Position numbers and translations under genes: made by a program | In this document: positions 1 to 64,000 of the stretch, one piece after another | Layout: every line of letters begins with the position of its first letter | Position numbering within the stretch: the stretch's first letter is position 1 | Assembly (NCBI GenBank): GCA_046482545.1 | Contig: JAWOEX010000032.1 | Location: 160,001 to 224,000 of the forward strand | Reading direction: 5' to 3' | DNA length: 64,000 bases | DNA from: Candidatus Thorarchaeota archaeon | GTDB lineage: Archaea; Asgardarchaeota; Thorarchaeia; Thorarchaeales; Thorarchaeaceae | Notes under the pieces: generated by a model | Seen by the model: only the letters and a program-made list of their open reading frames with translations | The model's database searches: none | Told to the model about the DNA's origin: nothing

Positions 1-53
1 AACGTTTAAGTCGCACAATGCTTCAAGCTAGGATATTAGGTGAGGAGGCCTAG

Positions 54-2663
54 ATGAGAAGGAACTTTGCCAAGGCTGGACTTTCGCTAGTAGGACCCAT
101 TGCCCTGATTATCCTGTTGACAATGCCCATAGGACCACTTGCTGGTGGTTTGGGCATAATCCAACCATGGGGCGGGATATTCGATAGCGGAAGAGTTGCT
201 AACCCTGCAAAAGAGATGACATTGTCTCTTCCTATTCTAGATCAACCTGTGGATGTCCTAATTGATACGTGGGGCGTCCCTCATATCTATGCAGAGAACG
301 TTAAGGATGCATTTCGTGTTCTTGGATATTTGCATGCCAAAGAACGACTCTTTCAGATGACCCTGCAGAATCACATGGCTGCCGGAAGACTCAGCGAGTT
401 AGTTGGATCGGTTGCCCTTTCAACTGACAAGTACTACAGGACAATTGGACTTGCAAGGGCCGCTAACAGAACCTATCAGTGGTTCCTTGATCAGAAGCAG
501 TTTGATTCTGAGGTAGCATATGCTCTAGATTTGGTCAATGCTGAAGTGGCAGGAGTCAATGCTTTCATAGAATCCATGACACAAGCAACCACACCAATTG
601 AATTCAAGATGCTAGGGATATCTCCCCACAAATGGACTCCACATGATATCTTTCTTTGGAGTAAGATGATGACGTGGGGCTTATCAGGGGGATTCGCCGA
701 TCTTGAGCGCCAGTTCATCTGGGCGACGACAGAAAATGATACATTATTGCAGGATATGTTTCCGATGGTCTTGCCATATACTGTTCCAATTATTCCCGAG
801 CAGCATAACTTGAGCTTGGCTAAATTTCCGAATGCACCGGGTGGCTTTCCTGCAACAACCAATCCTCCGAAACAAGTTCAATCAAAACGCTATGATGAAG
901 ACAGTCTAAGTATCAAGAAACTCACAACGATTCTTGATGCTATTTCAAATGTTGCAGAAGCTCTGGGGCCACAAGAGCTGGTGGGCAGCAATAACTGGGT
1001 TGTTCATGGCAATAGAACGGCTACTGGAAGCCCTCTTCTTGCGAATGATCCGCATTTAGGCCTTCAAGCCCCCTCGCTCTGGTATGAAGCTCATCTTGTG
1101 GTGCCAGGGGCTTTGAATGTTGCTGGCGTTACTCTTCCGGGTCTACCAGGAGTTCTTCTTGGGCACACCGACAGGATAGCTTGGGGGTTCACCAATGTTG
1201 GTGTTGATGTATTGGACATATTCGTTGAGAAACTTAACCCTGATAATCACACTCAGTACTATTACGGTGATGGTTGGAAGAGTTTTGAGCTACTGAATGA
1301 ACCTATAGAAACCAGCGATCAAGGTGTAGTCGATTTTGAGGTTAGAAAATCTGTTCATGGTCCATGTATCGATTCTGCTATTCGTGGATATGAGAACTAC
1401 TCTGCTGACGGCATTAACATGGCTATGAACTGGACTGGGAATGGAGTAACACATGAGATTCTCTCCCTTTCGCTTCTCAATCAAGCCAAGAATATTAGTG
1501 ACTACTATGAAGCAATCTATTGGTGGGACAGCCCTCCCCAAAATATCGTCTATGCTGATGATGAAGGGAATATTGCGATGACGGTGGCTGGGCGCTTTCC
1601 GTTGCGCTCAGGCTATACAGGCGAATTTCCCGTGGAGGCTCTGAATGATTCTGTTGGTATGGTCAGCAATATCCCCTATGCCTGCAATCCTCGGGCCGTT
1701 AATCCATCGCAGGGGTACATCCAGTCATGCAATCAAAGATCTATTGCTCCGACTGAGTATGGTTTTACGTTGCAAGGTTTGTTTGCTGACGGTTATCGGG
1801 GAAGAAGAATTGATGCCCTACTCAATAATGATGATACAGTTACCGTGGAGGAGATGATGCAATTCCAGGCAGATTCTCTTGATGTTACAGCACAAGAGCT
1901 TGTTCCTATCGTTGTTAACGACTGGGATTCTGCTGAAGAATCGAACTCCACTATAGATGCAGCAGTGAGCTGGCTTCGTGACTGGGATTTCGTCATGAAA
2001 ACTGACTCAAAGGCGCCGACGCTGTGGCGATACCTGTTGAACGCCCTTTCCTACGAAGTTTTTGATGAGCTTAGGACTATAGACTCTCGGTTGCGCCTTT
2101 CCCGTAATCCAGTGCTTGAGTATATTCTCAAGGAAAACTGGGCGTATTATTTGGATGATCATGCGACTGGAGATGTCGAAACGCGAGAAACCATGATTGT
2201 CCAATCTCTTCATCGTGCTCTTAATGATATGAAGGAGGACTTGGGTAGCAATCAAAGCAACTGGGAATATGGGCATCAACACATCATTCTCATAGAGCAT
2301 CTGGCAGGATTGACATATATTGGCGGAGGCCCCCACAGAGGATCTGGTTATACACTCAATGCAGCTGGGGGCGGGAGACGTACCGGGTGGGATGCAAGGT
2401 GGGTTGTTCAAGGCGGCCCATCATGGCGCATGGTTGCGGACCTGAGTGACATTTCTCAATCATATGATGTGTATCCCGGGGGTCAAAGCGGAAATATCTT
2501 CAGCCCTCATTGGCGTGACATGTTCGACCTCTGGTATAACTATGATTCAGAAACAGGACACTATGGCTACCATCAGATGTTGTTCTATTCGACAGCTCAA
2601 GATTTCAGGGAAGATGACACTGATGATACACTGATAGAAAGCGAGATCTCTTTTCTAACCTAA
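54..2663 (+). CDS. Penicillin acylase family protein (Ntn hydrolase, S45)
   Basis: DTWGVPHIYA, GSNNWVV nucleophile motif, LLANDPHL, PGGQSG; N-terminal hydrophobic anchor. Confidence 0.95.
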   Translation: MRRNFAKAGLSLVGPIALIILLTMPIGPLAGGLGIIQPWGGIFDSGRVANPAKEMTLSLPILDQPVDVLIDTWGVPHIYAENVKDAFRVLGYLHAKERLFQMTLQNHMAAGRLSELVGSVALSTDKYYRTIGLARAANRTYQWFLDQKQFDSEVAYALDLVNAEVAGVNAFIESMTQATTPIEFKMLGISPHKWTPHDIFLWSKMMTWGLSGGFADLERQFIWATTENDTLLQDMFPMVLPYTVPIIPEQHNLSLAKFPNAPGGFPATTNPPKQVQSKRYDEDSLSIKKLTTILDAISNVAEALGPQELVGSNNWVVHGNRTATGSPLLANDPHLGLQAPSLWYEAHLVVPGALNVAGVTLPGLPGVLLGHTDRIAWGFTNVGVDVLDIFVEKLNPDNHTQYYYGDGWKSFELLNEPIETSDQGVVDFEVRKSVHGPCIDSAIRGYENYSADGINMAMNWTGNGVTHEILSLSLLNQAKNISDYYEAIYWWDSPPQNIVYADDEGNIAMTVAGRFPLRSGYTGEFPVEALNDSVGMVSNIPYACNPRAVNPSQGYIQSCNQRSIAPTEYGFTLQGLFADGYRGRRIDALLNNDDTVTVEEMMQFQADSLDVTAQELVPIVVNDWDSAEESNSTIDAAVSWLRDWDFVMKTDSKAPTLWRYLLNALSYEVFDELRTIDSRLRLSRNPVLEYILKENWAYYLDDHATGDVETRETMIVQSLHRALNDMKEDLGSNQSNWEYGHQHIILIEHLAGLTYIGGGPHRGSGYTLNAAGGGRRTGWDARWVVQGGPSWRMVADLSDISQSYDVYPGGQSGNIFSPHWRDMFDLWYNYDSETGHYGYHQMLFYSTAQDFREDDTDDTLIESEISFLT

Positions 2664-2675
2664 GGAGGCTATGCA

Positions 2676-3092
2676 TTGCGAAAAATCGATGAATCTATTC
2701 CGGAATTGCCGTTTGTTGTAGTTGTTGTTTGCGTACTGATACTTGGAGTACTACTCCAGCTGACTGGGTTATGGATTATGATGCTGCTAGCAGGGGGTAT
2801 TGGATCTCTGTTTTGCCGCAGTCTTAAACGTGCTTTTGCCGCAGGATTTCTTGGTGTTGGAATGGCCTGGACTATACTCTTCGCATATCTCATTCTAGCA
2901 GCTCAAGCCTTGGCTATCGCTGATTTCTTCATTACTTTGCTAGGCCTGAGCGGCTTGGGCTGGCTAGTCATAGTCATCAGCATCATAATTGGTGCGCTAT
3001 TGGGAGGATTTGGAGCTGCACTAGTGAGAGCTCTTGTCGAACTTGTGGATGAAGTAATCGATGGGAGAATGAACACTGAGCACTCGGTTTAG
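2676..3092 (+). CDS. Small multi-pass membrane protein
   Basis: Several hydrophobic Gly-rich segments; AAGGAGG RBS upstream. Confidence 0.75.
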   Translation: MRKIDESIPELPFVVVVVCVLILGVLLQLTGLWIMMLLAGGIGSLFCRSLKRAFAAGFLGVGMAWTILFAYLILAAQALAIADFFITLLGLSGLGWLVIVISIIIGALLGGFGAALVRALVELVDEVIDGRMNTEHSV

Positions 3093-3157
3093 CATCAGAA
3101 CAAATGATAAACACATAATCAAACGACATATCCATCAGTAACGGTCAGTGAAGACAT

Positions 3158-3880
3158 ATGCCTCATGAGGAGAGTTGGTATTCAGTAGAATGGTTGGATT
3201 CTGCCAGGAACATTGTCGAATGGACCAAAGAAACCTCCGCAGGAGTTCAAGCAGTTCTTTTGCTCCGTCACTCGCATAGAGAACGACTCAACAACCACAA
3301 GGAAATGATGGGCGCTGGTCTCACTGAACTAGGAAGAAACACCTCCTATGAGATGGGTCGTAGGCTTCAAGTAACCGGCAATGTTCGAATATTGACGAGT
3401 TTCATTTCCCGGTGTTATGAAACAGCTAAACATTTGGCTGAGGGTCTCTCAGAACAAGAGTACACAGTTGACGACATTGATCCACTCCCGGCTTTGGTTG
3501 GCCCAGAAAACGCAATGGATGTGGTTTCACGGGAGCTACATCCCGATGGTGAAAATGTTACTGAATTCGTCAATAATTGGGCAAACGGCGAATATGACAG
3601 GGAAATGGAAAGTTTCGGGAGCTACCTGAAAAGACTTGACGAGGGCATTTTCAAAAACCTGGACTCAATAAAGACTACGGTTACTTCCCTCAATATTACT
3701 CATGACTTAACTCTGATGACCGCAAAGAGAGCTATACTCGGTGAACCACTTAGCCGGTCTAACCGAGAGCCCTACCTTGGTGGCATAGCTATTCGGACTA
3801 GCGATTCGGCGCTAGAAATTCTGTTTGGGAATACAGCGCGAATCTTGAAAAAACAGCGGGACGAACTACTCATTCCTTGA
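3158..3880 (+). CDS. Histidine phosphatase superfamily protein
   Basis: LLLRHS motif, LTELG, SRCYETA, distal ITHD. Confidence 0.8.
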   Translation: MPHEESWYSVEWLDSARNIVEWTKETSAGVQAVLLLRHSHRERLNNHKEMMGAGLTELGRNTSYEMGRRLQVTGNVRILTSFISRCYETAKHLAEGLSEQEYTVDDIDPLPALVGPENAMDVVSRELHPDGENVTEFVNNWANGEYDREMESFGSYLKRLDEGIFKNLDSIKTTVTSLNITHDLTLMTAKRAILGEPLSRSNREPYLGGIAIRTSDSALEILFGNTARILKKQRDELLIP

Positions 3881-3989
3881 TTCTGCACTTCATATGAGAT
3901 GATCCTACACTTTTACAGCTGAGAGGAAGTAAGGAAGCATCCCCGTCCTGAGACGCTTCCATCCTCTTAGCCAACGAGTGTGTTGGCCT

Positions 3990-6608
3990 CTAACTTTGCT
4001 TTTGTCTCCAGTATAGGAGAATCACGATGACAACGATGGCCACGGTTGCAGCTATAATGGCAGCTACCAGCGTGAAATCAGGTGGTGGCGGTGTGGTGGT
4101 AGTTGTCGTTTCAGTTGTAGTGGTTGTAGTAGTGCTAGTTGTGGTTGCTTCATTTTCGACTGAAACGCTTACTTCTATCTCCGCGTAATTACCGGCTTCA
4201 TCATATGCTCGGACAGTGAGGTTGTAATCACCGTCTGATACCGTGGTTGTGTTCCAGTTGTAGAGGAACGGTTCGCTCGTGAAGTTTGTCAAGCTAGTGT
4301 CATCTACATAGATTTCAACTCGGTCGATTCCGCTTCCACTATCGTTCGCTGTGATGTTGATTTGAACTGAATCACTAACGATATCGCCTTCGTTTGGAGA
4401 CACTATTTCTATCTCTGGTGCGATTGTATCCGTAACTGCATAGCTGAAGTAGTCTGAACCATTGAGCAGTGTTGTCGACTTCCCTGATGTATCATTGGCG
4501 GACACATAGAATTCGACAGCAGCGTTGTAGGCTTGTCCTGGAATCGAACCAGTGTACTTAGTATCGCCAAGGTCAGTCATGATGATTGTATTCCAATCCC
4601 CTGAATCAACCCTATAGTGTAGTTTCACCGTATCAGTACCAAGATCATAGACCGATACATTGACCTGTACGGGATTATTGACTTCTGGAGCTGTTGGTGC
4701 GTAGCTGAGTTCAGAAATCTCTGGGGCCGCGTCATTGTACAAGTAGACATCGTCAAACAGAATCTCAACGGTGCCTCCCGTTTCTGAGTAACCTTCAAGA
4801 TTTACTCGGTCAATTGCGGTTTCGGGTGCTGAGCCGAACAACAACTCATAATCTTCAGCGATGTTCCGTTGCATAGTAAACCATTGACCTATGGTATTCC
4901 CATTGGGCAAAATGATGTAGTCATCTACACCCTCCCCTCCAGTTGGATCGCTGCCATTGGCGAAAACATATGCGTATTCTTTATTGTCGGCAAACTCAAT
5001 GATGAGTTGCACCAATTCGTCTACTTGTGAAGTGAATGTTTCAAGTTTCCAGCTCACTTCAAGATAGGTATCTGTTTCATTGTTGAGAGGACGGTAAGCA
5101 CCTTCTTGATCGCCATAGTAGGAGTCTCCATTTTGAATCGTCAGATTAGCGGCTTTGTCCCCATTCAATGCATCATCTGTGACTGTGAAATACGGTTCTG
5201 TACTAGGAAGATTCCAGGCTCGAATCTCTTCACCAACATTAGGCTGATCCTCATAGCCCATGTCGTTTAGTGCTGCGGATTCCAAAACCATATCGTCACA
5301 CAAAACAGAAAGGCGTGAATACTTGTGGCTTGTATACATTCTAAATTCTATTTCTTCAACAACAACCTCACTTGTTTGATTATGAGAGGTGACATCATCC
5401 CAGATGCTTCTGTTGAAGAACGTCCACGTATCAGTAGTATTGAAACCTGTGGGCTCAATTCGAATCAGGTCCGAATATCCATCTACTGGGGATTCTAAAC
5501 CCTGGGCAAGCATGTAATACATGCTGAATTCATCTGTTCCATTTTGAGTATCCACCCGGATAAATGCATAGGTGTAGTTGGATGAACCTTGATAATCGTG
5601 GATTCGCCACCAGAATCGAAATTGATCCTGATTCATATCCGTTAGACGTACATTTGGACGAAATGAGAATCTCGCCTCACTCCCGTTACCGCTCGATGCT
5701 ACTGTAGCGTTGAGAGCATAATCGCCTTCCTTGTGCATATCGGTACGAGCGATATCACCAGCTTCTGATTTGGTCAGCCACCAAGAGCCAATACTTTCGA
5801 AATTGCCATTTTTAGTGCTTCCGGAAACGATTTTGTTTGTACCGTTTACTAAATTAACGTCATCAATGAATACTCGGGTATATGATGAGGTTTCACTATA
5901 TATCTTGAAATCCATATTATTCTGTGAATTGGGGTACACTCCAAATGCAGCAAAGAAGTCCTCTGTGATGTTCCTATCAAAACTCAACCATTCATTCTGA
6001 GTCTGGTTCATTATGGAGTACCATCTACTCGTTGTGTTGCTTATTGTAGAATCGATACCGCTAAGATAGTAATTTAGAGTTGGACCGTGAAATCCATTGA
6101 ACCGCATTTGAAGATAAAAATAATCATAGTCTAGATTGTGATTTTGGTAGATATAATAATCAAAATCGAGTGTCAGATTAACAGGGTTCTCCTGTCCACT
6201 TGGGGTTTGTTGATGGAGATCAGCTTGACTTGGATGCTCGGAATCGATAGCCCTTGCCTGCACGCCCATAGATTGTAAACCCTCATTTACGGGCCAAGGA
6301 GTGTCAGCATACCACATATACCTTTCAGTGCTCCTGTAAGTTTGTATACTTCTTGGAACATGTGGGGTTGTCCAATTCTCGAATCCGTGGTTGGGATTGT
6401 GGTCTGCCGTCCATTCCACTCGACTTAGATTCGTTCCGGATGGAAGATCAGAACTGGTCTTCAATTGAGACTCTATTTCTGCTTGGGGCAATGAATCGTG
6501 AGTTGTCACGCCCAAGAATCCTGAAATCAGCATAATTGCGAATAATGTGAGTGTAAATGCATGGTGACGCATTTTTTGTCTCCTCTTCACGCCCCAATGT
6601 GGTTTCAT
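3990..6608 (-). CDS. Secreted, C-terminally anchored glycoprotein with repeated beta-sandwich and Ig-like domains
   Basis: Signal peptide, repeated N-x-G-F-E-like modules, Ig-like VRAYDEAGN module, poly-Thr/Pro linker, C-terminal TM and basic tail. Confidence 0.8.
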   Translation of the reverse strand: MKPHWGVKRRQKMRHHAFTLTLFAIMLISGFLGVTTHDSLPQAEIESQLKTSSDLPSGTNLSRVEWTADHNPNHGFENWTTPHVPRSIQTYRSTERYMWYADTPWPVNEGLQSMGVQARAIDSEHPSQADLHQQTPSGQENPVNLTLDFDYYIYQNHNLDYDYFYLQMRFNGFHGPTLNYYLSGIDSTISNTTSRWYSIMNQTQNEWLSFDRNITEDFFAAFGVYPNSQNNMDFKIYSETSSYTRVFIDDVNLVNGTNKIVSGSTKNGNFESIGSWWLTKSEAGDIARTDMHKEGDYALNATVASSGNGSEARFSFRPNVRLTDMNQDQFRFWWRIHDYQGSSNYTYAFIRVDTQNGTDEFSMYYMLAQGLESPVDGYSDLIRIEPTGFNTTDTWTFFNRSIWDDVTSHNQTSEVVVEEIEFRMYTSHKYSRLSVLCDDMVLESAALNDMGYEDQPNVGEEIRAWNLPSTEPYFTVTDDALNGDKAANLTIQNGDSYYGDQEGAYRPLNNETDTYLEVSWKLETFTSQVDELVQLIIEFADNKEYAYVFANGSDPTGGEGVDDYIILPNGNTIGQWFTMQRNIAEDYELLFGSAPETAIDRVNLEGYSETGGTVEILFDDVYLYNDAAPEISELSYAPTAPEVNNPVQVNVSVYDLGTDTVKLHYRVDSGDWNTIIMTDLGDTKYTGSIPGQAYNAAVEFYVSANDTSGKSTTLLNGSDYFSYAVTDTIAPEIEIVSPNEGDIVSDSVQINITANDSGSGIDRVEIYVDDTSLTNFTSEPFLYNWNTTTVSDGDYNLTVRAYDEAGNYAEIEVSVSVENEATTTSTTTTTTTETTTTTTPPPPDFTLVAAIIAATVAIVVIVILLYWRQKQS

Positions 6609-6706
6609 CTTATATCACTATCCGTTAATACATTCGAATTCTTTTCTTCGAGTTCTTTGGGTGCTACCAAACAACCCGCAAAAACTGTCAGGATTGCTCT
6701 CTTGGT

Positions 6707-7528
6707 CTAGGGCCGAAGTACCTCATACCTTAACCAGACATGACAACCTTTGTCTACATGAGTAGACAGCAACTCTAGTTGAATGGGAAGTTGCTCCTCC
6801 TCCAAATCTGGTGACTGATAAAGAGTTGGCGTATTTGTACCTCCAACCAGCCCCGGCGCAATCTCGATATTCACCTCGTCAATTAATCCAGCTCGAAGGA
6901 GCGCTCCGTTCAGCCTTCCTCCCGCGGTTGAAAGAATGCATTTGACACCAAGTTTCGACTGCAACTTGTTGAAAACTGCTTCTAAATCCACGTGACCATT
7001 ACCGGCAATGAGATACGGTATGTTCTCTCTTCTAAGATACGCCAAATATTCAGGAGGAGTATGAAAGCCAACGAGAATCAGAATATGCCAGCCGGGCATG
7101 TCATCAAATTCCTTCGCCCAGCCTCTCATTCTTCCTCTCCCATCTACAGCTACACACCAACCTGTGCGCTCTTCCGCTTCTGTAACCTCTAAGGGCAAGA
7201 AGTCATCAAAGAGAATGGAGTCATCCATTTCGGTAGGAGGAAGAGGCTTGGGTTCAACATTCTCTGGAAGAAAGGATCCACTCCCCTCCATAATTACTGT
7301 CGGTTCATGGATTGAGAATAGATGACTCTGAACATCGAGTTCTGGTTCGTTCATGAAACTATCGAAGCGGTCATCTCCATCGAACATGGTCTTGTTCGGA
7401 GCTATGGCGACTCTTCCATCTGCTGATGCTACAGTATAGATTACTACTTTCGGTCGGTCCATCGTCAAATACTCCTCTACAGAAGATGGAGTATCGGTGA
7501 GTTGGAGCATTATATTGTTGATGCTCAA
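6707..7528 (-). CDS. RibD C-terminal/DHFR-like reductase family protein
   Basis: ASADGRV, GGRLNGALLRAGLIDEV, APGLVGG; true start probably the later Met (MDRPKV). Confidence 0.85.
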   Translation of the reverse strand: MSINNIMLQLTDTPSSVEEYLTMDRPKVVIYTVASADGRVAIAPNKTMFDGDDRFDSFMNEPELDVQSHLFSIHEPTVIMEGSGSFLPENVEPKPLPPTEMDDSILFDDFLPLEVTEAEERTGWCVAVDGRGRMRGWAKEFDDMPGWHILILVGFHTPPEYLAYLRRENIPYLIAGNGHVDLEAVFNKLQSKLGVKCILSTAGGRLNGALLRAGLIDEVNIEIAPGLVGGTNTPTLYQSPDLEEEQLPIQLELLSTHVDKGCHVWLRYEVLRP

Positions 7529-7546
7529 TGGAACCGAGTCAGACGA

Positions 7547-8899
7547 TCAGACCTCAGATATAGCGTTCAGAGTGAACTCTATGTCTTCTGCCGAGTGAGC
7601 AAAAGATAGTGCGCCAAGCCCGTGATGGCCGAATACACCTTTCTCAATGAGTTTTGATTGAAATTCGGCAAGACTCTTGCGGTCAAGGAGCTTACCCAGT
7701 TGTTCACTTGTTAATGGTCGGTCTATGCTATCGTTCAATGTGTGGATAAACACAATCGACCCAGTACCGGTAGAAATAGCGGATTGCCCTTTCTCGTCAA
7801 GTATTTCTTTTATTTCTTCCCGAAAGCGGTCTCCCCTATTATTGAGTTTAGAATAGTCATCTTTTCGCTTTTGTAGTTGATTCAGAGCCGTAGACCCTGC
7901 AACCATGGAAAGTGGATGACTTGAAAAGGTACCTCCACCAACCCATCGACCCCCTTTGGCATGAGGGGCAGCCAATTGCATAATGTCTTCTCGACCTCCG
8001 TATGCCCCCAAGTGCATACCGCCGCCTGCGATTTTCCCGAATGTGGCAAGGTCAGGTTCAACGCCAAACAAGTTCAAACCAGCAGAACCAAAGGTCAACC
8101 GAAAACCTGTGATAATTTCATCAAAGATGAGAACTATACCTCGCTTCTCAGTTTCTTCACGAAGATAACTCAAGAATCCATTCCGTGGTGGAAGACCTCC
8201 TCCGGCTCCCAACACTGGCTCCACGATGAAAGCTGAAATATCATCGCCATGGCTTTCTAGCAATCTATCGACGCTTTCCTTGTCATTGTAGTTGAATGTG
8301 ACGCCATTGAACCAAGGGTCATCATCATAAGGGTATTTGATGTGGTAGCCAACCGCGTCATTGCCCCCGTGCCATCCACCAAATGCTTTTGCAACCAATG
8401 GCTTACCAGTGAACATTCTTGCAAGTCGTACAGCATACATTGTTGCTTCCCCACCCGTGCTGCAGAACCGCATTTTCTTAAAGAATGGAATGGCCTCCTG
8501 CATTTTCTCGGCCATTTCCACCTGATGTTCGTTCAATGCTCCAAGGTGGTGGCCGTCTTTTGCTCGATCTACGATGGCTTCTAGGATAGCGGGGTGGTTG
8601 TGACCAAGGATGGCGGAATAGTGAGTTAGCCAATAATCGACATATTCGTTTCCATCCACATCCCAGAGATGAGAGCCTTCACCTCTTGCTATGAATGGAG
8701 GATGTGAATTACATACATCAAGGCCAAACGTTCTGATATTATGATTCACTCCGCCAGCAAACACTTTCAATGCTCGGTCCCATAACTCCTTGGACTTGGG
8801 TGTTAATGATTCGTAGTCTTCAAGCATGTTCTTATACTCCGTCTTAGTAGATTTACAGACTATTTCTTCTTGTAACGATACTGTGTATTTCTGGGACAT
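7547..8899 (-). CDS. Class III PLP aminotransferase (glutamate-1-semialdehyde aminomutase-like)
   Basis: WDVDGNEYVD, LIFDEIITGFR, DLATFGKIAGGG, GGTFS. Confidence 0.9.
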   Translation of the reverse strand: MSQKYTVSLQEEIVCKSTKTEYKNMLEDYESLTPKSKELWDRALKVFAGGVNHNIRTFGLDVCNSHPPFIARGEGSHLWDVDGNEYVDYWLTHYSAILGHNHPAILEAIVDRAKDGHHLGALNEHQVEMAEKMQEAIPFFKKMRFCSTGGEATMYAVRLARMFTGKPLVAKAFGGWHGGNDAVGYHIKYPYDDDPWFNGVTFNYNDKESVDRLLESHGDDISAFIVEPVLGAGGGLPPRNGFLSYLREETEKRGIVLIFDEIITGFRLTFGSAGLNLFGVEPDLATFGKIAGGGMHLGAYGGREDIMQLAAPHAKGGRWVGGGTFSSHPLSMVAGSTALNQLQKRKDDYSKLNNRGDRFREEIKEILDEKGQSAISTGTGSIVFIHTLNDSIDRPLTSEQLGKLLDRKSLAEFQSKLIEKGVFGHHGLGALSFAHSAEDIEFTLNAISEV

Positions 8900-9918
8900 C
8901 GAAGGTCTGTCATTGTTATCAGGCCCGGCGGTGCCCCGACTACTAGTGGAATTGCATTCAACATCATGCCAACAGTCCCATAATCGCCCATAACTCCCCC
9001 TTCTATCCGTTGTTTGATTTCTGGACGACCATCAATAACGATATCATCATACTCAGGTGAAGCACCTGCATGAGCAACGAAAACCAGCTTTACAATCTGT
9101 TCACTATCTCGGAGACCTAAAGCTACACTCCTGAGTCCAATCACGCCACCCTTCTTCACTTTGCCAACTGACGTCTCCATGTCCTCATCTGCTAAAACCG
9201 CTTCGGGTGGCATTTCCTTGATTTCATCAAGTGAGATTTTTAGAGCGTTATCTATCATGTATATCGATTCGAGTAATCCCACATGACCTGTGATTTTGCC
9301 TTCCTCAATAGCTTTCTCAAATTCACCTGTTGTCATGCCTGTACCTATCTTCTGTTGGAATGAAGTGCGTCTGGTCTCGGAATCGATGACCCTTGTAATC
9401 TCAAGGGTATTGAATTGGATACATGGTGATGTTAGTACAATGGGTAGAAGATCCATGAGAAAACCGGGATTGATACCTGTACCGAGTACTGTTCTTCCAA
9501 CTTCATCAGCCGAGGAGTCGATTCTCTTAGCTAGTTTCCCGTATCGTTCATACGGAAAAGAGAGTTCCTCACATATTGACACGACATGTAATCCGACATC
9601 CAAACAGGCAAGAATGCTCTTAGCTACCTTCTCCAAATCGGATGATGTTGCTATGAGCACAACATCTGCTGGACGGGATGAAGTTTTTTCAAGAGCTTCT
9701 CTCAGGTCTGAGAAAACGGGTATGTTCTTGCCAACATCACTAGCAATGACCTCTGCTATACTTTTTCCGTGATATTGTGGATTGATATCCACAGCTGCAA
9801 CAAGCTTCAGGTTATCACGTGTAAGCATCTCGGATGCAATAGGTCGGCCGATGTCACCTAAGCCAATCTGTAGAACTCGGAAAGGTCTGGACATAATTGC
9901 ATCAATATTCAGTCGCAA
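8860..9918 (-). CDS. DapB-like NAD(P) dehydrogenase (2,4-diaminopentanoate dehydrogenase-like)
   Basis: GLGDIG Rossmann motif, CEELSFP, LGTGINPGFLMD, GHVG, GGVMGD. Confidence 0.85.
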   Translation of the reverse strand: MRLNIDAIMSRPFRVLQIGLGDIGRPIASEMLTRDNLKLVAAVDINPQYHGKSIAEVIASDVGKNIPVFSDLREALEKTSSRPADVVLIATSSDLEKVAKSILACLDVGLHVVSICEELSFPYERYGKLAKRIDSSADEVGRTVLGTGINPGFLMDLLPIVLTSPCIQFNTLEITRVIDSETRRTSFQQKIGTGMTTGEFEKAIEEGKITGHVGLLESIYMIDNALKISLDEIKEMPPEAVLADEDMETSVGKVKKGGVIGLRSVALGLRDSEQIVKLVFVAHAGASPEYDDIVIDGRPEIKQRIEGGVMGDYGTVGMMLNAIPLVVGAPPGLITMTDLRCPRNTQYRYKKK

Positions 9919-10139
9919 CTATAATCTCTTTGGTTCCTTCTGCTGCTGAACTGGAATGAGTTAATCCTTCTCATCATCACAGGGCGCCCTTCACAGAGTT
10001 CACAGGACAATGGCCATTTACCTGCCAGTTGCAGTTCCCTCCTTTCATATTGAAGCCAACTTGCTCCAACTATTATTGCAATCGAGGCAACTAGAGCTGC
10101 TGCAATCGCAGCAATTCCACCAAGAATCAGATTCGCCAT
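9909..10139 (-). CDS. Small membrane protein, start uncertain
   Basis: Hydrophobic helix plus CxxC; frame open a further ~22 codons upstream. Confidence 0.4.
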   Translation of the reverse strand: MANLILGGIAAIAAALVASIAIIVGASWLQYERRELQLAGKWPLSCELCEGRPVMMRRINSFQFSSRRNQRDYSCD

Positions 10140-10364
10140 AACGACAATACCTAATGAAACCGCAGCTCCGCCAACAAAGGGTAAAAGATTGTGGGATTCA
10201 ACCTTGTTAATGATATATGCTGTTATTGGAGCTTATTGTGCTGCCCCTGCAAGCAACGGTATTTCGAAAACTGAAAGCATATCCCAAACCAATGTAACTC
10301 TTCCAACCAATACGTACAGGAATAAAGACCGAAGGACGCATAAGATTCGAAGCGAATAATTTCT

Positions 10365-12383
10365 CTATTCCTGAACACCCATTTCTTGGAAAACATCCTC
10401 ATCACTAATCTCCTCGATGAAGCGAGAGGGAGTACCAATTTCATCGGACCATCGAGAATCGAGCACTTCCGGATAAGTCAAGAATAGGTAGTCTTTGGCT
10501 CGAGTACAAGCAACATAGAAGAGCCTCCTTTCCTCCTCAATTTCATCTGGTTTGTTAAAGGCCATATGAAAAGGTAGGGCACCTTCAAGGAGCCTGATGA
10601 TATAGACCCCCTCCCATTCCAATCCTTTTGCTTGGTGGATGGTTGAAAGCACAATCTTCTTGGAATCCTCCTCGCTACTCTCTTCTGTGGTTGCCCCGAC
10701 AAGATTATACATTGTAAGAACGTCTGAAAGGAACTCGCCAGGCTCTTCATATCTTGCAGAGAAATTCACCAGTTCATGAAGATCCTGAATCCGCTCATCT
10801 GCATTATCATAGTTTTCTTCCACGATAGGTTGAATAAACTCAATAATCCTCTCAAGAATTACATCCAGAGACGGCAGATCGTCGCTTGATGACTGTGGGA
10901 GGTCTTCTCTGAAGAACTTCTGCACTTTTTGAAGACTTCGCATCCCTGTTTCGTAGACCCTTTTTCCAGCCATAGCAGCGGGCAAGTTAACTCTCACAAA
11001 TCTCGACATAGGCTTATCAGCTTCAAGAACCTCGTCAAGCACCTTGGATGCCGTAACGTCACCTATCCCTCTCTGCATGGTTAGGACTCTCATCCACTGT
11101 ACGGCATCAGAAGGATTGACGATAAGTATCAAGTGAGCCATTGCGTCTTTGATGTGGGCTCTTTCAAAGAATCGCAAGCCGGCTCGCATCTCATATTGAA
11201 TTCCGTAGTTTATGCAGGCTCGCTCGACTTCTAGGGAGTGATACCTTGCTCGGAACAAGATGGCCTGCTCACTTAGGGGTACGCCTTGTTCCTGAAGCTC
11301 AAGTATACGAGAACAGGTTAAATTCGCCTCTTCTCTTACATCCAAACAGGGGGTCAAATAGGGTTTATCTCCTGATTCTCGGGTTGGTTGCAACGTCTTT
11401 TCGAATTGGGACTCATTGTGAGCAATTGAAGCATTGACAAAGTCGAGTATTTCCGGAACGCTCCTATAGTTGCTTTCCAGCCTATATTCCGTTGTACCTT
11501 CATACCGTTCAGGGAATTCCAACATGTGTTTAATCTGAGCACCGCGAAATGAGTATATTGCCTGTGCGTCATCTCCCACTACCATGACCGACTGAGATTC
11601 TGAACTGATCTCCTTCACGATATCCGCCTGTAGTGTATTGACATCCTGATACTCGTCTACAAGTATGTGGTCGAACTGCCTCTTGATTTCGTCTCCAACA
11701 TCATCAGTTCGCAGAAGGTACAGGAAATTTACCAAGAGATCATCGAAATCCATCACGTTCATTTGCCGTTTGCGCACTTGGTAGGCATCAATCATCTTGA
11801 TGATGAAACCTGTTTGCTCCTCGTATCCCGGATAGAACTCCTTCACGACATCCTTAATCTTCTTAGCGAGGTTCAGTGCCTTAGAATAGATATTGACCAA
11901 CTGCGAGGGGCGAGGACGGGCTCTCTGTTCTTCTTCAGGCACGCGCCTACCGACGACCAGCTTCATGAGATCTTCAGCATCTTCTCGGTCAAGGATTGTG
12001 AAATCAGAGGTAAATCCCCATTCCAATGCATCAGCGTTTCTTTTGAGAAAGCGATTACAGATGTGATGGAATGTACCTGCAACAATATGATTGCCTCTTC
12101 CCCCTGTGAGGTACTCAACTCGGCGAATCATATCTTGGGCTGCTTTCTTTGTAAATGTCATCAGAGCGATTGCCTCTGCTGGCGTCCCTTTCTCAAGCAA
12201 CCAAGCAGCTCTATAGGTCAGTACTCTCGTCTTTCCTGACCCGGGACCAGCAATAACAAGTGCAGGCCCTGCTTCATGGGTGACGGCTTCATACTGTTCA
12301 TCATTGAGTTCATCTTTGAAGCGCCTATCCACATCTTCAGGGAGTTGTCGTATTTTGAAGAGCTCTTCCTTCTCTTTCTGCAT
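10365..12383 (-). CDS. UvrD/PcrA/Rep SF1A DNA helicase
   Basis: AGPGSGKT, LVDEYQD, VGDDAQAIYSFRGA, NYRS, STIHQAKGLEW, EERRLFYVACTRA. Confidence 0.97.
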   Translation of the reverse strand: MQKEKEELFKIRQLPEDVDRRFKDELNDEQYEAVTHEAGPALVIAGPGSGKTRVLTYRAAWLLEKGTPAEAIALMTFTKKAAQDMIRRVEYLTGGRGNHIVAGTFHHICNRFLKRNADALEWGFTSDFTILDREDAEDLMKLVVGRRVPEEEQRARPRPSQLVNIYSKALNLAKKIKDVVKEFYPGYEEQTGFIIKMIDAYQVRKRQMNVMDFDDLLVNFLYLLRTDDVGDEIKRQFDHILVDEYQDVNTLQADIVKEISSESQSVMVVGDDAQAIYSFRGAQIKHMLEFPERYEGTTEYRLESNYRSVPEILDFVNASIAHNESQFEKTLQPTRESGDKPYLTPCLDVREEANLTCSRILELQEQGVPLSEQAILFRARYHSLEVERACINYGIQYEMRAGLRFFERAHIKDAMAHLILIVNPSDAVQWMRVLTMQRGIGDVTASKVLDEVLEADKPMSRFVRVNLPAAMAGKRVYETGMRSLQKVQKFFREDLPQSSSDDLPSLDVILERIIEFIQPIVEENYDNADERIQDLHELVNFSARYEEPGEFLSDVLTMYNLVGATTEESSEEDSKKIVLSTIHQAKGLEWEGVYIIRLLEGALPFHMAFNKPDEIEEERRLFYVACTRAKDYLFLTYPEVLDSRWSDEIGTPSRFIEEISDEDVFQEMGVQE

Positions 12384-12569
12384 TCTACAGGCATCCGTCT
12401 ATAGTACAATATGGTGCTGAGTTGAGGTGCGAGATTCGCTTTAAAGAACCTTCACTCGTCGCGTAAGAGTACACCTTTACCGGTTTTAAGTACAAGTCTG
12501 CCCAATTTTAACTACAAGGTTTTCCCAAACAGTAGACCTTTTCTTCATGTTCTTCAATGGTTTGTTGTA

Positions 12570-13505
12570 ATGATACTCCTGAAAAATGAAGATATTACAG
12601 AACTTGTAACTATGGAGGAATGCATTGCGGCTGTTGAGCAGGCATTTCTCAAGGACGCAGAAGGGAAGACAGTCTATCCCTCCAAGAGCCAGTTCATGCT
12701 TCCAACTGACGAATGGCGCTGGTGGGCTTTCATGCCTGTTTATGTTGAAGGTATGGGGGTTGCCTGCAAAGCAGTATGTGATTATCCGCAAAACAAAAAG
12801 AGAGGAAAGCCTACTATCATCGGAACAATATTGCTTGCTGATTCTGAGACCGGTGAAATACAAGCAATCATGGATGGCACTCGTTTAACAGCCTTGAGAA
12901 CCGGAGCGTTGGGAGCAGTCGCTGCGAAGTACTTGTCTCGAAAAGATGCGGTGACTGTTGGTATTGTGGGTTGTGGTATTCAGGCCCGAAAGCAGCTGGA
13001 AGGTTTGACCAACGTAAGGCCAATTACGAGGGCCAAGATTTTCGATCTGAACAGCGATGCCATGGACAAGTTCAAGGATGATATGGCATATCTTGGCATT
13101 GAGATAGAAACATCTGATGCAGAACAGGTTCAGAATGCGGACATTGTGGTAGCTGCTACTCCATCCAAAGAACCCGTCATCAATGGCAACCTCATCGGTC
13201 CCGGAACCCATGTGACTTCAATTGGGGCTCATACACCGGATGCGAGAGAGGTTGATGATAATCTCATTCACAAGTCCAAGATAGTCATTGACTCTGCTGA
13301 TGCCAAAAAATCAGGTGATATTAAGGACTATCACGGTGATCCCATTAAAATTAAGGATGTACTCACGGGTACGGACGTGCGGACAGCTGAAGATGATATA
13401 ACCTTCTTCAAGTCCGTCGGAACAGCTCTTCAGGACGTTGCTGCAGCCAGCCTAGCTTATGAGAAGGCACTGGAGAAAAGAAATGGAATGACAATTGAAT
13501 TCTGA
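12570..13505 (+). CDS. Ornithine cyclodeaminase/mu-crystallin family (archaeal alanine dehydrogenase-like)
   Basis: LTALRTGA, GCGIQA, IGAHTP, FKSVGTALQDVA. Confidence 0.9.
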   Translation: MILLKNEDITELVTMEECIAAVEQAFLKDAEGKTVYPSKSQFMLPTDEWRWWAFMPVYVEGMGVACKAVCDYPQNKKRGKPTIIGTILLADSETGEIQAIMDGTRLTALRTGALGAVAAKYLSRKDAVTVGIVGCGIQARKQLEGLTNVRPITRAKIFDLNSDAMDKFKDDMAYLGIEIETSDAEQVQNADIVVAATPSKEPVINGNLIGPGTHVTSIGAHTPDAREVDDNLIHKSKIVIDSADAKKSGDIKDYHGDPIKIKDVLTGTDVRTAEDDITFFKSVGTALQDVAAASLAYEKALEKRNGMTIEF

Positions 13506-13754
13506 CTCTCGTTTTGGTGTGTGAACGATATACCGCTCTCGGGCTTTTTCCAGCAGGTTAAGCAGGCCGACTTTCAGTCTCAGGGAACCTCTAGGAAAAG
13601 TAAACGAAGGTATCAGTTAACATAACACATCTAAATGTGTGACTCTATTGATTCGGCACGGATATCTCTGTTTTGGCCATCATAGATTTTTCTATTTTGA
13701 ACTTGAGTGAATATAATTTGTCTGTTCAAGATTACAGGACAAACTAGATAACTA

Positions 13755-13794
13755 CGAAAGTTTAAGTATATACGTATATACGTACATACGTATG
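13755..13794 (+). promoter_or_regulatory. BRE/TATA promoter with triple TACGTA operator of the vapBC operon
   Basis: CGAAAG-TTTAAGTA at 13755-13768; TACGTA at 13771, 13779 and 13787 (8-bp period); ATG at 13792. Confidence 0.75.
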
Positions 13795-14052
13795 ACAAAG
13801 AGAAAAAAGGTAACTTTGAGTCTAGACGAGGATACCGTAGCAAACATAAGAAATGAACTTCCAACAGGGACGAGCCTTAGCAGCGTCGTTGAGAAATCAT
13901 TGGAAAGTATGTCCTCCAATATGTTCCTGGATGGTCTAGCTTCTGCTCTTGACCTAGAAACGAGAATAATGTCTCCCCGAGAAATTACCAGTAGTAGAAG
14001 AAAGGGTGCAAAGGCCGAAGTGATTATTCGCGAGCTACGAGATGAAGCATAG
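13792..14052 (+). CDS. Putative ribbon-helix-helix antitoxin (VapB-like)
   Basis: KKVTLSLDE beta-strand then helices; abuts PIN gene. Confidence 0.75.
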   Translation: MTKRKKVTLSLDEDTVANIRNELPTGTSLSSVVEKSLESMSSNMFLDGLASALDLETRIMSPREITSSRRKGAKAEVIIRELRDEA

Positions 14053-14499
14053 ATGCCGAAGAGCATTTATCTCGATACAAGTGCAGTTGTGAAAAGGTTT
14101 CTCGAAGAAGAGGGAACACAAATAGTTGATTCATTTTTCGAACAGTGTTATGACGAAAAAGCAGAACTAGTTCTTTCCCAATGGAATCTGGGCGAAGCTG
14201 CGGTTGTCTTCAACAAGTATGAGAACCGAAATATCATCCCCAGTGCTGAAGAGTCTTTCATGTTGCTGTATAATGAACTAAGCTTACTTGTTAAACTTGG
14301 ATCAACTCGTATTGTTCCTGTGCTGGGGAAGATTGTAAGCGACAGCATTCCCTTGATTCTCAAATATCAACTGTATATTGCTGATGCTATTCAAATAACG
14401 ACATGTACATCTCAGGAGTGCGATTTATTTGCTACATTTGATGATAGACTGGCCGATATCGCCGAGAATGAAGGGCTTAACGTCTTGAAGAATTCATGA
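14053..14499 (+). CDS. vapC: PIN-domain toxin (VapC family)
   Basis: IYLDTSAVVK, E, ADAIQI, FATFDDRL acidic tetrad. Confidence 0.92.
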   Translation: MPKSIYLDTSAVVKRFLEEEGTQIVDSFFEQCYDEKAELVLSQWNLGEAAVVFNKYENRNIIPSAEESFMLLYNELSLLVKLGSTRIVPVLGKIVSDSIPLILKYQLYIADAIQITTCTSQECDLFATFDDRLADIAENEGLNVLKNS

Positions 14500-14654
14500 A
14501 TAGTGATAATCACCGATGCTTGTCTGTGTCGCTGAAATCAGAGTTCCGTTCGAGGGGTGTTGAATGATGAAATTACTTCTTTGTCAATGTACAATCTTTT
14601 GAACACACTCTTCAAAACATAGAGTCATATTCAAACTTGCATTACTATATTTGA

Positions 14655-15377
14655 GTGATAATCGTGAAGAATTACGAAACTGGTTTAGACAAAGCAGTAA
14701 CAGCTTCTGTGATTGTTGCAGTAGTCGTCATAGCCGGCCTTCTTGCTGTAACGTTCTTACTACCGGGCGGAGAAACACCGCCTCCCAATGGACCAAATGG
14801 GGGTTTTGGCACGAAGGCTGCTGAGTATCTCAATAGCCGTAGAGATGATGTAGTATTCTACTGGATGTGTAATTCCACGTTCGTTAATGAGCGCCTTACG
14901 CAATACTATCAGGAGACCGAACCTGATGCTTTCGTTGATGGGGTCAGAATGTCAAAAGATGCGGAAACTGGCACGATTGAAGTTCTTTTTGCTCCCTACA
15001 GTGCAAACTTAACGGGGACTGGCCAAATGTCACTGGATGCGTGGGCAACCATGAGTGGCTCTCTTGTAGATGACGCAATCGCTCAAATGCCGGATGCTAG
15101 TGATCACCCTGACAACTTTCCGTCCACTTGGCCAGTAGATTTCTACGTGGACATTTTCTTCGATGATAACACATTTTTCTTCATCGGGTACACCGAGTCT
15201 GATCAGATGGTCTTTCTACGTAATGGGACATGGAGCGGAAATCTACGTGAGAATGGGCACCCAGAGATAACAGGACATGCTCAGACTGGGTACTGGTTAG
15301 AAGCGAATGGGTTGATGACAACCCCTATAGACAATTTCTATGATGCGATTACAGCAAATGTTGCATATCCAGAATGA
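14655..15377 (+). CDS. N-terminally membrane-anchored extracellular protein
   Basis: Single TM, Pro/Gly linker, N-glycosylation sequons. Confidence 0.7.
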   Translation: MIIVKNYETGLDKAVTASVIVAVVVIAGLLAVTFLLPGGETPPPNGPNGGFGTKAAEYLNSRRDDVVFYWMCNSTFVNERLTQYYQETEPDAFVDGVRMSKDAETGTIEVLFAPYSANLTGTGQMSLDAWATMSGSLVDDAIAQMPDASDHPDNFPSTWPVDFYVDIFFDDNTFFFIGYTESDQMVFLRNGTWSGNLRENGHPEITGHAQTGYWLEANGLMTTPIDNFYDAITANVAYPE

Positions 15378-15447
15378 ACCAATACTGAAAAGACCGCCCT
15401 TTTATACTGGGCGCTCCACCTTTTAGTGAAATTGCCGGGCGGAGTCA

Positions 15448-15897
15448 ATGGCAACCGAAGCGGAGGAACAGGAGCTTGTCAGTAAAATGCTCAAGGGACG
15501 AACGATACGCGTCTACTCTCTTCTGCTGACCAACGATAAGCTGGGTGTACGGGAGGTATAAAGAACACTGGGATTTTCAAGTCCCAGTCTTGCCTTGCAT
15601 CATCTAACCAAGTTAAGGAGTTCAGATCTAGGCGATAAGAACGAGCATGGGGAGTACTTCGCAACTGAAATCGTCAAAGTAGGCTCTTTATCCCTGTTTG
15701 TACGGATTGGAAAGGTCTTGCTCCCCCGGTTCATCTTTCTTGCGACTCTGCTGGTGGGAGCACTTGTCAGCTATGCTGTGTTCTTCATACAGTGGCCTGT
15801 CACCGGTGCAGATATCATGTTCATGGGTGTTTGCACCATTTCATTGATTGTCGTGCTTCACGAAAGCCATAGAATCTGGCTCTTAGCACCTTTCTAA
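15448..15897 (+). pseudogene. Membrane-tethered winged-helix regulator interrupted by an in-frame TAA
   Basis: ATG 15448 reads MATEAEEQELVSKMLKGRTIRVYSLLLTNDKLGVREV*RTLGFSSPSLALHHLTKL; TAA at 15559-15561; continues in frame into ORF 15595-15897 with two TM helices. Confidence 0.8.
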
Positions 15898-16107
15898 CGT
15901 TGCTTTAGAATCTCATGCAGCACCATAAACAACTGCAGGAAAGCTGTAGGTAGGATTACGTGTGTCAGAATTTTTGCACTAATAGTCGATGGACGCTGCC
16001 CAGGGGATTACCTGGATAGCCTCTTCATTTTGACTAGGAAAAAGGAGGGGCATAAGATTCAATAAGTCCAAGCAATCGCTTTTCCAAAGGCATCGAATAA
16101 AGGGATA

Positions 16108-17664
16108 TTGATTAGAATGAAAGACGACCCGTTTGAGAAACTCCATGAAATGCGAAAGAAGGCAAAGCTCGGAGGCGGAAAGAAACGCATTGAACGCCAG
16201 CACGAGAAAGGAAAACTGACCGCTCGTGAACGGATTAATAGGCTTCTTGACCCCGATTCTTTTGTGGAAATTGACGAGTTTGTTGTGCATAGGGAAGACA
16301 AATTCGGCATGGATGAGAAGAAAATACTTGGGGACGGAATAGTCACGGGCTACGGTACGATAAACGGCCGAAAAGTCTTCGTTTTTAGTCAGGATTTCAC
16401 CGTTTTTGGCGGCTCGCTATCAGAAATGTTCGGAAAGAAGATTTGCAAAGTTATGGACCTTGCATTGGAGTCAGGCAACCCTATTATCGGTTTGAATGAC
16501 AGCGGCGGAGCTAGAATTCAAGAAGGAATCAAATCTCTTAAAAGTTATTGTGATGTTTTTAGGAAAAACACACATGCTAGTGGGGTGATTCCCCAGATTT
16601 CTGCTGTAATGGGGCCATGTGCTGGGGGAGCAGTGTACAGCCCTGCTGTAACTGACTTTACTCTGATGGTGAAGGAGACTGCTCATATGTTCATTACCGG
16701 TCCAGAGGTTGTTAAGACCGTGACAGGTGAAGAAATATCGTTTGAAGAACTTGGTGGGGCAATGACCCACGCATCTAAGAGCGGCGTGGCGCATCTGGTA
16801 AGCGAAGATGAAGATCATTGTTTTGACCAAATACGTTCCCTTCTTAGCTTCATGCCTTCCAATAACCTTGAGGATCCGCCCCGCGTTGAGACAGGACACG
16901 CACCTGATGATATCGACGAGTCAATTGACGAAGTGGTGCCCCAAGACCCCAACAAACCATATGATATGCGTGATGTTGTTACAAAGCTGGTAGACAACGG
17001 CGAATTCTTTGAGATACACGAACACTGGGCTCAGAACATGACAGTTGGCTTTGCGAGGTTCGATGGGCGACCAGTGGGCATCGTGGGTAACAATCCTGCG
17101 CATCTTGCCGGCACCATCGATATCGATGCTTCTGACAAATGTTCACGGTTCGTGAGATTCTGTGATGCATTCAATATACCTGTCATAACTTTCATGGATG
17201 TACCGGGGTACCTGCCTGGTACGGAACAAGAATGGGGTGGCATCATCAGACACGGAGCGAAAATCCTCTACGCATTTGCTGAAGCCACAGTGCCTCTCAT
17301 CACGATTATCACTCGCAAGGGCTATGGCGGAGCCTACGATGTTATGAGTAGCCGCCACATTGGTGCGGACTTGGTTTATGCATGGCCTGGCTCTGAGATT
17401 GCCGTTATGGGGCCACAGGGAGCTATCAACATCATCTTCCGGAAAGAGATTAGAGACGCTGAAGATAAGGAAGCAAAGCGCCAAGAGCTCGTGGATGAGT
17501 ACAGAGAAGAATTCGCGCATCCATATGTTGCCGCAGGGCTAGGATACATTGACAAGGTGGTCTTCCCCCGTGAGACGCGACCCCTGATTTGTAAAGGCCT
17601 TGACATTCTGGAAACGAAACGTCAGGATAGACCTCCCAAGAAACATGGCAATATCCCCCTATAG
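16108..17664 (+). CDS. Acyl-CoA carboxylase carboxyltransferase (PccB/MmdA/transcarboxylase 12S-like)
   Basis: QDFTVFGGS, DSGGARIQEG, GPCAGGAVYSPA, RFCDAFNIP, KKHGNIPL. Confidence 0.96.
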   Translation: MIRMKDDPFEKLHEMRKKAKLGGGKKRIERQHEKGKLTARERINRLLDPDSFVEIDEFVVHREDKFGMDEKKILGDGIVTGYGTINGRKVFVFSQDFTVFGGSLSEMFGKKICKVMDLALESGNPIIGLNDSGGARIQEGIKSLKSYCDVFRKNTHASGVIPQISAVMGPCAGGAVYSPAVTDFTLMVKETAHMFITGPEVVKTVTGEEISFEELGGAMTHASKSGVAHLVSEDEDHCFDQIRSLLSFMPSNNLEDPPRVETGHAPDDIDESIDEVVPQDPNKPYDMRDVVTKLVDNGEFFEIHEHWAQNMTVGFARFDGRPVGIVGNNPAHLAGTIDIDASDKCSRFVRFCDAFNIPVITFMDVPGYLPGTEQEWGGIIRHGAKILYAFAEATVPLITIITRKGYGGAYDVMSSRHIGADLVYAWPGSEIAVMGPQGAINIIFRKEIRDAEDKEAKRQELVDEYREEFAHPYVAAGLGYIDKVVFPRETRPLICKGLDILETKRQDRPPKKHGNIPL

Positions 17665-17795
17665 GTATGGAAGGACCCCCTCCTTCCTCGCTTCCTTTGT
17701 CATCTATTGACTTTATACAGTTGATATACCACATACCTGCATTCTAAACTCCTTATCACAAATACCAAAAGGTCAAAACGTGAAATAGACATGAT

Positions 17796-18071
17796 ATGAG
17801 AAAGGAGGTGAAAAAGAAAATGGAGGTAGTTAAACGAAGTGGCGAACGCGAGACTTTCATGCCCGAGAAGATTACCGTGAGCGCGGTGAAGGCAGGAGCG
17901 TCTTATGGTACTGCACGAAGCATTGCAGGTTCAGCCCAATCAGAATTCGAAAGCATTGCAGAGACTGCACAAATCAGAGACTATGTTCTAACAGAGCTTC
18001 GTTCGAGAGGCGAAAAATCTGCAGCTCAGTCTTGGGAGCGTTATGATCAGGAAAAGAAAGGTCGGAAGTGA
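17796..18071 (+). CDS. Stand-alone ATP-cone domain protein
   Basis: VVKRSGERETFMPEKI signature. Confidence 0.85.
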   Translation: MRKEVKKKMEVVKRSGERETFMPEKITVSAVKAGASYGTARSIAGSAQSEFESIAETAQIRDYVLTELRSRGEKSAAQSWERYDQEKKGRK

Positions 18072-18706
18072 CCATAGTAATGGATTTGGAGCAACTGCTT
18101 GAGGAAAAAGGGCGGCTGTTTTCGGAAGAACTTGGTATTGATGTGGAGAATGAACCGTTCAAATGGTTCATCGCATCGGTGCTTTTTGGTGCTCGGATTT
18201 CAACCGACATCGCGAAGAGAACCTATCGAGAATATGAGGAAAAGGGTCTTACAACACCAGAAGCCATTGATTCCGCATGGCGCTACACGTTAATTAGAAC
18301 ACATGGAAATGGCGGATACGCAAGATACGATGGCATAACAGCCGACTACATGAAATCCATTTCTGAGAAGATACTCGATGAATATGATGGCGACATAAGG
18401 AATGTAGACCGACAAAGTGATTCGTCTAACGAGCTAAAAAAGAGGCTTGAGGAGTTCGAGGGAGTAGGTCCAGTGACTACTAAGATTTTTCTTCGGGAAC
18501 TGCGAGGAATCTGGCAAAATGCGGATCCGGAGCTAACCGATATTGAAAAGAACGCCGCCAAGGACCTCGGTTTCATTTCTAATGGGGAGAATGCAACTGA
18601 CAAAGTCAAACAATTCTGGCAGGATAGTCGTACTGAAAGATTTGATTTTCGAAATCTACAAGCGGCATTGGTACGGCATGGGCTGAATATCAGAAGGTCC
18701 GAGTGA
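18068..18706 (+). CDS. HhH-GPD superfamily (endonuclease III-related) protein
   Basis: FKWFIASVLFGARI, GGYARYD, HhH FEGVGPVT, FLRELRGIW. Confidence 0.8.
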   Translation: MTIVMDLEQLLEEKGRLFSEELGIDVENEPFKWFIASVLFGARISTDIAKRTYREYEEKGLTTPEAIDSAWRYTLIRTHGNGGYARYDGITADYMKSISEKILDEYDGDIRNVDRQSDSSNELKKRLEEFEGVGPVTTKIFLRELRGIWQNADPELTDIEKNAAKDLGFISNGENATDKVKQFWQDSRTERFDFRNLQAALVRHGLNIRRSE

Positions 18707-18768
18707 TGATTCTGTTCATAGGCCTTCCGAAAAGGGTGATTGAATTGTGAGCCTTTCCAAGAAAGCAA

Positions 18769-19980
18769 TTAGAAGTGCTCAATGAGCCATGGCCTAGCTT
18801 TGGGGAACCACTCGTCAAGAAAGTCTGGGGCCTTTTCTTTCAACATACCGAGCTCGAAGAGCTCATCGCACGATAGTGTGCCATACAAAAGACAAGCCAA
18901 ACTACCTATGCTCATTCTGATATCTGGTTTGGACTTGCCTTTCGGTTCAACAGAAAGCTCGCCATTTCGGTTTGTAACCTGAAATGTTTGTGAATTCCAT
19001 TCGAACTGGTCATCAATTACTCCAATTGCTACTGAGCCGCTGTTGCTTACAGAGATGCCATTGAACGCTTCTTCAACATCAACTATTCTTGCCATTGTAA
19101 TAAAGCGAGCCTCTACCCTTGGAATGTTTATTCCTTCTATCCAGTGGTAGTATGTTTGAGAAAGAGGAGTAACCGGCATTCTGACTTCTATTATTTGATC
19201 TTGATGCAATGAAATGAAACTCAGCAAGGCTTTCAGGGCCTTTGGGTTTTTCCACAATATTTCTTGCACATTCATGGTTCCGACCTTATCCCTATTTTCG
19301 AACTGACCATAGCCCTTCTTGCGATATGCGAGATACCCTTCTGGCTCAGACTTCGGCCCATATGCTATTGCAAGATTGCCGTGAAACCAGATTTTGTGTT
19401 CATCCCACCGCTTCTTTGACCGTTTTGCAGCACCATGGGTTCGTGATACCACATGCTCGTGGATTCCTTTGCAGGCCGTCCAGCCTTCTTTGGGGTCTAC
19501 TCTTTCTATTCGATAGTCGGCTAGATTCTTTGAATACACTAGGTCTTTGGGATTGAATGTGAACGTGTACCATGGGGATAACTTCACATAACCCATCGAG
19601 CTGTAGAAGCTATCTTTGAATGGATATAACATGCTCACTGCGTACCCTTCCTCCTGAAGCTCTTTGAGGGATTGCAGCATAATCTCTCTAACGTATCCGA
19701 GACGCCGAGTTTCAGGAGCACTGGCAACCATGCTGACAGCTACCATTTTCTTCCAAGTACCACGCACATTTTGTTCAAGTGGAATCATTCTTGCGTGTGC
19801 ACGAGGTTTACCATCGCTAACGGCAAGGAAGAATTCATTTGAAACATCTATTTCTCTTAGACATTTCCCCATTCTTTCGTCTTCATCTGGTGGTATCGCG
19901 TAGCTATATCGATTCAATTTGATTATGTCTTCAATGTCTTCGGGTTTACCTCGACGCACTATCATGATGCTCATATCCAA
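18769..19980 (-). CDS. Eis-like GNAT acetyltransferase
   Basis: VASAPETRRLGY, LYPFKDSFY, MARIVDVE, C-terminal SCP2-like LACLLYG. Confidence 0.9.
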   Translation of the reverse strand: MDMSIMIVRRGKPEDIEDIIKLNRYSYAIPPDEDERMGKCLREIDVSNEFFLAVSDGKPRAHARMIPLEQNVRGTWKKMVAVSMVASAPETRRLGYVREIMLQSLKELQEEGYAVSMLYPFKDSFYSSMGYVKLSPWYTFTFNPKDLVYSKNLADYRIERVDPKEGWTACKGIHEHVVSRTHGAAKRSKKRWDEHKIWFHGNLAIAYGPKSEPEGYLAYRKKGYGQFENRDKVGTMNVQEILWKNPKALKALLSFISLHQDQIIEVRMPVTPLSQTYYHWIEGINIPRVEARFITMARIVDVEEAFNGISVSNSGSVAIGVIDDQFEWNSQTFQVTNRNGELSVEPKGKSKPDIRMSIGSLACLLYGTLSCDELFELGMLKEKAPDFLDEWFPKARPWLIEHF

Positions 19981-20101
19981 CAGTTTCTTTCGCCTGTCAA
20001 AGGGGTATTTTACTGATTTGCATCAAGCCATCTGAGCACACAATAGCTTACTCAAAGGCCAGATTGGTCAAAACAATATCTCTTTACTCTATTCTCTGGC
20101 A

Positions 20102-20662
20102 TTAGCTGTCTAGCTTGAGCGAGAAGGTTCTTTCGGCTTTCTCAAGCTTTGGTTTGATTACAACTCTGCAGTAGCCCCGGCCCGGGTATTTCTTGTAGTA
20201 GTCTTGGTGATGGTCTTCAGCTGGATAGAACTTCTTTAATGGCCTGATTTCCGTGACTATGGGATTATCGTACTTGCCGTTTTCATTGAGTTCCGTTTTC
20301 TTCTGCTCAGCTTTGCGTTTCTGTTCTTCGTTGTGATAGAATATGGCCGACCTGTACTGAGTCCCGACATCGTTTCCCTGCCGATTCAGGCTTGTCGGGT
20401 CGTGTGTCTCAAAGAATATCTCCAGTAGTTCTTCGTAGCTGATTTCCTCCGGATTGTACTCAATCTGAACTACTTCAGCATGACCTGTATTTCCAGAGCA
20501 CACTTCTTCATATGTTGGATTTTTCACATCTCCGCCGGCATATCCCGAGGTAACGGATTGAACGCCTTTCATCCGCTGGAAGACTGCTTCAGTGCACCAG
20601 AAGCATCCTCCTCCAAATGTAGCTTTTTTCATATTAGTAGTATGGTTAATAGTCTTTAACAA
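20102..20662 (-). CDS. msrA: Peptide methionine sulfoxide reductase MsrA
   Basis: GGCFWC, GHAEVVQ, HDPT, RQGNDVGTQYRS, AEDHHQDY. Confidence 0.98.
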   Translation of the reverse strand: MLKTINHTTNMKKATFGGGCFWCTEAVFQRMKGVQSVTSGYAGGDVKNPTYEEVCSGNTGHAEVVQIEYNPEEISYEELLEIFFETHDPTSLNRQGNDVGTQYRSAIFYHNEEQKRKAEQKKTELNENGKYDNPIVTEIRPLKKFYPAEDHHQDYYKKYPGRGYCRVVIKPKLEKAERTFSLKLDS

Positions 20663-20714
20663 CTAATGGATACGTGAGCTGCTTCCCTTCTGGCTATCGC
20701 ATTCATCGCTTTTC

Positions 20715-21332
20715 CTATTGCTTTCCTGCAATGTATTCGAGGGTGACCATCCTGTAATCTAAGGTTCTCAGCTCAGTAGTTTTTTTCTCCTTGAGTACTA
20801 TTTCCATCCTGTCAAAATACTGGTCAGGTTCATTCTTCTCATAATAGCTATGAATTGTTGGTTCTCCATGTTCAGTAGATTTCCATTCGCCGGGACCAAC
20901 CTGATCGCCCTCACCACATTGTTGATCGTCTACTGAGAGGAAATTTACGTAAAGGTATCCTGGTGTCTTGAGTACCCTTCTCATTTCTCTCATTGCTTTT
21001 GCTGAATCGGTTTTGGTGAGGTGAAAAATCGAGTTATACGAGTATACGAGACCGAAGCTCTCATTATCGAAAGGAATTTCTCTCATATCTCCGATTTGAA
21101 TATCCAAATCAAGTCCGTGCCGTTCGCAGAATTCACTCGCTTTCTTGACCTGTTCATCGGATATATCGATTCCGTGTGTTTCATAGCCCAATCTATCAAA
21201 TAGCGCCAGTGAAGGACGCAGACCTCCAGCGCCGCAGTCCAGTACAGTCCTGTCAATCTCATTGTCTCTTTCTAATCGTTGAAGGAGGTACAGGAATTTG
21301 TATACGTTGGGAGGAAACAGTGCGTTGTACAT
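20715..21332 (-). CDS. Class I SAM-dependent methyltransferase
   Basis: VLDCGAGG, GIDIS, GDMREIPF, EMRRVLK. Confidence 0.9.
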   Translation of the reverse strand: MYNALFPPNVYKFLYLLQRLERDNEIDRTVLDCGAGGLRPSLALFDRLGYETHGIDISDEQVKKASEFCERHGLDLDIQIGDMREIPFDNESFGLVYSYNSIFHLTKTDSAKAMREMRRVLKTPGYLYVNFLSVDDQQCGEGDQVGPGEWKSTEHGEPTIHSYYEKNEPDQYFDRMEIVLKEKKTTELRTLDYRMVTLEYIAGKQ

Positions 21333-21396
21333 ATTGAACGTCGACGTCAGACTCTTCTTTCTAAGTTTTCCCCCTCACACGATTTTCAAATCCAAA

Positions 21397-21418
21397 ATTT
21401 AGAACACATGTTCTAAAT
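21397..21418. promoter_or_regulatory. Palindromic operator in divergent intergenic region
   Basis: ATTTAGAACA-CA-TGTTCTAAAT, perfect 10-bp arms. Confidence 0.6.
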
Positions 21419-21507
21419 CAGATGAACAACACGCGCCTCTAGCCAGGCGCTTCGGTTCTGAACAATAGTGCTAAATAGGGTGTTTCGAGCTGTGGGGCGA
21501 GCTGGCA

Positions 21508-23091
21508 ATGTCAAAACTTCAAATCACGGACACGACCCTCAGAGATGCACATCAATCGCTTCTTGCAACGAGGATGCGGACTGAAGATATGCTGCCGATT
21601 TGCGAGGAGATTGACAAGGTGGGCTACTGGTCCCTAGAAATGTTTGGCGGGGCAACATTCGACAGTATGATGAGGTATCTCGATGAAGATCCATGGGAAC
21701 GAGTTGAGAAGCTCCGAGAAGTCATGCCAAACTCCAAATTCCAGATGCTGTTGAGAGCGTCCAATGTCGTTGGATATCATATATACCCCGACGATGTGCT
21801 GGAAGCCTTCGTTATTGAAGCGGTTGACGTAGGTATTGACATATTTCGTATATTCGATGCGCTCAATGATTTACGAAACATGCGCGCGGCCATGGACTTC
21901 GTGAATCGTGAGGGTGGCCACGTTCAGGCAAGCTTCTGTTATACTTTGAGCCCTTACCACAACAATGACAAGTTCGTGGAGATGGCTAAGGACTTGTACT
22001 CGATGGGAGCGGATTCTATTTGCATCAAGGACATGGCTGGACTGATATCGCCCAAGAACGCCTATGAACTTGTTACCTTGCTGAAAGACGACTTGGACAT
22101 ACCCATTCAGCTTCACTCACATAGCACCAGTGGTATGGCTTCTATGGCTTATCTCAAGGCTGCGGAGGCAGGGGTTGATGTGGTTGATTGTGCGATATCG
22201 CCGTTGTCAATGAGAACATCACAGCCGGCCGTAGAATCCATTGTTGAAGCATTGAAGGGGACACCCCGTGATACTGGACTTGATATCAAGCTGCTTTCCA
22301 AAATTGCTGATTACTTCAGAGAGATTTGGGGAAAATACAAGCAATACGAAGGTAGCCTTAAGGGAGTAAACCCACAGGTGCTTCAGTTTCAAATTCCTGG
22401 TGGTATGCTTTCCAATCTTGATAATCAGCTCAGAGAACAGGGAGCTCTTGACCGATATGATGAAGTCTTAGAGGAAGTGCCTAAGGTGAGAGCTGAACTT
22501 GGGTATCCTCCGCTTGTTACGCCATCAAGTCAAATCGTTGGTACCCAAGCCACACTCAACATCATCACTGGTGAACGATACAAGGTCATCCCTCACGAGG
22601 TAAAGCAGTACATCCGTGGTTATTATGGAAGACCGCCTGCGGAAATCGATTCAGAGATTCAGCAGAAAGCCATTGCCGATGAAGAACCACTTGACTGCCG
22701 TCCCGCGGACAAACTAGAACCTGGTCTTCCTAAGGCCAAAGAAGCCTTGAAAGATATTCCACATGAACCTCGGGATGAAGTTTCGTATTCCCTTTTCCCG
22801 CAGTATGCCCTTGAATTCTTGAAACGAAATGCTCAACGTAAAGCTCGTGGAGATATGTCTCCTGAGCTTGAAGCCGCGCTTATTTCAGCCGTTCTTTACT
22901 CCTCTAGGACTGGACCTGGCACAAACAGCAGGAGAGGTACCGGCGAATCATGGGGAATTGAAGGCAGGGCAGATCTCATGGAATCGAGAGCCTCTGCCTT
23001 GACATCCAGGTCTTGGAGTTCTACGAAATCTCCGTGGAGTGCGTATGGAAGGAAACGCATGATGGAATCAAGGAAACGGAGTGATCTATGA
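21508..23091 (+). CDS. Pyruvate/oxaloacetate carboxyltransferase (PycB/OadA/transcarboxylase 5S-like), no fused biotin domain
   Basis: DTTLRDAHQSLLATR, GGATFD, CIKDMAG, HSHSTSG, IPGGMLSN, PPLVTPSSQIVG. Confidence 0.95.
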   Translation: MSKLQITDTTLRDAHQSLLATRMRTEDMLPICEEIDKVGYWSLEMFGGATFDSMMRYLDEDPWERVEKLREVMPNSKFQMLLRASNVVGYHIYPDDVLEAFVIEAVDVGIDIFRIFDALNDLRNMRAAMDFVNREGGHVQASFCYTLSPYHNNDKFVEMAKDLYSMGADSICIKDMAGLISPKNAYELVTLLKDDLDIPIQLHSHSTSGMASMAYLKAAEAGVDVVDCAISPLSMRTSQPAVESIVEALKGTPRDTGLDIKLLSKIADYFREIWGKYKQYEGSLKGVNPQVLQFQIPGGMLSNLDNQLREQGALDRYDEVLEEVPKVRAELGYPPLVTPSSQIVGTQATLNIITGERYKVIPHEVKQYIRGYYGRPPAEIDSEIQQKAIADEEPLDCRPADKLEPGLPKAKEALKDIPHEPRDEVSYSLFPQYALEFLKRNAQRKARGDMSPELEAALISAVLYSSRTGPGTNSRRGTGESWGIEGRADLMESRASALTSRSWSSTKSPWSAYGRKRMMESRKRSDL

Positions 23092-23618
23092 TGAGCCCAG
23101 ATTACTTGCTGGACATTGATGGGCAGGAACATGAAGTAGACATTGACTGTTTGGACGAGGGTGGCCTTCTGGTCGTGAAAGTGGGCTCACAGAGCTTCAC
23201 TCTCAAAGCAGAAGAGGCTGATGAGGGTGGCTGGTCCGTAAATGATACAACGAACAACTATCATCTGAAAATCATAGAGAAATCGGGGAAAAACGCAGTT
23301 GTGGAATTAAATGGTCACGAGTACGATGTAGAGTGGTCCCGAAAGCGAGAGGAACACACATCATCCGCTGCTCGAGCCGAATCGGAGAAATCCACTGAGG
23401 CGGTAGCAGGTGGTGTGTATCCACCCATGCCCGGAACTATAACGGAGGTTCATGTCGACGTTGGAGACGACGTGGAGAAGGGACAAACCGTATGTATTCT
23501 GGAAGCTATGAAAATGTTCAATGAAATGAAGTCTCCTGCAGATGGAACTATTAAGGAACTACATGTGAAAGAGGGCTCCAAGGTCACACCAAACGATTTG
23601 CTTGCTGTCATCGAATAG
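23088..23618 (+). CDS. Biotin carboxyl carrier protein
   Basis: PPMPG and EAMKM biotinylation motif. Confidence 0.95.
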   Translation: MMSPDYLLDIDGQEHEVDIDCLDEGGLLVVKVGSQSFTLKAEEADEGGWSVNDTTNNYHLKIIEKSGKNAVVELNGHEYDVEWSRKREEHTSSAARAESEKSTEAVAGGVYPPMPGTITEVHVDVGDDVEKGQTVCILEAMKMFNEMKSPADGTIKELHVKEGSKVTPNDLLAVIE

Positions 23619-23621
23619 AAG

Positions 23622-24797
23622 GTGGCTATACTGCCGAAAGCGTTTGTAACTGGGGCAGGAATGACGCGATTCGGTGTTCTTGAAGATTCAATCACAGAGC
23701 TGGCTGTGAATGCCGCTACTCGAGCGGTTGAGGATTCTGGCTCTATTGGCAAAGATATAGACTACTTGATTATTGGTTCTCAAAATCCTGCTGAATTTAC
23801 GGGAATTGACCACCTATCAACGCTCTTAGCTGATTGTCTAGGTATTGTGCCAGCAGCGGCTACCCGTGTCGAGACAGGACCTTCTTCTGGGGCGAGCGCT
23901 TTCGAAGAGGCATTTGCTCTGGTCAAGGCTGGACTTGCTGATTTGGTGCTTGTCATTGGTGTTGAAAAGATGTCCAAGGTGAATCGGAGTATCGCTTCCC
24001 GTATTCTGGCAAAAATGATGTCCTATGAAAATGAGACTCGATACGGTGCGACACCTGCTGCGTTGGCTGCTATGATGGCACGTCGGTATATGCACGACTA
24101 TGGCGTAACCCGGGAACAGCTGTCCTTGGTTCCGGCCAAGGCCCACCGAAATGGGCACAAGAACCACCTTGCACATTTTCAGAAGGAGATTACAGTTCAA
24201 GAGGTCACCCATTCCAGAAAGGTAGCCGACCCCCTAACACTGTTCGATTGCTGTCCCACTTCCGACGGAGCTGCAGCAGCAGTTGTTGTATCCGAGGAGA
24301 AGGCCCGCGAGTTGAGACTGCTCAAGAGTGCAGCAGAGGTCATAGGGGTAGGTCACGCAACAGACTACCTAGCCGTTCAACATCGCCAGTCGCTTACATC
24401 CATGAGCGCTACGATAGAGGCGGCTGCTCGTGCCTACGACATGGCAAAGATTGAGCCCCATGATGTTGATGTCTGCGAGGTTCATGATGCCTTTTCAGTA
24501 TTCGAGTTAATCAATATGGAAGATCTTGGATTGGCAAATCGGGGAGCTGCAATCCACATGGTGGCAGACGGCACTACTGAGGTGGATGGCAGTCTGCCGG
24601 TGAATCCTACCGGTGGTTTGAAGGCACGCGGCCATCCCACAGGAGCCACAGGCTTAGCACAAATACGAGATGCATTCAATCAGTTGATGATGAAGGCTCC
24701 CGAACAGTTGCAGACTGGCAGCCCCGAAGTGGCCTTGTGTCACAATATCGGCGGATTTGGCAACAATATCGTAGTGACAATCCTAGAACGGCGATAA
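23622..24797 (+). CDS. Thiolase-family protein (SCP2/archaeal type)
   Basis: GVEKMS, SDGAAA, EVHDAF, NPTGGLKARGHPTGATG, HNIGG. Confidence 0.92.
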   Translation: MAILPKAFVTGAGMTRFGVLEDSITELAVNAATRAVEDSGSIGKDIDYLIIGSQNPAEFTGIDHLSTLLADCLGIVPAAATRVETGPSSGASAFEEAFALVKAGLADLVLVIGVEKMSKVNRSIASRILAKMMSYENETRYGATPAALAAMMARRYMHDYGVTREQLSLVPAKAHRNGHKNHLAHFQKEITVQEVTHSRKVADPLTLFDCCPTSDGAAAAVVVSEEKARELRLLKSAAEVIGVGHATDYLAVQHRQSLTSMSATIEAAARAYDMAKIEPHDVDVCEVHDAFSVFELINMEDLGLANRGAAIHMVADGTTEVDGSLPVNPTGGLKARGHPTGATGLAQIRDAFNQLMMKAPEQLQTGSPEVALCHNIGGFGNNIVVTILERR

Positions 24798-24987
24798 ATT
24801 CTCGAAAAAGGCCTATTTCACCTGTAGAGTGCTTGGGATTTTCAGCATGCTATTCATCCACATATTTCTTATTAATCTCTTATAACTCTTGATTGTTATA
24901 GAGTGAGCCTACATGATGTTGTGTCATATCCGTCATCATGATGGAGCTATTGGATAGTACTGGTCCTTAATAAGGACAGGCGGTTTA

Positions 24988-26199
24988 GTGACTACCGATA
25001 GGGAGAACGGCTCTAAAACTGGAGCGAAGAGGAAAATGCCGAAAGGATTAGCGGTACTACGTTGGGATGATGAACTAGGCCCCGTTGTTACTGCCAAAAC
25101 ACCCAAGAAACTACAGCTTGGATTGGATCCAACAACAAGCATGCGGGTGTATGGAATTGCAACATTGGGCGAGACTGAGGAATCACAGAAACCTGGATTC
25201 AGTACCCTGAATTTCGATGAATTCAGAATGGCTGTTTATTATGGCGGTCTGAATATGCATCTAAAAGGTCTTCCTTCCATGGTATTTCTCGTATTGGAGC
25301 CCAGCGAAAATCCAGAGATCTACAAGAATGCTCTTCCTGAAATAGCGACTCAGATTTTCTTGAGCACTGAAGATGACGCCTATGTAGATATGCTTCCTAA
25401 GATGTATAGTCAACTAGCTCGATATACGAAGATGACGTTTGAGCAAAGACAAGCTTCCATTCTCAGCGATGATGTCCGTAGAGAGATACTCCGAACACTC
25501 ATGAGAGACGGAACCATGGAATCTTCGGACCTTGAACAGATAATCCTTGATGAAGTTGGAAAGAGGATTGATGTGGATATGGTTCTTCGCCCCTTGGTGA
25601 AGATGGGGATTATAGCGACTGGTTGGGTTGAAGGATTATCAACTGAAGTCATCTATCTGACGAGGGCAACTCTGCTATTGAGAAGAATCTCACGAAACAC
25701 TATAGCTGCTGTCAAGTCTGGTGCGCTCCCCCAGGATGTTGCAGATAGCTACCTTGAAGCCAGCAGGCGTTACCATCGCGATTATGTTGCCCGTCTACGC
25801 AAGGATTTGACTAAAACGATATGGACCGATGCGGAACAACTGGCTAACTTCATTCTTGATTTTGATGCTCATGACGTGATAGAGATTCTGCGCGAAGGCC
25901 CTCAGCAATTCGAGCACTTGCCTAGCCTGCTTGACATGACAAAATCGCAACTCAAAAAACAGGTGAAGCGTCTCGAACGAGCAAATATCGTATCCACTGT
26001 GAATGACGAGGAGGGTCGGGAACACGTGCTACTGAAAAGCAATCCCGAGGTAGCCACGGTTTATCCGGAATGGCTGATTCAACGTACTGTTGACCAGTAC
26101 AATGAGGAAATCATTCCTAGCAGACAAGCAATACACTATCTTGAGATACTGAAGAAATCACATCCAAGTCAAGCAGCAGCTACAGCGGAGGTTGAGTAG
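24988..26199 (+). CDS. Longin/uDENN-like N-terminal domain plus winged-helix domains
   Basis: GLAVLRWDDELGP start resembles Asgard longin/uDENN-like domains; two wHTH-like segments (LRPLVKMGII; VKRLERANIV); start may be ATG 25036. Confidence 0.6.
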   Translation: MTTDRENGSKTGAKRKMPKGLAVLRWDDELGPVVTAKTPKKLQLGLDPTTSMRVYGIATLGETEESQKPGFSTLNFDEFRMAVYYGGLNMHLKGLPSMVFLVLEPSENPEIYKNALPEIATQIFLSTEDDAYVDMLPKMYSQLARYTKMTFEQRQASILSDDVRREILRTLMRDGTMESSDLEQIILDEVGKRIDVDMVLRPLVKMGIIATGWVEGLSTEVIYLTRATLLLRRISRNTIAAVKSGALPQDVADSYLEASRRYHRDYVARLRKDLTKTIWTDAEQLANFILDFDAHDVIEILREGPQQFEHLPSLLDMTKSQLKKQVKRLERANIVSTVNDEEGREHVLLKSNPEVATVYPEWLIQRTVDQYNEEIIPSRQAIHYLEILKKSHPSQAAATAEVE

Positions 26200-29100
26200 A
26201 ATGAGTAGAAAAACAATTCAAATCGCGTTACTGGTATGCTTAGTAGCAACTTTGTTCCTAGTATCCAATGCTGTCACCCCCACTTATGATGCTTCGATGG
26301 CAGGGAAGACTCCAAGTGGCGAGTCTCTGCGAATCGTTGAGAGTCCTACCCAGATTGCTGGTGAACAGGACGAAGCCAGCTGGTGGAACTCCACATTCCT
26401 TTATCGGAGATATTACAATATCACGGAACCGGGAATCAGTGGTAGGGAATTTTCCCCGGTGCATCTGTACCTGACATTTGAAGATGACCACTGCTATGAT
26501 GGGTCTATCCGTGTAGGTTATTACGAGAGCGGTTCTTGGGAGATGATGCCACTTCAGGTTTGGAATATTACCTATCATCAAGGAACAGATTTCATTCAAT
26601 CTGCAAGTGTCTCTTTCAGAGTTAACGTGACCCAAGGAGCCACTCAGAAAAACTACTATATCTATTATGCAGATGACGATGTAGGTGCTGTTAGCTACCC
26701 TGATTTCTATCCTTTCACTTACACCACTTACACTTACTCTTTGATTAATCTTGTATCCTATTACGATAGCAACAATTACACAGTTGATATGTGGGATGAT
26801 ACAGCAGAAACCTGGGCTAATCCAACAGATGTGGATGCGTACTGGGAAGACAACAAGATAACACCAAATAATGTATCCCATGGAATGCTTGAGAAGTATG
26901 GCCGAGTTCGTTATGAACCAACCGCTGATACTGATACTTACTTCTGGGGGTTTTATAGGATACAGTCCAACTACCCGCTAGCAGTCTCGGTAGGACGAGG
27001 GGATGTAGGAATAGGTAATTCTGCCATGAACGATTGGTTTTCGGGTATGGATGAGCTCGGCCAAGGCCTAGGGACTCATTTCGTAATAGGTGGAGTAGAA
27101 GGGTTTCCTAATGATGACGAGGGAAGATACTGGGTGCAAGCTCATCATAATGATACAGAAGTCAGTATACTGACGAGCTCAGGAAGTGCTGATTCGGGTT
27201 GGTATTTCCATGATAACAGTGAGGTTACTTCTTGGCCAGCAGTGCTAGACGAAGGTGAGTATATTGCGAAGGGGAACGTTCACTACAGTACAGACATGGT
27301 TGTCAATTCATCAACCCCTGTATCCGTACGGTGTGGAGACCATGATGCTACTTATGGACCTCGAGATATAATGGGTTTCTATCCGTCAGTGGACAATCGT
27401 TTGGCTGGGGAGGAGTTCTACACTATAGATATGGGTGACTCCTCTTATGGAACGAAAGTGGTAAACGTGGGCGATGCTTCGTCTACCATTGATGTCTGGC
27501 GGAGAGCTGGTTCATCTAGCTGGACTCAAATAAAGAATGAGTATGTGTTGAATCCGAACGCCAGTTTCGAGATAGGCCCTGGTTCTTCAAGTTCTACTGA
27601 CCCTGAAGACATATTGCATATCAAAGCCAGCAGCGGGAGCAATCTGACTGTTAGGGGTATGTACAAACCTGATGATTTGAGCGATCATGGGGACTGGTGT
27701 CCAACTGTCGGAGGATACAGGTTCGGTACACATTTCAAATTAGAAGGCCTTCAACGGATGAAGTTCTTCATCCAAGCCACAGAAGCTGCTGAAGTAAACA
27801 TAACCGGGTATAATGACGCCAGTTATGAAATTCCTGCTGGGGGGGTCGCTTTCTTCATGCCTCAGTCGTCCTCATACACATTATACCACATTGAATCCAA
27901 TGCTACTATCAGCATAGCCAAGGCTGCTCGTTTCGATACTACATCACCGTATAAACCGTACATGGACCAAGGCTATGGCTGGGCTGTTCCGTGTTATGCC
28001 CCCGAAGGTGATGAAAACGGTCTACAAATCGAATACGGCGAAGAAATCAAGCTGTTTGAGTTTGATATCACAATCAAAGACCTTGATGGATTGCCAATTG
28101 AAGGTGTAACAGTCACTCTTCACAATAGCACGACTGGTGATGTCTGGACCGATGATAATGGTCTAAACCGCACAGGAACAACTGATTCCAATGGCCTTGT
28201 TGTGTTTGAAGGCCTCAACAATGCCACGTACGAAGTCCTTTCAGAAATCGATGCTGCAAGTTGGCTCACGACATCCTACGACCATGTCTGGATCCGCAAT
28301 ACTTCCGACCATTCGATTACTTCCACGGTTACCAGAGTAAACATCACTCTAGACGTGGCCTCGTTTGATATTTACCTTCATGACCTCATGGATGACCCGA
28401 TGAGTGACAACCCCGATGAGGACACAAATCTACGCCTTAACAATGGATCCTCCAATCCCGATGACTACATTGACCAAGGCCAGACCAATTCAACAGGCTG
28501 GGTAAACTTCTACAGAATACCACAGCATGATTACACAGTCTATGCTCGTTACGCGGGATCTCTAGGCTGGTCCTACACGTATACTGATTTGGAAAAATTC
28601 GCTAGCTGGTCAATAACTGCAGATGAATTCAATGGTGGAGGTTTTACTCATGAGTGGACCTTGCCACTGACGACATTGCATCTCGATGTAATCAGCTGGG
28701 ATGACCAAGCAGTTGACAATGCGAAGATTGTAATCGACAATCAGGATGAACCTGGCTACTCCATAACGAAATGGACCCATTCTACTGGTCAATATACCTT
28801 CACGCGTATTGTGAATGGGACTTGGAGTATCGAGGTTAGCAAAGACGATAATTACGATGACACTCCGACTGCCCTTAACGACACGGAATCAGCTACTGAC
28901 CTACAAGGCTACATAGCAAAGACAATTGAACTACCAATAAGTAGAATGAACATTAAGGTTACAACAACCGACGGCTGGACACATCCTGTTGTAAATGCAG
29001 ATGTTAATGTAACACTAGTAAATGGCACGCCTAGCCTTAATCCAATTGCTAGAGGAAAAACCAATGATACTGGTTGGGTTGTGTTCTACTATATTCATGG

Positions 29101-32100
29101 GAACATCAGTACGCCATATCCCAATCCTGTATCTTACAACCTTTCGGTAGTTTCGGGGGAACAATCAGAAACTCTTGAAGGAGCCCAGTGTGACTACAAT
29201 TGGACAGCATATAACTGGGTTCAGATAGATACTCCAACTTACTCCAATGAGTATTCTGAGCTTAATGCTACTCACTATATTGTGAACATTCAATGGGGAC
29301 AGAATTTCACTGATCTAGTTGTCGGTTGGTATGACAAGGATGGCGAAGGCACAACAAGCGAAATCGCCGATCCTACGTGGCTTAACATAACCATCAAGTA
29401 TGAGGGAATAACCTTCTTTGAAGATACCTGGAATGGCTCAGGCACTTGGATTACACGTGCTGGTTCAATCAACTACTCTGTAGTTGTTAATGCCTCAGCG
29501 TGGGGTCTCGATGTTATCGAAGGTCAGTATGAGATGATTGTAACAGCACATTCGGATGCTGGAGATCAAGACGATCCTGCTCCTATGACTATCTATGTAG
29601 ATGTTGCGGCTGCTTCAACCAGTGGAGAATCTGGAAGCGGAACGCTCATCACCGGTAATTATACCGATCATAATTCTCACATGTTCTGGCTCCATGATGA
29701 TACAAACGGCAAGAATGTGTCAGGACTAGATACGTTTAGCTGGAAAGTGAAATCTGGATCGCAAGAAGTATTGACTGGAGACTTGAGCAGTAATGGTGAT
29801 GGAACCTACAGTATTCTAGCCTCAAATCTGAATCAACTGGGTTCTGGATACTACAGCCTAACCGTCACATTAGAAAAACGGAACTACGTCAATCACACGC
29901 TTCTGATTGATTTAGAAGTCTATGACTTGCCTATGTGGGTTTCAGTCGATAGCTACCCTGATTACTCATGGGGTCCATTCTCACATAACATCAGTTTCTA
30001 CTACCGCGTACTATCTGACAATAGTACTCCCGATCTTAGTGACATTTCAGTCAACATCGAATGGATTGACAGTACAACTGGTGACTCATATCTCAACGTC
30101 TCAAAGATTCTCGATACCGAATCTTCAGGAGCAATAAATTACACATTCACTGGCGATTTAGTTCCCGTAGGTAGTTGGGATGTTGTAATTACGTGCCAGA
30201 AGGCGAATTATACCCTTGCGACTTCTTCACCGGCGTCATTTGAAGTATCAGCCGCACCTTCTACGGCGAGTGCAGTCGATTCTGGTCCTATTCTTGCTGA
30301 CTGGGCAAGTGAGGCAGTGTTTCAAGTTGACTACATCAGAACTGCAGACGCTCAGGGTCTTGAAGGTGCAGATATATCCCACAATTGGAATGGCACTTTT
30401 GATGTGGATTATGATGAGAATGGCCGTTATATCTTGACAGTTGGTACCACTGAAGAGTCGGGTAGTTACACAATAGATCTGACTGTATCACGTGCGAATC
30501 ATATGGCGGATTCCGTATCACTAAGTTTGGAAATTCGTGTTCCCTTGACTATCAAGACTGAATACGGATCAACAGAATCCCCACTTGAGGTCTACTGGAC
30601 TCGAACTTTCGATACTGAGATTCGTGTACTAGACAATTCGCGATTCAATACGACGATAACTGACGCTACAGCTTCCTATCATTGGGAATATGGATTCATC
30701 GTAGATCAGACTGGGGACCTCCCACATGTTAGTGGAGGTACATACAGGACGACATTGGATGCACAAGATGCTCTACCAATAGATGATTTGTACACAATCG
30801 AGATTACAGCCGAAAGACCTGGCTCCATGAATACGTCTCGGACCATATACTTGCGAATACTGGAGGTCCCGAACGAGATAGTCCTGAAACAAGATTATTT
30901 TGATAGGTACTACGGAGATACATTGAACATATCATTCTATTGGAACAATACACTCGATAATATTCCAATCTCCAGCCCAAATTCAGCTTGGATAGAGATT
31001 TGGGGTAGGAGTACTAACATAACAACTGGCGTGAATTATGGTAACGGCACTTACAGCTTTGAAGTGGACACTAAATTGCTGGAGATGTACCCCGAATCTG
31101 GTTTCAAGTTGTATACCTTCAAGATAGAAATGAGTGCTGCTGGATACGCAGAATACGAACCTCCCTCCTTGGCTGTCTTGGTGCAGGAAACACCTACAAG
31201 AATGGACGTTGGAGACCTTCCTGCAGTAGAGTGGGGCGAGCCTCTGACAATAAGAGCGAATCTCACCGATACAATTCATGGCGCATTTGTTTGGGAAGAC
31301 GCTGTAGTTGAGCTAGTCTATGGTGACAGGCGGAAAACAATGGAACCCTACCACAATGGGACGTTCTATGTAACCATTGAGACGGAGAATTACTTCTCGG
31401 CACGCGACCAACCATACGATTTGTCAATAGAATACACTCTACCAAACTACGTAGATGGCCATGTTGAATTACAGATTACGGTAAATCCAAAAACAGCGGA
31501 TATTAAAATGGGCACAGTCGAGCTGAGAAATAACACATTCGAGGGTACTTGGTCTGATGAGGTTGGAATTGCTTTTACTGTTCCTGATATAGAGGAGCAA
31601 GCAAATGCAACATACTATTGGCTTGGATTCGAGGAAGTAAATGGTCTTTTCAACTATGATTCCTACTACTCCGAGTACACCGGTACAATAGATACAAGCA
31701 AGGTGCCAGCAGGCGTGCGAACGCTTAGGATTGCTGTGTTCAAGGACAACTACACAATCTCCCCCTTCGACATCGTGATGACACTTAATCCGTTAGAGGC
31801 GGAGATCTCGACAGCTACTACCAGCCTTTTGAAGATCCACACCGTTGAGACAACGGCTGAGCTATCCTTTACACTAACTTACGATGAGAAGATACTGGAT
31901 GCTGCAACAATTCAGTTTGATTGGGGCGGTATACAGAGAACGGCTTCCTTTGTTGAAGGTGAATATGTGTTTGAGTTCAACCCGTCTGTTGAAGACATCG
32001 AGGTACCAAAGACGTACCTCCTGAACTTCACGACTCAGATTCAGAACTACTCTGTTGATACAGTTTCAGTGCCTCTGACGATGCTGGCCCCAACTGAATT

Positions 32101-33403
32101 GACTGGGCCGGCTGTCTATCTTGAAGAAGACCAATCAGCAACGGCCTACTTCAGATACTGGGACACATACAATAATCGTCCCGTTGAGGATGACCCAGAT
32201 GCAAACCTGTCAGTAGGTGTATACTTCCCTGGTTCTGACAGCTCTACTGATGTTGAATTCAACGGGACTCATTATTACCTCAGCTTCGAAGCTGACGAGC
32301 TTGGTGAGGCTCAGACAGATCCATATGAGATTCGGCTTACGGCAACTGCGACTGGATACCAGAACTATACAGCGACCTCAGAAGATGAAGCAATTACTGT
32401 GAATGTCTACGTGAGTCCACCAACATACAACATACCGCTGGTAGGTAGGATTCAGAGGAGTTTGGTGAACCTCGTACTGATTATGTTTGGGCTTTTCATA
32501 TTGATTGTTGGTGGTGCAGTTGGAGTACAGCGATGGAGGCGACCCCACGCTATCAAGCAGATTGAAAGTGCCATCAGTGACATGGAAGAGAACAAGACTG
32601 CCAAGGTTAAGGATATCAAGTCAATGGGCATGGTGGTCTCGGATCTACTGGCTCCGGGTCTTGCTGAACTCGATATGAAGGCACCCACAATTGACACGGG
32701 TCCGGAAGTTGAGTTTGAGGAGGGTCTCGGGGAAGAAGCAGAGGATCTCCTTGGTGAACTGGACGCACTTGATGAGATTAGTAAGGAAGAGCCCGCTGCT
32801 GTTGAAGAGAGTACAGACTATGAAGCACAGCTTGAGGCCGAGCTTGAAGCAATGGATGAGGAGGAAATACAGGTTTCTGATATTCCAGGTATCGGTCCTA
32901 CCATTGAGGACCGGCTCGCGAATGCAGGGTACACTACTGTGAGTGCTCTGTCCGAAGCTGACCCACTTGTCTTGGCTGAGGTAGAAGGCATTAGTGAGAA
33001 CAAGGCCGAACAAATTGTAGATGAAGCTAGGGCGATGGTATCAGAAAATGTGGAGAAAGACATTAAACCCGAAGCAGAGGACGAGGAGCCCCCTCCTGAA
33101 GAAGATGTGGAGGAGACTCTCCCGGAGAACGAAGCAGACGCTGCCTTGCCCGAAGAAAACATGGAAGATGAACTCCCGGAAGGGGAGTCCGAGGATGTTC
33201 TCTCTGAAGAGTCTGAACTCAGTGATGATAAAGCAACAGCTGAAGAAGCTGAGCCAGAGATAGAGAAACCCAAGACCAAGCGTGAGCTCATTGAGCAGCT
33301 CCCAGATGAAATCAAGGAAACCATGGGAGACGATGAGATTAGAAAGTTATCCAAGCGTGAGCTTGAGGCCTTGATTGAGGGTCAGGAGGGCTCAGAGGAG
33401 TAG
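26192..33403 (+). CDS. Giant 2403-aa single-pass surface protein with cytoplasmic helix-hairpin-helix domain
   Basis: Signal peptide; DUF2341-like WWNSTFLYRR...YYIYY; IgGFc-binding-like and prealbumin/Ig-like repeats; TM LVLIMFGLFILIVGGAVGV; HhH IPGIGPTIEDRL..G.....L...EGISENKA; acidic tail. Confidence 0.85.
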   Translation: MSRMSRKTIQIALLVCLVATLFLVSNAVTPTYDASMAGKTPSGESLRIVESPTQIAGEQDEASWWNSTFLYRRYYNITEPGISGREFSPVHLYLTFEDDHCYDGSIRVGYYESGSWEMMPLQVWNITYHQGTDFIQSASVSFRVNVTQGATQKNYYIYYADDDVGAVSYPDFYPFTYTTYTYSLINLVSYYDSNNYTVDMWDDTAETWANPTDVDAYWEDNKITPNNVSHGMLEKYGRVRYEPTADTDTYFWGFYRIQSNYPLAVSVGRGDVGIGNSAMNDWFSGMDELGQGLGTHFVIGGVEGFPNDDEGRYWVQAHHNDTEVSILTSSGSADSGWYFHDNSEVTSWPAVLDEGEYIAKGNVHYSTDMVVNSSTPVSVRCGDHDATYGPRDIMGFYPSVDNRLAGEEFYTIDMGDSSYGTKVVNVGDASSTIDVWRRAGSSSWTQIKNEYVLNPNASFEIGPGSSSSTDPEDILHIKASSGSNLTVRGMYKPDDLSDHGDWCPTVGGYRFGTHFKLEGLQRMKFFIQATEAAEVNITGYNDASYEIPAGGVAFFMPQSSSYTLYHIESNATISIAKAARFDTTSPYKPYMDQGYGWAVPCYAPEGDENGLQIEYGEEIKLFEFDITIKDLDGLPIEGVTVTLHNSTTGDVWTDDNGLNRTGTTDSNGLVVFEGLNNATYEVLSEIDAASWLTTSYDHVWIRNTSDHSITSTVTRVNITLDVASFDIYLHDLMDDPMSDNPDEDTNLRLNNGSSNPDDYIDQGQTNSTGWVNFYRIPQHDYTVYARYAGSLGWSYTYTDLEKFASWSITADEFNGGGFTHEWTLPLTTLHLDVISWDDQAVDNAKIVIDNQDEPGYSITKWTHSTGQYTFTRIVNGTWSIEVSKDDNYDDTPTALNDTESATDLQGYIAKTIELPISRMNIKVTTTDGWTHPVVNADVNVTLVNGTPSLNPIARGKTNDTGWVVFYYIHGNISTPYPNPVSYNLSVVSGEQSETLEGAQCDYNWTAYNWVQIDTPTYSNEYSELNATHYIVNIQWGQNFTDLVVGWYDKDGEGTTSEIADPTWLNITIKYEGITFFEDTWNGSGTWITRAGSINYSVVVNASAWGLDVIEGQYEMIVTAHSDAGDQDDPAPMTIYVDVAAASTSGESGSGTLITGNYTDHNSHMFWLHDDTNGKNVSGLDTFSWKVKSGSQEVLTGDLSSNGDGTYSILASNLNQLGSGYYSLTVTLEKRNYVNHTLLIDLEVYDLPMWVSVDSYPDYSWGPFSHNISFYYRVLSDNSTPDLSDISVNIEWIDSTTGDSYLNVSKILDTESSGAINYTFTGDLVPVGSWDVVITCQKANYTLATSSPASFEVSAAPSTASAVDSGPILADWASEAVFQVDYIRTADAQGLEGADISHNWNGTFDVDYDENGRYILTVGTTEESGSYTIDLTVSRANHMADSVSLSLEIRVPLTIKTEYGSTESPLEVYWTRTFDTEIRVLDNSRFNTTITDATASYHWEYGFIVDQTGDLPHVSGGTYRTTLDAQDALPIDDLYTIEITAERPGSMNTSRTIYLRILEVPNEIVLKQDYFDRYYGDTLNISFYWNNTLDNIPISSPNSAWIEIWGRSTNITTGVNYGNGTYSFEVDTKLLEMYPESGFKLYTFKIEMSAAGYAEYEPPSLAVLVQETPTRMDVGDLPAVEWGEPLTIRANLTDTIHGAFVWEDAVVELVYGDRRKTMEPYHNGTFYVTIETENYFSARDQPYDLSIEYTLPNYVDGHVELQITVNPKTADIKMGTVELRNNTFEGTWSDEVGIAFTVPDIEEQANATYYWLGFEEVNGLFNYDSYYSEYTGTIDTSKVPAGVRTLRIAVFKDNYTISPFDIVMTLNPLEAEISTATTSLLKIHTVETTAELSFTLTYDEKILDAATIQFDWGGIQRTASFVEGEYVFEFNPSVEDIEVPKTYLLNFTTQIQNYSVDTVSVPLTMLAPTELTGPAVYLEEDQSATAYFRYWDTYNNRPVEDDPDANLSVGVYFPGSDSSTDVEFNGTHYYLSFEADELGEAQTDPYEIRLTATATGYQNYTATSEDEAITVNVYVSPPTYNIPLVGRIQRSLVNLVLIMFGLFILIVGGAVGVQRWRRPHAIKQIESAISDMEENKTAKVKDIKSMGMVVSDLLAPGLAELDMKAPTIDTGPEVEFEEGLGEEAEDLLGELDALDEISKEEPAAVEESTDYEAQLEAELEAMDEEEIQVSDIPGIGPTIEDRLANAGYTTVSALSEADPLVLAEVEGISENKAEQIVDEARAMVSENVEKDIKPEAEDEEPPPEEDVEETLPENEADAALPEENMEDELPEGESEDVLSEESELSDDKATAEEAEPEIEKPKTKRELIEQLPDEIKETMGDDEIRKLSKRELEALIEGQEGSEE

Positions 33404-33631
33404 TGAGCCCAGGAGACATAAATTCGGAGAAATGCTGGGTATGAACGTGAAGTTGGGATTTTACGGGGAAACAAGTTGCATAGATGCTAATGATATCTTA
33501 TCGCATCGCCCACATCACCCCCCTTCCTGGATGTATGACAAACAGGTAAACCTCAAAACACGATATCCGAATAATTTGCACAACTCCCAGTTCAGAATCA
33601 CAATCAGGGTGCTCAGGACGTTGATCGAGTA

Positions 33632-34513
33632 ATGATCAGAGAAATCCATGTGTTCAAGGACGGAGAGAGTCTGTTCGAGGACGTGATAGTTCCAAACAAA
33701 AACTTGGATACTTCAGCAGTTATGCAGCTAGTCAGTTCTTCAGCACAGAAACTTCAGGAATGGAACATCGACAATATGGAGATTGAGCGATACCGCTATG
33801 TCTACATGAACAGTCATGATACCCAGTTCATTCTTACTATGGACCGTCAGGCATCGATTCAGAAGGTTCACGAAGCCCTCATGAATATGGTTTCAAAGTT
33901 CATGACTGCGTTCGAGAGTGTGCTTGAAGGTGACGAGTGGAAATCCACGGATTTCTCCCCATTTCAAGCTGGTTTCAGGAATATCGTAGGTCGTATACCT
34001 GCCAAAGTGTGTTTGGCCGGCCATGGTGGTACTGGAAAAACAACTCTTCTTGAGCTTGCTACCCTCCCCTCACGCGGACCTCCACAGGACTACGTACCAA
34101 CATTTTTCGGCGATAAAGCCCTTCTAAAGGCCGATTTTGATCCTTATGTGTTCAGTGTGTTTGATCTTGGAGGACAGGACAGATTTGTCCAAGAATGGGG
34201 AAAAATAATCCGGGCTGGTAGCATGGTCGTATTGGTTACGGATTCAACTCCCGATAATATGAAATGGACAATGCGAGTAGCATTTCCCGTATTGAAGAAC
34301 GAGTTGCCTTATGCACGCATGATTGCAATAGCAAACAAGCAGGATTTGAAGGGAGCTCTCTCTCCCCAAGAAGTATCACGGAGACTAGGTGTTCCGGCTT
34401 ACGGAATGCAAGCAAATCAACGCGATTTCAGGCAAAGATGGCTTTCTCTTCTCAAGAGTCTTGCCTTTGAAGAGATTGACTTTGCAATAGTTTCGGATGT
34501 TATAACCGAGTAG
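33632..34513 (+). CDS. Longin domain fused to Arf-like small GTPase
   Basis: N-terminal adaptin-like longin pattern; G1 GHGGTGKT, G2 PT, G3 DLGGQ, G4 NKQD. Confidence 0.88.
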   Translation: MIREIHVFKDGESLFEDVIVPNKNLDTSAVMQLVSSSAQKLQEWNIDNMEIERYRYVYMNSHDTQFILTMDRQASIQKVHEALMNMVSKFMTAFESVLEGDEWKSTDFSPFQAGFRNIVGRIPAKVCLAGHGGTGKTTLLELATLPSRGPPQDYVPTFFGDKALLKADFDPYVFSVFDLGGQDRFVQEWGKIIRAGSMVVLVTDSTPDNMKWTMRVAFPVLKNELPYARMIAIANKQDLKGALSPQEVSRRLGVPAYGMQANQRDFRQRWLSLLKSLAFEEIDFAIVSDVITE

Positions 34514-34527
34514 GAGACTAGGAAAAC

Positions 34528-35085
34528 ATGAGCAAGAAAATGAAAAGTGTCATTGATGAAGAAGAGCGCAAGAGGCTAATTGAAGAGATTGGCCGAATGA
34601 AAGACACTCTTGATAGCTTCAAGTATGGATTGAACTTTGAAGATTTTGCTGATCAGATTTTCAAAACTGTAAATCGCCAGACAGCAGCCATCAATACACT
34701 GGACCGACGCATGAACGAGATTCTTACAAGGATGGAAAGACTGGAAGAGCGATTTGATGAAGGAATACGCGTTACTGTCTCAGGTGTGTCTGAGGACGAG
34801 ATTGGGGATACTGGGGGGAGACCAGAGGTGAAAGTCGAGAAGACTATGACAACAACCTCTCAGGAGGAACCAGAAATCGAGGGGTCTGATGCCGAGCTGA
34901 AACAGAAGGCAAAAAAGATTGAGACAAAAATTAATCGCCTTTTTGAAAGAGAAAATGCTCTCTCTGAGATGGCTATGAATGATCCAGCTGGTGCTGAGGA
35001 ATATGAAAAGAAAGCAAGAGTAGCTCGGCAGATGCGCCAAGATTTGGAAGAGAAACTTGATGTAATCAAACAGAAATTAGAATAG
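34528..35085 (+). CDS. Coiled-coil protein
   Basis: Heptad-rich charged helices; GGAG RBS. Confidence 0.7.
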   Translation: MSKKMKSVIDEEERKRLIEEIGRMKDTLDSFKYGLNFEDFADQIFKTVNRQTAAINTLDRRMNEILTRMERLEERFDEGIRVTVSGVSEDEIGDTGGRPEVKVEKTMTTTSQEEPEIEGSDAELKQKAKKIETKINRLFERENALSEMAMNDPAGAEEYEKKARVARQMRQDLEEKLDVIKQKLE

Positions 35086-35089
35086 TGTA

Positions 35090-35503
35090 ATGGCGGAGAT
35101 AAGAATGGGGATTCTTGATTGGTTGAAACGCAAACTCAAGAGAACGGAAAAGAAACCGGAGAAAGGAGAAATACGGAAGAAATCTAAAACAGCTAAGCCA
35201 GAGAAGGTTGAATCCAAAAAAACAGCTACGGATTTTCCCTCTTCGACAGAGGGTGTCTCTGTGGAAAGGCGGGAACAAGTGGGGTCATTAGTTGTTGAAT
35301 ATGAGCGCTTGGTTGAGCGACGTCAGCAACTGCAGGCTGAGCGCGGAGAACTAACAGAGAAGCTCGAGCGTGGTGAGCTTTCGTCTACCGAATTTAGGAA
35401 AGCATTGATGTCCAAGATTCAGGAGGCCTCGACCGTCTCAGACAAGATAAAGAAGACTTCATCAAAACTAACAGAACTCGGTTATCGTGGAGTGCTGCGC
35501 TGA
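35090..35503 (+). CDS. Small coiled-coil protein with SHOCT-like end
   Basis: MGILDWLKRK amphipathic start; LERGELSSTEF motif. Confidence 0.65.
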   Translation: MAEIRMGILDWLKRKLKRTEKKPEKGEIRKKSKTAKPEKVESKKTATDFPSSTEGVSVERREQVGSLVVEYERLVERRQQLQAERGELTEKLERGELSSTEFRKALMSKIQEASTVSDKIKKTSSKLTELGYRGVLR

Positions 35504-35516
35504 GGGGTGACAGGAA

Positions 35517-36971
35517 TTGGCTGATCGCGATGATGAATCCCCAGAAGACTCGGCAGAAGAAATCGAGAAGAAAACTACGGAACTATTGAAGGGAGCGACG
35601 GGAGAATCCACTTCTTCGAGTGATGAGCGAGATGCAAAACAAACCTTTTCTACTGAGGAAATCTCGCAGGCGACAGATGAATCAGCTGCAGGCCAAGTCG
35701 GAGAAACTTTCGCGCGTATCCAGATTCGTATGGAGGACATACTCGCCTCTGTTGAAGATGCTGCCCAGTCAGTTGAACCTAGTATTGATGAGAAAGTTAG
35801 CGAAGTCCTAGAGATACTTAGCAAGCGTCTAAGGGGCGCAGGATTGGGTGTTTTTGCTACGAGTGCTGTAAGCATAGTCCGCGAAGAAGTTGAGAAAGGA
35901 TTGTCGGGATCAGCCACTATGAATCCCATCTACCGTTCGGTTAGCGAAGGGAAGAGCGAGGTCAGGGATATTGTAACGAAAGCGAGCCGTGGAGCGACTC
36001 GTGCTATTGGTCGTTCTACAGGAGAGCTGCAGGGGAAGCTCTTCCAGATGTACACACGAGTTCAAGAGTTAGAAACGAATACTGAAGACTTGAGGGCCCA
36101 GATTAGGAGATGGAGATCTCGCGCCAATGAATTAGAAGATTTGGCCCAATCAAAAGACGAGTCTCTTAGCCGGTACGAATTGCGCGTTTCTCAGATGAAA
36201 GAGGATCAGGCTGAACTGAATACCAAGCTAGAAGAGAAGGACCAAGAGATTTCTACGTTACGCGGACAGCTCAGTGAGGCGAAATCTCAGATTGAACAGA
36301 AAGACGCCCTTATTGCATCCCTAGATTCCGCGGAAGAGATGGTTGAAGACTATGAAGAGAAAATGAACGAGTTATCAACGATTAAAGGTCAGCTAGCTGA
36401 ATACGAAGAGACACTTTCTCAGAAGGAAGAACGGATTGAGACTCTTGAGACAGAATTGACAGGTCTTAGAGAAGAAAACGCCAGACTCAATAATACAGTA
36501 GAGAATCTCAGTGAAGAAATCGCCTCTGTGCGTGGCAAGTCAAAAAGCCGGAAATCAGAAGTCGAATCTCTACAAGAACAACTTGAAGAACTCAGGGCTC
36601 GCTGGGAAATGCTCTATCAAGTAGCAGAAGAGGAACCTGACTTCAAAGCCTATTTCCTCATAGCTGACAAGGAGCACACCTGGTTACCCTTGACACATCT
36701 ATCGAAAGCCTTAGGTATTCCCACAGTCAAGCTTCGCCGTGATTTGCAGCGATTTGTCAATGTGGGCCTAATTGAACTGGAAGGGAATAAAGTCAGACCT
36801 CGCAAACTTTCAGAAGTCGCTGAGGAAATTGCTGGAACCAAGAAGAAGGTATTCGAAGACACACAGGAATCCATTATTGGAGATATTTCAGAAGCCAACG
36901 AAGACGAAAATAGCGACGAATCTGTATCATCTAGTAAAGAAGTCACAAGTGACCACACTGAATCATCTTAA
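35517..36971 (+). CDS. Long coiled-coil protein with C-terminal winged helix
   Basis: ~200-aa heptad stretch, then LTHLSKALGIPTVKLRRDLQRFVNVGLIE; no Walker motifs. Confidence 0.75.
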   Translation: MADRDDESPEDSAEEIEKKTTELLKGATGESTSSSDERDAKQTFSTEEISQATDESAAGQVGETFARIQIRMEDILASVEDAAQSVEPSIDEKVSEVLEILSKRLRGAGLGVFATSAVSIVREEVEKGLSGSATMNPIYRSVSEGKSEVRDIVTKASRGATRAIGRSTGELQGKLFQMYTRVQELETNTEDLRAQIRRWRSRANELEDLAQSKDESLSRYELRVSQMKEDQAELNTKLEEKDQEISTLRGQLSEAKSQIEQKDALIASLDSAEEMVEDYEEKMNELSTIKGQLAEYEETLSQKEERIETLETELTGLREENARLNNTVENLSEEIASVRGKSKSRKSEVESLQEQLEELRARWEMLYQVAEEEPDFKAYFLIADKEHTWLPLTHLSKALGIPTVKLRRDLQRFVNVGLIELEGNKVRPRKLSEVAEEIAGTKKKVFEDTQESIIGDISEANEDENSDESVSSSKEVTSDHTESS

Positions 36972-36973
36972 CA

Positions 36974-37333
36974 TTGGAGGTGACATCTGATTTGGCCCGA
37001 ACACTTGAAGAAGTAATGAGATTCCTACAGAATTATACGGTGGCATGGCACCACTGGCTGATACTGCTGTCCCTTCTGAAAACAGGGGGATCAGCTACAA
37101 AGAAACAGATCTTTCCCGTATTCAAGAAGGAGGGGTTTTCTACTCATGCAATCGAAGGCATATTCGAACGAGACTTGGAAGACCTTGGTGAGGCGGTCGA
37201 AGTTCAAGGCGGCATCGATGAGCTCTGCGATAGTAGTATGATTTACCTTACAAATGATAAGAAATTCAGGACTTTCCTCAAGAAGAATCTCAAAACAGTT
37301 GTAAGAATGCTTAAGCAAAGAAAAACGAAATAG
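36974..37333 (+). CDS. Hypothetical protein
   Basis: ORF packed at the end of the cluster. Confidence 0.65.
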   Translation: MEVTSDLARTLEEVMRFLQNYTVAWHHWLILLSLLKTGGSATKKQIFPVFKKEGFSTHAIEGIFERDLEDLGEAVEVQGGIDELCDSSMIYLTNDKKFRTFLKKNLKTVVRMLKQRKTK

Positions 37334-37379
37334 AGAATAGAGCAGTTGTTACACTGCTGCAAACAAGGGGATTGGAAAA

Positions 37380-37700
37380 TTGAGAATTAAGGGGTCAATA
37401 TGTCCAACTTGCGATTATGCGGTGGTTCCCCCTCGTCGTATATGCCCAAAGTGTGGGATAGGAAATACTCAGATGAACCAAGCATCTTTTTCAAATATAG
37501 GAACTATCGAGTCCTTTACGATGTCGAGAATGCCCCCTGATGGTTTTGGTGATGCGCTGTTTCTTGCGCTCGTAAGACTCAAGGAGGGCCCATTGGTACT
37601 ATGTTCAGCGAGTAGTGATTACTCGGATCATATTGAGATCGGTTCTAAAGTAAGGGTTGAGAAGAACAAGGAAGGACTCTTAACCTTCCGTCCAACCTAA
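37380..37700 (+). CDS. DUF35 Zn-ribbon/OB-fold protein (thiolase partner)
   Basis: CPTC..PPRRICPKC, GTIESFT, ALVRLKEGP, IEIGSKV. Confidence 0.9.
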   Translation: MRIKGSICPTCDYAVVPPRRICPKCGIGNTQMNQASFSNIGTIESFTMSRMPPDGFGDALFLALVRLKEGPLVLCSASSDYSDHIEIGSKVRVEKNKEGLLTFRPT

Positions 37701-37796
37701 GTTAGCCCTCATTCATGCCCCTCATCATTCCATAAACCCCCCATTCCCAGTTATTGATTTAAGGCACCACTTCTTTTTCAGACACGGTTATGCAAA

Positions 37797-38966
37797 ATGG
37801 GTATCCATCTTAGCAATGTACTCTGGACGGAGGACGAACGTGATTTTCGACAAGAAGTAAGAAGCTTCTGTGAGAGAGAAATATCTCCGCGAGCAGATGA
37901 ACTTGATGAAGGACCCTTTCCCAATGACTTGATACACAAACTGGGGAAAAGGGGATACATGGGCGTTCACCACGCAGAAGAGGTTGGCGGTACGGACAAG
38001 GGGCTTTCGTATGAGGTTATCGTTGCTGAGGAGATTTCAGCAGCGAACGCAGGCGTAGATATGGCGCGCATGGCTTCTACCACCTTGTATGGCATGCCTA
38101 TAGCTCGCTTTGGAACCGAAGAGCAGAAAAAGAAGTACTTAGTACCGGTTGTCGCTGGCAAGAAGATTGGATGTATAGGAATTACAGAACCAAATGTCGG
38201 CTCTGACGCTGCTGGTATGGAAACGCAGGCAGAGAAAGATGGTGATGAATGGATTATCAACGGGGAAAAGCGGTACATCACAAATGGCAGTCAGGCCGAT
38301 TACATGTGTTGTTTCGCTATAACGGATCCCTCGGTTCATCCTAAGAAGGGAATGTCAGCTTTTATTGTGGATACTTCGACTGAAGGTTTTGAGGTAGTTA
38401 GTGATCACGATCTTATGGGTATGAAATCTGCCAGGGTCTCTCACCTGAAGCTAGATAATGTCAGAGTGGAACCTGGCTTGATGTTGGGTGAACCTGGGCA
38501 AGGATTCACCATCCTCATGGACGAGTTGGATAGTGAGCGTACAGCTATTGCCGGTGAAGCTATCGGTTATGGAAGAACACCGTACGAGGTCGCAGTCAGA
38601 TACTCCGATGAGCGAGAGCAGTTCGGGAGGAAGATTAGACAGTTTGAGGGAGTCAGTTTCAAGATTGCTGACATGGCAATGAAGCTTGAAGCAGGCAGGG
38701 CTTTGACCCTGACCGCTGCGCGAATGTACGACCAAGGTATGAAGATTACAAAGGAGGCAGCCATAGCGAAACTGTATACTACGGAGGCTGCAATAGAGAT
38801 AACCAATACTGCCCTACAGGTCTTGGGAGGAGCAGGGTACACCACGGATTATCCTGTGGAGCGGTTCCTAAGAGACGCTAGGCTTATGACAATAGGCGGT
38901 GGCACTGCGGAAATCTTGCGTTTTCTGATACAGCGAGAGGTTTACAGGGAGATTCTTGATGAGTAG
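37797..38966 (+). CDS. Acyl-CoA dehydrogenase
   Basis: ITEPNVGSD, INGEKRYITNG, REQFGRKI, QVLGGAGY, RDARLMTIGGGT. Confidence 0.96.
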   Translation: MGIHLSNVLWTEDERDFRQEVRSFCEREISPRADELDEGPFPNDLIHKLGKRGYMGVHHAEEVGGTDKGLSYEVIVAEEISAANAGVDMARMASTTLYGMPIARFGTEEQKKKYLVPVVAGKKIGCIGITEPNVGSDAAGMETQAEKDGDEWIINGEKRYITNGSQADYMCCFAITDPSVHPKKGMSAFIVDTSTEGFEVVSDHDLMGMKSARVSHLKLDNVRVEPGLMLGEPGQGFTILMDELDSERTAIAGEAIGYGRTPYEVAVRYSDEREQFGRKIRQFEGVSFKIADMAMKLEAGRALTLTAARMYDQGMKITKEAAIAKLYTTEAAIEITNTALQVLGGAGYTTDYPVERFLRDARLMTIGGGTAEILRFLIQREVYREILDE

Positions 38967-39041
38967 ATTGAGCTCCCCCACCTGCTAACAACGATAAAGG
39001 TATTTGAGGATGAGCTGATACTCTGTGATGATTCTGAGAGA

Positions 39042-39608
39042 ATGGAGAAGAAATCGATGGTAAAGATAGAGTACATAATGGTTTACACTCGGGCAGGGTT
39101 ACCAATCTACAGTAAGTGTTTCGGCAGTTTCTGTAAGACATCCATGAAGGACCCAGAGCTTTTGACTGGTTTCCTATCAGCATTAGAGACAATTCCAACC
39201 ACCATATCCGAAGATTTGACCCTAGATGCTGTAAAGATGGGGCCCACAGATATGCGCTTCACAAAAACCACTCCCGAAGGTCATTCTATAGTTGTTGGCT
39301 TGTCCAAGGACAGAGAGGATGTTGCCCAAAGTGTTTTCGATGCTGTCCAGGAGACCTTGCATCAAGAGCAATTCGCAGATGTTGATTGGACTGCCGTAAC
39401 TCGAGGCAATATGAATAGATTTGAAGAAGAGCTTGTGAGATCAAGAATACCGGAAGCGATGCACGAATACGGCGGCTTTGAAGATAAGTGCCCCCTTGAG
39501 GATCAGTGTCCCATGCATACCAATGCTAAAATGTCTCGTAAACAGAGAATTTGGGGTGCTATCAAGGATAAATATCAGGCGCTGAAGAAAAGAATGGCCG
39601 GCGAGTAA
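39042..39608 (+). CDS. Stand-alone longin-like protein
   Basis: IMVYTRAGLPIYSK, LLTGFLSAL longin-like pattern; C-terminal CPLEDQCPMH. Confidence 0.65.
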   Translation: MEKKSMVKIEYIMVYTRAGLPIYSKCFGSFCKTSMKDPELLTGFLSALETIPTTISEDLTLDAVKMGPTDMRFTKTTPEGHSIVVGLSKDREDVAQSVFDAVQETLHQEQFADVDWTAVTRGNMNRFEEELVRSRIPEAMHEYGGFEDKCPLEDQCPMHTNAKMSRKQRIWGAIKDKYQALKKRMAGE

Positions 39609-39626
39609 CCGGCCCTCTAATCTTCT

Positions 39627-41399
39627 CTACTCTACAGAGAATGCAGTAATTCGATACTGCTCTCCAACGATATTGATGGTCGCTACAAAGGAGTCACCCA
39701 CATCGGCATTGAGCAAAGCATACCACGAGTCCAGGTCCATCCAGTCTTTCGTCCCCTCTATCCATGCATATGTCGAATTGCTTGTACCGAGTACAATATG
39801 TGTATCGCCATCTTGGACGTATTCTGTCTTGTTCACCACAGAGGCTGTCAAGTTGAATATCCCTAGTGATTCTTCTTCGACGGATCCTCCCATGACCTCG
39901 ATATAGCCTTCCCTTGCCGCTCTAACTAATCCTTCTCCTATTGTTGACCCCCCTGAGTGATGAAGGTATGACTTGGTTTCTTCCGCCGCATCAACCAACG
40001 CCAATGCCTGGAGTCTGATATCAGAAATCTCCCATTCGTCATCATCATAATATCCATCCGCCCAGTAGATTGGGCAATACCAAGCATATCGGGTTTCAGT
40101 TTCATTGATTTCAACCGGATATATCAGAGGCATGGCACCGAAATAATTCCCTGATGATACCTCCGGCAGGCTTTTGATGATTTCATTAACCGCTGCTACT
40201 CCGCTTATGAAACTCTCTTCACGCAAATCGTGCAGAACGATTCCATCAGATGTTGCTCTGAATACACCACTCAAAGTAAGATCAGAGGCACTCGGTGGAT
40301 TTACCGCTACAAAGCCTTCTACTCTACTCGTAGAAGGGTTGACTATATAGCGTGTATCTTCTGTCATTTCCAGCCTATCATTTGACGGTGGTATAGTCCA
40401 GAGGAATCCACCTGCAAACAAATCAAAACCCTCTCCTCGTCTGTAACCTCCCCATCTACCTATCTGTCTCTCAAGCCACTCTTCACTATAAGCTTGGGTG
40501 ATCCAGTCGGGGGTTTCTTCAACCGATGGGTAAGAGACTACTGTACCATTTTCAAAGTAGAGCTTGGGACCCAAGGGTCGTTCCACGAAGTCCCATCCGA
40601 GTACTGTTCTTGTCTGAATGTACACAAGATCACCGTTCGGCGACCACGTTGGATAGGAGTATTCGAAAGCCTGTGTCATATCGTTAAGATAGTTACCGAA
40701 TCGAATAGCCTTGTCCCAGAACAATCCCTCTCCCACAGGAAGGGTGACATCAGTAATAACTTCAACTTCGGATGGGTTGTTGGCATCAACCACTATAAGT
40801 GCCTTAATCTGGTTCTCGGCCAAGACATTCGTAGGAACAACCACGCATACCCATACCAAACGCCCGTCTTTAGTCGTGATATGGGATGCTGAGATCTCAA
40901 CCTCTGAACCAATTGTAGCTAGATATTGACTTGCCACAAATCTTGCATATTGGCTTGTCACAAGGCGGACCATGTTATCTGGTATGGGGTCTGAAAACAG
41001 GGGCTCGTCAGTCTCGACAATCAACTCATTGAAGGATTTCGCGTTGGACACATCTGAAGTCCATGAGATGGCTCCAGCAAATGCTGGAGTGACCATGAGA
41101 AAGATGAATGAAGCACAGATGATGGGAGACCTACCCTGTTCAATCATGTACTTGATGTTTTGAGGGCGGAGACCGCTGGAAACCAAGAAGAGAAGGCTAA
41201 TACTTGGAATAAGAAACAGCACTGCCCAAGGTAAGATAAGTTGCAGGAATAAAGTGGCTATTATCCACGCAAAGAAGCCCCATATAACCCGGAGCGGGAG
41301 CCATCGTATTAGCATACGGAATTGGAACATCTGTCTGCTAAGTGATAGCGGAATTGCATGGACGATTATTGAAATCAGCAAAAAGACCATAATGTTCAT
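39627..41399 (-). CDS. Membrane protein with large extracellular domain
   Basis: 3-4 N-terminal TMs followed by a soluble domain. Confidence 0.75.
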   Translation of the reverse strand: MNIMVFLLISIIVHAIPLSLSRQMFQFRMLIRWLPLRVIWGFFAWIIATLFLQLILPWAVLFLIPSISLLFLVSSGLRPQNIKYMIEQGRSPIICASFIFLMVTPAFAGAISWTSDVSNAKSFNELIVETDEPLFSDPIPDNMVRLVTSQYARFVASQYLATIGSEVEISASHITTKDGRLVWVCVVVPTNVLAENQIKALIVVDANNPSEVEVITDVTLPVGEGLFWDKAIRFGNYLNDMTQAFEYSYPTWSPNGDLVYIQTRTVLGWDFVERPLGPKLYFENGTVVSYPSVEETPDWITQAYSEEWLERQIGRWGGYRRGEGFDLFAGGFLWTIPPSNDRLEMTEDTRYIVNPSTSRVEGFVAVNPPSASDLTLSGVFRATSDGIVLHDLREESFISGVAAVNEIIKSLPEVSSGNYFGAMPLIYPVEINETETRYAWYCPIYWADGYYDDDEWEISDIRLQALALVDAAEETKSYLHHSGGSTIGEGLVRAAREGYIEVMGGSVEEESLGIFNLTASVVNKTEYVQDGDTHIVLGTSNSTYAWIEGTKDWMDLDSWYALLNADVGDSFVATINIVGEQYRITAFSVE

Positions 41400-41490
41400 G
41401 AAAGTGTCGCCTCAGTGACGCTCTTTTCCTGAGATAGCAATATATCTGCTTATAGTATTTTCTTGGCAAGTTAACACTGATACTCAGAAT

Positions 41491-41835
41491 TCAGTAGTTG
41501 CCAAGCCATCCCAAATCATTGTCCCTATCATCCAAAAGATTGACCAAGGTATCGATTCTTTTCCCGTCTACGTACCGGTTCTTGCATCGAATTGTAAATG
41601 CTCTCTCACATTTCTTGCATTTGACAAGCCAATCTTCTACCACTATCTCAATATTGCTGCCAGTGATATCTTCTGGCTCCTTGCTCACTTCTAGCAATTC
41701 GAGTTCGTCTCCATTACAGGCATAGGTGCATTCTTTGAGCGGGATAGCTTCCATACCCCGACGACCTAACGGTACGAATACTTCATCAGGAAGCTCATCT
41801 AGAGAGCGATCTTCTTCACCCATATGTACAACCAC
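41491..41835 (-). CDS. Small Cys-motif (possible Zn-binding) protein
   Basis: CTYAC and CKKC motifs. Confidence 0.65.
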   Translation of the reverse strand: MVVHMGEEDRSLDELPDEVFVPLGRRGMEAIPLKECTYACNGDELELLEVSKEPEDITGSNIEIVVEDWLVKCKKCERAFTIRCKNRYVDGKRIDTLVNLLDDRDNDLGWLGNY

Positions 41836-41887
41836 TTGCGGTAATTCACCAGTACGGATAAATGAACTGGTCGGTACTCACTGATAC

Positions 41888-42805
41888 ATGCGACTCATGA
41901 GTTACTCCCTTAATGGTGTGTCTTCTATAGGACTGGAATTAAATGCGGGCATTCTCAATTTACCTGAAATCGCTTCCAGATTTGGCAGAGAGTATCAGCT
42001 TACCGAAAAAGGCTTCCCGCGTGATATGATGAAACTTCTTCAGTCGGAATCCGGAATAGATATGGCTGACGAACTAGAGAAGAAATACAATGAACTCTCT
42101 GAAGACGAGAAACTCAATCTGATTTCTCGAGACCACATCAATTACGAGGCTCCGATTCATCGACCAGGAAAGATTGTTGCCCTTGGTCTCAACTACAAGG
42201 ATCATATTCGGGAGACAGGAAGGCAGGTTCCAGACTTCCCGGTAATATTCGCCAAATTTCCGTCTAGTGTTGTGAATCCGAACGAGGAGATTCCTATACC
42301 TCAAGTGACAGATCAGCTGGATTGGGAGGTTGAGCTGGGGGTAATAATTGGTAAGAACTGCAAAAATGTGACCGAAGATAATGCATTGGACTATGTTGCT
42401 GGATATACGATAATCAACGATCTTAGTGCACGCGACCTACAGCATGATGACGGACAATGGGTTCGCGGAAAATCCTTGGATGGTCTCTGTCCGATGGGGC
42501 CATGCATTGTCACAGTGGATGAACTTGGTTCAGCTGATGACCTTAAGATGTATACCAAGGTCAATGGTGTGACTAAGCAAGATTCAACAACTGGTAACTT
42601 ATTATTTGGAGTTCAAGAGATTGTATCATACTTATCGAAATCCTTCACTCTTGAGCCCGGAGATGTAATTGCCACCGGAACACCTTCCGGCGTGGGCTTC
42701 GCAAGGGACCCGCCTGAATTCCTAAATCCAGGAGATGAAATGGAGCTCTACATCGAAGGCATTGGCACACTCACAAACAAGATAGTTGAGAAGGAAGAGA
42801 CGTGA
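41888..42805 (+). CDS. Fumarylacetoacetate hydrolase family protein
   Basis: GLNYKDH, DWEVELG, NDLSARD, GKSLD, PGDVIATGTPSGVG. Confidence 0.95.
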   Translation: MRLMSYSLNGVSSIGLELNAGILNLPEIASRFGREYQLTEKGFPRDMMKLLQSESGIDMADELEKKYNELSEDEKLNLISRDHINYEAPIHRPGKIVALGLNYKDHIRETGRQVPDFPVIFAKFPSSVVNPNEEIPIPQVTDQLDWEVELGVIIGKNCKNVTEDNALDYVAGYTIINDLSARDLQHDDGQWVRGKSLDGLCPMGPCIVTVDELGSADDLKMYTKVNGVTKQDSTTGNLLFGVQEIVSYLSKSFTLEPGDVIATGTPSGVGFARDPPEFLNPGDEMELYIEGIGTLTNKIVEKEET

Positions 42806-42878
42806 GAATTCAGCTGCAGTAGATGATGAACTACAGGGTGCCACTGCTCTCTACTCTCATTGTTTCGAGAATAGGCAA

Positions 42879-42933
42879 GTTTTACAAAAATCCTAAAAAG
42901 TCAGAGTGGAAAAGTGTAAAATATCTGCAAAAC
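42879..42933 (+). repeat. Solo left-end module of the non-coding element (copy 1)
   Basis: GTTTTACA-N39-TGCAAAAC containing AATCCTAAA and AAAGTGTAAAATAT, as at 43972 and 50922. Confidence 0.85.
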
Positions 42934-42951
42934 ACTACATTGACACGCCCA

Positions 42952-43004
42952 AGAACGCGAATTAGTGGCCAAGACATTTCTTGGTCACTTCGTTCTCCTT
43001 TTTT
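42952..43004 (+). terminator. Long hairpin followed by T-tract (terminator or small RNA)
   Basis: AGTGGCCAAGA/TCTTGGTCACT 11-bp stem (one G:U), outer AGAACG/CGTTCT stem, then T6. Confidence 0.55.
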
Positions 43005-43467
43005 CTAATTCAGCCAGAACTTGAAATGAGTATGTATCTTGCAGGATTAGTTTTCCAAATCCTTATCACGTTTGTAACGCATATGATGAAGCATGGATAC
43101 TGCTGATCGAGACACAAGCTTCGACGATGTTCTAGCTGAGGCTGCGAAAACAGGAACGAGACTGCGGTTTTACAGTCACAGTATGGCCATACTTGCCAAA
43201 GGTCTTGTTGCATTCATTGGCAAGAATAGGAATAAAACATAAAGAAAAGGGACCCCCATTTGAGTTTCTGCGCAAGGATTGCATAGTCAAAATCCAAATG
43301 CTAGGTGAGCAAGAAGTCATTTGCTGAAAGCCGTACGGTTGAATCGACTAACGCGAAACAAGAAGATATTCCTGCGCTTCAACTCCTATCCATTGACGCT
43401 ATTCCTATTCCTACATTCTTATGTATTGCAAAAATACCAAATGCACTATCGCACCCTCGGTGACATT

Positions 43468-43896
43468 ATGGATATGACCATTCTCAGAGAACTGCTTGAT
43501 AAGCTGCATATTGGAATCGTGCTTGTGGGTAATGATGATAAGATTCTCGCTTTCAACAAGATGGCAGGAGAGATGCTACAGCAAGATCCTGAGGATAGAA
43601 TTGGAACCTCTATCTTCAGATGTCATGGTGAACCCTCAGAAGAACCAGTAAGAAAGATGCTAAATGATATGAGAAATGGGAGGATGGAAAGCTATGAGGG
43701 GTGGGTCAATTTCCAAGGAAGAATACTGTTTGAGTACATTTATCCACTACCGGGTCCGGATGGTGAATGTCATCTCGTTGTCGAAGAACTCCACGATGCT
43801 GCGGAAAAAGTGGAGTATCTCAAGAGCATAGGAGAATGGGAATTAATTCATGTATCAGGAGTAGGCGAAAAAGCCCCTAGGCCCCCAGAAAGATGA
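43468..43896 (+). CDS. Stand-alone PAS-domain protein
   Basis: LLDKLHIGIVLV...ILAFNKMA...IGTSIFRCH; start placed at ATG 43468 after GGTGA RBS. Confidence 0.8.
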   Translation: MDMTILRELLDKLHIGIVLVGNDDKILAFNKMAGEMLQQDPEDRIGTSIFRCHGEPSEEPVRKMLNDMRNGRMESYEGWVNFQGRILFEYIYPLPGPDGECHLVVEELHDAAEKVEYLKSIGEWELIHVSGVGEKAPRPPER

Positions 43897-43971
43897 ATTT
43901 TTTTCCAAGAATCATAAGAAAGGATGTTGAACTGTCATTGACAATTCTAGCAATCAATTCAAGAGCTTTGT

Positions 43972-44530
43972 AAATCTTACAAAATCCTAAATGAATCAGC
44001 ACAGTAAAGTGTAAAATATCTGCAAGATGTCCTGTATGCCTTCTTATGACCAAAGATGAGGGAAGTTAATTAGGCCGAGTACGGGAGTCCGGTCTAGTAG
44101 GACTAGGGCAGTGGGCCACTCCCCCTGGGGAGAAGCGCCCAGCCCCGAAGGCTGTGAGGAAGACCCCGTCTTCTAAGCAGAAGTCCTTACTCTCCGAACG
44201 AGGGGCCCCATCAGGCCCTGGAGAGTCCGCGGCTGTTCACCTCGTCTGTAATGGACCTCCTCAGCGGTGGTGACAATGTTGAGGTCGGTGATCATGACCA
44301 CGCCGTGGCAAAAACTGTGGAAGGACTCGCTGTCGCCGGAGTGATGACCCGGGATGACGACAGGAGACGGAAGCCAGGATCGCGGGAGGAATCCTATTCC
44401 GGTGAACGCGGACAAAGCCCCTGCTGACTCAAGGGCCCATTGGGTAGCCTTGGGGGTGGTGACGCTGGCAGGGGAAGGGTGGAACACAGAAGTTTCACGC
44501 AGTTGCTACAACTGTAAGAAACAGGTTATC
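43972..44530 (+). ncRNA. Longest copy (copy 2) of a GC-rich structured non-coding element; ncRNA and/or non-autonomous mobile element
   Basis: Homologous to 50922-51203 and 49540-49774; many nested stems, GNRA loops; no conserved ORF. Confidence 0.65.
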
Positions 44531-46824
44531 GAGAATAATACCTTGACCCTATCATCCTTCTCGAAGCGTTTCCGTATGCTACCGACATTCGGCGAGTGTT
44601 GGTTATGGGTATAGATTTCGCCGTTAACGGAGGTCTCTTGAATACTCCACTCCTCGCTGAAGTAGAAGTAGATCCCCTCTGCATGATTCGTGGCTTTAGA
44701 AACCACTAAAGTCAGCTCATTTGAGTCAGCGTCCCACTTCTCGCTTTGAATATCACAGGCTCCTTGAGTGAAGTGCATGCTAGTCGCCAATAGAGACGGT
44801 CTATCTTGTGCTGGCTTTATGCTGTATAGTCTACAGGTATGCGGCTTGAGACTGGACACGCTGATTTTGTCTTCGACTTCTTCGACGTATTTCTCGTCCC
44901 AGAAACCGAATACATGGTGGGAGACTCCTTCTTCAAGGCCAAGATCTGTAAGATACACCTCAAGGTCAATAGGCTCCTCGCCAAGATTGAACAGCCCTAC
45001 AACAACCCACTCGCTGGTTTTGTTTTTAACAGGAAGAAAGAAAATATTGGGTTCTGGTTTAATCAGAGTATCCGGGGATAGGGCTCCCTCTGGATACACT
45101 GGAAGCAGCTTGTCTACAAGTCGAAGCCTCTCTTCGGAGACTTCCATCATCCGGTCGCTTAGAAGGAATGCCCCTCCACTAAGGGCAACAATTGATGCCC
45201 AGAGTCGTACCTCTTCAAGAGAGAGTTCGTTGTCTTCTTGCCGAACTAGCAAGCAGTCAGGATCGTTTATCCACCACCTATTGTGCAAAGGCGCCCTCGT
45301 TATGGTATTCACAGCGCATTCGTACACCCCGCCACCCCAATCAAGTCTCCAAGATGTGGCAATGTCTGTTCCAATTCGCATCGCATTTGTGATTCCAATG
45401 CACGGTCCCAGAGGGGCACCGCATCCGAGGATTAGAGAGTCTCCAACACTTTCGCGCACAGCTTCAATTCCGTTTCGGAAAGCTTGAGCACGTGTAACTG
45501 TTTCATCAAATCTTTTTGCTTCTTCTGTGGCATGATAGAGGAAATCAATCTTGAAGTACTCAAATCCTAAGGATTTCAGATGTTTGAACAATGATTTGAT
45601 ATGCTTGATTACGGCTGGATTTGAAAGGTCCAGCGCGTAATAGCTCCCAAGCCATAGCGGATTGTCATCGATTACTTTTGGCTCACCTTTCTTGGACGCA
45701 AGAAACCAGTCTGGATGCTGTTTGAAAAGGTCAGAATGCTCTGTAGCAATGAATGGTGCTGTCCAAATGCCTGCTTTGAAGCCTTTCTTCTCAATTTCTT
45801 CCTTCAGATAGTCCAAGCCATTTGGAAACCTATCGTTTGGTTGCCAATCTCCCACTGTTTTCTGGTACCCGTCATCAATTTGAATCCACTTTACGTAATC
45901 CGGGAATCTTTCTTTCAGGAATTGTGTGTTTTCCAGAATCTCCCCCTCTTCTGGCATGGTGTAATAGAAATACCATGAACACCATCCTACGGGTATTTCA
46001 TCGCACAAGACGGCATTCATCCGTCTAGCTGCAAGATCAGCATATTCCTGAAGGGATGCCAAGCCATCGGCTTTGATGATGACGACCAGTTCCTCTGAGA
46101 CAACCGCCTCGTCTGGAATCAATAGTGTACTATCGAGCTCACATGTTGCTGCCAGTCTCTCCAGCTGCTGTCTTCCGGCGTCAAATGAGATATTTGTCAG
46201 TTGTCTATCCATTGTACAGAATCCGATAAGGATGTTCGATTTATCGCTCCGATTTGTGAGAACGGAGTAGAAGTGACTGATATTCGACCCTTCTTGTAGT
46301 GGCTGAGCTCGGCTGAGCTCCCAAGAATGAAAACCATTTTGGAAGTATCTTAAATCTAACAAATCCACCCCTGTCAGGATTGTAGAAGATGTCCATAAGG
46401 GTGAAATCGAATCGAGTTCTAAATGCTTGCCAGATTTGTTGATTAGCTGCACCGTGAATGTAAATCCGCTTAGGCCATTAGATGCAATTACTTTGAAGCG
46501 CACCTCGTGTGACTGGACTGGATCCTGAAGAGAAAGAATGAGTACCCTATCTGCTTGACTCTGATTCTTTATGGTAAGTGTATCCATAGAGACGTATTTG
46601 AGTTGAGAGGAATTGATTATTCTCCCTTTCGTTGATATTTGAAATTGACCTTCTCGTAGATATTCTTCTCCCATGGGATTAAGAAGACTGAATGAACCGT
46701 TCTCTATATCCCATTCGAAAGCCATGTGTTGAGTACTTAGAGAAACCTTATGCTCAGATAAATCGACGCTGCTCCACTTCTCAGGGTCCAAGTGCTCTAC
46801 TCCTTCAAACTGTGTTGAATACAC
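44506..46824 (-). CDS. Alpha-galactosidase (GH36-like)
   Basis: GWCSWY, QIDDGYQ, RFPNGL, FKIDF, MRIGTD, NDPDC. Confidence 0.9.
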   Translation of the reverse strand: MYSTQFEGVEHLDPEKWSSVDLSEHKVSLSTQHMAFEWDIENGSFSLLNPMGEEYLREGQFQISTKGRIINSSQLKYVSMDTLTIKNQSQADRVLILSLQDPVQSHEVRFKVIASNGLSGFTFTVQLINKSGKHLELDSISPLWTSSTILTGVDLLDLRYFQNGFHSWELSRAQPLQEGSNISHFYSVLTNRSDKSNILIGFCTMDRQLTNISFDAGRQQLERLAATCELDSTLLIPDEAVVSEELVVIIKADGLASLQEYADLAARRMNAVLCDEIPVGWCSWYFYYTMPEEGEILENTQFLKERFPDYVKWIQIDDGYQKTVGDWQPNDRFPNGLDYLKEEIEKKGFKAGIWTAPFIATEHSDLFKQHPDWFLASKKGEPKVIDDNPLWLGSYYALDLSNPAVIKHIKSLFKHLKSLGFEYFKIDFLYHATEEAKRFDETVTRAQAFRNGIEAVRESVGDSLILGCGAPLGPCIGITNAMRIGTDIATSWRLDWGGGVYECAVNTITRAPLHNRWWINDPDCLLVRQEDNELSLEEVRLWASIVALSGGAFLLSDRMMEVSEERLRLVDKLLPVYPEGALSPDTLIKPEPNIFFLPVKNKTSEWVVVGLFNLGEEPIDLEVYLTDLGLEEGVSHHVFGFWDEKYVEEVEDKISVSSLKPHTCRLYSIKPAQDRPSLLATSMHFTQGACDIQSEKWDADSNELTLVVSKATNHAEGIYFYFSEEWSIQETSVNGEIYTHNQHSPNVGSIRKRFEKDDRVKVLFSITCFLQL

Positions 46825-46857
46825 TCCCTGATATGCTTTGCTTGAGAGTACTGATTA

Positions 46858-47430
46858 CTAGTCAGCGTATTTGTCACTCTCTATCTGTGCGGCCTTGTTC
46901 CTTGCTTTTTCTGCTTCATCATATTCGAAGAGCCGCTTGTGTGCTAGGGCTAGTAGCTCCCAGACTTCTTTGTCGTCAGGTTTCATATCTAAATAATGCT
47001 GACAGTACTCCTTTACCTTTTCCCAGTTATCCTTCCTTTCGTAGCACCGGGCTCCATAGTAAAGGGCTCTCTTGTGGTCCATACCCGGTTCAAGAAGGTC
47101 ATTCAATTCCTGCAGAGCCTCATCCCACTCCTCCCTTTCATAATGAACCATTGCCTTATCGAACTGAATCTCCATCTCCTGATATTGCGGCATTCTCCTG
47201 AATAGTGTAGTGATCATCCCAGATGTCACACAGCACACCAGTACTGTAGCTACTGTAACACTGACTCCCAGCAGGATTCCGGCATTGGGCAGTATGTCCC
47301 CTAGAAATCCTTGACCTACGAGCCACGCCAGCGTGATACCACCAATGAAAATCCCTGCAGCCACTAACAAAGAATAGCGTGTCCAGTTCTGATCCAGAAA
47401 CCCTTCATTGCTGTTTTCCAAATTGCACAC
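46858..47430 (-). CDS. Membrane-anchored TPR protein
   Basis: Two TMs followed by TPR-like helices. Confidence 0.75.
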   Translation of the reverse strand: MCNLENSNEGFLDQNWTRYSLLVAAGIFIGGITLAWLVGQGFLGDILPNAGILLGVSVTVATVLVCCVTSGMITTLFRRMPQYQEMEIQFDKAMVHYEREEWDEALQELNDLLEPGMDHKRALYYGARCYERKDNWEKVKEYCQHYLDMKPDDKEVWELLALAHKRLFEYDEAEKARNKAAQIESDKYAD

Positions 47431-47485
47431 CTACCGGAATTCCACTCCCGCTGTTAATATAGTTTTGAACTGAGTGTATCGTTTT

Positions 47486-48145
47486 CTAGTCATTTTCATT
47501 AATGCTGTTATCAGGATTGTTGAGGAGATCTGAATCCTTCTTTTCTTGTTCATATTTCTCATGGTCCTGTTCGGCTTTTAGCCTGTCTTTAGCGACGGCA
47601 AGCCACTGATTGACATGTGAAGAAAGTGATGGGTCTAGCTCCAAGGCCATTTCAGCATAAGCGATTGCGTGCTCATTCTCACGTTCAATGAAATGGGCAT
47701 TGGCCTTGTTATAGAGTGCTTCAGCATAGTTAGGCCGAAGAGCAACAGCCTTGGTATATGCTTCAATTGCTTTCTGCCCCTCAGTCAATCTTGAGTAAGT
47801 ATTGCCTAGGTTATTCCAGGCTTCGGCATCTTCTGTATCCAACTCCAAGGCCTTTTCATAGCATTCCTTGGCCTTCTTGAAATCACCGAGCTCATATAGC
47901 ACGTTTCCCTTGTTAAACCAGATTTCAAACACCTGATTGTCAATTGCAAGAGCTTCATCATAGGCTTCCTCTGCTTCATCAAGCTTACCTGCTCTCGCAA
48001 GGGCAATACCTAGGTTGTACCAGCCCTCTAAGGAATCTGGATGCTTTCCAACCAGCTCTTTCAAAAAATCAATCGCTTTCTTGTATACGCCTGAATTGAT
48101 GAGTCTGATAGCCTCTGCTATTGAATCCGCTACTTCTTCACTCAT
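47486..48145 (-). CDS. Tetratricopeptide repeat protein
   Basis: WYNLG, WFNKG, WNNLG, LYNKA repeats. Confidence 0.93.
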   Translation of the reverse strand: MSEEVADSIAEAIRLINSGVYKKAIDFLKELVGKHPDSLEGWYNLGIALARAGKLDEAEEAYDEALAIDNQVFEIWFNKGNVLYELGDFKKAKECYEKALELDTEDAEAWNNLGNTYSRLTEGQKAIEAYTKAVALRPNYAEALYNKANAHFIERENEHAIAYAEMALELDPSLSSHVNQWLAVAKDRLKAEQDHEKYEQEKKDSDLLNNPDNSINEND

Positions 48146-48195
48146 GCAGTATCACATCTGCTTCAATCAGTTAAAGCCTGTGCTTTGAATTCCTT

Positions 48196-48624
48196 TCACT
48201 CGGGACTGCTGGTTGTTTGACGTCCGATAATGCTTAGTATGATGCCAATCCAGCCAATTGACTGTGCAATCAATAGAAGAAAATCAACGAGAATGCCCAA
48301 CCCAGAGAAGTAGACTGTCTTGCCCAATTCGATAATGAGTCCTATCAATCCCAATCCGGCTGCAATGCCAATGATGAACTTGCCTGTACCAACTCTTGCT
48401 GTCGTAAGAAGATAGCTGCCAATGATTACTCCGATACCGCCAAGACCAGCTATGAAGGTTAACACAAAAAGGAGGATATCCACGACCCATACTATATTCT
48501 GCAATTCTGGTATGGTATGGAGTTCTTCCAGCATACCGAAGTAACCTATGCTACCGGTAGCACTTGTGATGATAAGCAACAATCCACCAAGAAGACATAG
48601 AACAAATGATTTCTTGTTTTCCAT
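48196..48624 (-). CDS. Four-TM membrane protein
   Basis: Gly-rich hydrophobic helices. Confidence 0.75.
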   Translation of the reverse strand: MENKKSFVLCLLGGLLLIITSATGSIGYFGMLEELHTIPELQNIVWVVDILLFVLTFIAGLGGIGVIIGSYLLTTARVGTGKFIIGIAAGLGLIGLIIELGKTVYFSGLGILVDFLLLIAQSIGWIGIILSIIGRQTTSSPE

Positions 48625-48691
48625 GAGAATACCTTATCTATATTCCATTAAACGGCCCTTTATGTATTCCCCTTCTCTACCGAGCAGAATG

Positions 48692-49537
48692 CTATTGCAG
48701 TTCTATTGCAACTGGTCGTCGTCTACGGAAGATGCTTACCGTTTCATATCCGCTCTCTCTAAGTATTTTCAATGCTTTGTGAATCTCGTAGCCAACGTGT
48801 TGTGGTAAATGAGCATCTGAGCCAACTATTACGATTTCCACTCCCTCATCGTGTAGGCATTGTATGAACTCTTTCGTGGGCATAGTATCGTCAAGACCCG
48901 TCCTAAATGAAGATGTGTTAATCTCAAAACCGACATTTGCTTTGTACATGGTACTGGCAATCTCAGAGACATACTGTTTCCACAGGGTGCGCACTTCTTC
49001 TCCGTAGAATCGTTCTCCATACCGCCGATAGATGTCGATATGAGCGATGGCATCGAAAAAGCCTGATCTGATGCAATCGACCAGTCTCCCGTAATATAGT
49101 TCACCCAGTTCATCGACCTTGTATTTGCTAAAGATTCCTGTAGCCTCATCTTCAAGGGATAATGCTTTGTGTTCTAACAGATGAGTTGCGCCTAAGACAT
49201 AATCCCAGTCAAACGTGTGAAAATCCTGAGGCAGATTGCTTTCAAACCCCGAATAGTAGTCTATCTCGACGCCTAGACGAACTTCCAATCCCTTTTCTTG
49301 GTAAATTTGAGCTGCTTCATTGATAGTCTCTACATATGATCCAAGCCAAGCGTTCTCCGTTGTTGATATCTCATCATTGCCAACTCTTACAACTCCATCG
49401 TTTCTGAATGGATCTGTATCAACATGAGTCGTAAAGCATATGTGGTGAAGTCCTTTTCCCACCGCAGCATCACAGAATTCATCAACGGAACCTTTTGCAT
49501 CAATGGAAAAGTTCGGGTGGATATGATAATCGAGCAT
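48692..49537 (-). CDS. PHP-family histidinol-phosphatase (HisJ-like)
   Basis: DYHIH, FTTH, GVEIDY, AHID, EINTS, GSDAH. Confidence 0.9.
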   Translation of the reverse strand: MLDYHIHPNFSIDAKGSVDEFCDAAVGKGLHHICFTTHVDTDPFRNDGVVRVGNDEISTTENAWLGSYVETINEAAQIYQEKGLEVRLGVEIDYYSGFESNLPQDFHTFDWDYVLGATHLLEHKALSLEDEATGIFSKYKVDELGELYYGRLVDCIRSGFFDAIAHIDIYRRYGERFYGEEVRTLWKQYVSEIASTMYKANVGFEINTSSFRTGLDDTMPTKEFIQCLHDEGVEIVIVGSDAHLPQHVGYEIHKALKILRESGYETVSIFRRRRPVAIELQ

Positions 49538-49539
49538 AT

Positions 49540-49774
49540 ATAACCTGTTTCTCGCTGTTGAGTGAACCTAGCTGAATAAAACTTCTGTGTTCCACCCTTC
49601 CTCAGCCAGTGTCGCCGCCCCCAAGGTACCCGTACCCCTTCGAGCTAGCACTGGCTTTGCCCATATTTACTGGAATTGGATTCCTCCTGCGGTCCTGGCT
49701 TCTGTTTCCTGTCGTTATCCTGCGTCATCACTCCCGGCGACAGTGAGTTCTTCCACGGAGGGAGCATGATTACC
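49540..49774 (-). repeat. Inverted, 5'-truncated, more diverged copy (copy 3) of the non-coding element
   Basis: Reverse complement aligns to ~44287-44529 including GGAAGGGTGGAACACAGAAGT and AGAAACAGGTTAT. Confidence 0.9.
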
Positions 49775-49787
49775 CATTTCAGCCCTG

Positions 49788-50729
49788 CTACCGTTGCAAT
49801 CGCTTGAATACTTCATTGGCTATGAATACCTCTGTTCCAGCCAATCCTACCGAACAGAAGAGTGTAATATCTTGGTCGGATTCACGTCCCGGTATTTTGC
49901 CTGTTACAATGTTGCAAAGTTTCAGGATTCTTTTTCGGTGTTCAGTATTAGATAGGAAGTACGGCCTTGTATAGTTACCATAGCTATCCATTTGGGCTAT
50001 CGAATCAGTAACAATGACTTGGCTCTTATTGGCGACTCCAACCTCTATCTCATTCGTGCCAGCCAAGTTCGGACCGAGTGTTGTCACGTGCATTCCTGGT
50101 TCTAGTAACTCAGAATCGTATACTGGCGTCTTGCTGCGGGTAGCTGAAATTACTATATCTGCACCAGTAATTGCGTCATCAGGAGATTCTACCGGTTTTA
50201 CTGTTAGATTCAATTTCTGACTCATCTCCTCAGCGAAAGCTTCTCTGTGAGCCTCGGTTGGGCTGTAAACACGAACTTCCTTGAGATTTCGAACGATGTT
50301 GGTAGCTTCGAGTTGCGATCTTGCCTGGGTCCCTGAACCAATCATGGCGAGAGTATCTGAGTCTGGTCTGGATAGATACTTAATCGCAACGCCACCAATC
50401 CCTCCAGTGCGAATCACTCCCACTCTAGTACCACAAATAACTCCTTTTAGTACTCCACTGTCCCCATCATAACAAACTACCAGCTGAGTATGCCCGGGTT
50501 CATCTTTGGGAAAGGTTTCGTATATCCGAAACCCGGCTGCCTTTTCTCTCCCTGTTGAGGCTCCTACAGTAAATACAAGGGAACCTTTACCCGCTTCAAC
50601 CGTGAAACGTGGTGGTGCATTGAGAGTTCCCTTGCCATGTTCGGTCATTGCGTCTTCCATCTTGGTGACTGCATCTTGCATATCGAGAACTTTGTCAACC
50701 TGTTCGTCGTCAATAACTGGGAATTTCAT
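49788..50729 (-). CDS. Ornithine cyclodeaminase/mu-crystallin family protein
   Basis: RTGGIGG, GSGTQA, GRESDQDITLFCSVGLAG. Confidence 0.9.
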   Translation of the reverse strand: MKFPVIDDEQVDKVLDMQDAVTKMEDAMTEHGKGTLNAPPRFTVEAGKGSLVFTVGASTGREKAAGFRIYETFPKDEPGHTQLVVCYDGDSGVLKGVICGTRVGVIRTGGIGGVAIKYLSRPDSDTLAMIGSGTQARSQLEATNIVRNLKEVRVYSPTEAHREAFAEEMSQKLNLTVKPVESPDDAITGADIVISATRSKTPVYDSELLEPGMHVTTLGPNLAGTNEIEVGVANKSQVIVTDSIAQMDSYGNYTRPYFLSNTEHRKRILKLCNIVTGKIPGRESDQDITLFCSVGLAGTEVFIANEVFKRLQR

Positions 50730-50921
50730 AGAAATAAATTGGAGTTTTATATGTTATAATTATAGTGGGTAAAAATATTCTATATAGCTCCCAAAAATCA
50801 AAATCATCTCTCCTTTATAATGGCAACTTTCATTGTGAACTGCTCGCCAAAGTTAATTATCTACAATGCATCTTAATATGAGATTACTCAGAGTGGTTCT
50901 AGGTCAATTCAGGAGTAATCA

Positions 50922-51203
50922 AAATCTTACAGAATCCTAAAAAAATCAGAGTAGAAAAGTGTAAAATATTTGTAAGATTTCCCGTAAGGTTTCTTATCAC
51001 CCACACGGGGGAGTTTATGAGGCCCAGTACAGGACCACGGTTCAGTAGGACTAGGCAAGTGGGCTAGTATTATACACGACGGGCGCGGCCGAAGCCCCTG
51101 CTGACTCAAGGGCCTACGGGTACCTTGGGAGGCGACGCTGGCAGAGGAAGGGTGGAACACAGAAGTTTCACGCAGTTGCTACAACTGTAAGAAACGGGTT
51201 ATC
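50922..51203 (+). mobile_element. Internally deleted copy (copy 4) of the non-coding element, both ends retained
   Basis: Left part aligns to 43972-44117, right part to ~44406-44530; last 58 nt differ from copy 2 at one position. Confidence 0.7.
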
Positions 51204-52389
51204 TGGAATCAGTGAGAAGGAATGCTACAAGCGAAGCAAGAGATATTGTTATCGTGAGGAACCAAATAGCCATTGAGAGTCCCCATATATCTCCTATGAA
51301 TCCGAAAATCGTGGGTGAAATCGCACCAGGAATAGATCCAACAGAAAACAGGAGTCCAAACGCAATACCCGATTGCTCTTTTGGGCTCATTTCGGTAAGA
51401 TATGCTGTTGCTGTTGGCTCTCCTAAGAAGAAGAAAAAGCCTAACACTATCAGAATAATAATCAACGATAACCGGCCGACTGTAAAGCTGAGCAGAGCAA
51501 TCGCAAACGCTGAAACGACTGTAGAAATCACCATGAAATCTGTACGGCGACCTGTTCTATCCGAGAGTGGTCCCGCAACAAGTTCTCCAGCGACACCTGA
51601 GATGAGCATTAGGCTTGTTAATGCGCCGGCTAGTACGGGTTCATATGCATGGCTATCCACCAGATACAGTGGCATCATCAGAGTTATGGATCTGAATGAC
51701 ATCCCCTTGAGACCCATATACACAATACCCAAGACGAAGTTTCTTTTCCATTGTGTAGATTCAGTCCTTTCACGACTTGTTTTCTCTGTTGCAACAGGAC
51801 ATCTAGTAGAGTATCTTATCAGCATCGCTACTGGAAAAAATGAAACTATTCCTATTAGACCAAGTAAAACAAGGGATTGGCGCCACCCGCCAAAAACTAG
51901 AAGCAATATGACACCAAGCATCGGCACCAATGCCATTCCTAATAATCCACCAACTGCCTGGATGCTAGTAGACTTAGCCCTGCTGCTTAGAGGGAATCTC
52001 TCAGCTAGTGTGGGAAACGCACTAGGGTGGTACCCCGATGCTGCAACACCAAGCAAAGCTTGCGAAATAATCAGAAGCCAGAAACCCTCAGAGCAGCTGA
52101 CCAGCAAGATACCAAAGGCCATAGAAATAACAGTTGTAGGTATGAATATCTCCCGCCATCCTTTGTCTCCAAGATATCCTACTCCCATATGAGACAGGTT
52201 CATCGTCAAAATCAAAGCTGATGTTACCATTCCCGTCTGAGTAAGAGTTAGAGATAGTTCTTGCCTTATCAGGGGAAGAAATGGTGAAAGCACGCCTGTA
52301 TAAACATGGTTAAAAAAATGGGCTATTATACAGGCAATTAGGACAGCATACGACGCTTTGGTGGCCTTATCTAATTTCACCACTTCCAC
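51199..52389 (-). CDS. MFS transporter
   Basis: 12-TM pattern, GYLGDK and GPLSDRTGRR motifs. Confidence 0.92.
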   Translation of the reverse strand: MEVVKLDKATKASYAVLIACIIAHFFNHVYTGVLSPFLPLIRQELSLTLTQTGMVTSALILTMNLSHMGVGYLGDKGWREIFIPTTVISMAFGILLVSCSEGFWLLIISQALLGVAASGYHPSAFPTLAERFPLSSRAKSTSIQAVGGLLGMALVPMLGVILLLVFGGWRQSLVLLGLIGIVSFFPVAMLIRYSTRCPVATEKTSRERTESTQWKRNFVLGIVYMGLKGMSFRSITLMMPLYLVDSHAYEPVLAGALTSLMLISGVAGELVAGPLSDRTGRRTDFMVISTVVSAFAIALLSFTVGRLSLIIILIVLGFFFFLGEPTATAYLTEMSPKEQSGIAFGLLFSVGSIPGAISPTIFGFIGDIWGLSMAIWFLTITISLASLVAFLLTDSR

Positions 52390-52612
52390 TTAGAATATTT
52401 TATCTCTGTCCCATATGCTACCGAAATAAACATACTGCTATCCTAGATTGGAGATGCCAATATGATGTATAGTCACCTTTAAATTTTGGTCGAATATTAA
52501 ATAATATCGGGCACAACATAAAATTGAGTGCGGTTTATTTTAATATTAAGATAATCGCTGTTCCCTCAGAGTCTTCACTTTCAGGGGTCCGCAGAATGCC
52601 CGAAAATGAACC

Positions 52613-53818
52613 TTGGTGAGACATATGAAAGACAAGGGTTACCCTAGAGAATTTTATTACTTAGTGGCCTCTTCTTTCATGATATATCTTGCTTTGGAGA
52701 GCACACGCCCTATTCTGCCTCTTCATATCACTGAAAAGGGAGCATCAGCCTTTGAACTAGGTATCGTAATCGGAATCTTCTCAATTTGCACTATGATTGC
52801 GAAAATGCCGCTCGGTAAGGTTACCGAACTTATGAAGCGCAAATATGTGTTGATTTTTGCTGCTGTGGGTCAAAGCACTAGCCAGCTTCTATATTCTATC
52901 GCTCCATCTCCTGAGTGGTTCTATCCAATACGAATTCTACATGCGGTGACCATGGCCCCCCTATTTCCTGTTGCATTTACAATCTCACAAGAAATGGCTC
53001 CAAGCAATAGGAGTGGTGATGCCACTGGAAAAATCACAGCGGCATATGGATTAGGAACTATGGTTGGTCCTTTTCTTTGCAGCTTTCTGCTGTCATTTAT
53101 GGACTATGACCAGCTTTTCCAAGCGGTTGCTATTTTTCCTATATTGGGGTTGTTTCTTCTTTTTGGCAGGGGGGAAGAGAAACAGGTGGCTAGGACCTCT
53201 GGTATTACAGAAGGCTCAAGCGACTCATTTTTGAATCATCTTCGACAATCAAGAAATCTGAAGGTTCTAGCGTATCTACGTTTTTCACATTCATTGGCCT
53301 ACGCTTTCTTTCTTACTTTCTTTGTAATCTACGCTGAAAATACACTAGCTATTGCACCTGCTTTAATTGCATTTCTTTTCGGAGTAAAAGGAACTGCTGA
53401 CCTTATGTTACGAATTCCTGCTGGGAAGATGGGGGATCGTTGGAACTACAAATGGATGCTGGCTACCGCTTTCGCCGCGCTTTCCTTGTTCTATCTACTG
53501 ATTTCAGAAGCAGAGAAGATTCCTTTGCTGATAGGTCTTATGGTTCTTCTTGGACTTGCTATTAGCTTGAGGGTCGTGTCAGAATATGTCGTGCTTTCCG
53601 AGTCTTCTTCTCCTAAGACACGTAACATGGCAGCTTCTTATCTTTCTACGGTATTCTATGTGGGTTCAAGCTGTGGGGCAATTCTGGCAGGTGTACTGGC
53701 AAGTTATCTACCTATTCCAATTATCTTCAAGGGTGCGTCTGTGCTTCTTGCAACAGGATTGATTGGTGTTGTGTTTCTTAAGCGACCTGACAAGTCTTGG
53801 AATGCAGACAACTCGTGA
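52613..53818 (+). CDS. MFS transporter
   Basis: 12-TM pattern, GKMGDRW motif. Confidence 0.9.
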   Translation: MVRHMKDKGYPREFYYLVASSFMIYLALESTRPILPLHITEKGASAFELGIVIGIFSICTMIAKMPLGKVTELMKRKYVLIFAAVGQSTSQLLYSIAPSPEWFYPIRILHAVTMAPLFPVAFTISQEMAPSNRSGDATGKITAAYGLGTMVGPFLCSFLLSFMDYDQLFQAVAIFPILGLFLLFGRGEEKQVARTSGITEGSSDSFLNHLRQSRNLKVLAYLRFSHSLAYAFFLTFFVIYAENTLAIAPALIAFLFGVKGTADLMLRIPAGKMGDRWNYKWMLATAFAALSLFYLLISEAEKIPLLIGLMVLLGLAISLRVVSEYVVLSESSSPKTRNMAASYLSTVFYVGSSCGAILAGVLASYLPIPIIFKGASVLLATGLIGVVFLKRPDKSWNADNS

Positions 53819-53927
53819 TGCTTATATTATGATTTCAGATATTATTTGGGTTAATATAATAAAAAAATCCAGAAAAAGAGAAAGAAAGAAATAATCCCAT
53901 TAGCACTAAAGTGATGGGTGCCTAAAT

Positions 53928-55349
53928 TTGAATATTCTTGATGAAGTCTATTCCTATATTGATGATAATATTGGTCAGCATATGGATAGGCTCAGCAATT
54001 TTGTGAAGAAACCTGCAGTCTCAGTAGAGCAATATGGAACCAAGGAATGTGCAGAATCGATACGTGACTGGATGAGAAAGCTAGATTTTGAAAATGTAAC
54101 TCTATTCGAGGGGAATGGAAATCCTACTGTTTTTGGAAAATACAGGGAAACCTCCTCTGATAAGAAAACACTATTGCTTTTTGGTAGCTATGATTCAAAT
54201 CCCGTTGAAGAAGATCAGTGGTCATTTCCGCCGTATGAAGGACAAATCGTGGAAAAGGAAACGTTGGGGAAATGCATGGTTGGCAGGGGGGTGAACAATA
54301 AGATGAAGTTCACCGCCATGCTCAACGCTATAGAAGCTCTTACAGAAGTTACCGACGCACTTCCTGTTAACCTCCTCATGGTTCTCGATGGGGAGGAAGA
54401 AATGTTTAGTCCCTCATTGCCATCATTCGTTTCAACTTATCAAGACGAATTAATGAAAGCAGATGCCCTGTATATGCCATTTGGTTCTCAGAATTCTCGT
54501 GGAGTTGCAAGAGTGCAACTAGGGTACAAGGGCATTGCATATATTGAATTAGAATCTTCCGGAGGAAGTTGGGGAAGGGGACCTAGTAATTTTGAGATTC
54601 ACAGCATGCATCGACCGGTCGTTGATAATCCAGCAATACGCCTTGTCAAAGCCCTATCAACTATGATATCTGATGATGGTAATGAAGTACTGATTGATGG
54701 ATTCGATGAGGACATAAAAGAATTGGATGAACCATTTTTAGATCTGGTTGACAAACTGGCGCAGGATTTCAACGTGGAAGGATACAAGGAAGGATTAGGG
54801 GTACAAAATCTTATCGGAAAAGATGAGAAACCTCGTGATGTGTTGGAACGACTCTTTTCTACTGCCCAAATAAATATAGACGGTATATGGGGAGGGTACA
54901 CCGGTCCGGGAGCTGAGGCAGTAATACCTCCTAAGGCTCATGCTAAACTGGAGGTTCGACTTATTCCGAATCAACAGTCTGACAAGGTTATACAATGTAT
55001 GGAGGATCATTTGACGCATCATGGATATTCTGATATCACTATCGAGAAGTTGGCAGGGGTAGAATATTGTCTTAGCAGCATTGAGGAAAGAATAGCTCAG
55101 TCACTCATTAACGCCTATCGAGACATTGGAGCTGAAGCACAAATCTGGCCTAGCTCAATAGCGACCATACCAATCTATCTATTCAATAGAGAACCTCTAG
55201 GCATACCATTTGCTACTGGATGTGTTGGATATGGCGGTCACAGTCATGGTCCTGACGAGTATGCAGTCATTGAAGGAAAAGGAAAAATCGAAGGCCTAGC
55301 TGGATATGAGAAGCTAATTTCTTCCGTAATACTCGAATATGCAAGGTAA
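53928..55349 (+). CDS. M20/M25/M40 metallo-hydrolase with atypical metal ligands
   Basis: GNPTVFG, DGEEE, LGYKG, HGPDE; GSYD and GRGVNNK instead of GHYD and GRGxxDDK. Confidence 0.88.
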   Translation: MNILDEVYSYIDDNIGQHMDRLSNFVKKPAVSVEQYGTKECAESIRDWMRKLDFENVTLFEGNGNPTVFGKYRETSSDKKTLLLFGSYDSNPVEEDQWSFPPYEGQIVEKETLGKCMVGRGVNNKMKFTAMLNAIEALTEVTDALPVNLLMVLDGEEEMFSPSLPSFVSTYQDELMKADALYMPFGSQNSRGVARVQLGYKGIAYIELESSGGSWGRGPSNFEIHSMHRPVVDNPAIRLVKALSTMISDDGNEVLIDGFDEDIKELDEPFLDLVDKLAQDFNVEGYKEGLGVQNLIGKDEKPRDVLERLFSTAQINIDGIWGGYTGPGAEAVIPPKAHAKLEVRLIPNQQSDKVIQCMEDHLTHHGYSDITIEKLAGVEYCLSSIEERIAQSLINAYRDIGAEAQIWPSSIATIPIYLFNREPLGIPFATGCVGYGGHSHGPDEYAVIEGKGKIEGLAGYEKLISSVILEYAR

Positions 55350-55373
55350 TGGTGAGACTCGAAATCTATTCTC

Positions 55374-55404
55374 AAAAAAAAAAAAGGAGGAAAAAGGGAG
55401 AAAA
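55374..55404 (-). terminator. Oligo-T terminator of the minus-strand operon
   Basis: A12 plus further A-tracts on + strand directly after the cupin stop codon, between convergent genes. Confidence 0.6.
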
Positions 55405-55405
55405 T

Positions 55406-55807
55406 CTAGGGATATTCTCCCTTCTTCAGTAGGGTGACTAGCCTTCCTGAACCACTCACAACTCTTTGGGAGTGAGGAACGCCTTTCGGTACGAAGACAG
55501 TTACAGGCGACTCCACGCTGTAAGTTTCGTCCTCGAACACGAATTCTATTGATAGCGGATCAGTGCCCTTGGGTCCGCTCAGGAACACAAAGACCTGATC
55601 GACATCATGAGTATGCAACTCGACATAAGAATCGGCGTTCTCCGGTACATTGCTTATACGCCGAGTCGTAATCCTCAAATCTGCCCCAGAAAAGTGCTTG
55701 TTGTCCAATAGGACGTAGGACAGACCTGTCTTCTCCATCTCCTCCTTGTCATGGTGTGCGATATCCTCACTCGGTCTTGGTTTAAGGAAATTGTCTTCAT
55801 ATTTCAT
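55406..55807 (-). CDS. Cupin-domain protein
   Basis: LHTHDVDQ and VFVPKGVPH motifs. Confidence 0.85.
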   Translation of the reverse strand: MKYEDNFLKPRPSEDIAHHDKEEMEKTGLSYVLLDNKHFSGADLRITTRRISNVPENADSYVELHTHDVDQVFVFLSGPKGTDPLSIEFVFEDETYSVESPVTVFVPKGVPHSQRVVSGSGRLVTLLKKGEYP

Positions 55808-55821
55808 TCAATCACCGTCGG

Positions 55822-57021
55822 TTACAAGGTCAAGTCACGATGGAGGTTTGGAGTAAACACTTCATGACCATCTGAAGTAACTCTGACAACATCTTCTACA
55901 TTGAATCCCCCTACGCCAACCCAGTAGTATGGCACTTCAATACTAAGCACCATATCCTCTTTGATGACGGAGTCATTATCAGCAGCGACCAGGGGTTCCT
56001 CTTCCGTGATTAGACCGAGTCCATGTCCAAAATGCCCTCTCAGAAAGTCAGGATCTCCCATTTCTCTCACGGTACTCAGGCCAGTTTCATACAACCTAGA
56101 GAATTTGACTCCTGGTTCAATCATGTCCACTATTCTGCTTTGGGCTTCCCTAAGCGCTGCATATACCTTCTTGGCTTTATCAGATGGTTTGCCAAGGACG
56201 CGTGTCCGTGCAAAATCACAACGGTAACCTTTGTAGATGGCACCCCCATCAAATCTCATGATACCTCCTTCTTTCAGCTTGTGTTCGAGTGGCCATCCTC
56301 TACGTACTGTAGCTGAATGCTTGCCAATGGTGAGATTCTGATGAATCAATCCTTTGTCAATGTAACCTCCCTCGTCCAGGATAGCACGTTGAAATGCTCC
56401 CAAGAAATCAGCTTCAGTGGCTCCTTCCTTAGCTACTGAGAAAGCTGCGTCAAATCCTTTCTCTGAGATTTCACAAGCCCGTCTTATCCGGTCGATTTCC
56501 TCTTGTACCTTTATCGCCCTGATGTCAAGAAATGTTTTTGATGAGTCTACGAGCTCTACATCAGGCAGCTTGGTAGTGATTTCTTTGTAGTCTTTTATCG
56601 GTAAGACTTTCTCTTCAATACCTATAGTTGCCTTCTCCAAACCCTTCTCTTCGACGATTGAAGCGAGAGCTGAAACAGGGTTCTCATAGACATCAATATC
56701 GTCATGATTATCACGCCGGAAATAGGCCCAAGTTCTGGTATACCTCTGATCTTCTATTGTAGAGACCTTTTTGGCTAAATCGGCATCCAACACGGTTGTA
56801 GAAAGGGTTGGCTCCCCATCAAGAGGCACTAATGCAAATGACCCAAAACCACTGCTGAATCCACGGAATCGGTCAACAAATGGAATATACAGGTCGCTTG
56901 CGTAGAAGAAATTCTCTGGTGAGGAAGCAAGTAGTGCATCAAGTCCTCTTTCTTCCATTATTTCTTTCGCTCTTTTGAAATTCATTGGCATATTTCTTTT
57001 CTCCTTTAGTCTATTTTCCAT
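55822..57021 (-). CDS. M24 Xaa-Pro peptidase/creatinase-like hydrolase
   Basis: Creatinase_N region, RAIK..EEI, D..GY..D..RT, GHGLGL, E, ED. Confidence 0.9.
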   Translation of the reverse strand: MENRLKEKRNMPMNFKRAKEIMEERGLDALLASSPENFFYASDLYIPFVDRFRGFSSGFGSFALVPLDGEPTLSTTVLDADLAKKVSTIEDQRYTRTWAYFRRDNHDDIDVYENPVSALASIVEEKGLEKATIGIEEKVLPIKDYKEITTKLPDVELVDSSKTFLDIRAIKVQEEIDRIRRACEISEKGFDAAFSVAKEGATEADFLGAFQRAILDEGGYIDKGLIHQNLTIGKHSATVRRGWPLEHKLKEGGIMRFDGGAIYKGYRCDFARTRVLGKPSDKAKKVYAALREAQSRIVDMIEPGVKFSRLYETGLSTVREMGDPDFLRGHFGHGLGLITEEEPLVAADNDSVIKEDMVLSIEVPYYWVGVGGFNVEDVVRVTSDGHEVFTPNLHRDLTL

Positions 57022-57028
57022 TTACTAA

Positions 57029-58102
57029 CTAAACTACATAATGATCATTTGGGTACTCGTCCAAGTATCTACTTCTTCTATCAACTATGACTGTAGCTAC
57101 ATTCTTTCCAGGACCCAACTCTTCGGCAATTTTCAGTGCCGCATAGACGTTTGCACCCGAGGACATACCGCAATAGATTCCCTCCTCTTGGCACAAGCGA
57201 TTTGCCATATTTCTCGCATCGTCATCGGTCACTTCAAACCACTTGTCGGGATAGCCCATTTTGTAGATCCTTTCGACTATCGAATCCTCCGTGTCCCATT
57301 TCTTGAGACCCAACAAGTCTACAATTTTCATCCTGATTGGAGGCCGCCCCATTTCTTCGACACTTGTGGCTATGTCTGCACTAATGTCTACCAAACTTGT
57401 TCCACCTGCTGGGACGACACCATAGGTATATGGCTCTACACCGTGTTCCTTGAGTGCCAGTGTTACCCCTAGAAACGTGGCTCCAGAACCAATAGAGGCT
57501 CCCCAAGCGTCGATGTTCCCATCAAGTTGGCTATACAGCTCATGTCCCATTTTTTCCTGACCATGGACATTAGCCATGTTATAGATTTGATCAACCCAGA
57601 CCACATCCTCGTTTTCTTGTTCCAGTTGATACATGTGGTTTTTTCCGCCTAGTATAACAGCATATCTCTTCTCTTTCTCTGTATCTAATTTGTCGAAGAC
57701 CTCGTCGCAGGGAAGGGGGCACTCGTAAACATCAGCCCCGTAAGCATCAACGATTTTCAATCTGACACTTTTACCCTTATCTTCAGAATGGAGAAAATGA
57801 GAATAGGAACAGAGTTTGATATTATATCCCTTCAAAGCAGAGACAAATGCCAAAGCAGGAGCTGTATTTCCCGCTGATGCATCACAAACTGTCCCTCCTT
57901 CTTTGAGCTGCTTTCCATTCCAAGTATCACCTCTCTCGGCAGCTTCTACCATGGAAAGCGCCATCCTGTCTTTGTAACTTCCGCTGGGATTTAGATGTTC
58001 TAATTTCACAAAGATATTAGCATCAACATCTTTCCCGACTCTGTTGAGTTTCAACAGAGGTGTGTCCCCGATTACCTCAAGCATGCTATTGGCATAATCC
58101 AT
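57029..58102 (-). CDS. Cysteine synthase/CBS-family PLP enzyme
   Basis: IGDTPL, KLEHLNPSGSYKDR, SAGNT, GSGAT, GMSSGAN. Confidence 0.9.
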   Translation of the reverse strand: MDYANSMLEVIGDTPLLKLNRVGKDVDANIFVKLEHLNPSGSYKDRMALSMVEAAERGDTWNGKQLKEGGTVCDASAGNTAPALAFVSALKGYNIKLCSYSHFLHSEDKGKSVRLKIVDAYGADVYECPLPCDEVFDKLDTEKEKRYAVILGGKNHMYQLEQENEDVVWVDQIYNMANVHGQEKMGHELYSQLDGNIDAWGASIGSGATFLGVTLALKEHGVEPYTYGVVPAGGTSLVDISADIATSVEEMGRPPIRMKIVDLLGLKKWDTEDSIVERIYKMGYPDKWFEVTDDDARNMANRLCQEEGIYCGMSSGANVYAALKIAEELGPGKNVATVIVDRRSRYLDEYPNDHYVV

Positions 58103-58127
58103 TTGACTTACCTCTCATCTAACTTTC

Positions 58128-59594
58128 TTAATTCCCACTCCATTTTTCTCCCCATTCAGTTATGACCTCCATGGTCAACACCAAGGCTCTAACTGCCAAT
58201 CTCATCCGGTCTTCAATTAAACTCCCTTCAGAATCCAAGTTCTCTTGACCCATTACAATGAAAACATTACCATCATAACATAAGGGGGGTCTGATTCCTG
58301 TGTGTGGCATCCCGACTTGTATCAGATTCGTGCTAGCGTACATGTCCTCAATGCTGAAAATTGGGATACCAAACTCATCCTCGGTCCAAGTCTTGATGTA
58401 ATTGACTTCTACTGCAGCCCCATTCTTTGATTTTGTTATCTCAAACCCATTTTCTGGCAAAACTTCAGAACGTGTGAATTCTTCCTTTACTATGTCATAT
58501 GCCCGATCTACATTGTCAAGTATACGACCGGGGTGCTCCTTGAGCCTTTTCAACGCAGCAATAGTACCAACAAGAGCTTCTTTTCCAGGGTCGAAAGTGA
58601 CATATGCTGCCTTACCAAAAGTGGAAGTTGTTCCTGCTCTTGCACCATGTACGCCCATTGCTCTCCTTATAGGAAGCATAGCATCTTCCTTTCCAAGAAC
58701 AAGTCCGCAAGTAGGACCTTGTGCAGCCTTGTCCATACTATACATCATTACGTCTGCGAAATTCTCCCTAGGGTCTGTACCGATGAATGGCAAACCTCTT
58801 GCATTATCGCATATATACGGCACATTGTATTCTTGTGCAAGTTTTCCTATTTGCTTCTGTAACTCTGGAGTTCCATTTTCGTCTTTCACACCGTATCCGT
58901 ATCCGTGGGTATCATATCCAAGAGAGCTGAAGCCGGCCAGTTTCTCACGATGTCTTTCTGCTACTTCTGTAATTGTATCAATAGAATCAGATGGATTCAC
59001 GTCAGTAAGCATAGGGATTGGGAAGTACTTTATCCCGTGAGATGGATACTCTGCCCCCTCAAGTGGGACAATAACTGTTTCGAGATTGTTTAGTCTCTTG
59101 CCCTGTAGACCGAGTTCTCCTGCCGTGACTCCTCTATCGGCTAGAAGGTCCTTATATTTCGGTGGGAAGGGCCTACCGTAACCACCATGATGATGCAGAT
59201 GTCTCTCATAGGGGGTGATATATGCGGCTTGATAGTTGTCACCTCTTCCTAACAATGGAGGTGAAATTAGGGAATCAAATGACACCCATAGAGCAGCTTC
59301 CGCTGTACTAACCACCGTGGCATCATATTGGTCCCCGTATACATCCTTGACCAAGGTCCTAACTTGATCAACCAGAGATGCATTTGATATCACTTCATGA
59401 CTTGCAGAATCCATAGATTCGGTTACTTCTTCAGGTATAGTAGGTGGTGTTCCTGAACCACCTCCAAGACCCAAATTACCCCTGAGATCTTCTGGGACTT
59501 CTAAGCCCTCTGCTTTTTGTCGAATATCACTAAAAATTTCATGAGTATTTTCCTTGAGTTTCTGATAAAGTCTAAATTTGTACTGTTTTTTCAT
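58128..59594 (-). CDS. Fold-type I PLP enzyme, SelA/DgaE-like
   Basis: ICDNARG, YSMDKAAQGPTCGLVLGK resembles SelA SGDKLLGGPQAG. Confidence 0.6.
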   Translation of the reverse strand: MKKQYKFRLYQKLKENTHEIFSDIRQKAEGLEVPEDLRGNLGLGGGSGTPPTIPEEVTESMDSASHEVISNASLVDQVRTLVKDVYGDQYDATVVSTAEAALWVSFDSLISPPLLGRGDNYQAAYITPYERHLHHHGGYGRPFPPKYKDLLADRGVTAGELGLQGKRLNNLETVIVPLEGAEYPSHGIKYFPIPMLTDVNPSDSIDTITEVAERHREKLAGFSSLGYDTHGYGYGVKDENGTPELQKQIGKLAQEYNVPYICDNARGLPFIGTDPRENFADVMMYSMDKAAQGPTCGLVLGKEDAMLPIRRAMGVHGARAGTTSTFGKAAYVTFDPGKEALVGTIAALKRLKEHPGRILDNVDRAYDIVKEEFTRSEVLPENGFEITKSKNGAAVEVNYIKTWTEDEFGIPIFSIEDMYASTNLIQVGMPHTGIRPPLCYDGNVFIVMGQENLDSEGSLIEDRMRLAVRALVLTMEVITEWGEKWSGN

Positions 59595-59682
59595 AACAGA
59601 ACCACATTTTTAATTCTCTGGCCCCTTCTACGAGGGCGACCTTTATATACCCTACGCTTATTAATAATAAAACTGACCGAAA

Positions 59683-60666
59683 ATGAAGCACATCTCTAAT
59701 TTTTCTGGAATATTAGAAAAAAGAGACTCTAAAATAATGGGTTGGCTTCCTGTATCGACTCGTTCTGACGGAAGCAGATTGGGAATTCCTGTCACTGTAA
59801 TTGCGGGGAAAAAACCCGGACCAACTTTGTTGATTGAATCTACTTGTCACGGGGATGAGACTGAGGGTTCACTGGCTGCAGTGGAGACTATTAGAGAGAT
59901 ATCCCCTGCTGAAGTAAGAGGAACGCTTGTAGTCGTGCCGGTTTTGAATGTAAGAGCATACGAGTCTGGTACCAGAGGAAATCCGGATGAACGATACAAC
60001 TATGACATGAATAGGTTATTTCCCGGAGATGCGAAAGGTTCAGTATCACAGAGATTCATTCATGCCTACGTCGAAGAGCTGCTAAGTAGGGTAGACTATG
60101 CTGTATCTTTGCATGGTGGGGGTAAATTGTTCTACCTAAGTAATCGGCTTATGGTCAGTACTGATCCCGGCTCAATAGAATTGGCGAAAGCTATCGGTCC
60201 AGAATGGCCGTTCCTACATGAGAGTGAGCATCCTGGAACTCTCATGACTGAATGTGCGAATCGAGATATTCCATGTGTTACAGCTGAGCTTGGTGGATCT
60301 AGTAATCGAATGCCTGATGCTATTATGAAAAATGTTGGTGCATTTAAAAAAGCGATAAGAAATGTAATGAAGCATCTAGAAATGCTAGACGGTGAGGCTC
60401 AATATGCTGAAGAATGGGGAATCCTCAAGGGAACCAACGTCCGGTGTACTTATGGCGGTTTGATGATACCAACGGAGAAATGTAGAATCAAGCAGGAGGT
60501 AAAAAAGGGAGATCATCTCGTCACCATAGTAGACCTGTTTGGCGAGGAACTGGATCGAATACGTGCTCCGCAAGATGGAATGGTTTTGGGCGTTCCAGTG
60601 CTGCCATTGGCGTATCCTGGCAATAATATTCTAACAATTGCCAAGGTTACCGAAACGATAAGGTGA
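59683..60666 (+). CDS. Succinylglutamate desuccinylase/aspartoacylase (M14-like) deacylase
   Basis: GPTLL, HGDE, DMNRLFPG, LHGG, AELGG, C-terminal barrel-sandwich. Confidence 0.9.
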   Translation: MKHISNFSGILEKRDSKIMGWLPVSTRSDGSRLGIPVTVIAGKKPGPTLLIESTCHGDETEGSLAAVETIREISPAEVRGTLVVVPVLNVRAYESGTRGNPDERYNYDMNRLFPGDAKGSVSQRFIHAYVEELLSRVDYAVSLHGGGKLFYLSNRLMVSTDPGSIELAKAIGPEWPFLHESEHPGTLMTECANRDIPCVTAELGGSSNRMPDAIMKNVGAFKKAIRNVMKHLEMLDGEAQYAEEWGILKGTNVRCTYGGLMIPTEKCRIKQEVKKGDHLVTIVDLFGEELDRIRAPQDGMVLGVPVLPLAYPGNNILTIAKVTETIR

Positions 60667-60688
60667 GTTTCAGCTGAGGCGCGAGACT

Positions 60689-61546
60689 ATGAAGCTTCAG
60701 ATAACACTTACAGTACCAGAGGCAAAACAAATAATCGCCAAAGCGATTGCAGAAAGAGCGGATGTAAAGAACGCTTTGAACAACGGACAGGTTCTGCTTA
60801 AGGGGGGGACAACTGTTTCAGCCATTTCAGAAGAACTCGTAGGCGAGAAGTTGAGAATTGGGGGAAGAATCACTTCAAACGGTACCAAGAATGCTCTTGA
60901 GAAGCATAATCAATCCCATTCTTTACTCATATCTCAAGGTAAAGTAAGGAATGCGGATAACAAGATTGAACAGATTACCGGTGATATGCAGAGGAGCGAC
61001 GTAATCATTACTAGCGCAAACGCTCTAGATGCTGACGGAAACGCAGCAATGATGGCTGCAGCCCCTCTCGGACACAAGGCTGGAAAGGCCATCTCGGGAT
61101 TTGCCAGTCAAGGATGCAAGGTTATTGTAGCCGTGGGATTAGAGAAACTGATTCCTGGCAGTATACGACAGGCTGTACTTTCTGCCGGCCGAGAATCCAT
61201 CGACAAGGCTCTGGGCTCTGCGGTTGGCCTAATTCCAATAATCGGCGAAGTATTTACCGAAAAAGAAGCGGTTATGAGTCTGGCAGATGTAAAAGCCACC
61301 GTCATATCGTCGGGAGGGATATACGGCGCAGAGGGCGCTACTACAATGGTAGTGAGTGGCCAGAAAGAGGATGTTGAAACAATCTATCAACTTGTTTTAG
61401 AAATCAAAGGTACCGAGACGAGCGGCACTCCAGAAAGTTTGATTGAATGTAGAAGAGGTTGCCCTCAATGCAAGAGACACTTGGCATGTGTATACAAGCT
61501 TGGTTATCTGGAAGAAGATGAAATCGGAGATAGATACGAGACATAG
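60689..61546 (+). CDS. Hypothetical protein with C-terminal Cys cluster
   Basis: KGGTT, VGLEKLIP, GGIYGAEGA; CRRGCPQCKRHLAC. Confidence 0.7.
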   Translation: MKLQITLTVPEAKQIIAKAIAERADVKNALNNGQVLLKGGTTVSAISEELVGEKLRIGGRITSNGTKNALEKHNQSHSLLISQGKVRNADNKIEQITGDMQRSDVIITSANALDADGNAAMMAAAPLGHKAGKAISGFASQGCKVIVAVGLEKLIPGSIRQAVLSAGRESIDKALGSAVGLIPIIGEVFTEKEAVMSLADVKATVISSGGIYGAEGATTMVVSGQKEDVETIYQLVLEIKGTETSGTPESLIECRRGCPQCKRHLACVYKLGYLEEDEIGDRYET

Positions 61547-61590
61547 CTGATAATCAGCAAGGAGAAAACAAAACGAAAGGAGTCAAGAAT

Positions 61591-61920
61591 ATGAGTAAAG
61601 AATTCGAAACACCATTTGAAACGTTTGATATTATAGCTGAAGTGAAATCTGTTCAAGGACTTGAAGGCGGAGATACTGGCGGAAAGGGCCCTTGCAGATA
61701 CTATGAACCCGGAGATAAGATTGTCTTCAGGGAAGGGCGCATTGAAGGAACGATTTGCTATAGCGCTTTAGCCTCGATGATGTACAAGATTCTCGCGATG
61801 CGTCTAGGGTTCACATACCCTTGGGCCAAGGATGGTGTTGTTGAACACGCGTGTCCTGATGCAGCCCGACCGGTGGTATTCAAGGTGTATAGGGCTGAGG
61901 GAGAATCAGGTGACAGTTGA
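61591..61920 (+). CDS. TIGR04076-like small Cys protein
   Basis: GPC..YEPGD, ICYSAL, CPD..PVVF motifs. Confidence 0.7.
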   Translation: MSKEFETPFETFDIIAEVKSVQGLEGGDTGGKGPCRYYEPGDKIVFREGRIEGTICYSALASMMYKILAMRLGFTYPWAKDGVVEHACPDAARPVVFKVYRAEGESGDS

Positions 61921-61957
61921 AATTAAAATCGATATATAGAATAGGTGGTCTATTGAA

Positions 61958-63319
61958 TTGTCAACTGCAAGTCAAAAACTGGCGAAATGGGTTTCTGAGC
62001 TGGAGTACAAGAACATTCCAAAAGAGATTATCAAATCTGCCAAAAACGATGTCCTAGACATGTTTGGTTGTGGACTTTTTGGGTCTACAAAGCCATGGGT
62101 AAAAGTGTCTACTGACCTAGTGAAAGAATGGGGTGGAAAAGACGAAGCAACACTCTGGGGGCACGATGTAATGGTGCCATGCGTTAACGCTGTCTTGGCA
62201 AATGCTCACGCTATCAACGCCTTTGAGTTTGACGACACCTATTTTCCGTGGGGAATTCATCCTGGAGCGTTAGTTGTAACATCAGCGCTGGCTGCGGCGG
62301 AGATGGCGGGTGAGATTACAGGAAAGAAGTTTGTAGAAGCTGTTGTAGCGGGGCATGAGGTTTCTGCACGGGTTAGATGTGGACTGGGCTGGTCTGTCCT
62401 TCATGGACGCAATAGTACAGCCTTGTGTTCAACATTTGGGGCAGCAGCAGCTTCAGGTAAGATCCTGAACCTTGACGAATCTGAGATAACGAACGCGTTC
62501 GGCATTTGTGGACCCTATGTTGGTGGATTGCTTACATATGGTTTCAAAGCAATGGCCAAACGGATTGTAAATGGTAGGTCGGCACAAGGAGGAATTATGG
62601 CTGCATTACTGGCTCGTAATGGTTTTACAGGCTACCAAGACATTCTAGAATCAGAACAGGGCGGATTCTGTGAATCCCATTCATCGGATCCAGATATTGA
62701 AAGGATAACACAAGGTCTTGGTAACAAGTTCGAAATGACCAAACTTGCTTTGAAGAAATATCCCACATGTACAAGTTTCCACGCAGCGCTTGATGCGTTG
62801 TCTGAAATTGTAGATGAAAACGATTTGGATACAGATGGAATCGAGAAAGTAATAATCAGAACAACTCGTGGAGCGCTGAAGAACAATGTTGGCACAGATT
62901 ATGATAACATCTCATCAGCTCAAATGAGCATGGAGTACTCTGTTGCAGCCAAAATAGTGGATGGCGAGGTTGGCATAAATCAGTTTACTCCAGCAAGAAT
63001 CGAGGACCTAACACTAAGAGAGATGGCTGGAAAAGTGGAGACTGTAATTGACCCTGAGCTGGATGCACTTGGCTTGGATCACCGTTTTGCTGCTCAAGCA
63101 ATAGTCTTGCTCGATGACAAGACTCGATTTGAAAGTGACTATGTACACAACCCCAAGAGAATGACGACAGACGGTGTAGAAAGTAAGTTTATCACATTAG
63201 CTAATACGGCTGTAAATGAAGAGCAAGGAAGAGAAATAGTAGAATCTGTTAATAGCATCGAGAAGATGCGTGATGTTTCTAATCTTGCAGATTTACTTAC
63301 ATTCCGAGCTGAAGAATAA
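61958..63319 (+). CDS. MmgE/PrpD family protein
   Basis: EFDDT, IHPG, GHEV, GFTG..ILE, KKYPTC. Confidence 0.92.
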   Translation: MSTASQKLAKWVSELEYKNIPKEIIKSAKNDVLDMFGCGLFGSTKPWVKVSTDLVKEWGGKDEATLWGHDVMVPCVNAVLANAHAINAFEFDDTYFPWGIHPGALVVTSALAAAEMAGEITGKKFVEAVVAGHEVSARVRCGLGWSVLHGRNSTALCSTFGAAAASGKILNLDESEITNAFGICGPYVGGLLTYGFKAMAKRIVNGRSAQGGIMAALLARNGFTGYQDILESEQGGFCESHSSDPDIERITQGLGNKFEMTKLALKKYPTCTSFHAALDALSEIVDENDLDTDGIEKVIIRTTRGALKNNVGTDYDNISSAQMSMEYSVAAKIVDGEVGINQFTPARIEDLTLREMAGKVETVIDPELDALGLDHRFAAQAIVLLDDKTRFESDYVHNPKRMTTDGVESKFITLANTAVNEEQGREIVESVNSIEKMRDVSNLADLLTFRAEE

Positions 63320-63348
63320 TGAAGATTTTTGAATATGCGGATTAGGTG

Positions 63349-64000
63349 ATGACTTTGAAGAAAGAAGATATCAATAATGCGGGTTCAGGTAAACATGGTG
63401 ATTATGTAGTGCTAGCTCATACAGACTACTTGATTGACGTAGCTGAGAGACGCAGTAGGGGCGAGACGGAGGTTATGAAAAGACGCCACCTCCCCACCTT
63501 GAGAGCCGGAGGAGTCGATCTAATATGCGATCACGTTGGTGGAGACACAAGGATGTTTTCCACTTTCCCGCTTAGCAGGTTGGCCAAGGATACCGACAAG
63601 CTGGGTACTGCTCTAAATGGTGTCGACTGCATGTTAGAGGAAACCAAAGAAAGTAGTGACAATTTGATGATTGTCAGAACGATTGATGAAGCTGAACAAG
63701 CAAAATCTACAGATAAGCTTGGAATAATCCTTTGTCTTCAAGGTGGAGGTCCAATCAGGCAAGACCTTGGTCTGCTTAGGGTGTTCTATCGACTAGGTAT
63801 CAGATGCATCCATCTCACGGCGAATGTTAGAAACCAGTTATCTGATAGTTGCATGGATAGAGACCCGGGCGGACTCACCCAATTTGGGCTAGAAGTGGTC
63901 AGAGAGATGAATAGGCTTGGAATCGTTATTGACGTTGCTCAACTGTCGCCGAAGGGTTGTCATGATGTCCTTGAGGAATCAACAGATCCCATAATCGCGT
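63349..64000 (+). CDS. Membrane dipeptidase (M19) family protein, truncated by the window end; absent from ORF track
   Basis: Translates to ..AHTD..LRAGGVD..LCLQGG..FYRLGIR..GLTQFGLEVVREMNRLGIVIDVAQL; AGGTGA RBS suggests TTG 63355 as an alternative start. Confidence 0.88.
   Translation, partial: MTLKKEDINNAGSGKHGDYVVLAHTDYLIDVAERRSRGETEVMKRRHLPTLRAGGVDLICDHVGGDTRMFSTFPLSRLAKDTDKLGTALNGVDCMLEETKESSDNLMIVRTIDEAEQAKSTDKLGIILCLQGGGPIRQDLGLLRVFYRLGIRCIHLTANVRNQLSDSCMDRDPGGLTQFGLEVVREMNRLGIVIDVAQLSPKGCHDVLEESTDPIIA

Follow-up and report, generated by a model that had tools for sequence, protein, structure and literature searches.

Small GTPases and longin proteins number in the dozens in Asgard archaea, whose surface proteins are also complex (PMC9834061). 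According to PMC10933270, the GTPase genes of MK-D1 are generally not located in operons with longins, so that regulators are hard to match to these enzymes. The window (the whole 64,000-nucleotide stretch of a Thorarchaeota genome that we analyzed) contains a run of genes in which a giant surface protein neighbors a longin–GTPase fusion and a longin/winged-helix protein. This arrangement raises the question of whether the gene products work together at the cell membrane. We found seven open reading frames (A–G) at positions 24988–37333, all on the + strand, which agrees with the co-oriented, mostly abutting or overlapping genes of the preliminary description.

24988–26199, + strand: gene A, 403 aa (probable start 25036, 387 aa), longin, two winged helices and C-terminal helical region, NPRL2/NPRL3-like adaptor
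26192–33403, + strand: gene B, 2403 aa (probable start 26201), predicted giant type-I surface glycoprotein with Ig-like stalk, one transmembrane segment (TM) and acidic tail
33632–34513, + strand: gene C, 293 aa, adaptin/coatomer-type longin (residues 1–120) fused to an Arf-like small GTPase
34528–35085, + strand: gene D, 185 aa, predicted N-terminal coiled coil, acidic linker and C-terminal helical hairpin
35090–35503, + strand: gene E, 137 aa (probable start 35105), core gene, basic/hydrophobic N-terminus (consensus MGLFDxWRRKK) and helical hairpin
35517–36971, + strand: gene F, 484 aa, long coiled coil and C-terminal winged helix (36567–36821)
36974–37333, + strand: gene G, 119 aa (probable start 36992), core gene, stand-alone winged-helix protein

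A and B overlap by 8 nt, B and C are separated by 228 nt, and the remaining gaps measure 14 nt (C/D), 4 nt (D/E), 13 nt (E/F) and 2 nt (F/G). The shorter starts of A, B, E, and G are suggested by homolog alignment and by the positions of Shine–Dalgarno sequences; in most full loci, the Shine–Dalgarno sequence of B sits within the final codons of A. In Pfam and NCBIfam searches, A, D, E, F, and G could not be assigned to any named family.

The gene order is kept, as far as contigs reach, in 25 of the 39 loci of relatives, so that the neighborhood is conserved and the genes are not scattered, although the flanking metabolic genes are equally syntenic within Thorarchaeota, which makes synteny there weak evidence by itself. 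Reduced versions were found at 13 loci, and the remaining one, in a sister family, reads C-D-E-F-x-G with B-A at a separate place. A distant Atabeyarchaeia genome (L078) carries giant-A-C-E-F-like as one run. This gene order is not due to chance. A–G are not one fixed unit, since A-C-E-G persists in 12 of the 39 loci, from which B, D, and F are jointly absent. D is lost along with B, and F is usually lost along with both; this co-loss involved at least three changes on strongly supported branches of the tree, and one intermediate retains F. The cassette was not found in 8 of the 36 family members (85–97% complete, one being a single contig), and in three of these eight the flanking genes are directly adjacent. 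Six states occur at the slot flanked by the thiolase and DUF35 genes; in one the slot is empty, and another holds an unrelated giant protein. In the Thorarchaeota genome analyzed, A–G are real genes and make up a cassette that is dispensable.

Upstream of A, we found an additional conserved feature.

24853–24875, + strand: conserved promoter-like element, consensus ATCCAAGATTTTCTTATTA, 70–240 nt upstream of the start of A in relatives

This element, which may act as promoter, was matched with at most 5 mismatches in 26 of the 28 loci (shuffle mean 0.27), the consensus having been chosen from these same 28 loci. A matrix built without the window ranked the site first in the genome; in the genome scan, the element did not mark a regulon of further surface proteins. 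No conserved palindrome (operator) was found upstream of A or C, and a scan for sigma-70 promoters and terminators, the wrong model for archaea, gave nothing above chance. The locus is covered piecewise by contigs that come from two studies (four salt-lake metatranscriptome runs) and bridge A/B, C/D, and D/E; since the flanks are also covered and DNA carry-over is possible, these contigs are no proof of transcription or of a single transcript.

By its sequence, B is a single-pass type-I glycoprotein with an exchangeable ectodomain. The N-terminus is a hydrophobic, signal-like stretch, a single TM lies near residues 2087–2112, and 58 N-glycosylation sequons fall in the ectodomain (about 22 expected) versus 1 in the tail. 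Pfam detected CarboxypepD_reg, SdrD_B, and SpaA domains. The N-terminal region gave no Pfam match in five copies, and its possible IgGFc-binding likeness is only an Atlas lead, with IgGFc_binding on 16% of the cluster members. Two features were located on the cytoplasmic side.

32528–32707, + strand: juxtamembrane cytoplasmic motif of B (residues 2113–2172), predicted docking site for A
32873–33031, + strand: helix-hairpin-helix domain in the acidic tail of B (Pfam HHH_5, E 5.6e-12)

The predicted docking motif (about 55 residues long, located behind the TM) is the best-conserved part of B (59% vs. 38% for the stalk). It recurs across Asgard classes beneath very different ectodomains (48 of 61 Asgard genomes), and copies are present on 6 proteins of the Thorarchaeota genome studied and on 1–7 per relative. 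The helix-hairpin-helix is specific to the B copy of the window (0 of 24 other tails).

The structure model of A (pLDDT 92.5) and its secondary structure consist of a longin followed by tandem winged helices. The top Foldseek match was the GATOR1 chain 8fw5_C (E 3e-4), and the longin aligned with 8fw5_B (VIA; Z 11.4, rmsd 2.8, 121 aligned), so that an N-terminal longin fold is present. Over near full length, the Foldseek TM-score was only 0.27, which indicates that the domain arrangement of A differs from that of NPRL2/NPRL3. The longin alone aligned with DENND1A (6ekk, model 1–132, Z 9.9), and the remainder models as winged helices. The earlier reading of a longin and a winged helix in A holds, except that there are two winged helices, and the longin folds proposed for A and C are confirmed by these fold matches and by longin profile matches, respectively. 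A carries a WD-x3-GP motif (WDDELGP in the window copy and all Thor orthologs, GP preceding the second strand); across Asgard classes, the G is conserved (28/28) and the P is mostly lost, being kept mainly in Thorarchaeota. No invariant or nearly invariant Arg was found in the longin of A among 94 and 28 aligned homologs, in which conserved Arg is confined to the C-terminal half. Both winged helices of A have a net acidic composition, and their wings are acidic. Between the longins of A and C, there was no profile match at E under 0.05. The Thorarchaeota genome carries three A paralogs, all of which adjoin a longin-GTPase gene, and A-family proteins bear varied C-terminal fusion parts, including SIR2-like plus TPR.

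The link between A and B is well supported. Natural fusions involving A were found in 11 proteins, nine of them ectodomain-TM-tail-A representatives and two A-tail proteins without TM. Five fusions were checked in their contigs, which are lokiarchaeal- and helarchaeal-labelled records, and three of the five lie beside Arf/Ras-type GTPase genes. An interface between A and the tail of the giant protein, a pair that had been suggested earlier for modelling, was obtained by complex prediction with a passing score of 0.86 (best of 3 controls 0.57); the pass mark is reached by 58 of 80 solved complexes versus 2 of 110 mismatched pairs. Contact agreement between runs was at least 88% and the partner pLDDT at least 83. 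In the predicted dock, the tail lies on the C-terminal helices of A, the longin of A stays free, and the nearly invariant residues P344, L369, and L372 of A fall in the interface. The score of 0.57 was obtained with an unrelated control peptide, which indicates that the groove of A accepts other helices too. Moreover, loci that lack B conserve the predicted interface just as well, and A is therefore not dedicated to B. At L083 and L086, A and a giant-protein gene were duplicated together as a pair. Among the other Asgard families examined, most have A beside a tail-bearing membrane protein and/or a longin-GTPase, with differing flanks, and the non-Thor genomes searched comprised 11 with A and tail, 6 with A only, 6 with neither and none with the tail but without A; since the tail profile derives partly from proteins picked for adjoining A, the adjacency count is partly circular.

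C carries the GTPase motifs GHGGTGKT, PT, DLGGQ, and NKQD, and G1–G4 are intact in 40 of 40 aligned Thor copies. Its GTPase domain matched Pfam Arf (E 1e-11, above cut-off) and Arf1 in the PDB (E 6e-26), and the profile of its N-domain matched the longins of delta-COP and AP-2 sigma/mu (best E 5e-4). Like the Asgard ArfR/AArf and ArfL proteins (10.1101/2024.02.28.582541; PMC11914678), C is Arf1-like with DxGGQ and NKQD. However, the N-terminal amphipathic helix, the defining feature of the Arf family (10.1101/2024.02.28.582541), is replaced in C by the longin (residues 1–120), and the P-loop lacks the aspartate of Arf.

For D and E, the assignment as coiled coils comes from sequence alone, and homology between the two was not supported (hhalign probability 1%). 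The conserved N-terminus of E is possibly a membrane anchor. E homologs adjoin A or C in other Asgard families. The winged helix of F gave a profile match to the second winged helix of A (probability 79%) and an ArsR-type match (E 6e-4), and shorter F homologs adjoin A-C in two other Asgard families. F was dismissed as SMC/Rad50-type protein, its matches being generic coiled coils far below cut-off. G, previously called hypothetical, is a winged-helix protein according to its model (pLDDT 88.6) and to its fold matches, namely winged helices with intermediate Z values (best 8.6); an Atlas search gave leads at or under 0.90 only. Basic residues outnumber acidic ones in the winged helices of F (11 vs. 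7) and G (19 vs. 14). Among the genomes searched, D and G were found in Thorarchaeota only.

We tentatively favor, with somewhat less than even confidence, the reading that the cassette is a GTPase-gated platform anchoring surface proteins. Docking of A to the tail is supported by the fusions, the conservation and the passing complex model: the two short post-TM helices of B would bind the C-terminal helical part of A and hold A at the inner membrane face. Longin–longin pairing is known in GATOR1, folliculin, and TRAPP, and the free longin of A may pair with the longin of C, which would put the switch at the base of B. A would then serve as a non-catalytic scaffold and not as an arginine-finger GAP, and E might supply the membrane-binding helix that C lacks. 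Through its GTP cycle, C would assemble or release a scaffold in the cytoplasm that is built from D and F and required only where B occurs, and, by analogy with the GltJ-MglA-MglB focal adhesion of Myxococcus, the outcome would be where and when the surface protein clusters or anchors. Where B has been lost, A-C-E-G probably works in trans for other surface proteins with such a tail. The cassette contains no motor or cytoskeletal gene, which we counted against an anchoring platform. Should A regulate C beneath a surface protein, longin GTPase platforms would have served the cell surface before there were endomembranes.

A wider reading, which we consider doubtful, is a pan-Asgard receptor–adaptor–GTPase system with interchangeable ectodomains, a common docking motif and an NPRL2/3-like A that directly regulates C; if true, the cassette would represent an archaeal forerunner of GATOR1, folliculin, and CSW platforms, acting in cell contact. 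It is unlikely that the locus mediates outside-in signalling, in which B would sense a partner cell or surface, A-C would relay the signal, and G or F would bind DNA, possibly the upstream element. The net basic winged helices of F and G, which resemble ArsR/PadR/MarR folds, the locus-specific element and the varied fusion parts of A-family proteins fit this idea, but the winged helices of A are acidic, fused A is tied to the membrane unless cleaved, the element remains in loci that have lost G, F, and A (G005, G031), and no conserved palindrome was found upstream of A or C. A cargo-sorting proto-coat, in which A would read tail motifs and deliver giant proteins together with C to protrusions or vesicles, appears quite improbable. 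Permanent tail-A fusions are more in keeping with a stable anchor than with an adaptor that recycles, no coat scaffold gene is present and C is devoid of the amphipathic helix of Arf; on the other hand, delta-COP and AP sigma/mu are closest to the longin of C, several proteins per genome carry the motif, and A retains its interface after loss of B.

We regard it as very unlikely that only A-B and, separately, A-C are physically linked and that the rest is a co-regulated exchangeable island instead of one machine. The six states of the slot, the split arrangement in the sister family and the 228 nt between B and C point in this direction, but each loss of B, D, and F, which alternate with retained genes, requires three separate deletions and recurs in several lineages, and the Atabeyarchaeia run keeps giant, A, C, E and F-like together. 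Chromosome–envelope coupling or chromosome segregation, in which the winged helices and the helix-hairpin-helix would fasten DNA to the membrane with the GTPase in control, is highly improbable, even though the cassette encodes four winged helices, one long coiled coil and one helix-hairpin-helix. The latter occurs in one tail copy only, the winged helices of A are acidic, near-complete relatives manage without the cassette, with adjacent flanks in three of them, and the SMC-like matches of F are generic. Of the trans-envelope machine put forward in the preliminary description, the contact between A and the giant tail has thus gained support, whereas chromosome–envelope coupling is disfavored and ESCRT-II-like winged helices found no specific support beyond generic winged-helix and coiled-coil matches.

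The anchoring platform that we favor can be compared with known systems. ESCRT-I/II contains steadiness-box hairpins and tandem winged helices (PMC10936438); E has a short helical hairpin and the tandem winged helices of A gave a weak ESCRT-II match (3cuq_A, E 3e-3), but the cassette includes no recognised Vps4, ESCRT-III or ubiquitin gene. A steadiness-box reading of E gained no support, its profile having matched generic coiled coils only. In the Agl-Glt complex of Myxococcus, cytosolic motifs of GltJ recruit the small GTPase MglA, the roadblock-family regulator MglB and a further partner, which switches the adhesion complex on and off (PMC11135422). This is a functional analogy and no homology is claimed: here, there is no motor or MreB-like gene and a single membrane, an adaptor would stand between tail and GTPase, and the longin is fused to the GTPase.

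The GATOR1 subunits NPRL2/NPRL3, which are related to folliculin-FNIP and C9orf72-SMCR8, share with A the succession of longin and winged helices. GATOR1 chains are its top fold matches, and A too carries WD and GP at the first longin hairpin, where these motifs have been described (PMC12290439). As in GATOR1 and folliculin, the gene context of A suggests a connection with a small GTPase at the membrane. However, A lacks the invariant longin arginine, the cassette has neither DEPDC5 nor a second NPRL subunit, the partner GTPase is a longin-Arf-like fusion and not a Rag dimer, and recruitment is predicted to proceed via the tail of a surface protein. Three reports (bioRxiv 10.1101/2020.10.19.343400; PMC10933270; PMC11914678) describe longin-fused GTPases and an NPRL2-like family that is found in most Thor genomes and a few Loki ones; in the passages searched, the two are connected neither with one another nor with a surface protein. 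A and C probably belong to these sets. Outside subscription papers, the literature yielded no description of the combination, as had been stated at the outset; the individual parts are known. The locus thus names a GTPase (C), a GATOR1-subunit-like candidate regulator (A) and a predicted membrane dock with defined residues, and it gives one Asgard GTPase a testable partner set. All three are small, soluble and expressible, and fused versions occur in lokiarchaeal genomes, a class with cultured members.

Genes A to G are seven ORFs in one orientation, and every junction measures at most 14 nt except that between B and C (228 nt), so that the preliminary description of seven co-oriented, mostly abutting genes was confirmed.

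24988-26199, forward strand: A, NPRL2/NPRL3-like longin adaptor
26192-33403, forward strand: B, giant surface protein
33632-34513, forward strand: C, longin-Arf-like GTPase
34528-35085, forward strand: D, small helical protein (predicted)
35090-35503, forward strand: E, small helical protein (predicted)
35517-36971, forward strand: F, coiled coil with winged helix
36974-37333, forward strand: G, winged helix

Comparison with homologs placed several starts slightly further in (A 25036, B 26201, E 35105, G 36992). In most full loci, which contain B, D and F, the start of B lies 0-1 nt past the stop of A and its Shine-Dalgarno sequence sits inside the final codons of A. A 19-base element 5' of A is conserved in 26 of 28 loci, and the window copy is the genome's top match to a matrix built without that copy. 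Therefore, the cassette probably has its own promoter.

In the structural model of A (pLDDT 92.5), a longin is joined to two winged helices, and the C-terminal region is helical. Its closest folds are GATOR1 chains (Foldseek E 3e-4; VIA Z 11.4, rmsd 2.8 over 121 residues), with which a lokiarchaeal longin ties as best match. A also carries the WD and GP motifs that are a feature of longin GAP complexes (PMC12290439). Asgard longins that bear both the GP motif and an arginine finger have been published (PMC12290439). In the longin of A, however, no conserved arginine was found among the aligned homologs, and for lack of this finger A was not classed as a GAP. C joins an adaptin/coatomer-type longin to an Arf-like GTPase with intact motifs and was not classed as a true Arf because the amphipathic helix is absent. 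D and E appear helical by sequence pattern, and the N-terminus of E is conserved and basic-hydrophobic. F is a coiled coil with a terminal winged helix related to the second winged helix of A; G is a winged helix. In B, a type-I protein with a stalk of Ig-like domains, the ectodomain has 58 sequons where about 22 would be expected, and the tail has a single one. These results agree with the earlier assignments of A (longin plus winged helix), B (TM surface protein), C (longin-Arf-like GTPase) and F (long coiled coil plus winged helix); the gene for G is real, but its label as hypothetical protein did not last.

The physical link between A and B is indicated by fusions and by complex modeling. 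A search of 1.84 billion representatives yielded 166 relatives of A. In nine of these, an ectodomain, a membrane helix, the tail motif and A are joined in one protein; in two more, the tail motif follows A and the membrane helix is missing. The fusions are mostly labeled Promethearchaeota/Lokiarchaeota and Helarchaeota, and three of the five traced to contigs have Arf/Ras-type GTPase genes nearby. When A was modeled in complex with the juxtamembrane tail motif of B (residues 2113-2172; window 32528-32707), the predicted interface scored 0.86 versus 0.57 for the best control. Of 80 solved complexes, 58 reached the mark for this score, as did 2 of 110 mismatched pairs; these counts apply only approximately, since we supplied our own alignments. 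Contacts agree between runs to 88% or more, the partner pLDDT is 83 or higher, and the modeled tail touches A residues 340-378 and 211-262 (numbered from 25036), clear of the longin, at a surface containing three nearly invariant A residues. This model supports binding of A to the tail of B. The predicted interface is equally conserved in loci without B, and thus A is probably used by other tail-bearing proteins as well, five of which, besides B, are present in the source genome.

Outside the family, A homologs are present in 18 of 24 genomes. In most neighborhoods fetched, A adjoins a large type-I membrane protein, a longin-GTPase or both, and the flanks differ; in the source genome, all three A paralogs adjoin a longin-GTPase. 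A closed 2,756,679-bp genome, taken as Atabeyarchaeia (PMC11291895), has the single run giant-A-C-E-F-like, and another family has A-C with a short F-like protein three genes on. The large neighbors of A differ in their outer parts, which measure 610 to 2,400 residues, and share a motif directly behind the membrane helix. A profile of the non-Thorarchaeota tails alone gives weak matches to some Thorarchaeota tails, the best with E about 1e-4. In 23 genomes searched from other orders, 11 have both tail and A, six A only, six neither and none the tail only, although kin are not independent here and the profile was partly made from A-adjacent proteins. In about 10 Thorarchaeota genomes there is a less circular case, in which a second A paralog has a small membrane protein with the tail motif 5-7 kb away. 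The source genome has a paralogous A-GTPase-coiled-coil triple (G000 C20:73448-76200) and, 3.3 kb away, a 186-aa tail-motif membrane protein with almost no ectodomain (C20:79524-80084), a spacing that is similar in about 10 relatives.

The source genome (completeness 99%) has Thorarchaeota as nearest relatives. Among 39 loci fetched via C, 25 retain the full order within the reach of their contigs, 12 keep A-C-E-G only, one has A-C-E-F-G and one, from a sister family, lacks A and B but has C-D-E-F-x-G. A search of seven reduced genomes recovered B, D and F at no other site. On a five-gene tree, a minimum of three changes on branches with strong support is needed to explain the reduced state, and the C tree concurs. 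Since B, D and F alternate with retained genes, each reduction means three deletions, and this shared loss links D and F to B. In eight of 36 family members the A ortholog, B, D, F and G are all missing. One of these eight retains E alone, three have the flanking thiolase and acyl-CoA dehydrogenase genes less than 1 kb apart, and two carry, behind the 19-base element, an unrelated giant membrane protein without tail motif:

L104:3353-14269: membrane protein of 3,638 aa in the cassette slot
L105:3725-13774: membrane protein of 3,349 aa in the cassette slot

The slot may be one in which surface proteins are exchanged; it varies among relatives, and the cassette itself is dispensable. The flanking metabolic genes match the cassette in synteny within the family; therefore, such synteny proves little alone.

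In the mechanism that we favor, A would be clamped onto the tail of B and its free longin would pair with that of C. The GTP cycle of C would govern a cytoplasmic scaffold of D and F, with E as membrane anchor, and this scaffold would cluster or anchor the surface protein. The first step is well supported and, by our estimate, highly probable. For A-C pairing, we infer the contact from gene linkage and the general rule that longins dimerise to hold GTPases (PMC10933270); the scaffold step is suggested by analogy to GltJ-MglA-MglB (PMC11135422). The complete chain is tentative, with somewhat less than an even chance. Signaling from outside to transcription is unlikely, cargo sorting less likely again, and after it ranks a co-regulated island that is not one machine. 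Chromosome tethering is very improbable: it is weakened because the helix-hairpin-helix is specific to the window's copy of B, the winged helices of A are acidic and the cassette is dispensable. The trans-envelope machine put forward earlier is supported in part: binding of A to the tail of B is well supported, the GTPase step is putative and chromosome-envelope coupling has lost ground.

Earlier publications describe a family of NPRL2-like proteins from Thor and Loki genomes (bioRxiv 10.1101/2020.10.19.343400) and Asgard longin-GTPase fusions (PMC10933270, PMC11914678). In the literature searched, no report was found that connects these or the Asgard longins with a surface-protein tail, in line with the earlier statement that no description of the combination was known; the module is real and, it appears, undescribed.

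Several minor observations concern B. A short helical motif closes the protein (window about 33266-33388); it occurs in 9 of 24 other tails, by eye in both replacement giants, and as a separate small ORF in locus L036. Tandem duplications with differing ectodomains (L086:4400-20000, L083:1051-11820, L037, L042) come as two A-plus-giant pairs or two giant genes in a row. Several proteins per Thorarchaeota genome (G061-G065) carry the helix-hairpin-helix domain in acidic regions, and it seems to be a mobile add-on.

The cassette parts a thiolase-fold gene (window 23622-24797; RVETGPSSG at the expected catalytic cysteine motif) from its partner ChsH2/DUF35 gene (37380-37700); in L106, a relative that has no cassette, these genes overlap by 4 nt. 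In one reduced-locus lineage (L054-L057), a giant with unrelated ectodomain and B-like tail motif lies directly upstream of the thiolase and might act as a substitute partner of A. Locus L055, labeled Hermodarchaeota, nests in a Thorarchaeota clade on both trees and is probably mislabeled. Frameshifts, possibly sequencing errors, split an A paralog and an E homolog in L110:5461-6649 (G034). A 188-aa gene two genes beyond the cassette (39042-39608), longin-like by eye with no Pfam match, recurs in many relatives' loci. An operon-like run (L102:3911-9458) groups four small genes with a longin-GTPase, an A relative that consists of the longin only and an A-tail fusion lacking a membrane helix; an actin gene lies about 7.6 kb upstream. 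Two protein representatives (P0036, P0067) fuse the A-family domain to a SIR2-like domain and TPR repeats, and an A-type adaptor may there bring a defence-like enzyme to surface proteins.

What the first reader, a model, noticed from the sequence alone, without database searches (positions are those of the whole stretch)
42879..51203. Unannotated non-coding element family: four related pieces in 8.3 kb with no transposase
Seen: copy 2 (43972-44530, +) is the longest. Copy 4 (50922-51203, +) keeps both ends but lacks roughly 44118-44405. Copy 3 (49540-49774, -) has only the right ~235 bp. Copy 1 (42879-42933) has only the left module. Copies 2 and 4 share GGAAGGGTGGAACACAGAAGTTTCACGCAGTTGCTACAACTGTAAGAAAC[A/G]GGTTATC (57/58). 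Copies 2-4 all end sharply at AGAAACRGGTTAT. I see no target-site duplication and no coding capacity conserved across copies. Established: retained ends with an internal deletion is typical of non-autonomous elements mobilised in trans. Inference: this is a mobile, probably RNA-encoding element that I cannot match to a family I recognise. It is the best candidate here for an undescribed system.
Basis: partly seen in the sequence, partly recalled or inferred. Interest (0 to 1): 0.88.

Follow-up and report, generated by a model that had tools for sequence, protein, structure and literature searches.

The report
Miniature copies of Asgard Cas1-TnpB transposon
The four repeats are gene-less miniature copies of an Asgard-archaeal jumping element that pairs a giant Cas1-like integrase with an RNA-guided TnpB nuclease; they keep the element's ends and guide-RNA scaffold, sit in 6-bp target duplications, and one pair has moved a host gene, which gives exact ends and empty sites for testing this predicted but apparently untested element.

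Summary
The repeats are real, part of a family of about 100 pieces (37 near full length, ~560 bp; 1.1% of this Thorarchaeota-related genome). Each is an internal deletion of an ~8.3-kb element: left end, giant Cas1/Cas4-like/RecA-like gene (aCas1), divergent tnpB, omegaRNA, right end. Copy 2 still encodes a TnpB C-terminal remnant. Copy 1 is not a lone relic: with copy 2 it bounds a 1,664-bp composite carrying a PAS gene, absent in another strain. The parent (aCas1-TnpB) was described computationally (Altae-Tran 2023; Makarova 2020). This scan had already noted omegaRNA relics in this genome and aCas1-TnpB elements in other genomes. Added here: the miniature family is tied to aCas1 ends and a defined target, it captures host DNA, related copies tend to reuse the same target hexamer, and tnpB leaders carry a short guide-like unit matching their own promoter (18/19). 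aCas1 as the transposase is inferred, not shown. New variant of a known kind.

The parts
42865..42870 (+). Left copy of the 6-bp target duplication (TCGAGA) of the 1,664-bp composite; the direct repeat extends to 9 bp (42865-42873)
   Evidence: empty site in strain X3 skips 42867->44532
42871..42933 (+). Copy 1: outer left end of the composite (7-nt variable spacer ATAGGCA, then the conserved AT-rich module with repeated TGTAA/TTACA motifs)
   Evidence: 84% to the left end of autonomous element E1
43321..43896 (+). Cargo gene carried in the composite: PAS-domain protein (likely start 43441 or 43468)
   Evidence: Pfam PAS_10 E 6e-10; absent at the orthologous site in two congeners and strain X3
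43959..43964 (+). Older target hexamer (TCAAGA) before copy 2's own left end
   Evidence: one mismatch to the right-hand TCGAGA, as expected if the composite later moved as a unit (inference)
43965..44099 (+). Copy 2 left end (spacer GCTTTGTA plus conserved module and linker, 34% GC)
44100..44340 (+). Frameshifted remnant of the tnpB 3' end (TnpB C-terminal tail), overlapping the RNA scaffold
   Evidence: tblastn of TnpB E1/E2: 53-79% identity, E 2e-17
44100..44528 (+). Predicted omegaRNA scaffold and right end (60% GC), ending in a terminal hairpin and GAAACAGGTTA; the GTTCACTCA loop is lost in this copy
   Evidence: 80% over 449 nt to the 3' end of element E1; 22 of 45 predicted pairs with compensatory changes in 27 sequences
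44529..44534 (+). Right copy of the target duplication (TCGAGA); predicted start of the flank-derived guide
   Evidence: guide start is inference
49541..49797 (-). Copy 3: 3' half of the scaffold and right end, left part lost; keeps the GTTCACTCA loop; abuts the start codon of a PHP-domain gene; no matching duplication
   Evidence: model 288-553; absent in two congeners, present in strain X3
50909..50914 (+). Left hexamer of copy 4 (TCAGGA; one mismatch to the right hexamer)
50915..51201 (+). Copy 4: both ends with an internal deletion of model positions 175-431, joined at a CGCGG-C-AAAGC-like microhomology (51084-51096); its terminal TTA supplies the stop codon of the truncated MFS gene
   Evidence: the same deletion is seen on contig C10
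51202..51207 (+). Right hexamer of copy 4 (TCTGGA)

Best explanation
The four pieces are non-autonomous miniature derivatives of the Thorarchaeota aCas1-TnpB transposon. SHOWN: the parent (for example 8,302 and 8,232 bp in this genome) is left end - giant gene of 1,400-1,960 aa (Cas1 catalytic helical domain, Cas4-like PD-(D/E)xK domain, RecA-fold domain) - divergent tnpB with a rearranged RuvC-II site - structured RNA overlapping the tnpB tail - right end. Internal deletion leaves ~560-bp elements with both ends and the RNA scaffold. They insert at TCNNGA and duplicate these 6 bp, and two ends can carry host DNA between them (the PAS gene here). INFERRED: aCas1 binds the repeated TGTAA/TTACA motifs at both ends and integrates them by staggered strand transfer, as casposases do, acting in trans on the minis. 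The kept scaffold gives each mini an omegaRNA whose guide is its own right flank, loadable by TnpB from the autonomous copies. Related copies tend to reuse the same hexamer, so target choice may involve pairing with a hexamer carried from the previous site.
For: Six TnpB genes lie directly upstream of family hits that start at model position 127-128. Copy 2 matches the parent's 3' end (80% over 449 nt) and left end (77-84%). Both complete parents are bounded by the same ends and by identical hexamers, TCAGGA and TCTGGA, and hold only aCas1, tnpB and one small ORF. Duplication exact in 17/33 full copies against a shuffled mean of 3.2 and a maximum of 10 in 20,000. Removing an element plus one hexamer gives gapless alignments to orthologous genes at four other loci, and the central dinucleotide is present in at least one ortholog at each. 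Strain X3 has an 8-kb contig that skips exactly 1,664 bp here. The aCas1 N-terminal model's top 12 structural matches are all Cas1 or casposase, Z 8.4-12.3, with E79, H174 and D181/D184 conserved. aCas1 and tnpB are head-to-head in 19 of 27 family loci. RNA covariation. Literature: PMC10691335.
Against: No biochemical test exists here; the role of aCas1 rests on gene content and fold. The model has only the helical Cas1 domain and lacks the N-terminal beta domain, and Foldseek's best E was only 0.01. Terminal inverted repeats are short and imperfect, with a variable 7-8-nt spacer at the left end. No circle or joined-end intermediate was seen (contigs only). The motif before the leader's self-target (YTTNAT) is not found in register at insertion sites, so cutting of empty sites by TnpB is unsupported. 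An IS4/IS5-type DDE element in the genome has a TCTGTAAAAT terminal motif similar to the end motifs.
Confidence: 0.8

Rival explanations
1. Same origin (tnpB-element remnants), but moved in trans by an ordinary transposase, either the resident IS4/IS5-type DDE enzyme or a Y1 TnpA; aCas1 is cargo or serves another role.
For: Four intact-looking DDE_Tnp_1 genes are in the genome, and their TIR (GGCTCTGTAAAATAA) resembles the end motifs. One Y1 tnpA fragment exists. TnpB is usually tied to Y1 or serine TnpA (PMC10691335).
Against: The DDE element makes a 9-bp duplication and its motif faces the opposite way relative to the end. HUH/Y1 transposition leaves no duplication (established knowledge), and the Y1 gene is fused to host DNA without these ends. 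No serine or tyrosine recombinase or IS110 was found in this 98.9% complete genome. Both complete elements carry aCas1.
Confidence: 0.1
2. Homology- or RNA-guided targeting: the hexamer from the donor site (as a sticky DNA end, or as the seed of the TnpB-omegaRNA guide) directs aCas1 to a matching site, so each lineage remembers its target.
For: Left ends with at least 80% identical spacers share the central dinucleotide in 62% of pairs against a 17% baseline; left cores at least 90% alike share it in 49%. 38 of 54 identical-spacer pairs share the whole hexamer. Duplications of 9-12 bp occur at several sites. aCas1 has a RecA-fold domain. Most minis keep the full scaffold.
Against: The signal is dominated by one lineage (ATAGGCA/TCAAGA, 8 of 9). 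On a tree of element bodies only the AA label clusters (7 changes against 11.4 shuffled), and all labels together do not (19 against 20.4). Right flanks of sister copies are not alike beyond the hexamer. Spacer-to-flank similarity is not significant (p 0.06). Different aCas1 variants with different preferences could give the same pattern.
Confidence: 0.3
3. A domesticated host non-coding RNA family or an undescribed stand-alone RNA element, unrelated to any protein-coding transposon.
For: Structured RNA with covariation; many divergent copies (70-90% identity); no Rfam hit.
Against: Direct homology to tnpB 3' ends and to aCas1-element left ends; insertions that break host genes; empty sites in congeners and in another strain.
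Confidence: 0.03

Closest known systems
Asgard aCas1-TnpB loci (Cas1H-Asgard-1/-2; Altae-Tran et al. 2023, PMC10691335; aCas1 of Makarova et al. 2020, CRISPR J 3:156, not held, cited from the former and from PMC8730458)
   Same: Asgard host; tnpB next to a large Cas1 homolog; locus flanked by repeats; GTTCACTCA motif downstream of tnpB; aCas1 proposed as transposase.
   Different: The text I could read gives no exact ends, target, duplication length, gene-less derivatives or cargo capture. It proposed a hypervariable region before GTTCACTCA as the guide; here that motif is the loop of the terminal hairpin, and the likely guide is the flank after GGTTA (inference).
PATE-like omegaRNA-bearing gene-less derivatives of IS200/IS605 (Meers et al., bioRxiv 10.1101/2023.03.14.532601)
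   Same: Gene-less, keep both ends and the omegaRNA, need transposase and TnpB in trans.
   Different: PATEs are moved by Y1 TnpA through subterminal hairpins without target duplication; these make a 6-bp duplication and their parent encodes aCas1.
Casposons (Cas1 casposase; reviewed in PMC6452270)
   Same: Cas1-fold integrase, target preference, target-site duplication.
   Different: No DNA polymerase in the element; carries TnpB and omegaRNA; ends asymmetric; the integrase is a giant fusion lacking the Cas1 N-terminal beta domain.
MITEs of DDE insertion sequences
   Same: Short, high-copy, non-coding, flanked by a target duplication, can form composites.
   Different: Only imperfect short inverted motifs; the body is a TnpB guide-RNA scaffold; no cognate DDE transposase identified.

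Membership tests
Asgard aCas1-TnpB element (parent of the minis) | Asgard host | tested here: met
   Closest named relatives of the giant protein are Ca. Thorarchaeota; the profile hits 28/43 genomes of the family and 1 of 157 others in the phylum sample
Asgard aCas1-TnpB element (parent of the minis) | Large Cas1 homolog next to tnpB | tested here: met
   Cas1 fold; head-to-head with tnpB in 19/27 loci; in both complete elements
Asgard aCas1-TnpB element (parent of the minis) | Locus flanked by repeats | tested here: met
   6-bp duplications at E1 and E2 and at the minis
Asgard aCas1-TnpB element (parent of the minis) | GTTCACTCA motif downstream of tnpB | tested here: met
   Present in E1, E2 and window copy 3; lost in 50 of 74 right ends, including copies 2 and 4
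Asgard aCas1-TnpB element (parent of the minis) | TnpB falls in clade Cas1H-Asgard-1 or -2; domain order as in Makarova 2020 | not testable with these tools
   Supplements and the 2020 paper are not held
Asgard aCas1-TnpB element (parent of the minis) | aCas1 catalyses transposition | not testable with these tools
   Needs biochemistry; only catalytic-type residues and gene content were checked
TnpB omegaRNA | Structured RNA overlapping the tnpB 3' end and running to the right end | tested here: met
TnpB omegaRNA | Expressed and bound by TnpB | tested here: inconclusive
   Contigs from RNA libraries cover the element deeply, but DNA runs show a similar multi-copy enrichment
IS200/IS605 PATE | Gene-less with both ends and omegaRNA | tested here: met
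IS200/IS605 PATE | Y1 TnpA parent and no target duplication | tested here: not met
   6-bp duplication; the parents carry no Y1 gene
IS607 | Serine-recombinase TnpA, no target duplication | tested here: not met
   Duplication present; no PF00239 match in the genome
Casposon | Cas1-family integrase and target duplication | tested here: met
Casposon | Family B DNA polymerase inside the element | tested here: not met
   E1 and E2 hold none; the genome's PolB genes lie on another contig
TnpB with rearranged RuvC-II | Canonical Glu replaced by Gly, alternative Glu before the zinc finger, RuvC-I and -III Asp intact | tested here: met
   GIDLG, IGRL, E[SN]WTS and NAD[RK]N in all five TnpBs; type described in PMC10691335
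Any Rfam 15 family | Reaches the gathering score | tested here: not met

The most novel reading that the evidence does not exclude
A polymerase-less Cas1 transposon whose integrase (Cas1 + Cas4-like + RecA-like) chooses targets by homology to a hexamer carried from the previous site, possibly read through the TnpB-omegaRNA seed. A separate crRNA-like leader RNA would swap into the omegaRNA's terminal hairpin to make TnpB repress its own promoter. That would be a Cas1 integrase and a Cas12 ancestor with a split guide working together outside CRISPR.
Probability: 0.25. Interest if true: 0.85.

Novelty: new variant of a known kind. Interest (0 to 1): 0.52.

Why it matters
aCas1-TnpB elements were predicted to be a new transposon class joining relatives of both the CRISPR integrase (Cas1) and the Cas12 ancestor (TnpB), and I found no experimental test in the papers searched. 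This family supplies what a test needs: exact ends, a 6-bp TCNNGA duplication checked against empty alleles, a minimal donor of ~560 bp (down to ~210-290 bp), two intact parents in the same genome, and evidence of recent movement with host cargo. It also shows these elements reshape Thorarchaeota genomes: about 1% of the DNA, broken genes, and a stop codon supplied to a neighbour. If target memory or the leader guide swap holds, it bears on how guided integration and split guides arose.

Tried and rejected
Rfam: nothing. Pfam, NCBIfam and a PDB sequence search did not recognise the giant protein; only the fold searches did. No tyrosine recombinase, serine resolvase, IS110, rve, IS630 or Mutator transposase found in this genome (98.9% complete, so absence is not proven). 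The IS4/IS5-type element has different ends and a 9-bp duplication. A link to Fanzors was considered from the RuvC-II rearrangement, but the PDB sequence search returned only TnpB/Cas12f-type hits and no tree was built. A left-end pattern scan of metagenome contigs found nothing. Expression: RNA-library contigs are deep over the element (231 and 502 against 0-5 in flanks), but DNA runs are enriched similarly (345 against ~8; 997 against ~14), so transcription is not shown. Single-sequence folds were weak (z -1.9 and -1.0). An element-carried core exchanged at integration was rejected because the hexamer is present in empty orthologous sites. Copies 3 and 4 with the ornithine cyclodeaminase gene between them are missing in two congeners, but have no matching duplication, so I do not call them a composite. 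Two flank searches found no ortholog. Makarova 2020 and Hickman 2015 were not held.
Full report
VERDICT. The repeats are real and mobile. They are gene-less miniature derivatives of the Asgard aCas1-TnpB element, a class predicted by computation and, in the papers I could search, not tested.

OBSERVATION. The window is G000:C22:160001-224000. An iterated profile of 553 positions finds 103 pieces in the 3.05-Mb genome, 37 near full length, 33.5 kb in all. The family is found in 17 of 24 family-level relatives and in none of 16 more distant genomes searched. The closest named relatives of the associated giant protein are Ca. Thorarchaeota.

WHAT THE BODY IS. Six TnpB genes (PF07282) sit directly upstream of family hits that begin at model position 127-128. 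So positions ~127-553 are the tnpB 3' end, guide-RNA scaffold and right end. Copy 2 is 80% identical over 449 nt to the 3' end of an intact element and still encodes a frameshifted TnpB tail at 44100-44340 (E 2e-17). An alignment of 27 sequences from several genera folds on the tnpB strand with 22 of 45 pairs showing compensatory change. The TnpBs (544-612 aa) have intact RuvC-I and -III aspartates and the rearranged RuvC-II (Gly for Glu, alternative Glu in E[SN]WTS), a form predicted to be active in PMC10691335.

ENDS AND TARGET. Moving the left boundary 7-8 nt outward shows TCNNGA at both junctions. The two hexamers are identical in 17 of 33 full copies, against a shuffled mean of 3.2 and a maximum of 10 in 20,000; 28 such pairs were found in three genomes. 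The duplication comes from the target: removing an element plus one hexamer gives gapless alignments to orthologous genes at four loci, with the same central dinucleotide in at least one ortholog at each, and the same TCAGGA at a 94-96% identical locus. The ends are asymmetric: an AT-rich left module with repeated TGTAA/TTACA motifs, and a right end TGTAAGAAACAGGTTA that forms a short imperfect inverted repeat with it.

THE WINDOW. Copy 1's hexamer (TCGAGA, 42865) is repeated after copy 2 (44529), as part of a 9-bp repeat. The 1,664 bp between hold copy 1, a PAS-domain gene and copy 2. Two congeners lack this block, and a contig of another strain skips 42867->44532 exactly. Copy 1 is therefore the outer left end of a composite that moved host DNA. 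Copy 4 has lost model positions 175-431 at a microhomology, as has a copy on C10. Copies 3 and 4, with a cyclodeaminase gene between them, are absent in the congeners but present in the other strain, and lack a matching duplication.

THE PARENT. Two complete elements, E1 (C28, 8,302 bp, TCAGGA) and E2 (C20, 8,232 bp, TCTGGA), have the same ends and hold only a giant gene, a divergent tnpB and one small ORF. The giant (1,400-1,960 aa) has no Pfam or NCBIfam match, occurs in 53 of 86 family genomes, and is head-to-head with tnpB in 19 of 27 loci. Its first ~245 residues fold as the Cas1 catalytic helical domain: the top 12 of 48,161 chains are Cas1 or casposase, Z 8.4-12.3, and Foldseek agrees weakly (best E 0.01). 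E79, D181 and D184 are invariant and H174 nearly so. A PD-(D/E)xK domain follows (motif; Cas4 at Z 7.9), then a RecA/RAD51-fold domain with a degenerate P-loop (Z ~10). This fits the aCas1-TnpB loci of Altae-Tran et al. 2023, who call aCas1 the likely transposase and name a GTTCACTCA motif downstream of tnpB. That motif is the loop of the terminal hairpin here. The 2020 aCas1 paper was not held.

MECHANISM. Shown: deletion origin, ends, 6-bp duplication, empty alleles, cargo capture. Inferred (about 0.8): aCas1 integrates both ends by staggered strand transfer, as casposases do, and serves the minis in trans. Inferred: each mini can make an omegaRNA with a flank-derived guide, as proposed for PATEs. 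Expression was not shown. Other mobilisers were sought: no serine or tyrosine recombinase, IS110, rve, IS630 or Mutator match; one Y1 fragment without these ends; and an IS4/IS5-type element with a similar motif but opposite geometry and a 9-bp duplication.

TWO ODD FEATURES. (1) Target memory. Left ends with near-identical spacers share the central dinucleotide in 62% of pairs against 17%, and 38 of 54 identical-spacer pairs share the hexamer at unrelated loci. One lineage dominates this signal, the tree of element bodies supports it only for the AA label, and sister copies' right flanks are not alike beyond the hexamer. It is a lead, not a result. (2) Leader guide. In 18 of 19 tnpB leaders a unit ending like the right end is followed by 11-15 nt that match exactly a TATA-like site ~95 nt upstream; the cross-element control averages 4.2 nt. 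The unit can pair with the terminal hairpin through the GTTCACTC loop (-26.8 against -13.2 kcal/mol for the hairpin). Copies 2 and 4, and 50 of 74 right ends, have lost that loop. The motif before the self-target (YTTNAT) is not in register at insertion sites, so the TAM is unresolved. A simple tandem promoter duplication is not excluded.

EARLIER SCAN NOTES. Follow-ups in this genome called similar pieces omegaRNA relics of IS200/IS605 type, first readers noted the giant gene, the 6-bp repeats and the leader unit, and follow-ups in other genomes named aCas1-TnpB. I tested these points independently as cited above.

SCORE. The parent kind is known and gene-less derivatives are expected, but the minis fail the defining tests for PATEs, IS607 and casposons, and they make a predicted Cas1 transposon directly testable. 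New variant of a known kind; interest 0.52.

Noticed in passing
L035:2203-2400 and L036:2333-2560 (tnpB leaders, read on the tnpB strand); also L040-L068: A ~95-nt unit (hairpin, GAGTGAACTC, right-end-like GGT[TC]AG) is followed by 11-15 nt matching its own upstream TATA site in 18/19 loci (control 4.2 nt). Candidate crRNA-like self-repression guide that pairs with the omegaRNA loop.
   Followed up: partly
L045, L048, L051, L053, L057 (ORF divergent from aCas1): In five loci the tnpB position holds a different conserved ORF (at least 380-457 aa, cut by the locus edge) with no tblastn match to these TnpBs. Possibly a larger second nuclease group or another partner.
   Followed up: no
L036:6824-7444 (-); also L041-L046, L060: A conserved ~205-235-aa acidic ORF with no Pfam match converges on aCas1 inside E2-type elements.
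   Followed up: no
L037:14200-14320: Element E3's right end runs into a reverse-oriented tRNA-like sequence; its ends differ from this family's and were not fixed.
   Followed up: no
L039 (G000 C34:112500-116317): tnpB with an intact leader and scaffold lies behind two genes that look by eye like an AbiEi/AbiEii toxin-antitoxin pair, instead of aCas1.
   Followed up: no
G000 C4:40640-41625, C9:315385-316370, C29, C18: A ~990-bp IS4/IS5-type element with a 15-bp TIR whose TCTGTAAAAT motif resembles the aCas1-element end motifs; 9-bp duplication at the C9 copy.
   Followed up: partly
window 49535-49545, 51197-51201, 44506-44534: Right ends sit at gene borders: copy 3 abuts the PHP gene's start codon, copy 4 truncates the MFS gene and supplies its stop, and the composite cuts into the 3' end of the alpha-galactosidase-like gene.
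   Followed up: partly
L055:6140-7048 (-): A PIWI/Argonaute-like ORF (by eye) lies next to an aCas1 gene in a relative.
   Followed up: no
insertion sites, genome-wide: Position -3 before TCNNGA is never T (0 of 68 against 29% background), while the element's own right end has T there; the bias is one-sided and unexplained.
   Followed up: partly
G000 whole genome: No tyrosine recombinase (PF00589) was found, although all 14 control genomes have one.
   Followed up: no

Follow-up and report, generated by a model that had tools for sequence, protein, structure and literature searches.

A stand-alone copy of the probable TnpB guide-RNA scaffold of a Thorarchaeota aCas1-TnpB transposon

Introduction

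The closest described relatives of the element analyzed here are Cas1H-Asgard-1 and Cas1H-Asgard-2 (Altae-Tran et al. 2023, PMC10691335), in which a TnpB of Asgard archaea is encoded beside a Cas1 variant in a repeat-flanked locus. That paper already describes the aCas1-TnpB system itself, on computational grounds. It also reports the motif GTTCACTCA after a variable stretch downstream of tnpB, a motif that we find in the parent elements of our locus, and suggests that the variable stretch is the guide. The main text, in the sections available, does not describe a full fold, gene-less copies, 6-bp repeats or an upstream small RNA, and the literature had left the anatomy of the TnpB-Cas1 transposon open.

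Our locus lies in a window of 64,000 nucleotides (contig C22 of a 3.05-Mb genome, G000), in which the initial annotation had proposed an RNA fold under selection and guessed at a ribozyme, a guide-RNA scaffold or an intron-like RNA. The second guess is the one borne out, as the body of the RNA consists of the 3′ end of tnpB and its downstream RNA. We show here that it is homologous to the 3′ end of tnpB, that its fold covaries and includes a pseudoknot close to the predicted guide, that the copy shares its ends and repeats with larger elements, and that a TATA-like box precedes the RNA at a constant distance. The copy in the window is a gene-less member, and the parent elements account for most of what is new.

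Gene-less mobile copies with a scaffold are also known as stand-alone omega RNAs and PATE-like IS200/IS605 elements (PMC10691335; Meers et al., 10.1101/2023.03.14.532601), where TnpB and transposase are supplied in trans, as we infer here. Our copies differ in having a presumed Cas1-fold mobilizer, 6-bp end repeats and empty sites with no conserved TAM; membership among the PATEs, with their Y1-type ends and no flanking duplication, was rejected upon finding 6-bp repeats and the ends of an aCas1 element instead. The scaffold is also long, at about 435 nt, IS605 scaffolds having roughly half that length. CreR RNAs (10.1101/2023.03.10.532045; 10.1101/2023.03.03.530964) are small guides partly complementary to the promoter of their own effector, and the parent loci, though not the window copy, likewise combine a partial match to their own promoter with an adjacent TAM-like motif. 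In contrast to CreR, the effector here is a transposon TnpB, there is no CRISPR array, and the small RNA is predicted to dock on a scaffold that has a cis guide of its own. TranC intermediates (Jin et al. 2025, as summarized in PMC13639567) resemble our system in the functional split of a TnpB scaffold into tracr-like and cr-like RNAs, and differ from it in that ours has no CRISPR array, a single regulatory guide, and aCas1 as partner rather than IS605/IS607 transposases. Casposons share a Cas1-family integrase acting as transposase and frequent tRNA-gene neighbors, whereas the elements described below have 6-bp repeats and TnpB, and their Cas1 domain is joined to a PD-(D/E)xK-like region within one protein of 1400-1960 aa; membership was rejected because a family B DNA polymerase gene is absent from the ORF lists of both 8.3-kb elements. 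An IS110 bridge-RNA element was rejected as well, PF02371 being absent from the 98.9% complete genome.

Results

Identity and insertion of the window copy

Sequence comparison shows that 44096-44529 (+) is homologous to the 3′ end of tnpB together with the DNA downstream of it. Copies that begin at the RNA sit 3′ of a tnpB gene, and the RNA runs from the last tnpB codons, which it overlaps, to the right end of the element. The homology and the covariation described below make it very probable that this region is the omega/reRNA scaffold of a Thorarchaeota aCas1-TnpB transposon, a multi-junction RNA that here stands alone in a gene-less copy. The ends and 6-bp repeats of the window copy are those of 8.3-kb parent elements that encode tnpB and a giant protein with a Cas1 fold.

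An outer left end belonging to a first copy (42865-42935, +) carries a TCGAGA repeat identical to the right repeat, the host target, at 44529-44534 (+), and the two delimit a composite insertion of about 1.66 kb. When this segment is taken out, the alpha-galactosidase again ends in KVLFSKQ-stop, like the uninterrupted orthologue in the sister genome G002, and the insert is absent from the orthologous sites of both sister genomes (G001 and G002). The matching ends, the restored gene end and the insert-free sisters thus identify the window copy as the right part of a composite insertion. The host gene (44506-46824, -; Melibiase, E 4e-16) has had its last codons overwritten by the element, and a PAS-domain gene within the insertion (43441-43896, +; Pfam PAS_10, E 6e-10) is missing at this place in both sisters. 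Elsewhere in the window (33632-37333), coiled-coil genes follow a small GTPase gene in an Asgard-type cluster.

Gene-less copies and parent elements

A profile search of the genome gave 105 matches, about 35 of them full length, and similar matches occur in 24 of 36 genomes of the same family and in 0 of 24 outside it, the named relatives being Thorarchaeota. Full gene-less copies are about 570 bp long and are laid out as TCNNGA, a spacer of 9-10 nt, TYTTACA motifs, a TATA-like box, the RNA, TGTAAGAAAYRGGTTA and TCNNGA. In 17 of 37 copies the two end hexamers agree exactly (2.5 after shuffling), and in a filtered set they do so in 26 of 37. In the window copy, the inner left end has the core TCAAGA (43959-43964, +), followed by the left end proper (43965-44035, +), whose TYTTACA/TGTAAGA motifs are common to the 8.3-kb parents, and by the TATA-like box (44066-44072, +), which reads TTAATTA and so deviates from the consensus TTTATTA. 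This box lies exactly 30 nt upstream of the scaffold in 21 of the 21 full copies scored. The window also holds a 5′-truncated copy that retains the GTTCACTCA loop (49538-49797, -) and a copy with an internal deletion and both ends present (50909-51208, +). Overall, the gene-less copies are mosaics of parent haplotypes. Back-to-back copies, each inserted at the end hexamer of the other, are seen at C20:181315-182445 and C41:25041-25601.

The two 8.3-kb parents (C28:133384-141693 and C20:228517-236744) have both ends with matching hexamers, tnpB and a divergent ORF of 1400-1590 aa. Of about 110 tnpB loci, nearly all in Thorarchaeota or archaeal bins, most have the scaffold RNA downstream, and the pair of tnpB and giant ORF is found again in the majority of related loci whose flanks are long enough. 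The cognate TnpB matches PF07282 (E 4e-11), it has PDB matches to TnpB and Cas12f, and RuvC and zinc-finger motifs are present. The aspartates of RuvC-I and RuvC-III are kept; the usual RuvC-II glutamate is replaced by G, with a later E conserved, a rearrangement of a sort judged active in PMC10691335. Pfam and PDB sequence searches with the giant protein gave no significant match. A model of its first 400 residues (pLDDT 86) has only Cas1-family proteins among its top 12 structural matches (Z 8.7-12.9, VIA-align), with an rmsd of 3.4 over 177 residues to the Cas1 fold, and Foldseek alone leads to Cas1 at E 0.006; the VIA-align result is clear. At one locus (L030; G000 C34, ~113000-114300), a putative AbiEi/AbiEii-type toxin-antitoxin pair lies upstream of tnpB in the place of aCas1, and at C28:236398-237303 a 3′ half of tnpB is fused in frame to the apparent start of an Lrp/AsnC-type HTH gene.

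Fold and covariation

The proposal that selection acts on an RNA fold of the + strand is supported. The motifs quoted in the initial annotation are all present where it placed them, and GC content is indeed raised, at 53-60% over 44000-44599 versus 37-47% in the flanks. Folding energy, for which an advantage over shuffled controls had been expected, is mildly better for the single sequence (z -1.97 on the + strand, -1.05 on the -), which is weak evidence. Homologues covary as predicted: in an alignment of 125 (mean identity 61%), with double changes counted on the tree, four or more compensatory double changes occur in 43 column pairs, where the null has a mean of 1 and a maximum of 3, and five or more in 25, where the null gives 0. 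RNAalifold on 35 rows, that of L149 contributing gaps only, found changes on both sides in 56 of 94 pairs and recovered most of the nested helices. A stricter APC G-test, run against a tree null, retained no more than 3 pairs at E 0.05, so the argument for the fold rests on the count of compensatory events and on RNAalifold.

ACTCTCC/GGAGAGT (44189-95/44220-26) is paired in 92-100% of homologues, with two pairs of its inner GGGCC/GGCCC stem (44202-03/44216-17) supported, and covariation also upholds CTGTC/GACAG within CTGTCG 44330-35/CGACAG 44358-63 (helix 44326-34/44359-66), the GNRA loop at 44459-62 (helix 44457-58/44463-64) and the CTCCC/GGGAG hairpin (44119-33), which varies in length. The hairpin at 44254-44286 retains its upper part (44259-44284; helix 44259-66/44277-84) and GTGA loop, and loses its GAC/GTC base, as GAC pairs instead with 44244-46, where two pairs have 11-12 changes (helix 44244-47/44253-56). 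CAGCC/GGCTG, paired in 19-59% of homologues, and TTCCG/TGGAA, down to 41% at position 2, both fail, and TTCCG pairs locally with GGAAT at 44388-92 (helix 44388-92/44396-400). The long-range architecture was largely wrong, both of its stems being replaced by other helices and a pseudoknot. Some positions of CCGTCTTC/GGAGACGG (44166-73/44363-70) are paired in only 10-29%, and 44158-74 forms a local hairpin in its stead (helix 44158-63/44169-74); pairing of AGTCCTT with AAGGACT at 44321 drops to 12%, and AGTCCT pairs with AGGACT at 44099-104 (helix 44099-104/44182-87). The best-supported helices had been missed, namely 44418-25/44467-74, 44315-19/44485-89, 44227-33/44302-08 and the pseudoknot 44295-99/44524-28. 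Covariation further supports 44237-41/44287-91, 44373-75/44478-80 and 44428-34/44448-54, all on the + strand like the others.

The 5′ strand of the pseudoknot, TGACC (44295-44299, +), has its partner GGTTA just before the guide, with 86-95% pairing and 3 and 4 compensatory changes; the variants CCGAYC/GGTCGG and AAGACC/GGTTYT covary. It closes the scaffold immediately 5′ of the predicted 3′ guide. The scaffold ends in GGTTAT (44524-44529, +), which is the right end of the element and a motif that also ends the upstream small RNA, directly ahead of its promoter-matching guide. In the terminal hairpin (44492-44522, +), the parent loop GTTCACTCAC, a putative docking site for the small RNA, has become a 3-nt loop; the parent-type GTTCACTCA loop, kept in 22 of the genome's 70 right ends, is lost here.

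Among the gene-less copies, variants present in at least 3 keep pairing in 74% of cases and private variants in 26%, with about 37% under neutrality. Private changes break pairs as expected from decay, and the pair-keeping of shared variants may reflect inheritance from the parents instead of selection among the gene-less copies.

Transcription

In four salt-lake metatranscriptomes from two studies, summed contig depth reaches 33-82 over 44069-44435, compared with 0.1-7 at the left end and 0-15 in other parts. Depth pools many copies in these contigs, which have neither strand nor defined ends, and those identical to the window copy reach a depth of 2-4, similar to the flanking genes, so that transcription is hinted at for the scaffold family only.

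An upstream small RNA in the parent loci

Upstream of tnpB, the parent loci have a conserved 70-nt unit behind a TATA box, made up of a hairpin, GAGTGAACTCAAC, RGGTYAG and a copy of the locus's own promoter; it is present in 4 of the 5 parent loci of this genome. In 75% of 61 loci, the copy and the promoter of the same locus agree over at least 11 nt, compared with 1.3% across loci. A TAM-like CTTMAT precedes the promoter target and not the promoter copy, with T at -4 in 52/52 targets, A at -2 in 49/52 and T at -1 in 51/52. GAGTGAACTC shows covariation with the 3′-terminal GTTCACTC loop and arm of the long RNA, and RGGTYAG tracks the pseudoknot-strand changes in the CCGA clade. Pairing of the small RNA with the 3′ arm gives -17.3 kcal/mol for the own locus and -14.7 across loci, and 0 of 20000 permutations were as low. 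We found no report of this RNA in the literature searched, in which coverage of subscription journals is thin.

Several loci depart from this arrangement. L123, L124 and L134 have, instead of the small RNA, a second long scaffold upstream of tnpB that ends in a promoter-like guide. In a clade adjoining tRNA-Gly(TCC) (L031, L032, L033, L105 and G000 C23:123784-124302), the cis end motif is missing after the loop and the upstream small RNA is kept; judging by this layout, the clade may be immobilized and use trans guides only. At L065:9788-9870 and L098:8023-8070, a further scaffold-end motif lies downstream, accompanied by another guide-like stretch, much as in a mini-array of two units.

Guide boundary and target choice

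The upstream guide/target pairs fix the end of the scaffold after RGGTYAK, and thus the predicted guide of the window copy, drawn from flanking host DNA, starts at 44530 (44530-44549, +). With the guide starting there, the stretch before GTTCACTCA, which PMC10691335 proposes as guide, would here act as a pairing arm. The empty sites of gene-less copies have no CTTMAT, only T at -1 and a preference for A or T at -2, so classical homing stays a proposal. No TAM-flanked second targets stood out for the cis guides of the genome's copies.

The left hexamer core is common to nearest relatives in 21 of 37 cases, against a null of 8.0, and for the right core the figure is 13 of 37, against 3.9 (p 0.00015); beyond the hexamer (flank +7 to +16), their similarity is at chance level, and no RNA-guided seed was seen to extend past it. 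TCAAGA is used 12 times and TCTTGA 3 times, both being equally frequent in the genome. The middle of the hexamer is inherited along lineages, for which a DNA overhang carried with the left end would be a slightly better explanation than a guide seed. Of 50 distinct cis guides from other genomes, 12 have a match in a tRNA gene (control 10/150). At L036:10813, L044:10783, L120:10233 and L125:2045, the cis guides correspond to an arm or the 5′ end of a tRNA gene at or near the element boundary, and as these matches are on the opposite strand, they are not direct repeats and resemble homing spacers. Two other cis guides (L089:6846, L100:5623) are identical over 16-18 nt to G000 C2 near 1302, presumably 16S rRNA, and diverge thereafter. 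Among the tRNA genes of G000, several are interrupted by introns in non-canonical places or are missing their 5′ portion, for example tRNA-Arg(CCG) on C26, with two partial copies 470 bp apart.

Discussion

In the scheme that we favor, the gene-less copy would be moved in trans by aCas1, and its scaffold RNA would be transcribed from the captured promoter and then bind TnpB supplied by the parents. The flank-derived guide from 44530 would help the copy to persist or spread, most simply, by analogy with other stand-alone omega RNAs, through cutting of the vacated site. In the parents, GAGTGAAC of the 70-nt RNA is the predicted pairing partner of the scaffold's 3′ loop; this crRNA-like RNA would displace the cis 3′ segment by pairing with both the loop and the pseudoknot strand, and its match of 9-16 nt would point TnpB at its own TATA box. 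By analogy with CreR in CRISPR loci, we consider it likely that TnpB is directed in this way to repress its own promoter. As the loop is lost in the window copy, this copy should use its cis guide only.

A ribozyme or self-splicing intron-like RNA could explain a large, GC-rich, GNRA-capped, multi-helix fold, and an additional catalytic function like that of IStrons is formally conceivable; the ribozyme or intron reading is nevertheless highly improbable, as an Rfam search of the stretch at gathering and E-value thresholds, catalytic-core models included, gave no real match, which led us to reject group I and II introns and known ribozymes, and the RNA is homologous to the coding tail of tnpB. 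Its insertions moreover occur in either orientation, between and into genes, with repeats at the DNA level and with the same ends as the aCas1-TnpB transposon. It is also conceivable, if quite unlikely, that the fold is inherited baggage beside the right end, with no RNA function selected in gene-less copies. The neutral decay of private mutations, the deleted copy that keeps both ends (50909-51208), the mosaic of parent haplotypes and the background depth of the window copy in the RNA runs all fit such a view, but about 35 copies retain the scaffold from the first helix on, a TATA box at fixed spacing is found in copies and not at that place in parents, and it is the body rather than the left end that dominates the RNA contigs in four runs.

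Conversely, the RNA could do more than our preferred scaffold reading requires and be needed for movement, with TnpB and the donor guide, whose first letters are CNNGA, selecting the next site of aCas1. The inherited hexamer middle at both ends, the excess of TCAAGA over TCTTGA and the tRNA-matching cis guides of other genomes would agree with this, and it would account for the many copies that retain the whole scaffold. We regard it as doubtful, given that likeness ends at the hexamer, that the tRNA-matching guides have no common TAM, and that TnpB retains its full catalytic set; where left and right cores mismatch, the left is often typical of the lineage, which fits a DNA overhang of the left end. 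For the parents, an alternative account would take the upstream repeat for a promoter duplicated in tandem, and the small RNA for a 5′ leader pairing with the 3′ end of its own tnpB transcript in cis regulation. There is a TATA box in both copies, the second about 25 nt before the start codon. However, the match starts exactly after the scaffold-end motif and extends past the TATA box into variable bases, CTTMAT precedes the first copy only, and the end motif covaries with the pseudoknot strand, so we hold this account to be unlikely. A bolder version of the guide-RNA reading, to which we give a rather low probability, would see the scaffold as a proto-tracrRNA of an RNA-guided TnpB/Cas1 transposon, in which cis and trans guides are swapped by a toehold in the loop, the trans guide repressing the promoter and the cis guide helping to choose sites, for which the inherited TCNNGA cores and the tRNA-directed guides of relatives would speak.

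The fold, guide boundary, TAM-like motif, ends and target hexamer now make the anatomy of the TnpB-Cas1 transposon testable. Two parts of it are surprising: the inheritance of the target core and the probable self-repression of the parents through two RNAs. Should the small RNA act as proposed, guidance by two RNAs would already exist in a transposon that has both a Cas12-like and a Cas1-like protein; this would amount to CRISPR-style self-repression without an array and would bear on the origin of type V CRISPR.
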